Source: Squalus acanthias
Lineage: Eukaryota
Length of the DNA: 64,000 nt
NCBI GenBank assembly: GCA_030390025.1
Contig: CM059438.1
Span: forward strand, 27,404,001-27,468,000
Reading direction: 5' to 3'
The notes below the pieces were generated by a model. That model saw only the letters and a program-made list of their open reading frames with translations. It did no database searches and was not told the DNA's origin. Positions 1-64,000 of this stretch are shown here, piece after piece; within the stretch, counting starts at the first letter, position 1, and the number at the start of each line of letters is the position of its first letter. The position numbers and the translations under genes are program-made.

Positions 1-336
1 AGGTGAAGTATAGCATTAGCCATATCCAGAATAAAGCCTCCTCAATTCTGCCTAACAATATAACAACCCCAATCAATTCCTCTATTACAGTTAACATTTT
101 TGTTTTTGTTTTTTATGAGCAAGGTTTTTAAAGGAATACTTCAGGATAAGATCCTGCAATCAACATACTATATCTGCAATTATTTTTCTGAAAAATATAT
201 TTAACCAGCTTTCAAAGTTTTAATCTCTGCACAAATGATTGCTGTTTTTACAGTAGAGACTGCCATTATCAATCATTTTGAAGGCTTGCCACAGAAATGT
301 GATATATCATTGCTTTCTACACCTCTTAGAACTCTG

Positions 337-645
337 ATGGTTTGGTTTTAACCTGGAGCGAGAACTGGGCGGGTAAAGGTTGAGGTGCGCGCCAAACCCC
401 CTGACCTCAGCTCCTTGAGGCCCGGGAGATTTTAACTCTGGGTGTTACCTGCATGGCTCCGGTCATTTTCCCGCTGAAAACTGGCGGGAAGCGGCAGGGT
501 GAGAGCTGAATGTTTGGTGTCACTCGGGTAAGTTACAGGAAAGGAATTTTGGGAGGGTCTCCTGATTGGAAAGGGGGTGAATCCCAGGCCAGGGAACGCC
601 TAAACTTTCCTCGTGGGGCCCGGAGGTGCACTCCTGCTCTATTTT
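337..645. mobile_element. Degenerate non-autonomous DNA transposon (Harbinger-type MITE) fragment
   Basis: GC-rich island starting with a GG..TTTTAAC terminus like those at 20223, 28537 and 29359; shares the internal GTGGGGCC.GGAGG.GCA/CTCC stem-loop motif. Confidence 0.45.
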
Positions 646-809
646 CTATAGTGAGAATTCACTATTTGCAAAACCCTGCTTGCCAACAGCATTCTCATGT
701 ATCCTCTTGCTGTGAGATCAGGGAACAGGTAGTATTATCGATGAGGCTGAATGAAAGGGAGAGGAAAAGGGAAAGCTTCTGATGCCTGAGACGAGGGCTT
801 ACAAACAAT

Positions 810-1568
810 GGCCCGGATTTTGCGGTCAGCGGCGAAGAGACGACGCTCACTGCTGACCTTGAAGAAAGCTGCCCACAAAGATTTAGAGGGTTCTGTGGCA
901 TCGATTTCGTAATTATGTAGTCAGTTTCATTCTGCCGCCATCTATAGGGGACCTCTGGCGTCCAGGAACAGTGAAGTCTTCAAGCAGGCTAAGCAGCCAA
1001 TCAGATTGAAGAATTTTCATAGGCCGCAAACCAGGAAATAAAAAGCACTTATTATCATTCACTTTTTAATCATTTTACAGAGAGTGAAATAAAGATTGGG
1101 ACTTACACATGGGATTAAGGTAGAAGCTGAAATATCATAAACAAACTTTAAAAAAATAAAATTAATTTTTATTATTTTAAAAATCTCTAATTTTTATCAT
1201 GGAATGAAGAGAATGACACTCCCACTTTTAAATACATTTTTATGGGCCAGAGAGGTTGTTAATTATGACTTAGTACGCAGTTAAAAATTCATTTACACCC
1301 CATTCAACAAGGCTTAACCTTTTCAATGCTTTTTACAGCGAGAATAGTGTATAAAAAGTTGAAGTACACATCAAATCACTGATTCTGTGTTGATTGCATC
1401 TGTGAAGTCTGCAACAGCGCACCCTGTGGAGGAGCAGGGTATCACTGACAGCAACTTCCGAATTTCTTCGTTTAACTGTGCATATGCCAGAAGTTGCTGT
1501 CAGTTTTACACAGCAATGACGGTGATCGCTGACAGTTTCGCTGTCATTACAACTGCAAATTCCGAGCC
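810..1568. mobile_element. MITE, probably PIF/Harbinger-derived
   Basis: TIRs GGCCCGGATTTTGC / GCAAATTCCGAGCC, 3-bp TSD AAT on both sides; homologous to 5094-5832 in the opposite orientation. Confidence 0.85.
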
Positions 1569-1600
1569 AATGGATGCGAGAAAAGATACTCCAAGACATG

Positions 1601-2260
1601 GGCTGAGAATTTCCTGGATCGGTGTAAATTGAGAAATATCCAAAACTTTACAACGGTTTGTACAGCGATCTTGTTGGCCTGTACTTACGCCAAAAGTTCC
1701 TGCAAAGCTCATTAGCATAAGTTGGGACATAAAAACTAGTGTAAATGAGAAGTCAGCATAAACAGTCAGTGCCTGAGAAAAACGCAGAACCTACACCATA
1801 TTTTGTCTTTAAGTCCCTCTTTAAGAAAATTAAATTTTGAAGCCATCAAACTATAATTTATGCACACCAGGCACAGCATGTTCAAGAAAATACAACCATG
1901 GAAGCTTTTCAACTTTTAATCTAACACTTTCTGATGGCATAAAGCATTAAAAAAAAATAGAAAATACAATAATATATATATTTTTAAATCTCTATGAAAA
2001 AGCATAAATCAGGACTTTGGTCCCTGCTGCGCCTAAATGTTTTGGCTCAAAACTACACCTGTAGAAAACTAATGTAAATGCAGGAAATTGATGTAAGCTG
2101 CTGTTTTGCATGGGGGCGACGCAAATTTAATGAGCGGCAGAGGGTTTGGGCGGAGGTTTCGTGGAATTAGAGCAAAAGATTAGTGAAACCTAATTCCTTG
2201 ATCTATTATGCAGAAAATTGCGCTGTCGTTTCGGCACAAATTTCCATGAAATTCTGAGCC
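1601..2260. mobile_element. MITE, probably PIF/Harbinger-derived
   Basis: TIRs GGCTGAGAATTTCCTGG / CCATGAAATTCTGAGCC, 3-bp TSD ATG on both sides. Confidence 0.8.
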
Positions 2261-3383
2261 ATGACGTGTAACAGTTGAATCAGAAACAGGGGAGTGAGCA
2301 GGGAGATCAGAAGTGAGGCAGCGAGGATGGAATTCAGGATTGAAGAATACAGAAAGGGGGTTTGGAGACAGGAATCAAGGTAGAAAGGAAAATATTAATA
2401 TGGGTATTATTTTTCCAAATGAATTAAATCCCAGGATTCAAATGTTGCTTTGTGCTACTGGAATAAATTTTTTGGATATTCCCCTCACTGTTTAATCAAT
2501 GGGATCATTAATTTAATGACTAAACAATTGGGAGTACCGTGAATTGGGCTCGCTGGCCTCTGGGCCCGATTCTTTGATCTATACTCCATTGAGTGAGAAT
2601 CTGTACTAGGAATGGAGTCTCTCAAAATATACCCCACTCTTCCCCCAACTATACACATCCTGGGTGACATTGTAGCAAATGGTATGTTTATGTTGTGGAG
2701 AGAATCTAAAAATGAATAATAGATCATTTCTGTGATGAGTGCCTGATCTCAGCCAGGCATGTAGTTCAACACAATTAATCTCATTGTCTTCTAGTTATGG
2801 AAGGGGAATGTGGAGGGCAAGAGGGCAACTGGTATCTGAGAAACCATATCCTAGCATGAGTCAGGGGCCCTATTCTGTGCTCCAATTTCAGCTGAGTGAC
2901 CACTGCCGTCAGTGTTAAGCTATTGGAGAACAGTAACATTTTATTTACCAGTGGCAACTTCTGTTGTGCACAAGGTTTAGAATGCTTCCTCAAACTCCAA
3001 ATTTGTACTAAAATCTTTAGCGGGGTTTTTTCTGCAGCAAACTTTTTAAAGCCAACGAAGTCTTATAATCATTTGCAATGATAGTGCAGATGTGGGGAGT
3101 GCAACAACATATTCCAGTTGTTTCCAGTCCTCAATTTCAACTGGAATTGAAATAATGACTGTATATCATTTGCTGCACTATTTCCTGGATATACAGCAGA
3201 GCTCATTGTCTGAATTTATTGCATAGACAAGGAAGGCCGAGGGTTGAAAGGGGCTGCAAACCCCATAGAATCCTGACAGCCTTTGCCATCAGGCACACAC
3301 ATGGCCATTTCTCCCACTTCAGAATCAACCAGCTGAATATGACTGCAGAGCACTGCATGTAATACCTGCCGCTATCCAGAGAG

Positions 3384-4050
3384 ATGGTCGTTGAGTGTGT
3401 CGTCTTCTCTGGTACGAGCTTGGGGAAGCAGTCCAGCATGAGCAAAGCTCAGAACTTTTATGCTCAGGGTTTTTCCCGGCTGTCACAGCGGCTCACACAA
3501 GACTCCTTGCAGTGCTGTGTCCAGCATGTCATCGAGGCTCTGCAAAGACATGAACCGTGTTATGTGGACTTTGGCACCGAACTTCAGCTGCAGACATTCA
3601 GCAGCAAGGCATCTTTGAAACTGACAGTTTCTTAAGTGTGCAATGCATCATAAATTGCAATCATTTGCACTCCATCAGGCTATGTCATGCAGTACACAAG
3701 TGGAAAAGGATATCACTCAATCGGTGTGCAGATACTATATGATGTCAATCCTGGCATCCTCCACATTCATGGCACATATTGATTCCTACATCTTTTGGCA
3801 GTTGAACATTAAGGATCTGTCCCACCAAAAGAACAGGTTGGATGGATGGGTACTGGGGGATACCATGTCTTCCAAGTAAAGAAGTGCTATAGTGAGGCTC
3901 ATTCCAAACTCAGGATGCTCACTGAAGAATAATTCCATTGCCTGGATTGAGGGGGGTGGAGGTGAAGTGCAGGTGCATAAATTGGTTCTATAGCCGCTAA
4001 CTAAAAAATCTGAAGCCAGTCCAGCAGCAAGTCCACAAGCTCTCACATAA
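3384..4050 (+). pseudogene. Highly decayed Harbinger (HARBI1-like) DDE transposase remnant
   Basis: Across frames: NFYAQGFS..LQCCVQHVIEAL, VQCIINCNH, HIDSYIF, GWVLGD, in the same order as the motifs of the transposase at 35392-36559. Confidence 0.7.
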
Positions 4051-4293
4051 CTGTGAACTATGCTTTCTTACTATGCTTTTCTGCCATTTGGAGTTTCAAA
4101 ACTTCACTCCTCACAGCTGCTTCAGCAGTTATTGCTTCAATCTTATCACTCATGATGATTCAGGCACTTAAGATGTGCCATCAGCCAGCCTAAAGATTGG
4201 TTATTATTTTGCTACATCAGTAGTGGCAAGACAAGCACTTTCAGCAACTGGTGGAGAACACAGGCCAGAACAGGGCCCCAACTGGCAGCCGCT

Positions 4294-4336
4294 AATAGAA
4301 ACATAGAAACATAGAAACTAGGAGCAGGAGTAGGCA
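4294..4336 (-). mobile_element. CR1 extreme 3' tail
   Basis: Reverse complement of GCCTACTCCTGCTCCTA plus a (TTTCTATG)n octamer tail, like the tail at 10320-10353. Confidence 0.7.
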
Positions 4337-4499
4337 TGTTTACATTCATCAGCATTGGAGGTGACCATGCCACCTAAAGTGGAGAACTGAGCCCAAGGAG
4401 AAGGAGGAAAAGTGGTACCCCAACATGTATAAAATATACATTTGTTTTAATCTCACCTTGGTGTAATCAACATTTTTTTTTTAAATGCAGCTGGCGGGT

Positions 4500-4810
4500 G
4501 GGTCAAGTACTTGAGGTCCTAGATTCAAAATCATCGGCAAAAGATCTAGATCGGAGATTAGGAGAATTTTTTTTTTACTCAGTGAGTTGTCGGGATCTGG
4601 AATGCTCCACCTGAAAAGGTGGTGGAAGCTGATTCCATAAATAATTTTAAAGGGGAGTTGGACAGGTACATGAGGATGAGGAACTTAGAGTTACGGACAA
4701 AAAGCAGGAATGCGGGACTAAGCACGATTGCTCTTTCAAAGAGCCACACAAACATGATGGGCTGAATGGCCTCCTTCTGTGTTGTAAGTTTTGATAATTC
4801 TATGATAACT
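4500..4810 (+). mobile_element. Old CR1 3' fragment
   Basis: FFTQ.VVGIWNAPPEKVVEADSINNFKGELDRY-like ORF2 end plus 3'UTR GATGGGCTGAATGGCCTCCTTCTGTG. Confidence 0.8.
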
Positions 4811-5093
4811 ATACTTTTTTTTTCTTCTAAATACAGTTGATTGAACAATGGCAACCTTTCAAAACCTAAACACCGAAGAGCGTTTAAGAGTATCTTCTGA
4901 TGACCTTTTGAAAGGTTTGCAAAAGCAGTAGGGAAAATTTCCATCAACATAATTGTTTCTACTGTGCTACGGTGTAAAAACACAAAGGCCAATGTTTTGA
5001 CGTCACTTTACATATTAACATATTTGTTGCAATATGAGCAAAAGTGCGATACAAATGACAGATAGATTTGTACTTGAATATACTCAAAATATA

Positions 5094-5832
5094 GGCCCGG
5101 ATTTTGCTGTAATAATAATGGTTAGGCTATCAGCACTCACAGGGTAAATCTGACAGCAACTTCTGGCATCCGCAAATGCGCAGTTAAATGCGGAAATCCA
5201 GAATTTGCTGTCAGCGATACCCTGCTCCTCCACAGGGTGCGCTGTTGCAGATCTTGCTGATCGACTTGGCACTGAAATCACTGTAATGACGTGAACTTGG
5301 GGTACTTGCCCACTAGTTCCGCACTAAAGACGTCTGAAAAAGGTAGAGCTGGTACATTTAAGAGTAAGTGAGTTTTTAACTGCATAATAAGTGATAATTA
5401 CTATTGAACAACCTCTCTGGCCCTGAAAAATTAATTTTACAAGTGTGGAGTCTCATTCCCTCAGAAGAAAATTAACATTGCAGATTAACTTTTTCTGTTT
5501 GTCTCTTTTATCTTTGTCCCTTAATCCCATCTGTATTTCCCAATCTTTATTTCACTTCCTGTACATGATTTAAATGTGATTTATATTTCCTGTTTTTTAC
5601 TTCCTGGTTTGGACTCTGTGTGGCTCAGTGAGGATACTTCAATCTGATTGGTTGAAGAGTCTCGCTGTTGCTTGCCCTCTTCCCCGATGCCACAGATCCC
5701 CTGTAGAGGGCGCACTGAAACAGATGGTGGATTAGTAGAAATTTTCACTGAAAAGGCCGCGAAAAATCTGTGGGCAACTACACGCGAAATGAACGGTGAA
5801 AACTGTTCGCCGCTCACTGCAAAATCCGGGCC
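5094..5832. mobile_element. MITE, same family as 810-1568, inverted
   Basis: Perfect 14-bp TIR GGCCCGGATTTTGC / GCAAAATCCGGGCC; flanks ATA/ATT; the spurious ORFs share ATAHPVEEQGI with the first copy. Confidence 0.85.
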
Positions 5833-6212
5833 ATTGTCTTCCGACTATGATACCCGTTATTAAAGTTTTATGGCACAAATCCCTTGTACTTGAAAATGAT
5901 TCATTGCTTGCTCATCGTACTAATACAGCATTGTTGACTTGTTAAATGCTGTACAAAAAATTCACTGAACAATGATCGTCTGTACCATTGATGAGAAAGC
6001 CCTCTTAAATATTAAAATATTCTTGAGCATAAATAGCTAAACAAATTTACGACATAACAGTAGAAATTCTCTTGTTGACTAATGACAGCTTTATAAATCA
6101 TCTTTGGCATGACACTATTGATGAATCAGGAGCTCCATCTTCAGAAGTAAATTGACAGTGTCAACCAGCAGAAATATGCTTGGGATGTATGCTCTGAGCA
6201 AGGCAGCATTCT

Positions 6213-6226
6213 GTTTCCATGGTAAC
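6213..6226. promoter_or_regulatory. RFX X-box motif (candidate)
   Basis: GTTTCCATGGTAAC matches the consensus GTTNCCATGGNAAC in sequence with no recognisable repeat; function untested. Confidence 0.35.
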
Positions 6227-8030
6227 TCTTAACTACCAAATCATCAGTGTTAGATTTTGATATTCAAGAAAATTGCAAGAAACATTTATTACTTTCTCAA
6301 GTGCATAACTCTCATTTTTTTCCCAGTGATTGCTTTTTAGAGACAATTTATAAGCGAGGATTTAGGCCCAATTTATAACCATTTCACAATGTTGCATAGA
6401 GGTACTTCTGTGTTTAGAGTGGCTTCTCGCAACTGGTTGCTCCACAACTTCTCAACTAATACATTTTATTGAGTTTACTTAGCTAACTTTGAAGGGCTAG
6501 AACAGTCATACTGCACTAACTCAGTCTCCCCACATGTTTTTCCCTTGGACTGCAGCAACTGCCACACTTTTTTATACTTTTTTTTTTAAGAGTGCAAAAT
6601 GTAAATGGAGAGGAAATAATAAGCAAACAGTGCTATAAAATATATAGCTGGATTGAAAAAAGGGACAGGTTATCATGAAATCTAAAGAACACTTTCTGTG
6701 GTTGTGGCTAACAGTTGCCTACTGCAGAAGCCCAAAAATGCTAAGTGGAAACTTGTGATTGATAGATGTGTGTGGAAATTAGACTGATCGAGTGTCTGAG
6801 GCCGGATTCACCATTACTGTGTTCTGCAAAAGTGCACTGATTTCCATTTTTTGTTACAACTCTGCAGTTATCTGTAAAATTACAAAATATAAACCATCAT
6901 TTACAATGTGTACATCAAGTGCTTTAAATCACTTTAGTTTGACTGATAACTGAAGAGCAATACAGGTACCAGTATTTCCCCCCTAAACATCTCTGGGTAG
7001 AGTTTCCGCTTTGGGAGCAATTGCGCCCAAAATGCGCTTGAGATTGCGCTGGTTAGGTTACGCTTCAAGTTTTCGCTAAAATTAATTTGCATAACTGCAA
7101 ACATAAAATCTTCCATAGACCAGTGCAATTGGACAGCGTAACTGAATGTAATCATTTCTTTTTGTTTTCTTTCCATTAAGAAGTACTCCTTGTTGTATTT
7201 AAGAGTGGTAACCTGGTGTTGTTTTATTAATACAGCTGAAAATGGGTTTATCACAAAAATAAGCATTTTTGATCAAGTTTAATTTTTATTAAACTATCTA
7301 TGGTAACTTGATGACTAACGAAAAGTAATATAGCTACTTTCATGATCAACCTTTCATTACTTTTGGTACCTGCTTTTTGTGTCTAATGGAAGACACACAA
7401 ACATAAGAAAGATAGGAAATGGTCATTTGCCCCAAAAAGCTAGTCCTTTTTTAGTTCATCACAACCTTAATTTCCTACTTTTCAATGTATCCATCGCCTC
7501 TTTGTGCAAAAGCTCATCTAATTATTCTATAATTCAGTTTATGCTATTTGCTTCAATGGGTTTCCATTGTAAATTATGATGGTGTATTTTCTCTTGTTTG
7601 CTAATGGTAGTGAAAAACTTGACATGGATATATACTTATCTAACCTTTTCCCTTAATATTAATAAACAGTGGGAAATGTCCCCGTTTGTGTTTTTTATCT
7701 TTTGTGTGCAATAGTTTTCTACCAGAATTTCCTGTTCACTCCTAATTTTAAAATGATAATTGTTCTCTTGTTTTCAAAGTGTTTGTCAGTCAACAAGTTG
7801 TCTATAGCCCTTTTACAATTTTGAAAAGTTCAGTTAGATCATCTTAAAGACTCTTTTCCAGTAAAGCCAAGCCCAGCTTTTCCCAATTTCAACTTCCTAC
7901 TATCAATTTTAAGTGGATCAATGCTTTCTTTAAACTTTTGACACCTGTATGTGCAAAACCACTTTATTGCAACATGACATGTTTTCTGCATTTTAACATT
8001 TGTTTGTTCATTTTGCTCCTCTAATTATAT

Positions 8031-8349
8031 GTGTCAGCATGGCTCAATTTGTAGCACTCTTGCCTCTGGGTCAGAAGGTTGTGAGTTTGAGCCCCACCAA
8101 GGGATTGAGGGAATAAGCTAGGCTGACATTCCAGTGCATTGTTGAATGTGCTGTCTTTGATGAAACATTGAACTGAAGTCCCGTCTGACTATTCCAGTGG
8201 TCAGGTGGATGTTGAAGATCCAATGACACTATTTGAAGATCCAATGACACTATTTGAAGAAGATCAGGGAGATCTCCTGGTGTCCTGGCCAACTTTCCTA
8301 TTTCAACCAATAACGCTTGTAAAAAGGTTGAATGGTCATTCATCTCATG
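8031..8349 (+). mobile_element. Deu-domain tRNA-derived SINE (SacSINE1-like), 5' part
   Basis: tRNA-like head TGGCTCAATTTGTAGCAC..GAGTTTGAGCCCC; body continues after the CR1 at 10354; internal 21-bp tandem duplication at about 8211-8258. Confidence 0.75.
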
Positions 8350-10353
8350 ACATGTGCAATGAGAAAGGGTTCATTAATAACCTTGTAGTAAAGGGGCCTT
8401 TAGGGAAGAGTGACCATAATATGATAGAATTTTATATTGAGTTTGAAAGTGATTTAGTTAAATCCGAAACTAGGGTCTTAAATCTAAACAAAGCAAACTA
8501 TGTAGGTATGAGGGGCGAGTTGGCTAAGGTAGATTGGGAAACTACATTAAAAGGTATGACAGTAGAGAAGCAATGGCTAGCATTTAAAGAATTAGTACAT
8601 AATTTACAACAAATATACATTCCTTTAAGGCACAAAAACCCCACAAGAAAAGTGGTCCAACCGTGGCTAACAAGAGAAGTTAAAGATAGTATTAGATCAA
8701 AGGAAGAGGCTTCTAAAGTTGCCAAAAAGAGTAGTAAGCCTGAGGATTGGGAGGATTTTAGAATTCAGCAAAGGAGGACCAAGAAATTGATAGATAAAGG
8801 GAAAATAGAATATGAGAGTAAACTAGCGAGAGACATAAAAACTCTTGGTTGTCATTTTCCAAAATTCCATAGATTCTGGAACGGTTCCCGTGGATTGGAA
8901 GGTAGCAAATGTAACCCCACTATTTAAGAAAGGAGGCAGAGAGAAAACGGGGAACTACAGACCAGTTAGCCTGACATCAGTAGTAGGGAAAATGCTAGAA
9001 TCTATTATTAAGGACGTGGTAACAGGGCACTTAGAAAATAATAATAGGATTGGGCAGAGTCCACACTGATTTATGAAAGGGAAATCATGTTTGACGCATC
9101 TGTTAGAGTTTTTTGAGTTTGTAACTAGCAGAATAGATAAGGGGGAACCAGTGGATGTGGTGTATTTGGATTTTCAGAAGGCATTCAATAACGTGCCACA
9201 CAAGAGGTTATTAAACAAAATTAGGGCTCATGGGATTGGGGGTAATATACTAGCATAGATTGAGGATTGGTTAATGGACAGAAACAGAGAGTAGGAATAA
9301 ACGGGTCATTTTCGGGTTGGCAGGCTGTAACTAGTGGGGTACCGCAAGGATCAGTGCTTGGGCCTCAGCTATTCACAATCTACATCAATGATTTGGATGA
9401 GGGGACCAAATGTTATATATCCAAGTTTGCTGATGATACAAAGCTGGGTGGGAATGTGAGTTGTGAGGAGGATGCAAAGAGGCTTCAAGGGGATATAGAC
9501 AAGCTAAGTGAGTGGGCAAGAACATGGCAAATAGAATATAATTTGGAGAAATGTGAAGTTATCCACTTTGGTAGGAAAAATAGAAAAGCAGAGTATTTTT
9601 TAAATGGTGAGAGATTGGGAAATGTTGGTGTTCAGAAGGACCTGGGTGTCCTTGTACATGAGTCACTGAAAGTTAACATGCAGGTACAGCAAGCAATTAA
9701 GAAAGCACATGGTATGTTGGCCTTTATTACAAGAGGATTTGAGTATAAGAATAAAGACGTCTTACTGCAATTATATAGGGCCCTGGTGAGACTACACCTG
9801 GAGTATTGTGTACAGTTTTGGTCTCCTTACCTAAGGAAGGATATACTTGCCTTAGAGGGAGTGCAACGAAGGTTCACCAGACTGATTCCTGGGATGGGGG
9901 GATTGTCCTATGAGGAGAGATTGAGTAGACTAGGGCGATATTCTCTGGAGTTTAGAAGAATGAGAGGTTATCTCGTTGAAACATACAAAATTCTTACAGG
10001 GCTTGACAGGGTAGATGCAGGGCGGATGTTTCCCCTGGCTGGGGAGCCTAGAACCAGGGGTCACAGTCTCAGAATAAGGGGTCGACCATTTAGGACTGAG
10101 ATGAGGAAAAATTTCTTCACTCAGAGGGTGAATCTTTGGAATTCTCTACCCCAGAGGGCTGTGGAGGCTCAGTCGTTGAGTATATTCAAGACAGAGATCG
10201 ATAGATTTTTGGATATTAAGGGAATCAAGTGCTATGGGGATAGTGCAGGAAAGTGTAGTTGAGGTAGAAGATCAGCCATGATCTTATTGAATGGTGGAGC
10301 AGGCTCAAGGGGCCAAATGGCCTACTCCTGCTCCTATTTCTTATGTTCTTATG
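8350..10353 (+). mobile_element. 5'-truncated CR1 LINE; disrupted ORF2 (endonuclease end plus reverse transcriptase)
   Basis: SDHN, NYRPVSLTS, YLDFQKAF, GVPQGSVLGP, KFADDTK motifs; stops at about 9067 and 9256, frameshifts, an apparent internal deletion near 8843; (TTCTTATG)2 tail. Confidence 0.97.
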
Positions 10354-10455
10354 TTGTGGAACTTTACTGGTGCAGAATGACTACTATTTTTGCCTACATA
10401 ACAGTCACTGCACTTCAAGCAGTAATTCACTGTGTAAAGTGCTTTAAAATGTGAA
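10354..10455 (+). mobile_element. Deu-domain SINE, 3' part
   Basis: GCCTACATAACAGTCACTGCACTTCAA..GTAAAGTGCTTT matches the SINE 3' parts at 23100-23240 and 44370-44515. Confidence 0.7.
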
Positions 10456-11149
10456 AGGATGTTGCAGGAACTTAGCTGGAATGTGAGGTGATTACTGAGC
10501 TTGAGTATTTTAAATCTTACACTACATTATTTTATGTGAATGGGTGTTGGGCATCTGTGCTATCATAAATGTGTTGCTACTGAAAAGTGGCTAATCTTTC
10601 GTTCGTGATCGTGACCTCATACACTACATCATGAACTTCTGGACATGAGAATGGAGACAACAAAAATAATTGGATGACTTTGCAGAATTCAAAATAATGC
10701 CATACATTATCTATATTGTGCACTTATATTGCTGTGGTAGAAAAATCATTTTTCTAATATTTAACTGTGATCAGTATGCTGGCTTATGATTCCATTTCAG
10801 ATTCAAACAACTTTGTATTTCCTTAGATTTATTTTTAGAACTGATATAAATTAATACATAATTAAACAGTTCTTTCTTCAAACTTAGTGCTGTGTACCAT
10901 CAAGAAATTACCTAGTTATGTCATCACCATAGGGGCTGAATGCTTCACCATCTGCTTTGTGCTTTCACATTCAATTCATCAGATCTCCTTTTAGTCATAA
11001 ACATATGGATTTCACAGCACAGCAGAAATCGCTACAACAACATTGAAGTACGATACTCGCATTATGCTTGGCCATTTATATTAGCATAAAAATGTGACAT
11101 TTGTTGCAAAAGAAATTGCTGAGCCATCTGCATGTAAAAGGTTTGAAGT

Positions 11150-11390
11150 TTAAAAATGTAAAAGGCCTGTATGTGAGAAAATTGCCACAGAAGCACATGC
11201 TTTTTCAAAGTCATGTAACAGGCAGATACCTGGTAAGTTGTGCTCTTCTGTACAAAACATCAAGTCATAAATCATCTTAATATTCTGGCCAATAAATCTT
11301 GTACAACCTTTTTTATCCTCATTTATTATTAATGACAAGTAGGATTTAATATTTTATTATTTTTTGCTAACAATGGTGTTCCATTTTTAT
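11150..11390 (-). mobile_element. L1/Tx1-clade LINE reverse transcriptase fragment
   Basis: RFIGQNIKMIYDLM..EHNLPGICLLHDFEKACASV resembles the L1/Tx1 RT block R.I..NI..I.D....IDFEKAFDSV. Confidence 0.7.
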
Positions 11391-11877
11391 ACATAGCATT
11401 TAATGGTATAATCAGATATCAAATTCTTTTTCTTCAGGTCTAGATGCTACCTATTTTGTGCTACACTGTTGATGGCAATTAGTTTGTAATCTTTTCTGTG
11501 TATCAGCTAGAATCTAATACATTCCATGAAAAAGAGTTATATTCGGTTTTTGGAATTGTCACCACAAAGCAGTTTTAAGATTAAAAGCTTTCAGCTAAAC
11601 CAAATGCCGTTGTCTTCTTGCTAATCAACTAATATAAAATGAGGAAAGTTTTTTTCACAGAAGGTTGCAGTGGGTAAGGAACCAGTTTACGGATACTCCA
11701 TCTCCAACACTGTTCTGTATGTGATAGATTTGGTACTTGACAATTAACTGTAAATCAGTGCGTAACATGGAGTTTATAATAGAATTCAGCTGTTGCATGT
11801 GCTTTTGTGGTTTGCTTGGTGCATTGGGAGAACAAAAAGAGAGAATGTAATGGGAAGTAGAGAAATACATGCAAGAC

Positions 11878-12062
11878 AAAGAGGGGATTTGAGGAAAAAC
11901 TTTTTCACCCAGAGGGTGGTTGGAATCTGGAACTCACTGCCTGAAAGGGTGGTAGAGGCAGGAACCCTCACAACATTCAAGAAGCATTTAGATGAGCACT
12001 TGAAACGCCATAGCATACAAGGCTACGGACCAAGTGCTGGAAAATGGGATTAGAATAGACAG
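11878..12062 (+). mobile_element. CR1 3' fragment
   Basis: RGDLRKNFFTQRVVGIWNSLPERVVEAGTLTTFKKHLD..GYGPSAGKWD*. Confidence 0.92.
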
Positions 12063-15000
12063 GGCTTGAAATAGTTTTGTTTTATTATCTTCTGTAGCAA
12101 CATTGTATTATTGAATTTAAGATTATTGTTACTGGTGAATTTAAATGGCTACAAGTCTTTGTGATATCAGCATCTTTGTGGCTATTGTTACCAAAAGTTG
12201 GATGCTCACTGGCTGTTTTGTGATCACAGCAAGGATGCCTTGTCCATGCCGCACATCAAGCAAGCCTACCCAATCTGGTTTGTGTTGGAAGTTCCACTTT
12301 CGTGTCTCTGTGGTTCCAAAATACAAACAGTATTCAAAATTGTTTTTTCTTGTGGCAGATTTGCTAGTGGCTGTTACCTCTACACAACTGTTTGTAATGG
12401 ATGTAAGTATTTTCATGTAAAGTATGTGCCTCTAGAGTGTTCCACAGTGGGGGGGGGGGTTTCAATAGTATCTTCTATTGCAGGTTTTCTCCTTGGATGA
12501 GTTGTAAAAGATGAAGAACATAACAAATCTCAGCAGATACTGTCGGGGGGTGGGGGGGTTGGGGGAGGGGGGAAATGAGGACAAGCTGTGTCTGAAAACA
12601 GACTGATCACACTGGCACCAATGCTAGGAAGCAGATGTGTTCTAATAGGATCCCCATAGTTTACATCACAGTAGTGTGTCTACCTCACTGCTTGACTGAT
12701 GGAATGGAGGATATGCAAAGCCCCATGGAATGGAATATTTAAAAAAAAACACTAACTACCTGGTCCACAGCTACGGGCACTTACTTTCTATTTGCACTAC
12801 TTACCCTCGGTTCTTTTTTTCCTCTTTAAAATATTTTCCTTCTTGATGGTGTTGCCATGCTCCAGCAGAGGGGAAACAATGGTCATGGCTGCAGACTTCT
12901 CTATTGCATTTGTCAATACATTTTCTTGATGAACCAGCAGGAGGTGTAACTCAAACAGTGCAAGCTGATGCACATCCGTTTTTCCTCACCGTGATGGAGC
13001 GGCTCCCTCCACTTGGTACTGCATCCAGCAGCCTGGCCAAAACCTGACAAGACTCACCCAACCAAGGCAAGGAAGTTGGAGTGACAGACAATCCTGTAAT
13101 TTAGAATTTCAAACCTCTTGTTGGGAGTCAAGCACTCAACCACTCGAGCCCCCCACCCTGTGTAATTTAAGAAAATCTCTCTTGATATATAGTAGGTAAT
13201 TCAATCATGCACAATTTGCAATAAATTTCACAGTATACTGCAAAAGGGAAAATAATTTTAACAGTAACCCTTTGAGGACTGCGATAGCATCCCTTTTTTA
13301 AAAAAGAAGACACAGAATTCTGGGTGGATATGAATAATAAAACAATAATTTAGTCCAGAGATTTGAAAAACATTGCAAACAATGAGCATGAAGCTCAGTT
13401 AGTTCATGGATATCATCTAAACACATAGCTTAAGTTACCTGCTTCTTAGTCTAAACATTTTTAATAAAACAGTGTAAAATAAGTTTAATTATTATGAAAC
13501 AGTCAGGATATTATGTCATCAGTGCAGAACAATAAGATCACGTGATTCACAGGAAGATATAATAAGAAAATGGTTTGCAGCTGTAAAGTTCTTTTTATAG
13601 GAATTAATAGCCAATAATGTATTGTAACAGGATTCCATTATTTTCATTTTTTTCCAAGCACACAATTAATTAAATATTCAGTGACCCTATACATTTCTAC
13701 CTCATAATATTGCGTATTAATAATTTTTAGAAAATAATTTTGGCAGATGTTGAGATAGAAGGACAGGTTTGTGTCTCAGAATTAATACAATTGATGCAAA
13801 TTTAAAATACAAATGACTAGAATTGCTGATATTTCACTTTAAAATTAGTAGACATCCCTAGCCCCCTACTCTAATTTGTGGAATTACTGTAATGTAAATT
13901 AGGTACTGGCAGGACATGAGGAGAGAACACCTTAAGCAATGTCCTAAACTGAATTTAAACATATGAAATTAATGACAAAGCTTAGATTTACATTCCCTCA
14001 AATTATAGATTGCGATATTTAATTATATTCTGATTATTTTCAAACATTTAAAATTTTGATGCAAGTACACAGTATCTCGAGCACCAGAAGAGAATGTTCT
14101 TAAGTTTTGTATTTTCAGATAACATGCTTGCAATTGAAATTTCCCCAGGAATAAGGCATTGACTCAGCCTATCAAAAAACTTTATTCCTGTGACAAGGCT
14201 CCTCCTGTCGCAAAGTTGCTGTGATAGATTCCAATGAACCATATTTATGAACAAAGAAACAATCAGTGCATAGGTGAAAAAGTAAAATGGTTACTTTAAA
14301 TTCTATTGCACTGGGGTAGAAATTGCACATGCAGTAAAACTTGAAAATACCAGATAAGAGACTGCATGAAATAGTGACTTGCAATATAAACACTAAAATC
14401 TTATAAAAACAGTCAATATAATAAGAACATTAGAAAACTTAAAGCTTAGAAAAGGCTTTTGGCCTTTTGAAGCTCATCTCCTATAATCTTAACTCTCCCA
14501 TGATATTATTCAACTGTATTTTCAACTACCCCAATATTTTTGCTTCTATGAGCCAACTGTGAGATTTATTGCAAATTATTCTGAGTAAAAACATTCTTCC
14601 TATTTTAAATTTACATTTCTCTCATTTATATTTATGTCCTCTAATGTTATTTTTCTGGCTTACTTTGAAGTGGCAATCTTGGTTTACCTTATCTATGCCA
14701 TTTCATGTTTTACATACCTCAATGAAGTCCATCTTAACCCCCACCTTCTCTTTAGACTGTAAAGATTAATATCATGGCAAATCGTTTTTAACAAAAATCA
14801 CTTAGATGCTGGTGATGATCGCATTCCTGTGTTGTGTACTAGCTGTTGTTACACATGCATTTATGTACACCCAAATCATCTAGAACTACAGCTTACAATC
14901 TGACAATTTCACACCACTTCAAGAAACTCCTTAGTATTTTATCCTTATTGGTGTCTTGGAAACAATAAGATGGAGGGGTGGAGGTGGGAAGAAGAATGAG

Positions 15001-15540
15001 CTATAATATAACAGACTTCCAATCACCCTGCCATTCGCTATTTCCAATTTAATCGTCTATGTCTGCTTCAGATATTTCACACCGGATACCATTGCAATCG
15101 AGTCCAGAATGATAGGGATCATCAGTCTCATCTATTAAATTGCAGGCTTCCTATTCAACTACTTTTACTGTCATGGTATGTCGGTTGGAAACAATTCTTC
15201 AGCCCTACCAGCTGTTAAAGTGTTAGCCCTCTATTCTGTTTCTTATTGCTGCTGCCACACAGCAGTAGACAGCAATCCTAGAAAATGGTGCCAGACTCAC
15301 TTAAAACAGCAGGAATTGTGTAAAGCTGTGAAGTTCTTTCTCTGTTCTTTCTTGCTTTTGACCAGTTTGAAACACTGAAGAACTTGTGTGAGCCATGTAG
15401 TCCTGTAAATAGAAGCTGGAAATTAAAACTTTGAAATTATTCCAAGGGGAAGAAAATAACATTTAGAGGAAAAAATTGTTCCGAACAAATGTAACTGCAC
15501 AATGCACAATTTATTGGTCGGATATCCTAAAATCTTTGCC

Positions 15541-15675
15541 TGGAATTTCTTTGGCGGTTCTCCCGAATGTCCACCATAACTTTGCCGTAAGTTTGATGGA
15601 AACCGCTGACGTGCATAAGCAGGATTTCCGTCAAAATTACGACGGCCGATCGGGAGAACTCTCGAGGAAATTCCA
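15541..15675. mobile_element. Short palindromic MITE
   Basis: Inverted arms TGGAATTTCTTGGCGGTTCTCCCGA / TCGGGAGAACTCTCGAGGAAATTCCA. Confidence 0.7.
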
Positions 15676-18292
15676 AATATGTCAAGTGTATTGAAAATTG
15701 GCACCTACACTATGTTCAATTTTTCCCAAGCATACAATGTATTGTGGCCATATACACTTCTACTTAATACTTTGCATTAAAAACTTATAGAAAATAATTT
15801 TGGCAGATTGTAAGATCGAAGATGATGATTTTTGAGCACCTAATACCCTTAACATTGTTAAGTAAATAGTGATTTTTAGTCTCGTTCAATTGAACTGATC
15901 CTATTGAAAGTGCAGTTTGATTCCCCTCCCCCAAATCAATCATGCATTACAAGATTCAAATGATTATATAACTTGACAAAATGATTTAGAAAGTATTGGA
16001 ATATTTTAGAGGTGAGAAATTGGAGTGAAGAATATCTCGCTGCCTGTATAATGTGTATATATGCATTTTATTGTTATTAAAATACACCTTAAAATTAATT
16101 TGGTACACTACAATCTGCTACACGGCACAGCTTTCATTTAGTCACTGATAAACAGCACAACAGATAATCATCAAATTATATAAAGATTATGGTGTATTAT
16201 AATAATCCAAAGTATAGAGAGAATGCTAGGAGCTGAAAACAATTCCCTTTGCTCTTTTATGAAAGACTTCATCTGAACTCTTGTAAATCAGCCTTTATTT
16301 TAGTAACATTTTATAAATACATATTCTACACTTTGATACTTGGCAGTCATAATTTATTCGGCATTAGCCATTTTTTCTGGAATGTACAGATTTACTTGAA
16401 GATTATAACCTATTGTAAAAAAATATTGTTTCAAAGCCTTTTAGTTTCCATCCAGAGAGCAAAATATATTTTTCAGAATTCAAGTTAGTATACAATATCA
16501 GGGTTGGTATTTTCTAAAAAAAAAAAATCAGCAAGTTTACAGTGATACTCGGGTTTGAATTTGGATAACCAGAGCAGCTGTTGAAAATAATTTCAGTGAC
16601 AAACATTTCTTTCAATATGTGTTCAGAACGTGTTTTTTCCTGTTAATTTAACAACTGTGTAGGTCTTCTAATAATCTGTTTAAATGAAAATGAAAGTTTT
16701 GAATTGCAGATTGTTAAACATAAGCTGTTTACGGTGGCACTCAGATACAGATAATGGTCCTTTTCTTCATAATTTTTTTCCAGCTTGTAAAGAGCATTTC
16801 TGTAGGGCACTGCATTTGTCACCCAATTCTGAACTGCATGAGAAAGGCAATACTAGGAAGAGGCTAAGTAAAGATGTCTAAAGTCAATGAAGAATGGTAT
16901 TTTGAACGGTAAATTCTGCAGGCAAAATAAGCAAAGGATAACTTTGACATTGTAAAAGTATCTCAGCAGAGATAGATGGTATCATAGGTATTAACAGGAA
17001 AGTCATAGGATGGAAGTGAATGTGTTTCTATGGAAGCTGTAAATCTGAAGATCAGGGCCACAGGGTGACACTTTATCATCTGAATCATTTGAACTCGGGC
17101 CTTAGTTATAAGGGACTGACACTTCTTAAATGGATGAAGTACTGGGTCAGTGCAAGGAAAAAAAAGGTACATATCTGAGATACACCTGAGTAGTATGTCA
17201 GTCTCAAGATTAGCAATCACATGGGTCATGTCTTTTAAAAGCATGATTTATAACAAATGCTTTGACTTCCTAAACTTAATGGTGGGTGTGAAAGGAAATT
17301 ATTGTTTTTGTCTTATTTATTTAAAGCTTACAGCAAATAATGGGTTATTTAAGCATTTGACTTTCATATGTTAAATATTTTATTTATGTGACACAATGTA
17401 ATCTAGTTAACTATCCCCCCCCCCTCCCCCAAAATATCCAGGATTGAGGAAGTTACTTGGCTAGGGAAAATTTGTAATTTGCTATTTAAAAAAAAAGCTT
17501 CAATAAATGATAACATTTAGTGTACTTTACCTTTTATTTGTTGTATAGATTTTTTTTTGTGCCTTATACTCATGATTTCTGTCATGTAATTTCTGCCAGT
17601 GTGATTTCATGTAATCGAATGGCAATAATGAATATTTTAAACCTAAAATTTAAAAATGCACCAAACCAGAGAAAATGCTATCATGCATAATGTTTCTGAA
17701 TAAAGAAAATATCATGATTAAAAAATAGTTTTTAAGCAGTTAAAATAAAATATTCAATTTGAGAACTGTAAATGTTTCGTTTTTTGATTTTTTTTTTTCA
17801 GTTCGGTATAAAACAGTTGACAGACTGTTCATTTGGAATAGTTACATTTAAGAAACCCTTTGCCATTCGGAGCTCTGCAGAAACAATTTTGTAAATTGTT
17901 CCTGCAGAGATCGTAGTATGGGGCAATCAAATTGAACACCAATTTGGTTGTTCTGCCTCTGGTAAAACCCAGAAATGAGCCTGTGTTGACCCTTATAACT
18001 GGCATCGAAACTGCCCTATCTGTTTACCACCACAAGCTCGTTCTGTGCGCTGGTAAGTGGATTGCGTTAGCATATGGCTGAATGAATGGGCAAGCACAAT
18101 GACCACTGGCTTCCTTTGAAACCCAAACTGCCACTCAAATGTGAAGGTACACGTTTGCTACGCGTGACAATATGTATGTGACTATGCATTAGCATTCCCA
18201 AATTTCTGTAGGAGTAGGAATGTCATTGACTATGGGCAATGTAACTTGACTAGCAAAAGTGAGGCAGCATTGTTTGATGTGCTTTATTCACT

Positions 18293-18938
18293 CTAGGGTT
18301 GTCCAACTTGGTGGGACTGTCCACGTTTGGTTTCAGTCTTACCTATCGGATAGTAGCCAGAACATCTCTAGCAATGATTTCTCGTCCCACTCCCACACGT
18401 CACGTTAGGAGTGCCGCAAAGATCCATCCTTGACTCCCTCCGCTTCCTCAATTACACAGTGCTTCTTCCCGAATCATCTGCAGACATGGGGTCAGCTTCT
18501 ACATCTATACATTAAGGCTCTTATTTTAATAAATGTTTTCATAGTTGAAATTCAGTTTTAATCAGCAAAGCAGCACCAGCCTTGATGATTTGAATTCTTG
18601 ATAAGAATTTACTTGTTGACCAATCTATATAAATGCAAGTCTGTCTTTCTTTTTCAATCTAATTTTTTAAGAAAAAATTGTGACTGTATTAATACACACA
18701 TTCCCAACTACAATACTATTTAGACTACAGCACCCTACTGTTTGCAGCATACTTTCTCATTATTCTCATGCAGCTCTACCCCAACGTGTGTGTAATTGCA
18801 GAAGATGAGTTGATAGGGATTCTCAATTAAAATGTTTTCATCACGAAAATGGACTACTGGCTGATCAAACTTGCCACAATACTAGGTTTTCCAGCAGGCT
18901 AATTCCCAAATGATTACCCGGAACTCTTGACAACCTGA
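18293..18938. mobile_element. Possible hAT-like non-autonomous remnant
   Basis: TAGGGTTGTCCAAC ... TTGACAACCTG resemble AGGGTTGCCA-type termini; no TSD confirmed. Confidence 0.3.
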
Positions 18939-19159
18939 TCATTTGAACATACAGTATTCTGAATCGTGCCTGTCTAGTTCTCACTATGATTACCTATTCT
19001 AGGGTCTTGTTTTTATCCATCACAATAAAATAAATGTTAGTTAAGTGACAGATGAACAGGTGTGTAGAAATTATCAGAAGTATGTATTACCTAGATCTCC
19101 ATTGCTCCTGAAATTAATAAAAGAAAATCTCCAAAATAAAATGAAAAATGTGATTGCTG

Positions 19160-19575
19160 TTATGTAACCATCTTTCAATCCATTCTGCTACCTGGCCTCT
19201 GAATCCACACACCTTGACCTTTGTCATGAGTCTCTTATATGGCACCTTATCAAAGGCCTTCTGAAAGTCCTTGTGTACCAAATTCACTGCATTGCCCTTG
19301 TCTACTGTTTCTATTATTTCTTCAAAGAATTCATTAATGTTGGTTAAACATGATCTTCCTTTTAGAAATCCATGCTGACTTGCTGACTTTTTTATTATAT
19401 TTGCCATCTCTGGATATTTTGCTATCTGATCTTTTAACAAAGATTCGAGTATCTTTCTTACCACTGACGTTAAGCTAACTGATCTATAGTTACTTGGATT
19501 AGCTCTATCTCCTTTTTTGATGATAGAAATTGCATTTGCCGTCTGTCAGTTCTGTAGAACCATTCCTTTTTCTAT
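19160..19575 (-). mobile_element. CR1 reverse transcriptase fragment
   Basis: SQHGFLKGRSCLTN..FFEE..VDKGNAV..DFQKAFDKVPYKRL. Confidence 0.92.
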
Positions 19576-20222
19576 TGAATTTCCTATTTTTATGTTGAAT
19601 CTAAATATATTGTGATTGCTATTTCCTAATTGTTCTCATTCTCTCATCAATTTTAGACTCGTGGCTTCTTTACTTGCTTGAGTTGTATCTCATTTTATCC
19701 CAATATTAATCACATCAGAATGACTAGAACATGAATGTTCATGAAGGTCTGCCACAGAGGGCATGCTTTTGTTCTACAATAAAAGTACCACTGGGTCAGA
19801 CACTGTCCTTGTTAATGTGTCAGTGAGAGATCCTTTGGGTTTCCTGTTTATCTCCTAGTACTTTGTTATCCCACCTGTCTGTGGCCATTAGTTATTCACC
19901 TGTAAAGCAAGCTGAGCTACACAAATTGCAATTTAATTTAAACAATTATGGCAAGACTAATATATCCACAAAATCATGTTCTCCTCAATCAGGTATGCAT
20001 TTTGAGGTTCTGTTGTAGTTAACCAAGTCTGAATAATGATGCATCGTAGTAGTTTCTCAGATCCAAAGGAATGATAGGTTCTTAGAATTAGCAGCCAATG
20101 GTTTTAATAGTTGTCAGATAAACTACAACTCAATTATGCTCTACAGATTCTGGTGAACACTATGCTACAACCTAAGTACTTTGCAATTTCCTTAATGCGA
20201 ATGGTTTTGCTGCAGTAATAAT

Positions 20223-20579
20223 GGGGTTGATTTTAACTCGGGGAGTTCGGGGTTGCAGGGCGGGAGGGAAACCCCCTACGGTGAGCTCAGCATGAGGTCC
20301 AGGCCTCATTTAAATAATCCAGGTCAGTCTCTCGCCCAAAACTGGTGGGGTGACGTCAGGGCCGGTGGGTGGGAGGAAAACTCGGTTCAGGAGCTGGAGG
20401 ATGCCGAGGAGCCAGTTAAATTAGACTCCCGCCTGCCTGCAGCAGGAGCCTCAGCTGACTTCAAAGTCAGTGAAGATAAAATGTCAGCAGGTGGGAACGG
20501 AGTGGCCTTAAATAGACTCAGACAAGTTTAACCCTTACCACGCACTGTTCCCGCTGAACGGGGTATTAAAATCGATCGC
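20223..20579. mobile_element. MITE (Harbinger-type)
   Basis: Imperfect TIR GGGGTTGATTTTAA / TTAAAATCGATCGC, TSD AAT on both sides. Confidence 0.7.
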
Positions 20580-21464
20580 AATAGAACAAGGGTGCTTTGT
20601 ACTCTTAGGTGAACATTATCAGCCACTGGTTTAACTGAGAGTTTGGCACAAAAGTATTAAATACATTAATTCCACTGCACATTAATATATCTTATTGGAA
20701 AATTAAAATATATAAAACTTGTGTTTCCTTTTGTTGTTGGGGAAGGATAGGACAAATTCAATTTCACTTTCCCACAGCACTAATAAACTTAAATTTGCTC
20801 TAACTCTCCAGAATAGAAAGCAACAGCAGTTTTATTTTGTGACTTAAAATTGAAACCAGCTAAATAAAATACAGAGTTCAGCGAGTGAGTCCAAGGCAGT
20901 AATTTAATCCCAGGGTTCAGTTAATATTCATAAATCACTGATGTCATCTGAACACCTTGATTAGATTATAGTCTTGTTACTCTTCAATCTTGGGTATCTA
21001 TTTTTCTAAGATATAATTGTGTGTTGTTTATGCATGTCAAGGTGCCAGGTTGTGATAGGAAATGAAAAACTATTTTTTTCCATTTTTCACCTAGTGACAT
21101 TGTCCAAAGCTTCCAAGGTGGAGCTCTTCCATAATTTCTTGAACAAGAGGCCACAGTTCTTCCTATCTTAGGGTGTGAGCTCTAACCCCTGAAAGAGGAG
21201 CACATTTATCAGTGCATCGCCATTGTGCTGGCTGGACTACAGTGGCTGTGTAACCTGAACCCACTACTCACCTCTGTAGCACCTGGTGACTCCACTGGAT
21301 GGGTAGGCTTAAAATTGACCCCATTGTTTCAAATTAATGGCTAATTTAGATCAGAGAGTACTTTTACTTGCTGGACCCTTGTCTGCTGGAATAAGGATTG
21401 GACAATCAAATCTCACTTCAATTATGGTATCGTGAGGAAATAGTCTGGGTATTATATAAATAAA

Positions 21465-21636
21465 AACAGAAAATGCTGGAGATACTCAGCAGGTCAGGCA
21501 GCATCTGTGAAGAGAGAAACCGAGTCAACGTTTCAGGTCGATGACCTTTCGTCAGAACTGGAAGAAAGCAGGAAATGGAACAGATTTTTAAGCAAGTGTA
21601 GGGGCTGGGAAAGCGGGGGGGGGGGGAGGGGATGAA
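21465..21636 (-). mobile_element. Penelope-like element terminal fragment
   Basis: Same sequence family as 62277 and 63276; on the minus strand a pyrimidine-rich tract precedes a hammerhead motif; possible TSD ATAAATAAA at 21456-21464 and 21637-21645. Confidence 0.75.
21523..21559 (-). ncRNA. Minimal type I hammerhead ribozyme motif
   Basis: AGUU-CUGACGA-A-AGGUC(AUC)GACCU-GAAAC-GUU-GACU: both core boxes, 5-bp stem II, palindromic ACGU stem III, 4-bp stem I with one G-U pair. Confidence 0.7.
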
Positions 21637-23001
21637 ATAAATAAAGTTGATTTGTACACCTTGAGTTACCTGATGTAAATGCAAACTTATTCATGACAGA
21701 TTTTTCTTTGCTCAAGACCCTTTCAACACTGCATGTCACATAACATAACCTCTTTTTGAATATAATTTTGTATAGGATAATATATTAATTGTAAGATATT
21801 AATTATTTTCACATTGCTGTTACCTTGCATATACAATTCTGATTATACCATTGACGATTTTTAATATTTTCAACTGTCATGCCCTAGTGGCAGGTGTTAA
21901 ATCTTGCACCATTATCTGTACATCGGGGATGTTCTCATACAGCTCAAGAGTGTTAAGAGTGAGGCAAAAGAAATGCCAGTTGGTGTTACAACAGTCTATA
22001 CTTCTGTGAAGTACAATATGTTAGAAAAAATAAAATTGAGTATACGAAAATGATGGACAAGAAAAGACCAGTTGCTCCATTGCGACTGCCCTCACAGTCA
22101 TGGTGCCTAAAGCATCATGATTCACAACAGCCCCACCCACCAACAGCCATGTCATCTCCTGGGAGGCAAAACAACAGATTTTTAAAAAATGGCCAAATTA
22201 GGGAGAAAGAAATCTGGAAAATTCCTCTCTGACTCCCTTAGGCGATCAAAGCTAGTCCAGGATCAACATTAGTCCAGCGCAAAAACATTAACAATGACAA
22301 CTCGGGACTGGATATTCCTCCTTGGCCGGTTTACCACTGGAATGGCACTGAAACTGCACTCCTGCCTGGCCTGTGTTACACTTCCAAGAACCATTTGATT
22401 TTTCTCCCTGCACCTGCATTACATAGTCATGCTGGACTCCCATCGATATTAGCTTGGGGGGTGGGAGGGGGAGAAAAATCTGGTGCTGCTGCAGCAACAG
22501 AAAGGACCGGGGCAGCCAGTTTTGTATCTGCCTCAATGCCGTGTCTGAGGCTGGTACTACTTCAGGGTACCAAGCCCACAAATTTAAAATCAGTTCGGGC
22601 GTTGTTGTCTGAGGGAAGGAAGCCCACGCAGGGCATGATCCAGGCTCTGGAAGAAGGTGGACTTGGCAATAAATGACATCTCCCCACAGTGACAGAAGAG
22701 GTTAACTGACCTGGCCAGAGCGTCCACCATAACCAGAAGCAGTCCTAATTTGTAACAATGCACTGTAATAAGCATCTTTCCTAGTTGCAGCCACCTTGCT
22801 ATACTGCATTAAACGTCATCTGTAACTTTGGAGCAACATGCTGAAGGTACCAAAATAACCTCTGCATCCCCTTCCTTCTCCTGTGAGTGTTCCTTTACTC
22901 GCAGTATATAAGTAGGAGACAGTGTGCTATGTATCTCATTTCCAGCATCTGCTCTTGGCCCCATTTAAGGAATGCTTCCTGGTTTCTGGATTGCATTCCG
23001 T

Positions 23002-23240
23002 ATGTGTCAGCCGTGGCTCAGTTGGTAGCACTCTCGCTTCGGAGTCAGAAGGTTGTAGGTTCAAGTCCCACGAAATCTAGGCTGACATTTTAATGCAATA
23101 CTGTGCGCAAATTGGCTGCTGCATTTCGTACATTACAACAGTGACTACATTTTAAAAGTACTTTATTGTAAAACGCTTTGGGGTGTCCTGACGTCATCAA
23201 AGGCGATTTATAAATCCAGGCCTTTCTTTTTTTTTTCTTT
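23002..23240 (+). mobile_element. Internally deleted Deu-domain tRNA SINE
   Basis: A box TGGCTCAGTTGG, B box GGTTCAAGTCC, then TGTGCGCAAATTGGCTGC..TACATTACAACAGTGACTAC and a T-rich tail. Confidence 0.85.
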
Positions 23241-24075
23241 CATATGGTGGCACACAGACGTTCACCTTCTCTGCTTATGGGGAACCAGAATACAGCCAAA
23301 GACAACAAAGTGCCACCTCAATCCCCCAGAACCTCCAACCACTGTACAAATTGGAGGCTAGCACTGACAAGTCACACAATAGTAGGCACCAAGGGAAGGG
23401 ATGATGGTCTTTAACATTAGGAAGGTTGTCAGGTTTATTTTCATTGAAATATTTGTTATCAATGATGGGAAATGTGCAGTACAATTTGGGACAGGATGGG
23501 GGAATGCCTACGAGAAGGAGTAGTTGAATTATTCCTGAACGTGAGCTGTGGTGATTCTGGAGGAAGAGCGACATGTCAGCAAAAATTTGAGCTCAGTTCC
23601 TTGCCAAAGGGGAACCATGATAGCAGGATTCATTTAGCTGAAGGTCTCCCTTGTGAGCTCTGCCCACAGCTGGCTCGCAGCTGGCACAACTCAGTTATTG
23701 CTTTGTGAGGGAAGTGCAACCTCATCTAGCATTGCCGCGTTGTTAGGTTGAAGTAGAGGTGTGGGTAGCAGCGGGTAGGGGATCTGGTCTTGGGAGAATT
23801 CGGGAGGTAAAAGGAGAAAATAAGAATATTATGTGAACAAAAATTGTAAATGTCTAATGCTAAACATTCAAATCAAAGTGAATGTTTTTCCACCCACGAT
23901 ATTTGGTATCTAAACTGCTACCTCGTTCAAATTTTTCTGAGTACAAAGATATTACTGAACCATAAGTGCTCAAAGGATTAATTAATATTGTTTAGCAATA
24001 ACTATTGGCTGCTATTAGGACAGTTGGGGGTGAGTGTTTAAGTACTTATAAGGACTTGTGATTTTTTTTGTGCAG

Positions 24076-24215
24076 GTTGCCAAGAAGATCAGCACAAGCG
24101 ACTGCAAGCAAATGACAGCAGCTCTGCAAAGTCCTATTGGTACCATCCAAGTATCCGGCTGTGAAGAAGGCATTCACTCCGTTCAGCTCCAGGCGTGTTT
24201 TGTACCTGAGGACAG
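24076..24215 (+). CDS. MGMT: O6-methylguanine-DNA methyltransferase, N-terminal coding exon (equivalent of human exon 2)
   Basis: DCKQMTAALQSPIGTIQVSGCEEGIHSVQL aligns with human [30 protein letters not shown]; acceptor TTTTTTTTGTGCAG, donor AG|GTGTGT; 140 nt ending in phase 2. Confidence 0.9.
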
Positions 24216-24920
24216 GTGTGTACATTATAATTGGCCTTCAGTTATTTGATTAATTACAGCTATTGACAGAGAGAGAAAAGCCCCCCATGTAATAACACAT
24301 TTGATCAAATCGAAGCTCTTTTATCAACTAATAAACCAAGAGCTTACCTTGAATTAATACACAGGTTTTAAAGAAAAAGTAATTCTCTGAAGTGCCATCG
24401 GTGAATTACTTAAAAATGTTGAAGTTTGTGTTTTGCTGTCACTGAAGCCTTACCTTATCTGCGTTCCATTTACTAGCAGCAAAGTTTAAGCCAACATTGG
24501 TTGTTCACTAAAATAAATGAAAAATGGTTGTGTTGATCATTTTGAGACATAAAAGTTCAATCATAAACTTTAATTGAGTCTTAAATGAATTTAACGAAAA
24601 TTGCCATTACTAGAATGGCATGGCACAGTCTGTGGTTACATTTTAAGTGTATTACAAAATACAAATGAATATGCTGAGATGTTGAATTGGATTTTGTAAA
24701 TAGAAGCAGTGAAACTCATTCACAGTAACTAGAGTCTCCTTAAATAAACACATTCCAAAAACAATAGTGAATAAGAATTTTAAGGGTTAAAAGAATTATC
24801 TGTCCAAGAGTGAATAAAACAATGCTTTATATTATGGAAGAATTTTTTAGTATGTCTTCTGTCACATATTGCAATTGAATTGAAGTGAAGTAAAGGAAAG
24901 ATGCTGTGAATTATTCTATT

Positions 24921-25605
24921 GGGCCAGATTTTGCTGAACAAATAATAGCATCTGAACAATGCACACATTATTAATGCATAAGTCGGCCAGCAACTTGTGG
25001 CGAGGAAGAGACACCCGTGAATTATGAATCGCCACAAGTTGCTGGATGATTTGTGCCGCACCGCCATTAGCTTTGCGAAATGGCATCTCACTCTTAACCT
25101 CCGGTGATTTTCATAAAGTTGCTGCGTTTGCACATTAATTGCCCATTAAACTCGCCACAGAAAGTTAAGTCTAGTAATTATCAGCGTAAGTACCTTTTTA
25201 ACAATGTGATCATTGTTAATGATTGCCAATCAATCTCTCTTGCCCAGAAAGTAAACAATTATGTGTGAGTCTCATTCCTTCAGGTTGTGAATTGTTTTAG
25301 GAGATTTTAAAAATCTCAAATTTAAAATTTAAAAAACAATTCTTACTCTTCCTTTCTGTCTCTTTTTTCTCTCTCTCTTAATCCAATCTTTCTTTACCTC
25401 ACTTTATTTTTCTTTCTGTACCTGATTTGACATTGAATTCACCCACTCTAATTCACACTCCTTCTCAGTCCTTCCTCTGTTTCTTTCTCAATCCTTTAAT
25501 CTCATTGGTTAAGGAGATACACTGCTTGTCCCATTGTTCACCAAGGTCCCAGATGCCTTGTTGCCCTCGGCATGCCATTATCAGCTCACACTTCCAGCGA
25601 CTTTG
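24921..25605. mobile_element. MITE related to the 810/5094 family, one end missing
   Basis: Starts GGGCCAGATTTTGC; internal CAGCAACTTGTGG, CTCTCTTGCCCAGAAA, GAGTCTCATTCC and CTTAATCCAATCT are collinear with 5094-5832. Confidence 0.65.
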
Positions 25606-27249
25606 ACAATACACAAGAACAGCTGTACCTTCATGCGATTTAATAAATGTGATACCTTTCAGTAGTTAGTGCATGTATCTGTATTATGGTTCCATTGGTT
25701 TGATAAGCTCTGAGGGTGTGAATTTTGCCTTACAATGTGCTTTACAGCTGAACTGGAATGGAATATAGCGCATGTTTCTAGCTGAACAGATAAATAGTCA
25801 AATGTAAATTTTTGTCACAATGGAGTACAGTATTAAAGTTTCTTAGCTTCTGCATGTTAGAATATGCTTACCTAGACTTAAAAACAATGTTGCTGGGATC
25901 AGTATATTATGGTTGATCCCACTTGATGGCATACAGAACCTTATGGCTGCATAATCTGTATTATTTGCATCTTTTAACTGAGGCAAGCCCATATCCTCGA
26001 CCCAATCATTGAAAAATCCCTTAGTAGTGTAATCTGTTCCACTAATATGCATCATTTGGTACAGCAAGCATTTTTTTTTTACATCATTTACTATTTAAGA
26101 TGAAAAACAATGTCCCAGAATTTGTATAATCAGCAGATTGTGTGAAATAATTAGACTAGGTTCCTAACTGCAATACTTAGTCTGGAGTTTATGAACACTG
26201 TTCTTCGACTGACAGTTTTTATTGTAGTACAAATGCCTAACAATTACAGCATTACAGGAACATTCAGCCAAGATATCTGAGAAAAATGTTGAGTTGGATT
26301 ATTTTGACATGGTTCATATTGTTAAAACGGATGACAAAGTACTAATATATTAGATAACTGAGCTTCCTTGTACTCATAACTACTGGTGGAGTGCAGTTAA
26401 ATCATTAGGATTTAGAGTTCATAAAGGATGGATATCTGAAAATAGCCGGTTATATGTAACGTACAGTTCTAAAATTGAAAATCTTAGTCATTGAACTGTT
26501 CAGTTGTTTTTGAGTTTAACACAGGTCCTAAAATAGCTACATAAAATGGCAGATTATTTTGAATATTTTTATTTGATCCTTGTTAACATTATTTCCAAGG
26601 TACAAAGTAACTGAATATTTGAGAGCTGCTAAATTCATGTTTTGTCATTTTTTGAGGTAGGAAAAGCCATGTTCCACTGGACAACTGACTGAATTATTGA
26701 CAATTATGTGCCTTGAGATCTATAACTACTCTTAAGATGGTATTCTTTAAGCATTTTGGTTAATAGCCGGAGGGAGGATTGAGCAGCACACTAGGATCAA
26801 AGACGTTAAAGGTGAATATGTTATTAGCTTGAAAATGCACAATGCTGATTTAATGTGTGTTGTAAAACATTGCATCCAAGGGGTAGAATGTTTGACTAAT
26901 ATGGCACAAATACAAACTTTGTCTCATCTCAAAATAAAATGAGTGTGATTGACTTGGGTGTGGCTCAGGGAGGTTAACAGGCATGCGAAGGAGGGAGTCA
27001 CTACTCGGTTAGCACCATGGAGGCAGATCGGCACTTGATAATATACCTTCTCTTTCCTTTAGCATTGAGGCCTCTAGAGTAGCAAGGTATGACCATGGAT
27101 TACAGGGTTTTCGACATGGATGAACTAAGATCAGCCAAATGGTTGTCCTCATCCATATTTATCTCATGGACATTAAACTACAGGAGAAGGCACAATGGCA
27201 TTTTTTAAAGTGATATGTTTTGGAGAAGGGATGAACTATAGGGCAACAG

Positions 27250-28060
27250 AGGGAGGTCAGCACGCGATAGAAGGTGTAAATAGGCGATGTTTCAGAGGTG
27301 AAAAAAGGTTGTCTTGGTGATGGACTGGATGCAGGGAAGAAAGCTCAGCTCGATCCTACAGAATGCTGAGGGTCCCCACCACCAGGTGCAGCCTGAGCAA
27401 GTCGCCTGACGGAGTCAGAACTAAAGGAAGGTAGGTGCTGGCGAGATCTGTGAAAGATGACTCAGTTTTGTCGACTTTAATCTGTAGGAAGTTTTGATTT
27501 ATCCAGGACTTGCTTTTGGACAGGCAGCTGAACAGTACAACTGCCATTAAACGGTGGCTGTAGAGAAGTAGAATTAGGTCCTGTTGGCGTTTCTGTAAAA
27601 TCTGACCCGTGATGATGTTATCAAGGGGTAGCAAGTAGCTTGGAGGGACTTGAGGATGGAGCGCAGGCACAAATCAGAGGTACCTGGGTGGACAGGTGAG
27701 GAAAAACCATTTAAGGAAATTTTGTGATTGGATTGGAACAGGTAGGACAGGAGAGAGCAGTATCATTGAGGTAGATGACAGAAGTGAGGTGAGAATGGAG
27801 TGGTTAGTAGTATTTGAGGACATGAAACGTTGAGCAGGATGAGTGGCATAATCAGTGGTAACAATCACCGAGGATATAACTGGTGATTTTGCCATGGTTG
27901 CTTTCTGCTGTGACCTGGTCATAATTTGAATTGCAGGAGCAGAATCGAGCGAGAGAGAGATAAGCATGCAGTTGGTGGCAAACACGCATTGTAAGACCTT
28001 TGAGAGAAAAGGGGAGGCCAGAAATAGAGCAGTCATTTGTAAAGATAGAGGGGTCAAAAG
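27250..28060 (-). mobile_element. Decayed L2 LINE reverse transcriptase region
   Basis: ISGLPFLSKVL, KSWINQNFLQIKVDKTE and other L2 ORF2-like segments across frames. Confidence 0.8.
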
Positions 28061-28084
28061 AGAGCTTTATATTATAATAGTTCT

Positions 28085-28500
28085 GCATTAATATGAGGAG
28101 CATAAGGAACAAGCTACTGGAGTTTGAAGGTTGTGAATAAAATCAAAAGGTAGATATAATTGTCTTAATCAAGAGGTGAATAATATCAAAGGATGGGGAC
28201 ATGTTTCATATAAAGGATTTCAAATTTTTTTTGAAGGTGCAGGAAAAATAACTTGCGATGCAGGGTGATACTTCAGGAAGGCAGGGTCTGACTGTAGTCA
28301 AAAGGGTTGATTTTAGCCTTAGACAAATAAAGGTTACTTTGCGTGTCAATAATGATTCTAAAAGCAGAACATCAATTGCGAATTGTTGTAGACCCGTGGA
28401 ACAGCAAGAAAAAATTATACAGTTATTTCATCAAAAATGTGTCAGACAAAGATAGGAGAATAATTATGGGTGATTTTTAATTACAACAATTTGCATATAT
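28085..28500 (+). mobile_element. Old CR1 endonuclease-domain remnant, followed by MITE insertions
   Basis: INMRSIRNKLLEF, DIIV, NCCRP, IIMGDFNY: APE endonuclease motifs in order. Confidence 0.7.
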
Positions 28501-28536
28501 ATAGGTGCCGATGAGGCTCTCAAAGCATATACTTTA

Positions 28537-29096
28537 GGGGTGATTTTAACCCTACCCGCCTGGCGGAAACTGCGTGGGCAGGCATTTAGATTGGGTGACT
28601 TACCCGCCAACATCCCGCACTGCTCTCGTAGTGTTAACCTGCTCTTTTAAGCAGGCTTTAAAGACACCCCCTTAAAGCCAGTGGGGTCCTTCTTTAAATT
28701 TACAGATCAGGTAAAGACGGCGGGTGGGGGGACGAAGAGGATCCACAGCCAGAAGAGGCCCAAATAGGTATGGTTTTTTACTTTTTGTACGTTCCTGTGG
28801 GGCCAGGAGGAGTAGGTGTTCTCCTCCAGGCCCCAGATGTTTAGCCCTTCCCTGCCCCAGGCTCCGAGCTTCCCTTCTGCAAGACCCTCCAAAAACCCCA
28901 ACTTACCTTGTTGCTGGCAGCTGTTCCTTTGGTGCCGCTTTTTGCCCATTTTGGATGGGCAACTGACTGGCGGCATGCAGATGAGACCCGGGAGTTAAAA
29001 TTGCCCAGGCTTCACACTACTTCACCAACCACGCGCCCCGCGCACCCCCCCCCCCCCCCCCCCCCCCCACACACACCGCCTGTTAACATTAGGTCC
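28537..29096. mobile_element. GC-rich MITE (Harbinger-type)
   Basis: Terminus GGGGTGATTTTAAC; degenerate opposite end GTTAACATTAGGTCC; internal 19-bp stem-loop. Confidence 0.6.
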
Positions 29097-29358
29097 ATAA
29101 TATCTCAGGAGAGATAAATTGATCAGTAAGACTGGTGGGGAAAACATTGAGGAAAGACAGTGCATTAAGGATATATTTAAGAGCGTGCTAGTAAATGCAC
29201 ATTGTGGAGAAACAGAAGTTTGATATCAAAATTTGGACCTAAATAATGAGATTACACATAGAAGAAAAAAAAATTGATATTTTGGAACAAGTAAGGTAAC
29301 AAAAAGAATGAGGGAATTTGAAAATATATAAAAGTAAAGTAACAGATCCTGAAACAAT

Positions 29359-30693
29359 GTGGAGAATTTTAACCCCCAAAAACGAGTGAGTTTGGGTCAG
29401 GTGGGAAGTAAAGATGTAAAAAAATGTCAACACTTGAACCCGCCCACATCCGGTTTTAATGGAGGTGGGACTGGTGGCAGACGACCAACCTTTTCCCAGG
29501 AAGTGGGTCGCTCATTTAAATATTTTAATGAGGCTGCGTGCCTCAGATATTTTCTCTGTTCCAGCTTTAATGTTGGCCAGATGGATTTCCCAGGCCTCGG
29601 GAAACCCGGCAGCTAAAGGGAGACGAGGACTGCTGCATGGAAGAGCTAATACTTTTCCAGAACTGCTTGTAGGCCAGGAGGAGTAGGAGTGCTTCCCCCC
29701 AGCCCCCAAGCAAGCCCGTTAACCTTCACAGCGATCGGAACCCTCCCCCCCCGCGATCCAATGCCCTCCCGATGTCCACCACGGCCCACGATCTCCTCCC
29801 GGTCCCTCCCCCCCCCCCCCCCCCCCCATGTTCTCCAAGGGCCCTCTGCGATCTTCTGCCCTCCTCCTCTGATCTCTCCTAGCCCCTTCCACGATCTTCT
29901 CCTCCACAGCCCCCCCCCCCCCCCCGATCTCTCCGGGCCCCCCTTCAATACCCCTCTGACGTCTCCCATCGATGTCCCTCCCAATCTATCCAGCCCCCCC
30001 CCCACCCCCCCGATCTCTCCGGGCCCCCCTTCAGTACCCCTCTGACGTCTCCCATCGATGTCCCTCCCAATCTATCCAGCCCCCCCCACATCAATATCCA
30101 CTCCTGACCTCTCCGGCCACCACCCCCCTCCATCGATGTCCCCTCACGACCCTTGATCACTCAGGGCCCTCCTTCCCCGATCACTCCCAGCCCCTTCCAC
30201 GATCTTCGCCTCCGCACCCCCCTCGACCCCCAATCTCTCCGGGGCCCCCATCGATGCCCCCCCCCGACCCCTCCAGCCCCTCCCCTTGATGTCCCTCCCA
30301 ATCTATCCAGGCTCCCCCATCGATGTTCACTCCCGACCTCTGTATAGCCCCACCGCCCATCGATGTCTCCCCCCCTCCCCCCCCCACCACCCCCAACCCA
30401 ACCCTTGATCACTCAGGGCCCCCTCATTGATGCCCCCCGACTCCTGATCTCTTTCCCCCTCATCGAAGACCCCCCCCCGATCTCTCCCTCCCCCCTCTCC
30501 ACTCCCCGGCTGCAGCCTGGTGCCGAAGGCCTCCCTACCCGACAGCTAGTTGCAGCCAGAAAACAGAGTCCAAAAATGGTAATCAGGTCCTGCTGTTAAA
30601 ATCAGCTGGACCTGAGGAAAACCCGTTCTTCCGCATTTCCCGATCGCAAAACTGACCCATGCTTCCTCCCCGCCTCCCGGTTAATATCGGGCC
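29359..30693. mobile_element. Non-autonomous DNA transposon with an expanded C-rich interior
   Basis: Ends GTGGAGAATTTTAAC / GTTAATATCGGGCC, TSD AAT on both sides. Confidence 0.7.
29740..30510. repeat. C-rich degenerate minisatellite
   Basis: Recurring CCCCCGATCTCTCC and CCCATCGATGTCCC units; near-perfect tandem pair with period about 86 (29925 and 30011). Confidence 0.85.
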
Positions 30694-30869
30694 AATAGTT
30701 CTGGATAAAGAGAAAACAGGAAAACCAAATTGCATGAACACTGGGAGAAAAAAAAAGGACACTTCAGTATGTTACAGTATTTCCAAGTTGGTAAAGTATT
30801 AACAAAGAAACAGGTTCCTTAAGAATGAGAAAAATTAGACCATGAGGAGGCAAATAGCATTGCCATGTT

Positions 30870-31180
30870 AAAAATACTTTCTCCCCTTTTCTGAAGCTGG
30901 TGACTGAAGGGTTTAGTTTCACAGTACCTCACCCAAATTGTCATCCTTCAAATCTGAGCCTGTACAGCGATTGTGGGCAGGTCTTCTGACCTGAGGAAGG
31001 AAAAATTACAGTCAAGCCTGATCCTATTCTTGCCCAATAGCCCCACCATTGCCCGAGCTGAGGACAAGTAACTCAGCACAGACCAGGGATTGAATATTGG
31101 GACTTTTCCTAATCGGTATGGTTCAGTACCACACTGCGATGTTTCAGTATCATACTGTGGAGTATGTTTAACCATGAGGG
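30870..31180 (-). mobile_element. Old tRNA-derived SINE
   Basis: Minus strand has a degenerate B-box-like TATTCAATCCCTGGTCTGTGCTGAG near its 5' end. Confidence 0.5.
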
Positions 31181-31539
31181 AATGCTATTGCAGAATTTTT
31201 TAATTATTTAGATTTTTGAAAAGAAAAAAGGAGAAACTCCTGATTCAACAGGGAGTAGAGAGATTCATATATTTGATGCCAGGGCTGGAGGGAGATGAAA
31301 ATAATCTTTGTCGGACCTGAACAACAATGTCTGTGAGGTCTTTTTGTATTTCTACTTTTTATGCTCAATTCAAACAAATGAGAATTGAAGTATGTTAATT
31401 TAAATGCTGAGAATATAATGCAAGATATGCTGGAAGCCAATAAATTAATCACTGGTCTCGTGTATATTTTTCCATGGAATAGCATTGACATCCTTTATCA
31501 CCATGTCCTATAACTAGAGTTTCTATGGACAGTGGTAGA

Positions 31540-31670
31540 TCATAGAATTGTAGAATGATACATCACAGAAAGAAGCCATTCGGCCCATCATGCCTGTGCC
31601 GGCTCTTTTGTAGAGCTATCCAATTAATCAAACGCCCCTGCTCTTACCCCATAGCCTTGTCATTTTTCTC
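31540..31670 (-). mobile_element. CR1 3'UTR fragment
   Basis: Reverse complement of GGCTATGGG..AGAGCCGGCACAGGCATGATGGGCCGAATGGCTTCTTTCTGTG. Confidence 0.85.
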
Positions 31671-33375
31671 GGCTCTGCTCTGATCTGCTCTGTTGCATGG
31701 TGTGTGTGCAATTAAGGAACCCAGAAGACTGGTGTATCTTTGATAGAGGAGGAAGAGGAGACCAGGATTGAAAAACACCAAGCAGATGAATATCCCTCTG
31801 ATAAATCCTGGTTCAGTGTCTTGGGGAGACTATGAACATGGCAACAATGCCTTGCCTGAAGGATCCTACAGAAGCCCCTCTCCAAATATTCCTGAGATGC
31901 AAATACAAAGGAGGCAACAGAGACATCAGTTCACATAAAACCATGAGATGTGTGTACAAGCAGTGAAAAAATACTGTAATAGTTCAAGCATTGTGATGAG
32001 TGTAACATCTCTAGCTTGGGCTGGCAGTAACTGATATGTAAGTATTAGCACTGCCATCAGATTTGCTTCTAAAAGCCAAGAGGGTAACCTAATTGGAAAC
32101 TCCTCTGTGAGATCTATCTGTAATCATTCACATAAGTTCAAGAGAGGCTGCTTATGCAGCCACTAATAATCTTGCAGTCAGGGTCAGGATGCCACTCTAG
32201 GCCAGATTCAGCATCGAGGACATTTCCTCCTGAATCTTCATGGCTTCCAACACTTCACAACATCAGGATCATGTGGCCTGAAGCCATTGTGCTGAGCCTG
32301 AATGTTGTTCTTCACATTTAAATAGTTTAATCTGTGTTAAGACCAGGCTTCAGATGGAGTTAATTGGTAAAACCATGTGCTCTAAATTAAAAAGGTGAAA
32401 ATAGCATTCAGAGCACATTTTATTGAAACCCAACTCCCTGATTAGCATATTGACAGCAGAAAATAGCACACAGTGCTTCAGTAACAGGGGAAGGTAAGGA
32501 ATGAAAAATAACACAAAATAGCTAAAACACCAATTCCAATACACTCTTTGATGACAAGCCAAGCTGAAATTACAACTGTCCTGACATAAATTGCCCTGGA
32601 GTCTTGAGGCAAAGTGAAAATTCTGTGCAAGGCATGTTCCTATTAATATTATTACCATTTAACTTCTAGCTTGAGAAAAAAAAAACAATTTGTAAGTCAT
32701 TTCTAATAGTCACATGATGATATAAACTTTGATTTGCTTACACAACATGGTAATAATACCATCTGTGCAGTATACATGTTGCAAAACTAACTCGCGGAGC
32801 AGTGTGAACAGTTAGTGACCACAGCTTTATAAAAATTTCCATATAAAAATGAACAACAGCTAAATTGAAACATCTCTACTATGAAGCCTGTAACACAGTT
32901 CAGATGAGAGAAATTCGTCCACGTCGTGCCCGTTTATTGGATGAAAAATATGCGTGGTGGCGGGGGGGGGGGGGGAGAACCAATTTCGGGTCACAACATC
33001 TAGTGCCCGATCACCACTGGAACTGCGCCGACTTCCAAATGTCCAGGCTGCCTGTCTGAAACAGGCATTAGAGGGGCAGAATTCAATGAGGCCCGAAAAC
33101 AGTCGTGGGGATCGCAATGTGTGATCTGCCCGCGCACGTTGAAACTAGTGCAGGCAGCACGCAAAATTTGTGCTGCTTGCTCGTTACCATGATTGCAACG
33201 CTGAGCTCAGCACTAAACGCGCTGCTGGTTGGCTCAGCGCTCAACAGGGGGCCCAATATCGTGTGCAGTCTGCTCTCTATTTAAAGGTTGCCTGCTGAGT
33301 CAAAGGCTGTTCTGCACTTCTTAAAGGGGAGGTGCTCTGTTACAGCAGTACCTCATTGTTGCTGGAGCTGGAGCA

Positions 33376-35205
33376 ATGTGTCTCAGCAGGGGAGAGAGCG
33401 GCACCCCGGTTCTCAGATCCAGCACTGGGTGTACAGGAGGAGCCAGGGCCTCTACCTGCAGGCGGGCAGGAGGCCTTCCAGACACACTGTGTGAAGGCAG
33501 TGGGAGGAAATCGTAGAATCTGTCAGTGCCAGCAGTCTTGCCCCCAGGACATGAATCCAGTGCAGGAAGAAGTTTAATGACCTCGCTCGAGTGGTCAAGG
33601 TGAGTGAGTGCATCTTCAAATTGCCATATCCCACCAACTGCACCACTAGCCTCACACTCTGCTCAATGCACCACACCCCCATCACTCACCTACCAACAAT
33701 CTTTAGCAATCACGTCTCATACCTCACAATCATAGCTTGACTTCACCCTCACACACTTACCACTGCAGCAAGCCTCACAACCACATCTCACACCTTGCAC
33801 ACAATGCCAACTATTCAACCTTGATGGGCACATCGCCTAAACTCATTGCACCACACTCACTGACACACTTCCCTTTCTTTTGCAGGCTAAGGTGGTTCAT
33901 AACAGGAGAGAGCAGGAACAAACAAGCGGGGTGGGGGGGCAACCGAACCCCCATGGAGGAGACTGTGCTGGAGATCATTGGAGGGGCCGTCACTGAGGCT
34001 GTGGTGCTGGGCGAGACTGAAAGTCCTGATGATGACGGGATGCTCATACCTAATCCTTCTTCTCAGATCCCACTTCCCCCTCATCCCACAATCTCTTCTC
34101 ACTTATAAGCTGCTGATGGTGTAAGCATGGACATCTTGCTTTCCCCCCTCCCCTCACCACAACCCAACTCTTGTGCCTTTCTCCTTTCAGATACCCAAGA
34201 ACTGCCAGCAGCCCAGACTATGCAGCAAGAAGTAGAGGAGGAGAGTGATGGAGAATAAGAGGCACCGTCACTCGATCTGACACTCCCAGGCACCAGCTCA
34301 GAAAATGGCACTGTGCGTACTTTAGAGGGTAGTATCGAGGTGGGATCTGCATGTCGTGAGTCACCGGCCACAAGTGGACTGCAGCCAGGCCAGGGGGAAA
34401 GGGTAGCGCAGATGCACATGAGTTCTGCTGCACGGGACTCAGATGAGGACTTTGATGGGCAACCTTCACAAGAAGGGTGATGGGCATGCACACAAAAATG
34501 CTAGGTGCAATGGCATGCCTGCCAGAGAGCCTCTTGTCAGTGTCGAGGAGCATGGAGGAGTCCGGCTCCAACATTGATTGGGACTTTGCACGGAGCTTGG
34601 ATCCCATGGTTTCCTGGATGGAAGTGATGGGCAACTCCATTAGAGAACTTGTGGGCTTAACCATGATGCAGGGGGTGATGGGCGATGTCGCAGCTTCCAT
34701 TGCAGCACAAGTGGAAGTGACCCAACATCTGAGTGCTGCATTGGAAGCTGAGACTACTCTCATGCAGGCTCAGTTTGCTGCCACGCAAGATCAAACTGCT
34801 GCCATCGTGGTTGGATTTATGAGTGTGGAAATGGGCTTGCAGGGTCTCATAGCAGTCCAGCAATCTGTGCTCCAACAGATGGCTAGGAATGCTGAGGCGC
34901 CGCCCTGGGGGAGTGGCAGTGGCTCCATGGAGTAAGAACCTGCTGTACTTTCTCAGGGTGACAGCATTCGTACTTCCACCACTGCCACTCCGCCAGTGCC
35001 ATTGCAGTTCCCTGTCAGCCAGCCAGCCCAGACTGCTGCCGCCCACGGCGGGGTGGTGCAGTCTAGGCCCAGAGCTGCTCGAGGTCATCCTGCAAGGCCA
35101 TTTGCAGTGCCCCCCACGGAAAGTCAGCAGCCTTCCACCAGCCATGCTGCAGCCACTGGGGTAGCACTTCGTAGGAGCACTAGAATAGGCAAAGGAACAC
35201 AGTAG
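33376..35205 (+). pseudogene. Harbinger Myb/SANT-like DNA-binding protein gene, 3 exons (about 33376-33599, 33886-34037, 34191-35205)
   Basis: APRFSDPAL..QWEEIVESVSASSLAPRT*IQCRKKFNDLARVVK|GTGAGT; acceptor TTTCTTTTGCAG then AKVVHNRREQEQTSG; acceptor CTCCTTTCAG; stops and frameshifts present. Confidence 0.85.
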
Positions 35206-35391
35206 ACAGACATAAGGGATAGTTGTCTTTGTAATGCTATTTTGGAATTATTCTTTTATAAATTATGTTTGCAATGTTTGTTTTGTGGTGGCTTTCATTT
35301 CAGCATTGTGCCCAAGAGGACGCTGTGATGTTCTGTGACAGAGGGATGGTAAGGTGGGGAAGTGTTGCGCAATGGGGATCTGGGGTTTCAT

Positions 35392-36559
35392 TCAGGGGAA
35401 CCGGAGTCTGATGATGCACTCACAGACAGCTCGTCTGGGACGGAAATTTACAGGCCTCGTCCTCGTCCTCCTCGTCCTCGTCCTCCTCCTCCTCCTCCTC
35501 CTCTTTCTCCTCCTGACGTGGTCATTGAACCTGTGGTGGCAAGAGTTGTACCCTCATGGTGGCTAAGTTGTGGAGGATGCAGCAGGCTACCACGAATTGG
35601 GACACCCACTCCGGCGAGTACAGGAGAGCTCTACCTGAGCGGTCAAGGCAGTGGAACTGTTGCTTCCGCACCCCGATGGTCTGCTCGGTGAGGTTCCTTG
35701 TGGCAGCATAGCTGTCATTTTATGACTGCTGGCCACGAGTGGTGGGGTTGCAGAGGGGTGTCATCAGTCAGGTGTAGAACAGATAGCCCTTGTCACCGAG
35801 CAGCCACCCTCAGGTTCGATGTAGTGATTGGAAGATTGCTGGCACAGTGGACTGGCGCAGGATGAAGGCATCATGACTGCTGCTGGGATACCGGGCATTC
35901 ACCATCATGATGTGCTGGGCGTAGTTGCACAGCAGCTGCACATTGAGTGAGTGATAGCCTTTGCGGTTATGGTACATCTCAGCATTGATATGCGGTGCCC
36001 GCAAAGCCACGTGTGTGCAGTTGATGGAGCCCTGCATAATGGGGAAGCCCGATCTCCTGGCAAAGCCACATGCACACTTCTCCAGCTTCTCCCTGTTTCG
36101 AGAGAAGACGATGACGTCCCTTCTCGTAGAGTACAGAGCCTCTGTAACCTCCCGGATGCAGCGATGGACGGCGAGCTGCGAGATGTTTGCTATGTCACCT
36201 GCTCCAGTCTGGAATGATCCACTGGTGAAAAAATTCAGGGCCATGATTGCCTTGAAGGTCACTGGCAGTGCAGTCATCGCCCTGCTCTGAGGCTGCAGGT
36301 CTGGTTCCAAGAGGTGGTAGATTTCTGTGACTACCTCCTTGATGAAGCAGAGCCTCCAAATGCACTGCTCCTGGCTAAGGTGCAGGTAGGAAAAGTGCTC
36401 CCTGAAGACCCTAGGTGGGTAAGTCTTCCTGCTGAGAGCCCTCCTCCCCCTCCTCCTCCACCCTCTGCGAACAGCTTGTCTTTGCTGCCTCTGCTCCATC
36501 TCCCTGTCATGCTGCAGCACGAGGGGGACTACAAGTAGAGCCCCCATGACTGGGAGCAA
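35392..36559 (-). pseudogene. Harbinger (HARBI1-like) DDE transposase
   Basis: ALNFFTSGSFQ, GFPIMQGSINCTHV, NRKGYHSLNVQ, SHDAFIL, then WLLGDKGY, EQTIG, ACCILHNL; the expected catalytic D of IDCTH reads N, and there are stops. Confidence 0.95.
35455..35515. repeat. (TCC/TCG)n repeat
   Basis: CCTCGTCCTCCTCGTCCT..CCTCCT; corresponds to the acidic tail of the minus-strand transposase. Confidence 0.85.
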
Positions 36560-39500
36560 GTGGGGTAGTCAGAGGGTTTCCAGTAGGAGCCAACGCTCTC
36601 CCAACGTCCAGCAACACTCCCTGCACACTTTAACAACGTTTCAGCAATCCAGTAGCGATATAAACTCTGCAAGAACCAATACAAGAGAAATAATCAACTT
36701 ACCTGCAAGTTGGATGTTTCCCTTTAAATAGCGCTGGTGGGGGGTTCCTTGTGCAGCTGAACCTACGTTCATCTGTGCATGTTTAGGAGAGGGCATTGAT
36801 TGGAATGGCGATGTCCTGCTTGCTTCACAAAAATACCGCTGCCACTGCTGGCCTGGGCTCGCCCCCTCCCCTCCGGTTTACCTCCGCCCCCAGAATTTAC
36901 CTATGCGTCGGCTTGGCACTGAACCTGGCCACATTTCTCAAGGCCCCAACTGATGAGTTGCATCGGACAACAAATTGGTGTCTGTGGCTCACCGGTTTTA
37001 TGGAGATGAAACCCGAGGCCTAATTTCTAGTGAGCCTTGGGCCGACGTCGTCGGGCTCACATTCCAGGCCCAAGGACCATTTTGCGCCAGTTTCTAGCAC
37101 TACATGAATTTCTCCATCTAGCTTTTTCAATTTAGCTAACAAATTGCTTAAGATTTATTTTCTTTAAGCTTATTACATGATATAGGCCCCTCGATTGTGT
37201 TATAACCTTGTAACTCCCCCCATTTATCCATTATTCCAAATATATAGGTCATGGCGGCATTGCATTATTTATTTTTCTTCCTGGAGTCAGACCCATATTT
37301 GAGGGTCTACTGTGCAAGTAAAGGGTAAATGCAAATTAATCAGCATCATCTTTTCATTAGTTGCTCATTATAAGAGCTTGTTTTAAATATTCTGGACTCC
37401 TTTTTCTATGTTGTACGAAAGATGTATGAACATTCTCACAAAGAATTATTTTTAACTTCACTGCTGCAAATGTAAGGAAGTATAAAAATATCAGTACAAA
37501 TGATAAAATAAAATTACTAATATTCTGATATGGAAATGTATAAAATGACCTGTTTTGTTTCCCTTGACATCTTTCCCGAACGAGGCTGAAAAAATATCCT
37601 TCAGCTGTGCAGTTGTTGCAGGAGCTGAATTTTACTCATCTGACAAGAAATCCTAATCCTGTCAATTTTGTAAGTAGAGAATCCCCCTTGACAAAAAGTT
37701 GAAGTGCTGACAAACGAATGACTTGCGATCCATGTCTGCTCATGGGAAGTCCATTTTTAAGCCTTTAGGACAATAGCCAGAGGCAAGGTTGAAATACAAA
37801 ACCTTGCAGGTGAAAAGCAGCAGTTAGTTATCTAGAAAATGCCTAGCAGCTTGGACTGTAAAGAAGCGACCATGATGTGATGTGTTGGATTTAATGAAAT
37901 ATGATATATTGTTATGTATTAATATTAGCAAAGAAATGTTAGCAGGTGTTATTCTAAAACAACTTAATTGTTGAAAATAAAAAGTAATTTAGCACATTCA
38001 TAGACAATTTAACACTGTCATAGGTTACATTACAAACTTCCCGTACCAGTTCGCCTGCTCTTTCTATTTATTAAAACTTTTCATGCAGTAAAAACATTTT
38101 ACTTGTTAATGAGGGAAAATGGAAGAATTAATGACATAGAGTTGGATCTTCCAAGATGTCTCCTGTAACCATGCAAAACCATCTCCCTTTTCCTGTATGT
38201 AGTTTAATTTCTGTGTTAAGGTTCAGTAAGCAAATGCAAATAGATTTAATGATTTGCATCAGTAGATCATTTCTCAGTATAATATCCTTTGCTATTTTGG
38301 TCAAGGACTTTTTCTTTAGTAAGCTTCACCTATTTCCTAGAGCAAAAATTATTAATATTGGTAACATTAAGATATGAGGAGAGAGATGAATTTATCATGT
38401 AGTTACAGTCAGATTGGTCCATCATCTTTCCAGTCAGGTTAATTGCAGCAGAGGATATGTAAAGTACACTGCATGTGAAAGAATGCATTGGGAGTTGTGA
38501 AAAATAATGGCCTTTAAAGCATTTCATTAAACAGCCACTTTAATTTAAAACTTTAGGAATTCTTTTAAATATTTATAATTGTAAAACTTTTTGGGGAGAA
38601 CACCAGTATTGCACTAAAGCTGCTCTAGTTTTTTGTACAAAGTGTACCTTGTAGGATGGCCAATGTTAACTGATAAATACATTCTTTATTGCGTGCTTTT
38701 TGGAAAATGTCCTGCTAAAATGGTATTGTACTAAAAGCATTAAAATATAGAGACTTGTGAAGAACTGGATTTCTTCATGGTTGTTCTTATTCCTTCCTAT
38801 CCTTGTCTTTTTTTCTGAACTTCTTTCATTCCCTTCCTTTTTCTCTTGATCCATACTTACCATGTTCTAAATGAAACTAGATCTCAGAGAGGAGGACATT
38901 AATTGAGCTTTGTTGGATGATTTGATTCCAAGCAAAAGAAGGAACAAATTTCCAAAGTCTCCCAGCACACCTGTGAGTTGCGATGTTTAAGTTAATTTCT
39001 TCGGAGTCTTATTCCACCACTTGAATTTCCCAGAGCTGTGTGATTTACAAAATATTGTCAGAATTTGCTAGTGTGTTCTTTGCATATCAAGTGTCTCTAA
39101 AGGAGCATGTAGCCACCACCAAATGGCACAACACACTCCCAAAATGTTTCTCACAAATTTTAGATCCATAGCATTGCGCAAAAAGCCTGTCCTGTGATTG
39201 CTGCCTACCATCTCAAAGCATTTTCCTTGCCCTTGTGCCTGCTGTGTTAAGTGCAGAAAATGGGTAATGACAAAGAAAGTACCTTATTGGAAATTACAAA
39301 TGCAGTTTAGTGTTTTTTCATGAATAATACAAAATTATATATATATTACACAAATATGTATATAATTTTGTAACCCCTACTGTGATAGATGGTATTGCAT
39401 AGTAACTGGGATATTTTCCCTAATTGAGAATAATGTTGCAATGTTTTATAATTGAACCACATTTAGTTCAGGATACTGCAGATCGTTTCATGATATAAAC

Positions 39501-41447
39501 TGTTGTTTTAATTTTTAAAATAAGATTGTTAAAAGAAAGTGCTGCAGGTAAGATTGGAGCTTTGCTCTTTGTGGAAGCTTGGAGGAGTGGAAGATTTACA
39601 GTGCAGAGGCTTAACCACCATTCCCATAAGTATTAATTTTAACTCTACTAATAAGAAACTGTGCAAAAGTGGAATTATGAGTTCACTAGTATCCTATGAA
39701 AGGTCAGTTGTTAAAAAGGCAGAGTCTGACATTCTGAGAAAAAGGTGCCTTCATTAATCATCCTGAAATTGTCAGCGTAGAATTCCTTGACCAATAAATA
39801 CAAGCAAGCTACATGCGATTGTTTTAAACAACATTGCATTTAATAAGATTAATAAGATTATTTTGGACAGAATAAAGTGATTAAATTATGTTCAGAGCTA
39901 TAAAATCTTTATCATATTTCAAGGAATATTGTGGGCCATTTTTCTCTATCTTTGTATATGTAAATGATAATGTAAATTGCCTTACAGCTTTATGTCTCTC
40001 TTTAATGCAATTCCATCAGTTTTTAGATTTTATTTTTCTACTCCGTGTATTTTAGGCATAACATAGTTTTACGGGATGAATTACTCTTTTAATAGTCAAA
40101 TAAAATCAACCAGATGTTTCATAATGCTGTATTCCTTTTATCTGAATAAGGAAATGTATTAATTTATACATCTTTTAAGGTGTTATAAGGACTTCCAGTA
40201 GGTATAGTGTTGGTAAATTTCTGTCTTAAGTTTGTTAAAAGAAAAGTACATTTCTTTTCCCCAATGGTTCCTTTTGTTAAGTAGCTTCTGAATGAGCTTC
40301 TTTTGTAGTCAAAATTACAGTACGAGGGGTGTGTAAGTGATTGTTTGAGCTCTGGACTTCATGGCTACCCAAAATATATGCTTCAGATCAAAACAGTTGT
40401 GTAAAAGTTAGACTTTGCAATATGGAGAATTGTTTGTGTAAACACCCAAATCTTTAGTTTCTGTTTTGCACCATCAAACACCATTTCCAACATGAACACT
40501 GGGCTCGGAAGTTGGCTGTAGAAATGTTGCAAGTCCTTCAGGCCCAATCGTGCAGCTGTAAGGTTCTAGTAGCATGAAAACATTCTGAGCACCATCTTTT
40601 CTGTATTTGTGTCTTTGACATGTTGTCGATGCTGTTGCCCTGTTAAATAATTCTCAAGACCTTGAAATTACACTGTGTTAATGATGGCAGATGAACACTT
40701 TATACATTCTTATGATGTTCTAAGCTATTTTAATGTGGAGTTTATTTTAAATGGATTAGTGCCTCCATTAAAATAGCTGACAAAGGAATTTCATAGCATA
40801 TGAACACCTAATGTCTATGATATAACATAATTTTAAGGCCCAAAAGTTTATACAAAGTGTGTAGTAATCATATTTTATTTCTTAAAATACATATATTATA
40901 CAATATTTTCATTTCATTTGATGAAATATATGAGAAGTTGCCAAGATAGACCTGTGTTCTTGTGTATTTGATTTATCCCCCTTCACTGCTGCAAGATGTT
41001 CTCTGAGTAGCATCAACATGTACAGTGGAAGCTGCCTATAGTGAACTCAAACTAATGAAACTGTGTTAATATTGAAAAAATGTCAATGTCTCAATTCACT
41101 TAACATATGACTGAATGGCGTAAACTCCTTTTAATTTACAATGAAACCACTCACTTGTAGTGAAAATCTGAATGCTAATCTTCAAGACTGTGAGAAGGTC
41201 TGGAATCCACCCCACAGATCAATGGAAGTTGGTGTCTCCAGTCATAAAGCACTTAATCTCCATCTGTGCACTGATTGATTCTATTATTTACATGTCTTAA
41301 AAGCGTTCATTCTAGTTCAGCTGCTGGAAAAAGTCAGTCATGAAAGCAGTTGATGGATTATAAGTTCTCCGTGTAGAACCAGAAGAGAGCTATGAAGGTT
41401 TAGGAATGATTAGAGACTTAGATGATCAAATAATTTATGAACACTCT

Positions 41448-43181
41448 GGCCGCGATTTTGCCAGCGGAGGCGGGATGGCGGCGGGAGAGCTGGTTGGCGG
41501 GTTCCGGACCTGTTCCCGGCTGCAGCTGCTCTATGAATAGGATTTTCCATTAATAGGGCTTGTTAAGCCCGCGCTGCGGGGTTCCCGGCCAATTAAAAGG
41601 AAGCGGTCTGATGACGTAATTTTACATCAGCCGGTTTCCTTAAAGGGACCATGGCCACATTCATTTTGGCAGTTGTGCTGTCAGTGTTCTGCAGCATTGA
41701 GGTGCTGCAAACACTGACGAGCACTGCACAAAGGTGGACGGCTGCACCCAGGCTCTCACATGACTCCCTCCATATGCTTATGGAGGGAGTCACAGCACGT
41801 AGGGAGGTTCTCTTTCCTTCCAATGGCGGAAGAGACCTCCCCAGGAGACCAACGCAGCCTGGTTGCACATTACACAGGAGGGCAAAAGCAGGGATGTGGT
41901 CAGGAGGACCTGGCTGCAAACCTTTCAATGATCTCAGTAGATCATGAAACGTTACTGCAAAGCCACACTCAACCTCACCCTGCTGTGCCACTCATCACAA
42001 CCCCATAACTCTGCCTTCCCTACCCTACTCCTGCACATCCTTTCTCACACCAACTTACCTTGCACCTCCACCTATCCCTGTTTACCTACATTATCACTCC
42101 CCCATCTCACAAGCAACCCCTTACACTCACCCTCATCCTAGTGCAATCATACCAACTAACAACACACAAGGGTAGGCATTTGGGTGTTTTATGCAATGTT
42201 CATGTAAATTTTCTGGTAATTTGTTGTCAAACATTGAAATCTTTATTCTCAACTCCATGCCTTATTGTACAGATCTGTGCGCACCTTTGGAAGTGTCTTA
42301 GTGAGTTGCAGTGAATGGTGAGACGTAACAGTATCCCCCGCAATGGTGATGAATGTGAAAGGAATGGCTTGGCCATTGTAGGAATGCTTTATGGTGTTGG
42401 ATGGTGTTAACCTGGCTCATCATGCAGCAGCCAGGGTGTACAGCGTCAAGTGGAGTAAATGTGGCCGTGGTGATGCCATTGCTGGCCTCCCGGGCAGCAA
42501 TGTTGTCGGGTGCTGATGCCCTGTGTCCTGTGCAGCATCAGGTGATTGCAGAGAAGGTTGGTACTGTTGTTGGTGTGCCTGGTGATGTTGGTGTTGGGGC
42601 TGATCATGGAGGGATTCAGAGGACCAAGGTGAGATTTTTGCAAGGGCACCGATGTTGCTGGAATAGATGGCAGCTGAAGTTGAGATGACAGAAGCGATCT
42701 GTCAATGGTGAGAGAGCTTGCTCCAAGGAGGTGACAGTGGATACAGAGTTTACTCCAAACACTTCCAAACTGCATACAGCTCAAAAGTGTCTTCCAAGTC
42801 CTGAAGGCTCCAGCTTCTGACATTGGAAAGTGACCAACTGTGAAATGGCAGCTTTCATACCACTTTTGCAGCTGTCACCTATTCACAGCAATGGGGAGAC
42901 ATAGAGAACCCGACCTACTTACCTGACGTGATCTCTGAACGACGTGAACCCCGTTAAAAATGTGGTGAAAAAGAAAAAGGCTGGCAGAATAGTGGTTAAC
43001 AAGCAGTTAAGTATCTTAAATGCTTCTCCCGCCGCTTGGTGTCAGGTCTGTTCTGAAATCGCAGACCCGACACTTTGGAAACTTACGTGGAGGCAGGTTC
43101 GCAACCCGCTGTCAATCATTTCGATTTTGACGGCGAACCCACCTCCGAACCCGCAGTCTGAGTGCCGGCAAAATTCAGCCC
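41448..43181. mobile_element. Internally deleted Harbinger derivative
   Basis: TIRs GGCCGCGATTTTGCC / GGCAAAATTCAGCCC, TSD TCT on both sides; Myb remnant AAPRLSHDSLHMLMEGVTARREVLFP..CKPFNDL at about 41720-41945. Confidence 0.85.
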
Positions 43182-44129
43182 TCTGGTTTCATTTCTGTTG
43201 AGGCCCTGGGTGTATCTGCTGTCCAAAACAACAGTGGGAATGTGATCATTTATATCTTAACGTTACATGATGGGATAGATTGACAAAATGGTGTTGAATC
43301 CTGGAGAGAGCCAATGGCAGAAGTAGAGGAAACTGTGAAAAGGATTCAGTCTCAGAAAGGTGTACTTTGGATTATAGCTATACAAACAGAAGGAATGCTG
43401 TAAGTATGACCTTGTCCAGCTCCACAACTGTATAATAGGTGGGCCTACTCCATCAAAATCAGAAACACTCTGAGATATTGCCTGGAATTTTCATACCATT
43501 AGCGCTGTGGGAGGTGAGATGGTTGGGAAGAAATGTTCTAGAAATGTTACTTCTCAAAGGTTTCAACTCCCCTCCCCCACCCCCCCCCTCAGAATATTAT
43601 AAAATAAAACCAAGTCAAGTACACATTGTACAGTCCTTTGGATGCAGCAGGCTTGCTGGGCCAGATATCCTTTCCTTATTGCACACTTTATGTTCTTACC
43701 TGAAGGATTTGACTAAGCTAAGAGCATTGCAAGGTAAACATTACTTAAAGAGTAACTACTTCACACTTAGAATTTGTAATTTGTAGGATGGACTGCCACC
43801 TAGTGCAGGCAGTTTAGATTTAGTCAAAATATTCGAAAATGAAAATAGATAGAAGAGGAATGCCGATTTTGTGTCAAGGCAAGTGAGAGAGAAAATGGTC
43901 TGTGTCAGTCCTGAACATGTACCTAAGCATGTTTCGAATGTTCTTGTTCCAGTGGATTCATCTCATTTTACTAAAGTATGAAGTCAATTTCAGATCAGGT
44001 TATTGCTTGGAGAATCAGAATGCAACACATTCTTTGGCTTGCAGGGTCTGAACCAATATTGAGAGGACGGAAATTTCAAGTTGAGTTGATTATTGCAACG
44101 ACATTTGAACTTGCTACTTTCTCGATTTC

Positions 44130-44518
44130 ATCAAAATATCATTCAGCAATGTTTAACTACCACACTGTTGACGTTGTCGGCGGTGCCATCCGTAAGACGA
44201 AATGTTAACCTGAGGCTCCCTTTGCTTGTGGTGGTTCAGCTGAGCAGTAACGATCCCATGGCGCGATTCAAAAGGAAGGGATTCTCCCAGTGTGCTGACC
44301 AACATTCTTCCCGCAACCAACACCATCAAATACAAATTAATTGGTCATTCATCTTATTGCATCTTATTGTGGGATCTTTCTTTGTGCAAAATGGCTGCCA
44401 CAGTTGCCTACATAAGAACAGTCATTGCTCAGCAAAGTAATTCATGGTTTGAGAAGCGTGTTGAGATATTTCTGGAAACACGATGAGGCACTATTTAAAT
44501 GCAAATGCCAATCCTTTT
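44130..44518 (+). mobile_element. Deu-domain SINE, head degraded
   Basis: GATCCCATGGC..TTGGTCATTCATCTTATTGC..TTGTGGGATC..AAATGGCTGC..TATTTAAATGCAA. Confidence 0.75.
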
Positions 44519-46220
44519 TTATCAACCAGCATTTTTATCACCAGATTTTTGATTTCTTTTGCTACAAAACGGTCTTAATATTTCTGCTTTCTCTTTTCAC
44601 TTTTTGTCTTGTTTGCTTAGCCAACCAAATTCCACACCCATAAGAAATATACAAAAAGCACTGAATGACAATTTTAGCAAAAAAATCAATAATTAACAGG
44701 CGAAAATAACATTCACATCACCCACAACCCTATGTTGTACTGAGGCCTTGTGTAGAGTCATGTCTGGATAGTATTAATCAATCAGTCTTGGGGCTGAACA
44801 CAATTGGTTAGGTAAGACAAATGGCTGCTTAACCAGGTTGGGTTCCCATGGAAAAATGTTGCAGGTGGGATTTGGGCAAGAAAATGTATTTAAAATGTGT
44901 ATCACATCATGTAATGTTATTACAGCTATCACTCTGGTAAAAGTGATCTAAAGGGGCCACAGTTAATTGGAATATTCATTTAATTGGGGCAGTTAATTAG
45001 GCACAAATTTTGGTCCTGTATTATCTAATGATAAAACACTGGTGCTTTATAGGGACTCTACAATAGCAGTTGCCACTTTATGGAGTCATTTTAAATAAAA
45101 ATTGTCCAAAAAAACATATATTTCTTGTCTTCTAAGACATTTGTTTCTGTTAAAACTGCATTATAATGACTAGGAATTAATTTCAGTCTCTGTCTCTTTT
45201 TATCATATCAGCTTAATTATGCATTCTTTGTTGTATTATCGAAATTAATGAATTTGAATTACAGGTATTGTTTGATTCATTTACAAGCTACTTTTATTCA
45301 GTATATAATAACATTGATTTAGTATTGATGACTGATATTTTCAAGTACATGCAATAATTTTTAGCATTGAGCTGAATTAACTGTTTATAAGCGGTAGTCG
45401 GATAATTGGGACTTTTACTCACCACAGAGGTGTCCACATTAACCTTCATAAGGTTGTGGTGTCCCTTTGGACCCCATTAGCTTTGATTTTCTCCTAATGT
45501 GCAAGATTTGGATTTTTTTTTCAAAAAGTACATTCTGACCTCATTATAACAGCCATTGGGAGCCCGGCGTTTTGTATATTATTAAAAGGTGCATGCTATA
45601 GTGAATATCTCATAACATACCATAAAATATAAACTGAAAGCATCGGAAGCCATGGCACGACAACATTATGATGGACAAAGGGTGGGGTGTAACAAGATAA
45701 ACAAAAATAAAACCCAGGAAATTGTTGCAAACCTGATTAGCTTAGTGGACTCCAGAAACCTTTTGGAGTTTTCGTTTGGGTTCCTAGGAGGGTTAAATGC
45801 CTTTTAATTTGCATAAAAATATAAATTGTAAGAGCTAAATGTATTTTCATGTACTTGTACATTTCAGTATTAAAATGCATTAATTAGCAGGTTTAATTTT
45901 TAATTTAGCAAATTTCTTTTAAATATATATTTTTTAGTTGACATACATGAATGGTATTGATAATAAAAGTTTCATGATTTCAAAAGCCTGTTTAACATGA
46001 AAAGCATGAAAGCGAATGCAATATCGAAAAAGTAGTAAACAAAACAAAAAAGGCCTAATATATAAACTAGAAAGAAAAAGTACTTGGATAGATTTAGTAG
46101 TCTGTAAGTTTCAGCTTTAATACTGTAGTAAGGTACGTAATTTTGTGTTCAGAAGCTGCATTTATCAAAAATGATGATGATATACATATCGCTTCCATAT
46201 CACAGAATGTTCTTGGTCAA

Positions 46221-46352
46221 NNNNNNNNNNNNNNNNNNNNNNNNNNNNNNNNNNNNNNNNNNNNNNNNNNNNNNNNNNNNNNNNNNNNNNNNNNNNNNNN
46301 NNNNNNNNNNNNNNNNNNNNNNNNNNNNNNNNNNNNNNNNNNNNNNNNNNNN
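46221..46352. other. N run (132 nt): assembly gap or masking
   Basis: Run of N. Confidence 0.99.
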
Positions 46353-48155
46353 AGAGATGTGGAAGCCAAATTGTGGAGGATGTTTTTTGTATTTGTCAAT
46401 CCTACTCAGAAGGTTGCTGGTGTCACTTACAGAGGAGTTACAAAGGTAGTACGGAGTATCATGTGATTGTTTCAAGGAAAATGTTACCAAAAGGTTTCTG
46501 TAAGTGCAGTATAATTTTTATCCTTATAGAAAAATACTTAGAGATACCCAATAAAGTCTTCCACTTTCAGCAGAGACTAGTTTAATAAAAGCAACTGCAT
46601 GTCTTCTAGTTTTGTTCAAAATAACCCTGGTATGACTGAATATAATTCTGTGGTGTTAACTATCCATAAAATATTTGCAGAAACAAAACATATGGAGACA
46701 TTTTTTAAATGGTTATTTTTCTAATCAATTATTTGAAAATGCAAACAATTGTGAACAATTGTGCTAAACTCTCTCTCTCTCGAATTTTAGAGTGCTAATG
46801 TCTTTTTTTTGTGGGGGGGGTGCGAGGGAAATTACAAGATGTAGCAATTTTATCTCACAAGGGCATTTAACCAAAAGAGTGTCCAAATGACATCAATACA
46901 ATTTGTAAATTGTACTATTGTAAATTCTGTAGACATACGTTAGTAGAGCATCTGATTAATTGTATTGCTAGTCTAATATTGGTTTGGAAGAGGATTCTCA
47001 GCTAGATTAGTGTACTGTAAAGTTGTCTGTTTTAGTCCTAAAGCTAAGACTTAAAAAGGGTTAAAGCATCTTTGAGTGATAGATCCCGTTATTAAAGTAA
47101 AGGAAATGTGCATGAATGACATATTCTTTACACACCTCAACTGTCAACATTTCTAATCAAATCATCCACTCTTCTTGCTCTTAAGTGATACATGCAATAT
47201 ACCCTGTAATAAACACCCCCAAGTCTAATGAGAGCCCCTAAGGCAACTTCAAATGTATGAATTCATTACAATTGAACAACATAATCTGCAGGGCAAAGAT
47301 GCCTGTGATCTAACCTCTTTACCTCACAAGGCTTCGGTTTCGAGTGAAAAATGTTGTACATTTGTTTACAATGTATTGCTGCTGTATGAAGTATTGTTCA
47401 TTCCTGTAGTACATAAGACGGGAAGGCTTAATGGAAGAAAAATCAAAGAAGCAATCTTTCATTTTGTTCTTCTATGAAAAATTCAAAAGACTGAAATCTC
47501 ACCCACAGAAATTTTGCAAGCATATTATTTTCCGATGTTCAGATCAATTTGTCTGTCAACCATGCTGAGAGGTGGAAGGGGCCAGTGAAAGCAATTTAGC
47601 TTGTGAGGTCCTAAATAGAAATGTTTTAGAAGACCTTGTCACATGTTATGTTTTTTATATTACAGTCTGTTTTTTATTTGCTGCAGATATTATGAAACAA
47701 AATTGGTATCAATCACGTAAGTCAAGTATAACCACTCCACAAATATTACTTTTGTGCATATGATTCAGGCAAAATTATTTGTAAATTAACCTTTTGCCCA
47801 AATGTAAAAAGCTGTAGACTAAAAAATAATACAAGCTGCTGGTAATGTTGATTTCTTCTGCTTGGTACACACCATTGTGCATTTTAATTTATGGAGCCCA
47901 GGTGAATAAAAGCATTTGTGTTTGGTGTAGTACTTTTAGTGACTTTATAAATGCTTTTATTATTTTATGTTTTTCTCTATTCAAGCAACAGTATCTTATT
48001 AATCTCGTATTATAGTTGCTGCATTTAGCAAGATCCAAACAATTAAAACATGCATTTTAAATTGTATAGTATGTTAAAACTGGGACACTATTTGTAAAAT
48101 ATATGAGCATCCAAATGCTTTTTTGTGCATAGACATAAATATCTATAAATTAATA

Positions 48156-48163
48156 TGTGTGTG

Positions 48164-48214
<51 letters not shown>
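48156..48214. repeat. (TG)n(TA)n microsatellite
   Basis: TGTGTGTG followed by more than 20 TA units. Confidence 0.97.
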
Positions 48215-48217
<3 letters not shown>

Positions 48218-48639
48218 TTATTTGACAGTCTAGAATAAATAGCATGAAACTCTATATGTTTTGGCAAGGTTACCAAGGAAAATAGGATGGGGATTAATCT
48301 CGAGCCTACCCCAAGAAAAATGTTCGGGAAACCTCAAATTAAATTCCATCATTACTAATCTAGAGTTAGACACTGGAGCCACATGTGATTTCCACCCATT
48401 TTAATGCATGGAAGCAAAATTGTGGTCTCATGAGAGCACAAGTGGAAAACCCAATATGATAAACAAAACTGGCACTTTTCAGTCATCTTAGCATTTCCAC
48501 ACATCTCTCATTGATATCATGCATATATTCTTACAAAACATGGATTTTCTTCCACACACCAATGTTGAGTGTCCCTCCCTATTATACTACTTCACAACAA
48601 CATTAGCATTTAAGATGGGGAATCAAAGACACAGTTAAA

Positions 48640-49930
48640 AAGATAGGTTTTTAATAAGCTTTTGAAGGCGGGGAGTGAAGTACCATCGTGAAGATGTTTT
48701 GGAAGAGAGTTCCAGAGAGCAGGGACATGATGGTTGAAAGATCAACCTCTGATATTAACGTGAAGGTGGGGCGGGGGGGGGGGTGCTTGCAGTGGGAACG
48801 AGCTTTAATCTGGAGGTGGAGCAAAATAGGGTAGGCAACGGGCATAGAGGTATTGGAAAGTGAGAATCGGCATCTAAAAATCAGTCTGTACAGTACAGAG
48901 AGCCAGAAGAGGATGGCTGACAATGGAGGAGTCTTTCTGGGTCTTTGTGCAGAAGAGGATTTGGATTAGTTGGAAATTGTGAAGGGCGGCGATGAGACTA
49001 GAACGGAAAACGTTAGAGAAATTAATCTACGAGGTGATGAATGCATGGATGGATGAGAGTTTTTGGCAGTGGTAAACATGAAATAGGGACATAGACATTT
49101 TCCAGAGATGGAAGAAGGCTACTGTGGCAACAGACTGTGGGACAGAAAGCTCAGTGTTGAACAGATCATCAAAGCTTATTACCAGTGGGCTCAGCCTGAG
49201 TGAGCAACCAAGAAGGTTATTGAAGATTATGATAGAGACACATACCATTGGCGTGAGCCGACATTGAGCTATGGGAAGGTAAGACTGATCCAGGACTTTT
49301 TGCCAGATATGTTGGATGGTATGGCAGTAACCCAGTTGGACAATATGGTGTTAACTAGATTATTTGATGGAGTCAAAATTAAAGGCGTGTAGATGCTGGC
49401 AAGAGTTGAGCAGAATGAATTTAGTTTTCTGAGTTTTGAGCTGTAGAAAGTTTCAACTGATCCAGGACTTGACGTCAGGCAGAAACTCATATAGTACAGC
49501 TATAGTAGTTTAGCAATATAACGCAGTCAGATAGTTCAGCAACAGCTCTGGAATGGATGGTGGTGGCAGAAATGTAAAGTTGATTGTCATTGAAGTACAT
49601 GTAGAAGCTGACCCCATGCTTGAGAATGATGTTGGCAAGGGATAGCATGTAGTCAGTGAATAGAAACAAACTAAAAATGGATTCCCAGGGATTACCAGAG
49701 GAGAACTTGTTGGCACAGGAGGAGAAACCATATGAAGAGATTTAGTGACTGTATTGTCACAGCTAGGAATGGAACCACGAGAGCATAGTGCCATGGAGGT
49801 GGATAGTGGAGGAGGAAAATGGAGTGATTAACAGTGTTGCAAGTAGCAGAGAGGTCAAAGAGAATGAGGAAGTACACTGAGCTACAGTTGCATTAACACA
49901 AAATATTATTGGTGACTTTAACTAGGATCA
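48640..49930 (-). mobile_element. Decayed L2 LINE ORF2 3' half
   Basis: LILFDLSATCNTVNHSIFL (LDLSAAFDTVDH-like), KHGVSFYMYFNDNQLY (YADDTQLY-like), IHAFITS. Confidence 0.85.
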
Positions 49931-50334
49931 TCTGAGTCCATGTGGACCAGGGCAGATCCATAAGAAAACAGTTAGGGACATGACTTTGGTACAGGCTCAG
50001 ATGTATGGCTGGATTAAATTACCCTAATAGGGTAGGCAAAGGGCACAGAGCGATTGGAAAGCGAGAATTAGCTAAGGGTCAATGTGGAGCTGCTGGATCT
50101 GGTAAACCATATTGTTATCTGGGAATATTGTTTCTTATGGAGCTGCTCTGGGATGCATGGGCACTTTCCCGATTGGTGACATCACAGAGTGGTCTAGCAT
50201 GGAGGGAGACCAGACTTGAGCATCTATGTGCTAGTGAAAAAAAATTGAAGTCTTTACAAACACACCAAACAAAATTCTGGTGAGATTATTATTTTGTTCT
50301 AGTGAAAGGAGGTTTTGAACAAAAAGTAACAACT

Positions 50335-50890
50335 TGAGTATTGTGTGCAATTTTGGTCGTCTTATCTGAGGAAGGATGTTCTTGCCATGGAGGGAGTGCA
50401 GCGAAGATTCACCAGACTGATACCTGGGATGGCAGGAATGACGTATGAAGAGAGATTGGGTCGATTGGGCTTGTATTCGCTAGAATTTAGAAGAATGAGA
50501 GGGGATCTCATTGAAACTTATAAAATTCTAACAGGACTAGACAGACTAGATGCAGGAAGGATGTTCCCGATGGCGGGGGAGTCCAGAACCAGAGGTCACA
50601 GTCTAAGGATAAGGGGTAAGCCATTTAGGACTGAGATGAGGAGGAATTTCTTCACCCAGAGAGTGGTGAACTTGTGGAATTCTCTACCACAGAAGGCAGT
50701 TGAGGCCAATTCATTAAATATATTCAAGAAGGAGTTAGATATATTTCTTAAGGCTAAAGGGATCAAGGGATATGGGGAGAAGGCAGGGACAGGGTACTGA
50801 ATTTGGATGATCAGCCATGATCTCATTAAATGGCGGAGCAGGCTCGAGGGGCCGAATGGCCTACTCCTGCTCCTATCTTCTATGCTTCTA
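50335..50890 (+). mobile_element. CR1 3' fragment, little decayed
   Basis: Open 151-aa ORF2 C-terminus QFWS.YLRKD..GYGEKAGTGY*, 3'UTR and TTCTATG tail. Confidence 0.96.
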
Positions 50891-51590
50891 AATGGAGATC
50901 CTATGTAGAATGCAGTGGCTGTCTCCAATAGCTTAGTATATGTTCCCAAGAAAACTTCCTACCCATTATCCTATTTCTTTGACCTCCAGTGACATATGCA
51001 ATTTCATTTAACAATGTAGGTTAAATATTGTAACTGGTAAATAATGTCATCGATTTTTCAAGGGGCACCGTCTTTGTGCAAAAATATATCACAAAATGTT
51101 TTCCTAAAATTTGAGGAAAGCAAAGAATCGTAGATCACTTCTTGTCTGATAACATTATATGCAACATGCTCAATGATGTGTTTTAGCACAATTTATGTCT
51201 TTGTATTGTGTGTTTAAATGCAAGTGGAAAAAGGTTTGCTGAACAATTTTTTGTGAAGGTGGTGCCTCTTTGAAAATCAACACAAACTGCTGACATACTA
51301 ACTAAGCTAAGAAGATTGTATTGGTAGTACCAATTTCCTGTAGGTAATGGATACGAGCAATGAACCAATAATGCACATCAGCCCTAGTTCAGCTGTTCAA
51401 TGCCTGCGATTCTTGGGACTGAAAGTGTGCAAAATATAAAAGTAAGCTTGTAAACTGTTTAATTCAAGCTAAGTTTTAATGTTCTAGTAACAAGGCAATA
51501 TATGGTGAGCTCGGTACTACCATCTTACTCAGGAATGCTCATTACTGCTTCTCTGGATGCAAAGGAGAGAAATATTTATTTCTTTAGCAC

Positions 51591-52160
51591 TTTATGCTGA
51601 ACCTTTATAAAGCGCTGGTTAGGCCACAACTGGAGTATTGCGTCCAGTTCTGGTCACCACACTTTAGGACGGATGTGAAGGCACTTGAGAGGGTGCAGAG
51701 GAGATTTACCGGGATGGGGGATCTTAGTTACAAGGACAGGTTGGAGAAGCTGGATTTGTTTTCATTAGAGCAAAGGAGATTGCGGGGTGATTTGATAGAG
51801 GTGTACAAGATTATGACGGGTTTGGATAGGCTAGACGGGGAAAGGCTGTTCCCACTAGTTGATGGTACAAGGACTAGGGGACACAGATTTAAGGTTTTGG
51901 GCAAGAGATACAGGGGGGATGTGAGGAAAAACTTTTTTACGCAGCGAATGGTGAGAACCTGGAACTCGCTACCGACGGAAGTGGTGGAAGCGGACGCACT
52001 CGATGTTTTCAAGGTGAGACTGGATAGGCACTTGAGGGAAATAAACTTGCAGGGCTACGGGGATAGAGCGGGGGAATGGTACTGACTGGATTGCTCTACA
52101 GAGAGCTGGCACGTACTTGATGGGCCGAATGGCCTCCTTCTGTGCCGTTATGACCTTGAC
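51591..52160 (+). mobile_element. CR1 3' fragment
   Basis: LYKALVRPQLEYCVQFWSP..GYGDRAGEW plus 3'UTR; near-identical to 61044-61611. Confidence 0.96.
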
Positions 52161-52398
52161 TTCCACCAATATTATTCCTCCCAACGAATAGGCAAAAAAG
52201 ATTGAATTGTATACTTTGAATTTCCTATGTGCAGCCTTTTCAAAATGTGTGGCTTATATTTTATATAAAGAAATAACTATACTATAACTGCTTGTTTAAC
52301 TGCCTCAGAAATTACAGATAGATATTTTTTCTTTGGTAGTGTTCACAGGCAAATTGCATTTACCTTATATGCTGCTATTCCTCATCACTAAGTGAATA

Positions 52399-52538
52399 GT
52401 CTGAAATTCCTAATCTAACACCATTGTAGGAGCACCATCACCACAAGAACTGTAGTAGTTCAAGGAGAAGGTCCACCAACATTTTCTAAGGGCAACTGGG
52501 GATGGGCAATAAGTGTGGCCTTGCCAGTGTCACCCACA
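52399..52538 (+). mobile_element. LINE 3' end fragment, clade uncertain
   Basis: TTCAAGGAGAAGGTCCACCAACATTTTCTAAGGGCAACTGGGGATGGGCAATAAGTGTGGCCTTGCCAG resembles a common shark LINE terminus as I recall it. Confidence 0.55.
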
Positions 52539-55500
52539 AGTGTGCACTCAAGGTTTTATTGGCCACACAGTTTGTTGCTGTTCTGATGGCTGAGTATGGT
52601 TTTAATAAGTTAATTTACATACTGCCTTGCTCAGAGCAGAACCCTTCGGAAAAAAATACAGCAAAGTCCCTTCCATTCCAGTTATGTGTTTTTTTTTTAA
52701 GTGGTCTGGTAACCAGGTGAAGACAAAGGGTTAAGGAGGGCACTTGCACAGCGTACTGCTCTAGGCAAGTACACTCATTATTGCTTTCAGTGAATGGTTG
52801 GCAGGTATTCACAATTTACCCTTGTTGCTCTCTGTAATGTGGGGGTTATGAATGTGTATGGCATTCACTGTTATTTTATTTGGACTTTTCCATTTGATGC
52901 AAATCACCACTTACAGGTTATACATGACTGCAATTTGTATCAATGGAATTACAGCATTTTTAATATCTAGTAAATAAGAAAGAGTTCTGTATTGTTCCAG
53001 ATTCATATTTCAGAGGTGGAAATTCCCAGTAGTTCATTGGTCCGTGACCAATAGAAATCCCCTCAGACCAACAATTAATCAGGCTCTAGTGATCCTTTGA
53101 CCAGTTACAATTGCAGCTGTCACATCATTTGAAAAGTCAAGACCTGGCCTTACCTAATAAAAATCTGCTCGATTTGTTTGAGTTTAATACACACACTAGC
53201 ACCTTTAACAGAAAACAGTACGCATTTTTGGTGTAATATGCTGTTGTATGTTTAAAATTTCAGTGGCTTTATTGGTAATATTTATGATTTAGGTTTGACC
53301 TTCATTGCTTCTAATGGGATGTAGGTTCCCAAATTTTCAACTTTCAGGATTAAATTTTCACATAATCTCATTGATTTCATTTAGTTGTGGATTTAAGAGA
53401 TCATTTAAATTTTATGAGTGAATTTTGGGCACAATTGTCGCAGAATGTTGCGGTTTTAAACTTTACAAATTAGACGAGCTTGGAAAACGTGCTTAAACGT
53501 TTTAATAAACCTTTGCATTGTTTAGCAACATTTCTAGTCATTTTTGTGCTACAAAATTAAATTTTCCAAGTGAGAAAATGTGAACGAGCAGTAGCTGATA
53601 AATTTTTATAGAGGAAGTATTTAGGTTTCTGTTTGACACCAGGCTATATAAATTGCTTCTGGATTTTATGCACATTGTTTTTAGTTAATGATTTTCAGCT
53701 GTTTGTTGTTCCTCTGATTGCATGAAAATGTACCATATGTTCAGCCAAAGACAAATGATTAGCAAATGAAATTCTGGACAGCTGTCTGACTGAAAGCTTT
53801 GGTTGATAGCATTCTGCTATCATAATTAGCTTAAGCTTTGGGTTAATTAACTTCCTACCTGGATATGCATAATAATAGCAAACTCCAGAAAGCGAGAAGC
53901 TTTGAGTACATCAACAACATTGCTGTCTTTTTATTTGGTATTTCAAGAGCATATTATAATTTCAAGAGTGATTAATCCTGGGAATATTGTCACATACTGT
54001 ACATTTTATTTGCAACCAAGATAATACTGAAACAATTTGAATCTATTAAACAGAAGAAATAGTGTTTTAAAATTGTAATTAAAGTTTCTGAAAGCAAATC
54101 ACTAATTTCAAATGCTTTTGTTGGCAAGAATATCAGATGTATTGGTCTCTTGTAAAGAGAGCGTGTATTGGGTGGGGGGGGGATGCCAACGCTAATGGAT
54201 TAAAAAATAAAAATGGTAATTTTAAATTTATTCAAATGGTTCATTAAAGGAATAATTAATCTCTTTCTGCACAACTAGGGAAATACTATTAGTAATGTGC
54301 ATTTACACAAAATCTAAAAGCTGCTGGTCTAAAATGATTCAAATGTAGAATGTTAGCCATTCATTTTGCAAACTATTTCCCTGACTGATTAGCAGTAGCT
54401 TTTGATTTAGAAGTAATTCATGCTGATATCTTCAGTCATGATAAAGCAGGATTTTCTAAGACACAGGAAAGAAAAGCAGCCTATACAATTTTTTCTCCCC
54501 TACATTCATTCTGTAATACAGGCTTTCATGAAAGGGTAACCTCGTCGTCATATAACTGTAGTACTTATTTTTGGACCACGGTGGTTTGTAAATCAATTTA
54601 CTGGTTGTGTGGAATGGCAAAAGAGATGACTTTGTCCTTCTTCCCACTCCTGTTTGCATGATTTACCAAAGCACTCTCTAAGATGCTCATCATCTTAAGG
54701 GTCCGCTCTGGGCTTTAGAGAACACAAGCTACTGGAGTGTATTGTGAATTTGGAGTAAAAATTGGAGTTTACATTTCCCAAAGCACCAGAGAGCCTAGCA
54801 CTTAATTCTGAAATAACCCATGCTTGGAAGAGAAAAAGATTTTAATGATTTGAAAAAAAAAATTATATGTTTCTGCAAGTATGTCAGTGGACACAGAAAA
54901 GGTTTTGTAACAGCAGATTTGATTTGACTCGTGAGGGCTGCAGTTACAGCACGTGGTAACAGTTCAGCATGCCGTGCTTCAAATGTGTATCTCCTGGTCA
55001 GTCTGCGGGTTTCACGAGCGCCCTTCTGGTCAGTTCATGAAAGTTTCATTCAGCTGTCAAAAGCCATTTTTCAAAATTGGCATCATTTGGGGAGATGTTG
55101 AGGACACCATTTTCTCAGTTTGTTTAATGAAAGGAGTGGATCCCCCAGTGGCATAGTTTACTGTGTAGGAAGCATCATTCTCATGGTGCTAAGGCATTTG
55201 TGCAAAGATATGCGTGCTACATGACCTGTCGTAACATGGTTTTAAAAAAAGTTGGTCAGCCCGACTGTAGGTTTTAAGCAGGCACATGAGAATCTTGAAT
55301 TTCAATAAAACTAAGCTAAGAATGCTTACCTAAAAGCAAAATATTATTTCTGTTCTGTTTTCTCCATAAAAATGTATGTTTATTTTTGTGGGTGGAAAAA
55401 ATTAAAATAAAAGAATACCAATGACTAACAATAACAAATTATAGAATGTGCATAAGAATAAGTTATATAGTGTAATGGAGCACTCCACAATCAGGAGTTT

Positions 55501-57327
55501 ACATATTATTGTAATATCCCAACATACAAACAATATTTTTCTGATCTGCTGAAGCAGCATTAGCTTCGCTATTCAGTACCTGTATAAAGAATACTGGTCT
55601 GTTTAGATACAATTTAGTAAAATATAACTCTGTTGCATTGCATACAAAATAATTTTATGTAGGGCTTCAGATTCTTTTTTATTTCCCCTAACGTCAGAAT
55701 TATTTATCTGGCCTATTCCACCCCAGATGTGACTGGCTAGGGCACAGTCATTTATATTCAGTTTCCATGGGTCCATGTACTCATATGTACATCATTTTTG
55801 AGTTTCTGTGGCTCCCAAGAGATTTACCCTATTCATATTGGAGGTTCCATCATGTAAACCGAATAAACAACGCACAAATCTCTAATATACGACAACAATT
55901 CTCTTGAACAACACACTAATATATGTAATATTAAAATACAAATACTTCAGACCTAGCATGTTGAAAAGATGTAGATTCTTCAGATAAACCAGCACTAATC
56001 CAGATTAATGAGGAAGAAAGGTGAAATTTTTCTGCTGTCCTCAAATGAAGAAGGATATGAGTCAATTATGCTAGAATGTTGCAACGTAGCTCTTATCTAC
56101 ATGTGGCACTAAACAAGGATTTGTTATGGGATTTCAGAAGGCTGCATACTGCTTCAGTGTTAAGCACCCAAAACTCTAGGGGAGCAGCACTAATTTACTC
56201 TCTCGTAAAACAAAATAATATTCATAACTGCTCAAGTGGCTTGACATAAGTAATGATGGCATATGCGGGAAGATTACCACCCCAATAGTGTAATCAAGGT
56301 GCTAGGTACTAATGCAAGTTAAATTGAGACAATAATGCCGAAACTTGTGTCCTGGGATTATGAGGGTACTTAAGATGCTGACATTGGCATATTCTGACAG
56401 TGTGTCTGTCTTGTTTTGAATTCCTGTTTATAGTTAATGCCCTCAAAATTTGTATGTCGTTAACACCATGTACTGAAGTGGGAGAGAACAAGGTTTGGGA
56501 GGAAGAGATTCCCTGTCTTAGTTGACTTTTGTCTCTTCTGGTAATTGGTGGCTTTTCTGCCATATTAGAGAGCAGCTCATGAAGTACCAAGGCCCCTGAG
56601 GTCTACATAAACATGCTGCTAGCGCTGAAAGTCTTGCATTCCCAAGTGTTGGGGAATAATTTACATACTTTGAATGAAAAGTCATTTATGCCTGCAAAAT
56701 TGTTATTGCTGGAACAAATTTGAATACTAGTCATATGGAAATCTGAAATAAAGTCATATTAAAATTTGATGCCCAGATCAATATTGCAGAGCCCAGGTAA
56801 TTAAAGTGGCGTTGTTTATTTGGCTCGAATAAATAACAGAGGCTTAATACTGACTAATTACACACAATTTTTTCCTAATACTGCAGGATAATAATGTCAG
56901 CAATTTAAAGTGACATTAACTGAGAATTAATAAAGGAATATTCAGTCACTTTGACTGATAAAACATTCAAATCATTTTTCTTTTCTGTATAGGTGTTTAT
57001 TTTTCTTCACAAAGTCTGCAAGTTGGTTCATATTTAACTATAATCGGCATTATAGCAGTTCATCTGTTAACACATATTTTAATACCACTATTTAGAAAAT
57101 TCTATTTTTTTTCTCTCTCAGACTCAATGTCAGGTACAAGTTAGCAATTCTACCCTTTTAGAGGGGATCAAAGCTGAGCTGAAGGTCAGGACCTCACGCT
57201 CAGCACTCTTTTCTTATATAATAAATTGCCAGCATTGTTCATTAATTTCTGTCTCCGAAATGCCAAGTCAAGCCTTCGAAGCAATTCGCAGTGCCCATGT
57301 CCCTTGGACAGCTCTCACCATGGTCCA

Positions 57328-57491
57328 NNNNNNNNNNNNNNNNNNNNNNNNNNNNNNNNNNNNNNNNNNNNNNNNNNNNNNNNNNNNNNNNNNNNNNNNN
57401 NNNNNNNNNNNNNNNNNNNNNNNNNNNNNNNNNNNNNNNNNNNNNNNNNNNNNNNNNNNNNNNNNNNNNNNNNNNNNNNNNNNNNNNNNNN
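57328..57491. other. N run (164 nt): assembly gap or masking
   Basis: Run of N. Confidence 0.99.
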
Positions 57492-60179
57492 GGTTAGCCA
57501 CCTGCCCCCTTGCACTGTGTTTCACATGCTGGGTTGCAAAATCATGACTCCCTCAACCTGTCGTGCTCAAATGAGAAGGGTTTCAGCTGGGAAATGGAAT
57601 ATTTCAGTGCATGTAATATTGCCTGACCTCATAAAACAAAAGAAAAAAATCTGAGATTCTGACAGCTATTATGAATCTTGTATCAGCGTCCAAATGACTC
57701 TCAGGCAAGGTACTGTACATGTTTGTAATAGAAAAAAACAGGGTGCCACATTGACTTGCTATATTGAGCAAAAATGACTTGTTGGTAATTTGTTCTCAGA
57801 TGTTAAAGAGACTGTTGAATTTACCAGTATGTACAGAAGAATGTTTAGCCTAGAGCAGAATTTAGAAATAGTCTGTACATAGTGGCACTCTGTTGAGGTT
57901 ATTGGCAGGGTTGTATTGCAGTAGGGGGATAGCTTAACAGCACTATAATAAATGTAGCTCTGATTCTTGAGGGGTTGAATTCTGGCTTTGAGTTCACAGC
58001 TTTGATTCAACTAATTTTGAGCAACAATACCAGCTGCTGGAGTTCAGGGCTTTTTCAGTTTTAGTTTTTTTTCTAAAGCTTTCATTGTCTTGTTTTAGTA
58101 CAGCATTGTTCTCTACCTACTAGAAGGAGGTAATTGTCATTAAACTTTTGCTGCTATTCGGTGCTAGGAAATAGTGCTACAAACCATCAGGGAGTAGTAA
58201 CTGAATTTTGCCTTAGCTAATTGGGACGGCTTATGTGTGGACAGGTTACCCTATCTTTCTGGCTGCCGCAGTGATATTTACTCGTCTCTCCTTCCTCAAA
58301 AAGAGCCTCATACATGATGTGGTGTTCTCGGCTGCTTCTTGTTTGCAAGAACTTAAGTGCACTTGAATTAGATTGCAGCTCATGAATACAACCAGAATGT
58401 TGGCAAGTTGAGAGAAAATAAAGCTCACAGGTCAGGTTTCCGAGCAGCAAGTAGTACCCATGAGCAGTCAGATACTCGGAACTGCCAGATAATCATTTCC
58501 TAACCCAGAGAGAGGGCAGGAAAAAGGGACAAGGGGGAGCATGGGTGAGGAACAATTTTAAAAGGCAAATAAAAGAACACAGTCAAGAAGATTAGTTTCT
58601 TTGCAATTTAATTTATCTGAAAATGAAGGTCTCTGAGAATCAATTGAATCAAGCCAAATAGCATTGTGTGTTTTGTTTCTTTTTTTTTTGGTTTCTCAAA
58701 CAATTGTGATTCATGGATTTTTCAATAATTTTATTATTGTGCATAAAGCTTTTTGTGTTTCCACTTGCTGCTACTTTAAACTTGTCACTGTATGATCCCT
58801 GGTCTTGACGTTCGTATAGATGGGCTAGTTTTTCTCCTCCGGCTCGCCAGCTCTGGACAGCTTCTGTTCATTTGGCAGCTGTTCCAACGTGTACTCTCTT
58901 GTCATCTTTGCGTTCAATATATGCTGGTCTGAAGAAGAAAGTGGGATAGGGTGGACCATTGTATTTGGTCTTTGACCTTCTGTGTTGCCCATGAGCAGTG
59001 AAGGATAACTTTTGACGAGGCATGTCAGTTGTGACAAGCAATCTAGTTGGGTTGAGTGGAAATGTGCTTTACAAGTTTCTTGAAGCTGGAGTTTTGGGTA
59101 TTGTATAGTGTGTCGCGCATTTGATTTAACATGCACCTGCAACATTTGAATTTTAGTTTTGAATGAACAAAAATCTAAACTTAAATCTAATGAATATAAC
59201 ATGTTCTGCTTAGCTAAGATTTCCAATTGCATCTTTTTAAATGTAATGCATTTTCTTGCAATGTTCCAGAATTTCAAATGCTGTGGAATACAATATATAG
59301 CTATGTTATCCCACAATATAAATTTACATATGAGATTTGTGGAACAATGCACTTTCAATCTTGATTCGCAAATAAGAGATACAAAACATATCTTGCTAAC
59401 TGGTGGATGTAGCAGAACAATCGTCATAGTAATTCGAGTTATTGATGTATACGTTTTTGTTTCCTTTATGTCCCCTGCCCATTACTCCCAGCTGCCTCAT
59501 TCCACTTGCCTTAGTTAAGAGGGCAGGACAGTTTTAACTGCAGGCATCGCCACATCTGCCCTCGTGTTTTTTTTTTACAACTGTTGAGCAGGAAATGCAT
59601 TTCTGTTGAATTCAACTGGTTCTGCCAGTATTGCTTCCTTCCCTGCCCCATCCCCAAAATGAAATGCTGTCCTCCACAACAACCTCGCAGCACTCGCTGT
59701 CTACCAAATCGGTGAAGAACTTACATAATTCAACTTTGTAATGCCGGAATTCGAATTCATGACAATCTGGCTGGGAACGTTATGTAGAGCCCTTGGGAAT
59801 GGCTGCTGCTTGTCATCATTTGTTAATAGGAAATATAAATTAATATTTTAATAAAATTGTAAAGAGTAGAAGTTGTAGCATATAAGACTGCTCCGACAGG
59901 TATTCTGCATAGCTCCATTCGAAAATGCAAACATTACAGAGAATTGTCATTAAAGCTACTATCTTTCTTATGTTTTCTGTATTTATGTTTTTATTTTAGT
60001 GACTATAAAGACAGTGGAAAGAATCAGCTTAGAGGAGTTTCTGAGCTCACTAGCGCGATGAATTGGTAAAGATATTTCCCAGAATTTATCTCCGAAGTAT
60101 TCAATTTCTTTTATTTTAGCTGTGTGTTTCTTTGTGTGTGGAGGAGGGATTGCTAAACAATATGGATCTAGAAGTTAGA

Positions 60180-60630
60180 TGGTGCCATGCATGTGGAAAT
60201 AGGAGGTCTAATGCCTATTTGAAGCCCCCTAAACAAAGTTGGGCTACATGCAGCCTAACCAGCAGTTCTTAATGGAACCAACCATTAGAGGCTGTCACCA
60301 AAAGATAAGTTGTTTTTTTAAATGCTTACCTGAATGTGGAGCCGGGAAGAGCAGGAGTGCTCCTCCCAGTTCCACAGCAGTGCCGAAGACTGTTGCTGGC
60401 CCACTGGTCGGCCTCCTCCCTCCCTCCCTCCCTCCCAATAGCTTCCCCTCCTCTCCCGGTTGCCCCCTATCCTCCTAATTGCTCCCCCCCCCCGCCCCCC
60501 CCACCCCTCCCCCCCGGATCTGACTGAGCTCCACTGCCGGCGATGCAGTGGCTCGAAATTGAAATTCTCTTCACCGATCAACTGCCTGGGGACACCCAGC
60601 AGGTGTCTGCAGCTCATTCACATTAGGCCC
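60180..60630. mobile_element. Degenerate GC-rich non-autonomous DNA transposon
   Basis: Shares the 19-bp GGAG-loop hairpin and a C-rich CCCCGGATC tract with the 28537 and 29359 elements. Confidence 0.5.
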
Positions 60631-60804
60631 AAGGCATTGGTTTCTGACTATTGAGACTTTCAGGCGGGTGAGAGAGAGGAGCTAACACAGTAGGTTCCTC
60701 ACAATTTGTTTTACCACAATTAATTAAGTTAAATATAAACACCAACCTCAACCCTACCAGCAATGTATTCTGATGCTTATCTATCTGCACATCTATATGA
60801 AGAA

Positions 60805-61750
60805 AGGACTTGCATTTATATGTCACCTTAGCACAACCTCAGGATATCCCAGAAGCACTTTCTAGACAATGAATTTTGAAATGCAATCACTTTCATTATG
60901 TAGGCAATGATGACCGCCAACTTATGCACAGCAAGATCACACAAACAGCAAATAAGATTAATGGCTGGTTCAATCTGTTGTTAGTGTTTTCAGAGGAAGA
61001 ATGTTAACAGCTACACTGGGAGAAGTCCCTGATTTTCTTTAAGCTCTTTATAAAGCGCTGGTTAGGCCACAACTGGAGTATTGCATCTAGTTCTGGTCAC
61101 CACACTTTAGGAAGGATGTGAAGGCCCTTGAGAGGGTGCAGAGGAGATTTACCAGAATGGTTCCGGGGACGGGGGATCTTAGCTACAAGGACAGGTTGGA
61201 GAAGCTGGATTTGTTTTCATTAGAGCAAAGGAGGTTGAGGGGTGATTTGATAGAGGTGCACAAGATTATGACGGGTTTGGATAGGCTAGACGGGGAAAGG
61301 CTGTTCCCACTAGTTGATGGTACAAGGGCTAGGGGACACAGATTTAAGGCAAGAGATACAGGGGGGGATGTGAGGAAAAACTTTTTTACGCAGCGAGTGG
61401 TGAGGACCTGGAACTCGCTGCCGACGGAAGTGGTAGAAGCGGACACACTCAATGTTTTCAAGGTGAGACTGGATAGGCACTTGAGGGAAATAAACTTGCA
61501 GGGCTACGGGGATACAGCGGGGGAATGGGACTGACTGGATTGCTCTACAGAGAGCCGGCACAGACTCGATGGGCTGAATGGCCTCCTTCAGTGCCGTTAT
61601 GACTCTATGACTAATGTCATGGGATCTTTTACATCCCCTGTTCAGGTATACAGAGCTATGGTTTAATATTTCCTCAAAAGTCGTAACCTTTGACACTTTA
61701 GCAGTCTTTCATTCTGCATTGAAGTGTTACCCTAGATTATGTGCGCAAGG
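60805..61750 (-). mobile_element. Deu-domain SINE split by a CR1 insertion (parts 60805-61041 and 61612-61750)
   Basis: GACTTGCATTTATAT..TGCACAGCAAGATCACACAAACAGCAA on the left and CATGGGATCTTTTACATCC..CCTAGATT on the right are collinear SINE reverse complement. Confidence 0.8.
61044..61611 (+). mobile_element. CR1 3' fragment
   Basis: KALERVQRRFTRM..GYGDTAGEWD*, tail TATGACTCTATGACT. Confidence 0.96.
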
Positions 61751-62276
61751 AAATGCATAGCAACTGGTCAGCTTGCAAGTGACATCAGTGTGTTGGCCGT
61801 CCCAGCTCCGATTACTCGATGTTTTTTTTTTACACTGCTTTCTTGGTGTGTGTGTAACCCTGTGTGGCTGCTTGCAGCTCTCCTGCAGCCCAATGACTCT
61901 TCAGCTATACCAAAGATGTAAATGATACTCTTACGATTTATTTCCTCTTGTTAATGATCAATTAACAGTTTCAGCAAGTGAAAATTCCAATCCCACAAGT
62001 TCTACTTGCAAAGTAGGAAATCTGATTTATTTTTTTTAAACACCACCCATTACAATGCTTCTTCCTTCAGCCAAAAGGGTGAAACAGTGAGATCTCGATT
62101 CTCTCCTGGCCGGTATTAATCTGTATCTTATTGACAGGCAATGTGTATGCTGCAAAAATGTTAGTTTTAGCTTAGAAATGGTTACTTTAATTTCGTCACA
62201 AAAGTTTAAAAACTAGCTGCATTCAGAATTCATGTCCCAACCTAACTTGATGCAGTGCTGCAAGGATTACTAGCCA

Positions 62277-62505
62277 AAATAACAACAGAAAACGCTGGAA
62301 AAACTCAGCAGGCCAGGCAGCATCCGTGGAGAGAGAAAGAGAGTTAACGTTTCAGGTCGATGACCTTTCATCAGTTCTGATGAAAGGTCATCGACCTGAA
62401 ACGTTAACTCTCTTTCTCTCTCCACGGATGCTGCCTGGCCTGCTGAGTTTTTCCAGCGTTTTCTGTTGTTATTTCGGATTTCCAGCATCCGCAGTATTTT
62501 GCTAT
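62277..62505 (+). mobile_element. Fold-back Penelope-derived insert with a perfect 98-bp inverted repeat
   Basis: Arms 62277-62374 and 62377-62474 are exact reverse complements with a 2-nt loop; 14-bp TSD AGGATTACTAGCCA at 62263-62276 and 62506-62519. Confidence 0.9.
62373..62409 (+). ncRNA. Minimal type I hammerhead ribozyme motif
   Basis: AGUU-CUGAUGA-A-AGGUC(AUC)GACCU-GAAAC-GUU-AACU; predicted cleavage after 62405. Confidence 0.7.
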
Positions 62506-63275
62506 AGGATTACTAGCCAGTTTGGTCTTTGAGTAGATAGCTTAAAGAAGGAGCCAAGTTATACAATTTCAATAAAAATAACTCTGTTATATATGTCTTA
62601 TCTGTTTTTTTTTAAATTTAGCTGACTATTATTCAAATCCACAACTCCTGTGATTGTTTGGGGAGTATTTATGAGCCTGACCTGTTCAATATTCGGAGTC
62701 AGGGAGCTCCTGCAGTTGGCAGGACTATGAGAATCCAGGGCACACTATCTAAATTTACCTCGATATTAGATCCAGCGAAGATACTTTTGAGGCCACAGGG
62801 AACGAAGACTCGCCGACGAGTAGTCTAAAACACATAAGCAAAGATGGTAGACTTGGAAAGGCAGAACAAACAAACCAAAATATAACCGTGTGTTTCTGCC
62901 AGGTGAGATTGGTCCTGTGCACTATTCCATCTGGCATTTCAGCTGAGATTAAAGGCTTGAATTTGAACTCAGCTCAAGCAGCAGTAACTAAAACTAATTT
63001 TATTCATAGCTGTTAAGGGTCAAACGTGAAATTTAATTTTCAACAAACTGTTCAGTCCCGATTAGACATAAACTTAGGGGTGGTTTTGAATTGCATGCTT
63101 ATCAGTACCAGCTCCTGTGAAGCTTGAGTTTGAGGTTAGAGGTAGTAGTATCCTTTATTTGTACTGACAAGCACCATATTAAAAATGGGTGCACATGCTA
63201 TGGAACCCAAATGTGTTCTCCTGCACTGAATTCTCACTGAATGAGCAATGGTTCAAACAGACTTGATATAATTAC

Positions 63276-63473
63276 AAGAGCAAAATACTGCGGATGCTGG
63301 AAATCCGAAATAACAACAGAAAACGCTGGAAAAACTCAGCAGGCCAGGCAGCTTCCGTGGAGAGAGAAACAGAGTTAATGTTTCAGGTCGAAAGGTCTTC
63401 GACCTGAAACGTTAACTCTGTTTCTCTCTCCATGGATGCTGCCTGGCCTGCTGAGTTTTTCCAGCGTTTTCTG
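63276..63473 (-). mobile_element. Fold-back Penelope-derived insert lacking the hairpin tip
   Basis: Same family as 62277 in the opposite orientation; 13-bp TSD TTGATATAATTAC at 63263-63275 and 63474-63486; centre lacks CTGATGA. Confidence 0.9.
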
Positions 63474-64000
63474 TTGATATAATTACCTACTGAATGCCCT
63501 CACTGAAAACCGCTCAGTTATTGTGCTCAAGACAGTTGGGCCAAACTTTCCTGTTAGTTTTTACAGAACATTACTGTAGCGTGCACCTCGTTTGTAACAC
63601 GCAAAATATGTGTCCTGAGGGGGGGAGGTTATTGGAATAACGGTGCCCTTATATTTAACTGATTGAAGATTTATGTGAACTCTGATTTTTAAGTAATGTA
63701 ACATAATAAAGTTATAGAATGACATATTACTGGAAAAGCACCATTTTTAAGAACTGTTGTCACTTGACCTCTACTATCGATTTTTCGTGGCAAGTATAAA
63801 TTCCGAGCATCTAAACCGGAGAGTCACTAAGCTTGCTTCTGCTCAATGAATAAAAAATTGAATTATCTAATAATTTGAATTAAGCAACATAAATAACGGA
63901 GTAAAGTGGGACTTTTAATGCCGAAAATCTTGAATTATCAGATAATTTGCATCAAGTGAATAAGGAGTAGACTGTAGCAGGGTTTACTCAACAAATTATG

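Follow-up and report, generated by a model that had tools for sequence, protein, structure and literature searches.

A 229-bp hairpin in the Squalus acanthias genome as a doubly truncated, inverted end of a Penelope-like element, probably primed from both target strands

The window analysed here is a stretch of 64,000 nucleotides of Squalus acanthias DNA (contig CM059438.1). At 62263-62519 it holds a hairpin insert flanked by a 14-bp target-site duplication (TSD; AGGATTACTAGCCA, no strand assigned) at 62263-62276 on the left and 62506-62519 on the right, which on sequence comparison at the locus cannot be extended further. The 229 bp between the duplications (62277-62505) begin with an inverted copy of the end of a Penelope-like element (PLE) on the minus strand, without tail (62277-62374), and continue with a direct copy on the plus strand (62377-62474), recognised by its identity to an intact copy of the element, L188 (L-numbers such as L188 and L074 are labels of individual element copies fetched from the genome). 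Both copies span +1 to +98 of the element, +1 being the C of CUGAUGA at 62377, and the two arms are perfectly complementary over 98 bp around a loop of 2 nt, TT, immediately 5' of CTGATGA. The original prediction had given the 14-bp TSDs, the 229-bp insert and the 98-bp perfect arms with coordinates that were exact on recheck. What it did not describe is a 31-bp PLE tail on the plus strand (62475-62505), which falls outside the palindrome and lies between two start sites of reverse transcription (RT), site A at about +97 and site B at about +129 to +134; the outer edge of the inverted arm sits at site A, the upstream of the two.

The self-complementary joint CAG-TT-CTG (62372-62379, plus strand) is, judging by the intact copies, native PLE sequence just upstream of the hammerhead core, and it exists in TT and AA versions; its CAG and CTG likely served as microhomology for end joining. 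The right arm is open in frame from the ATG within CTGATGA, and 62380-62505 on the plus strand reads, by sequence and frame, as a stump left from the 5' end of the PLE open frame. It has 42 codons (MKGHRPETL...VFCY) and is a gene fragment, not a gene. The element had been taken to be non-coding, a description that fails on these first 42 codons of the PLE frame. The long duplex expected if the hairpin is transcribed agrees with the predicted RNA fold, which at -196 kcal/mol (z -29, 0 of 200 shuffles as good) is far beyond chance.

The minimal type I hammerhead motif (62373-62409, plus strand, recognised by sequence) has a stem I of 4 bp (AGUU/AACU), the core CUGAUGA at 62377-62383, a stem II of 5 bp at 62385-62397 with A-U as first pair, and GAAA at 62398-62401; it has no stem III, its centre is the palindromic AACGUU, and cleavage is predicted after 62405. 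As proposed from the letters, the motif is that of a PLE hammerhead, with the core on both strands and stem I on the plus strand only, where AGUU is there to pair with AACU. The short stem I, the extra base after A9, the missing stem III and the palindromic centre are shared with the minimal hammerheads of metazoan PLEs, as their architecture is given in the available part of PMC4209133, whereas the first stem II pair, A-U here and G-U in other subfamilies, differs from the conserved G10.1-C11.1 of that text. Cleavage of the hammerheads of relatives is described there and in the accessible text of PMC11167929 as low or protein-dependent. An Rfam scan of the 64-kb window gave no match at the gathering score, hammerhead included, and stems I and II together are predicted to be unfavourable in the monomer (+11 kcal/mol against -7.3 kcal/mol for an alternative fold). 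Dimer cleavage is reportedly the subject of a paper by Lunse et al. Two intact copies (L187:664-792 and L189:664-792) have GUC for GUU at the predicted cleavage triplet; L028 and L030 carry this allele in both arms, L020 and L021 in one arm each.

Further transposon remains lie in the window. Another hairpin, inserted independently and belonging to a related subfamily (63263-63486, minus strand, by sequence), has 13-bp TSDs at 63263-63275 and 63474-63486, the opposite orientation, and a different joint that lacks CUGAUGA. A third copy, of another subfamily (21458-21640, minus strand), is a non-inverted, tail-less, 5'-truncated end in which the native stretch 5' of the hammerhead is visible. 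The region 61091-61600, which contains an open stretch of 147 aa, is probably the 3' end of a CR1/L2-type LINE. Within the insert, a stem is predicted at 62426-62494 between GGAUGCUG in the arm and CAGCAUCC in the tail, enclosing site A; the fold of this region is overall no better than that of shuffles (z -0.56).

The right arm and tail are identical at 128 of 129 positions to the first 129 nt, counted from the hammerhead, of L188, which carries a frame of 971 aa starting at the ATG within CTGATGA. Walking outward from element copies, a GIY-YIG domain is found upstream and RT downstream. In Pfam the L188-type protein of 971 aa matches RVT_1 (E 2e-5) and GIY-YIG (E 6e-4), neither of which reaches its curated cut-off, and its nearest Atlas clusters (0.98) carry HTH_animal and RVT_1; a PDB sequence search with the intact protein gave no match, and Pfam gave no domain match on two broken element fragments. 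The best 81 of 61,131 candidates scored in the search for intact copies had no stops inside the match. The prediction that the element would be linked to an RT plus GIY-YIG frame, and that a Penelope-like RT/endonuclease rather than the machinery of a MITE had made it, is supported.

By the definition in the consulted part of PMC8557442, EN+ PLEs are marked by DKG and by a cysteine pair placed between GIY and YIG (CCHH type). The intact protein contains DKG (KPADKGG) and YIDD, as well as a CXXC inside GIY-YIG, VYCIRCSRCGLLYIG, with histidines downstream, which gives the two cysteines of the CCHH type. Other EN+ PLE features present are the hammerhead in the pLTR, recognised as a motif, pLTR-ORF-pLTR partial tandems, an inverted 5'-truncated copy, a tail at one end that falls within the 30-40 bp usual for the group, and a TSD. 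The linker between RT and nuclease has CX4CXXC (CTRRRCYTC at aa 837), and since a CX2-5CxxC linker defines the Neptune/Nematis clades in the same text (PMC8557442, in part), this motif, taken alone, suggests that the partner is of Neptune/Nematis type.

The hairpin is one of many. At least 40 dispersed near-full-length copies were found as the best 40 of 775 candidates in the 3.7 Gb genome, six of which match all 229 bp at 100%; over the central 172 bp, 30 copies are identical. Of 30 copies fetched, 26 have their own exact TSD of 13-16 bp (mode 14 bp, 16/30), and the other four comprise one with an 18-bp TSD, one with a mismatch and two within a tandem repeat. Dispersed near-full-length copies, most with an exact TSD of their own, make an assembly artefact unlikely as the origin of the palindrome. 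In three DNA runs, which may derive from the source sample, flank contigs enter the element in the expected orientation by 16-29 bases, less than the bridging threshold of 31 bases, and so lend weak support; no empty allele of the insertion site was present among the joint matches listed for DNA-run contigs. A MITE moved by a DNA transposase would account for the long terminal inverted repeats and for the narrow range of TSD lengths. However, the 31-bp tail on the right means that the palindrome is not terminal, the element ends are ragged on either side in the 30 fetched copies instead of precise, and an RT-GIY-YIG frame begins in this sequence. Given the identity to an intact PLE the MITE reading is refuted, and with so many dispersed copies, each with its own TSD, we regard MITE and artefact together as extremely improbable.

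A sample by position was drawn from the 3,309 exact matches to a 28-base piece of the tail: 90 copies from the first 98 matches on contig C1, where two of the listed matches fell within neighbouring fetched stretches. These 90 copies form a continuum of 5'-truncated inserts from less than 50 bp to more than 1.3 kb, and 18 of them are short hairpins, 159-248 bp long where a TSD was found, which by rough extrapolation (18/90 x 3,309) would mean about 660 short hairpins among the exact tail matches. The 18 short hairpins have 16 different joints; CAG-NN-CTG occurs in L074 only, so that a fold exactly at CTGATGA, once thought to be a constant feature, is present in 1/18, and a +2/+11 joint is common to L062, L084 and L086. 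Among 31 hand-picked inverted copies, chosen because an inverted arm adjoined the direct copy and ended, on its outer side, within the DNA fetched (which left aside L064, L087, L094, L110, L114 and L140, with the inverted part off-stretch or nested), the outer end of the inverted arm was at +93 to +105 in every case (31/31) and never included the tail. The inverted arm is often longer than the direct arm, for example in L063, L106, L078, L124 and L109; of the direct copy, L063 and L106 retain nothing but the tail.

We consider the insert to be almost certainly a truncated, inverted PLE insertion made anew at this site, and, with a probability of roughly 0.7, a doubly 5'-truncated head-to-head PLE end built by RT that was primed on both target strands after nicking. 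In support of this we observe the identity to the intact element, the TSD, the tail, the variable joints and the two loop orientations described below, and from them we infer steps of nicking, priming, stopping and joining. The GIY-YIG domain would nick the two target strands about 14 bp apart; the 3' end of the top strand would prime at site A (about +97, giving no tail), and at site B (+129 to +134, tail included) the primer would come from the bottom strand, with RNA of the same source element as template in both cases. The one RNA segment could be copied twice by strand displacement, from two repeat units or from two RNAs. Both cDNAs would halt on reaching the hammerhead or shortly beyond it, at a length of about 100-135 nt, and their 3' ends, each ...CAG-AA-CT(G), would pair via CAG/CTG around a 2-nt A-A mismatch and be extended, with repair or replication leaving TT or AA. 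The product, without the upstream pLTR and nearly all of the ORF, is likely a dead end. The protein of an Anolis PLE, from another clade than this element, is reported in the available text of PMC11167929 to nick and extend both target strands in vitro and to begin RT at two internal positions, one at each end of the tail; the start of the ORF lies within the hammerhead, whose cleavage requires the protein and is dispensable for insertion.

If the mismatch is resolved either way, two primers should give TT and AA loops at a ratio near 1:1, a prediction that preceded the loop test. The query of this test was tail-less and symmetric and returned 30 exact 172-bp palindromes, with loops that relative to the tail were TT in 17 and AA in 12, one being tail-less. 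L201 and L202 are one duplicated site, and the corrected TT:AA ratio of 16:12 gives p 0.57 against 1:1; in a second haplotype group (n=17) there were 10 TT, 6 AA and 1 other. Both TT and AA were found with each tail allele and each core allele, the alleles used for this comparison (+5, +100) being CpG sites which can recur. The tail-less copy, L222, is a hairpin without tail on either arm that has a 15-bp TSD and both ends at site A (1/30).

The two arms of a copy carry the same allele at 132/141 polymorphic sites, whereas exchanging arms at random among loci gives an agreement of 0.63 (max 0.77, 2000 shuffles), and 3 of the 9 disagreements stem from two short misaligned overlaps. Arm agreement together with differing joints implies that both arms derive from one source and that the joint is made anew each time. 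In 2/30 close copies (L020, L021) one arm differs from the other at a non-CpG site whose allele also occurs in intact copies, a number too small to prove separate templates. The variant of the arms relative to 63366, taken earlier as a sign of copying from one arm to the other, is a frequent subfamily allele (C in 49 and G in 33 direct arms, 82 of the 90 sampled copies covering the site), so its presence in both arms points to one source and not to arm-to-arm copying as such, and in many copies the arm without a tail exceeds the other in length.

High arm concordance suits a different origin just as well, namely self-priming fold-back, in which a strand turns back at a short palindrome and copies itself, the endonuclease then trimming at site A. 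This reading includes a hybrid with two primings followed by the snapping back of one cDNA, which results in the same sequences. Palindromes at inverted PLE junctions have been read as self-priming (Arkhipova et al. 2013; PMC3846280, part of the text), and in the present data several joints are small hairpins, such as that at +2/+11, and L074 and L062 have symmetric, private-looking variants. However, fold-back from a tail-bearing cDNA yields only sense loops of the TT type, and AA is about equally common; it also cannot produce a left arm that exceeds the right in length, in conflict with the five copies named above, and it does not fit a direct part made of tail alone or the tail-less ends, which fall where non-inverted copies end. 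A 2-nt loop on a 3-bp stem is moreover a poor primer. On balance we think fold-back improbable, to be kept in mind beside priming from both target strands.

Far less likely still is a non-autonomous hairpin family, retrozyme- or SINE-like, that is transcribed and re-inserted whole by the PLE protein. The six copies identical over 229 bp and the 30 over 172 bp would be natural products of such copying, and sites A and B, needed by the protein, are kept. The same arm sequence is, however, present in long and intact copies, so identity requires no master hairpin. Nor do TT and AA with each tail and core allele, or 16 joints in 18 hairpins, fit the copying of one unit, and the retrozyme-like unit of the original prediction, spreading itself, is not supported, because fold points differ and both loop orientations occur on each haplotype. 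No derived variants of the left arm alone were common to copies, one allele in 2/30 excepted; the duplex would probably bury the protein-binding region, as inferred from the fold and the accessible text of PMC11167929; and tandem repeats and a canonical hammerhead, as in the retrozymes of PMC7229834 (in part), are lacking. Copying of the hairpin as a unit is therefore largely refuted.

Short copies stop at the hammerhead in excess. Within -7..+33 there were stops in 26/75 short copies at risk, against 25/405 pooled in nine other bins of about 40 nt (Fisher p 2e-10, approximate since bins share copies); the count is based on 80 terminal copies, 10 of the 90 having been dropped because they run on into the ORF. 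Among 50 long copies examined, 11 were without the 5' part and 15 stopped downstream, and of the 24 left, which reach the upstream hammerhead, none stopped in -7..+33 (0/24; one at -8, one at +38). The contrast between short and long copies has p 3e-4, or 3e-3 with the -8 copy counted, some of the long copies being in tandem arrays that possibly grew as DNA and the second batch having been chosen for long frames. Stops in short copies and none in long ones indicate that the stop concerns the hammerhead adjoining the start sites.

A hammerhead that blocks any passing RT is contradicted by the 0/24 long copies stopping in the region, and an RNA that always starts at about -4 (initiator-like CAGT) by the fact that none of the 24 stops there. 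Unique flanks joining at -4, -3 and -2 were seen in 63-110 contigs per row among the matches listed for DNA runs, and a minor transcript start near -4 is possible. The stop may come from a protein footprint, a minor transcript start or occasional cleavage. Use of CAG|TT as a splice acceptor has a precedent in D. virilis (PMC4209133, PMC2377424, both in part); no recurring upstream exon was found at solo 5' ends of the sampled copies, and no CAG|TT splice joint among the matches listed in contigs of four runs guessed to be RNA. The ribozyme cut was also considered as the fold point and rejected, since the predicted cut lies about 30 nt downstream; 4/80 terminal copies (L068, L104, L142, L143) start at +30 to +32, near that cut.

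One may speculate that each hairpin preserves the imprint of the PLE integration complex, in which a two-fold protein would hold two RNA ends paired via a dimeric hammerhead, with RTs at sites A and B halting at the bound ribozyme; we consider this rather unlikely to be right. If true, it would account for the pairing of A and B (31/31), the near 1:1 ratio of loops, the restriction of stops to the first hammerhead (26/75 against 0/24) and the few at +30 to +32, and the minimal hammerhead would gain a structural role in integration for which cleavage is unneeded.

The insert is mostly an ordinary product of a known class and no new ribozyme element. An inverted copy, a direct copy, an optional tail and a TSD are the architecture published for Pen2a_Av, where inverted and direct pLTRs are so arranged (PMC3846280, with an overview in PMC8557442, as far as these were available). 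The likeness extends to the head-to-head inverted 5'-truncated copy, the one-sided tail (31 bp here), the pLTR with first ORF codons and the palindrome at the junction. In contrast to Pen2a_Av, the direct copy is here also cut, to about 130 nt, so that the insert is a MITE-sized hairpin, and the TSD is 13-16 bp compared with 8-10 bp in the rotifer examples of the same texts. With PAc, a Poseidon element of Anolis carolinensis (PMC11167929, in part), it shares the ORF start inside the hammerhead and two internal end points about 30-40 nt apart that bound the tail, with a stem-loop covering the region, whereas the CX4CXXC linker of the partner is absent from Penelope/Poseidon. The available text of the PAc paper, supplementary figures aside, describes no hairpin insertions or hammerhead stops. 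Pairs of minimal hammerheads on opposite strands are described in Schistosoma at distances of 100-700 bp (PMC4209133, in part), while the two motifs abut here. The metazoan non-LTR retrozymes of PMC7229834, in the part available, are likewise of about 230 nt with a type I hammerhead and a TSD of more than 4 bp; they are non-coding head-to-tail tandem repeats with canonical hammerheads that are expressed as circles, in contrast to the single head-to-head unit with a minimal hammerhead found here, a coding piece of the PLE itself.

The proposed mechanism also has a counterpart outside PLEs. In twin priming of L1, both ends of the cut target serve as primers on the RNA of the element, and the outcome is an inversion with a microhomology joint within a TSD. 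The present copies resemble this in the two primed ends and the microhomology-joined inversion within the TSD, and differ in that the cDNAs usually overlap by about 98 nt from two fixed internal starts, whereas those of L1 cover different stretches. Judged by listings and abstracts, the mostly open-access full-text literature covered, Repbase and Dfam aside, has no paper on twin priming in PLEs, TT/AA loop symmetry or hammerhead truncation; such copies may appear in the supplements of PMC11167929 and PMC4209133. The origin of the inverted repeats and tails of PLEs is called undefined in the consulted part of PMC8557442, and hundreds of young joints together with intact 971-aa copies in one genome provide data on their formation. 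In annotation, PLE stumps can be mistaken for MITEs or ribozyme elements, and perfect 100-bp duplexes, if many are present in transcripts, could feed ADAR or small-RNA pathways.

Some further copies deserve mention. L184 and L190 have open frames of 1,004-1,009 codons in which the hammerhead ATG is ACG, and since they are otherwise intact, translation of the frame may in practice begin at the ATG at +52. Intact copies occur in head-to-tail arrays with a period of about 3.2 kb (G000:C4:15717038-15724988 and G000:C10:128290723-128295475), which are likely the sources of present activity. L208 was considered as a hairpin heading a full-length copy, which was ruled out as it ends at +185; its extension, L242:684-964, is an AA-loop hairpin whose direct arm reaches +185, past site B, and suggests an extra RT start site downstream of site B. 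Finally, L070, L076, L083, L085, L110 and L133 (oriented about 1300-1900) are short permuted tandem pieces that stretch 80-170 nt past the tail into the ORF and are then directly followed by another pLTR piece, which look like template jumps between short cDNAs.
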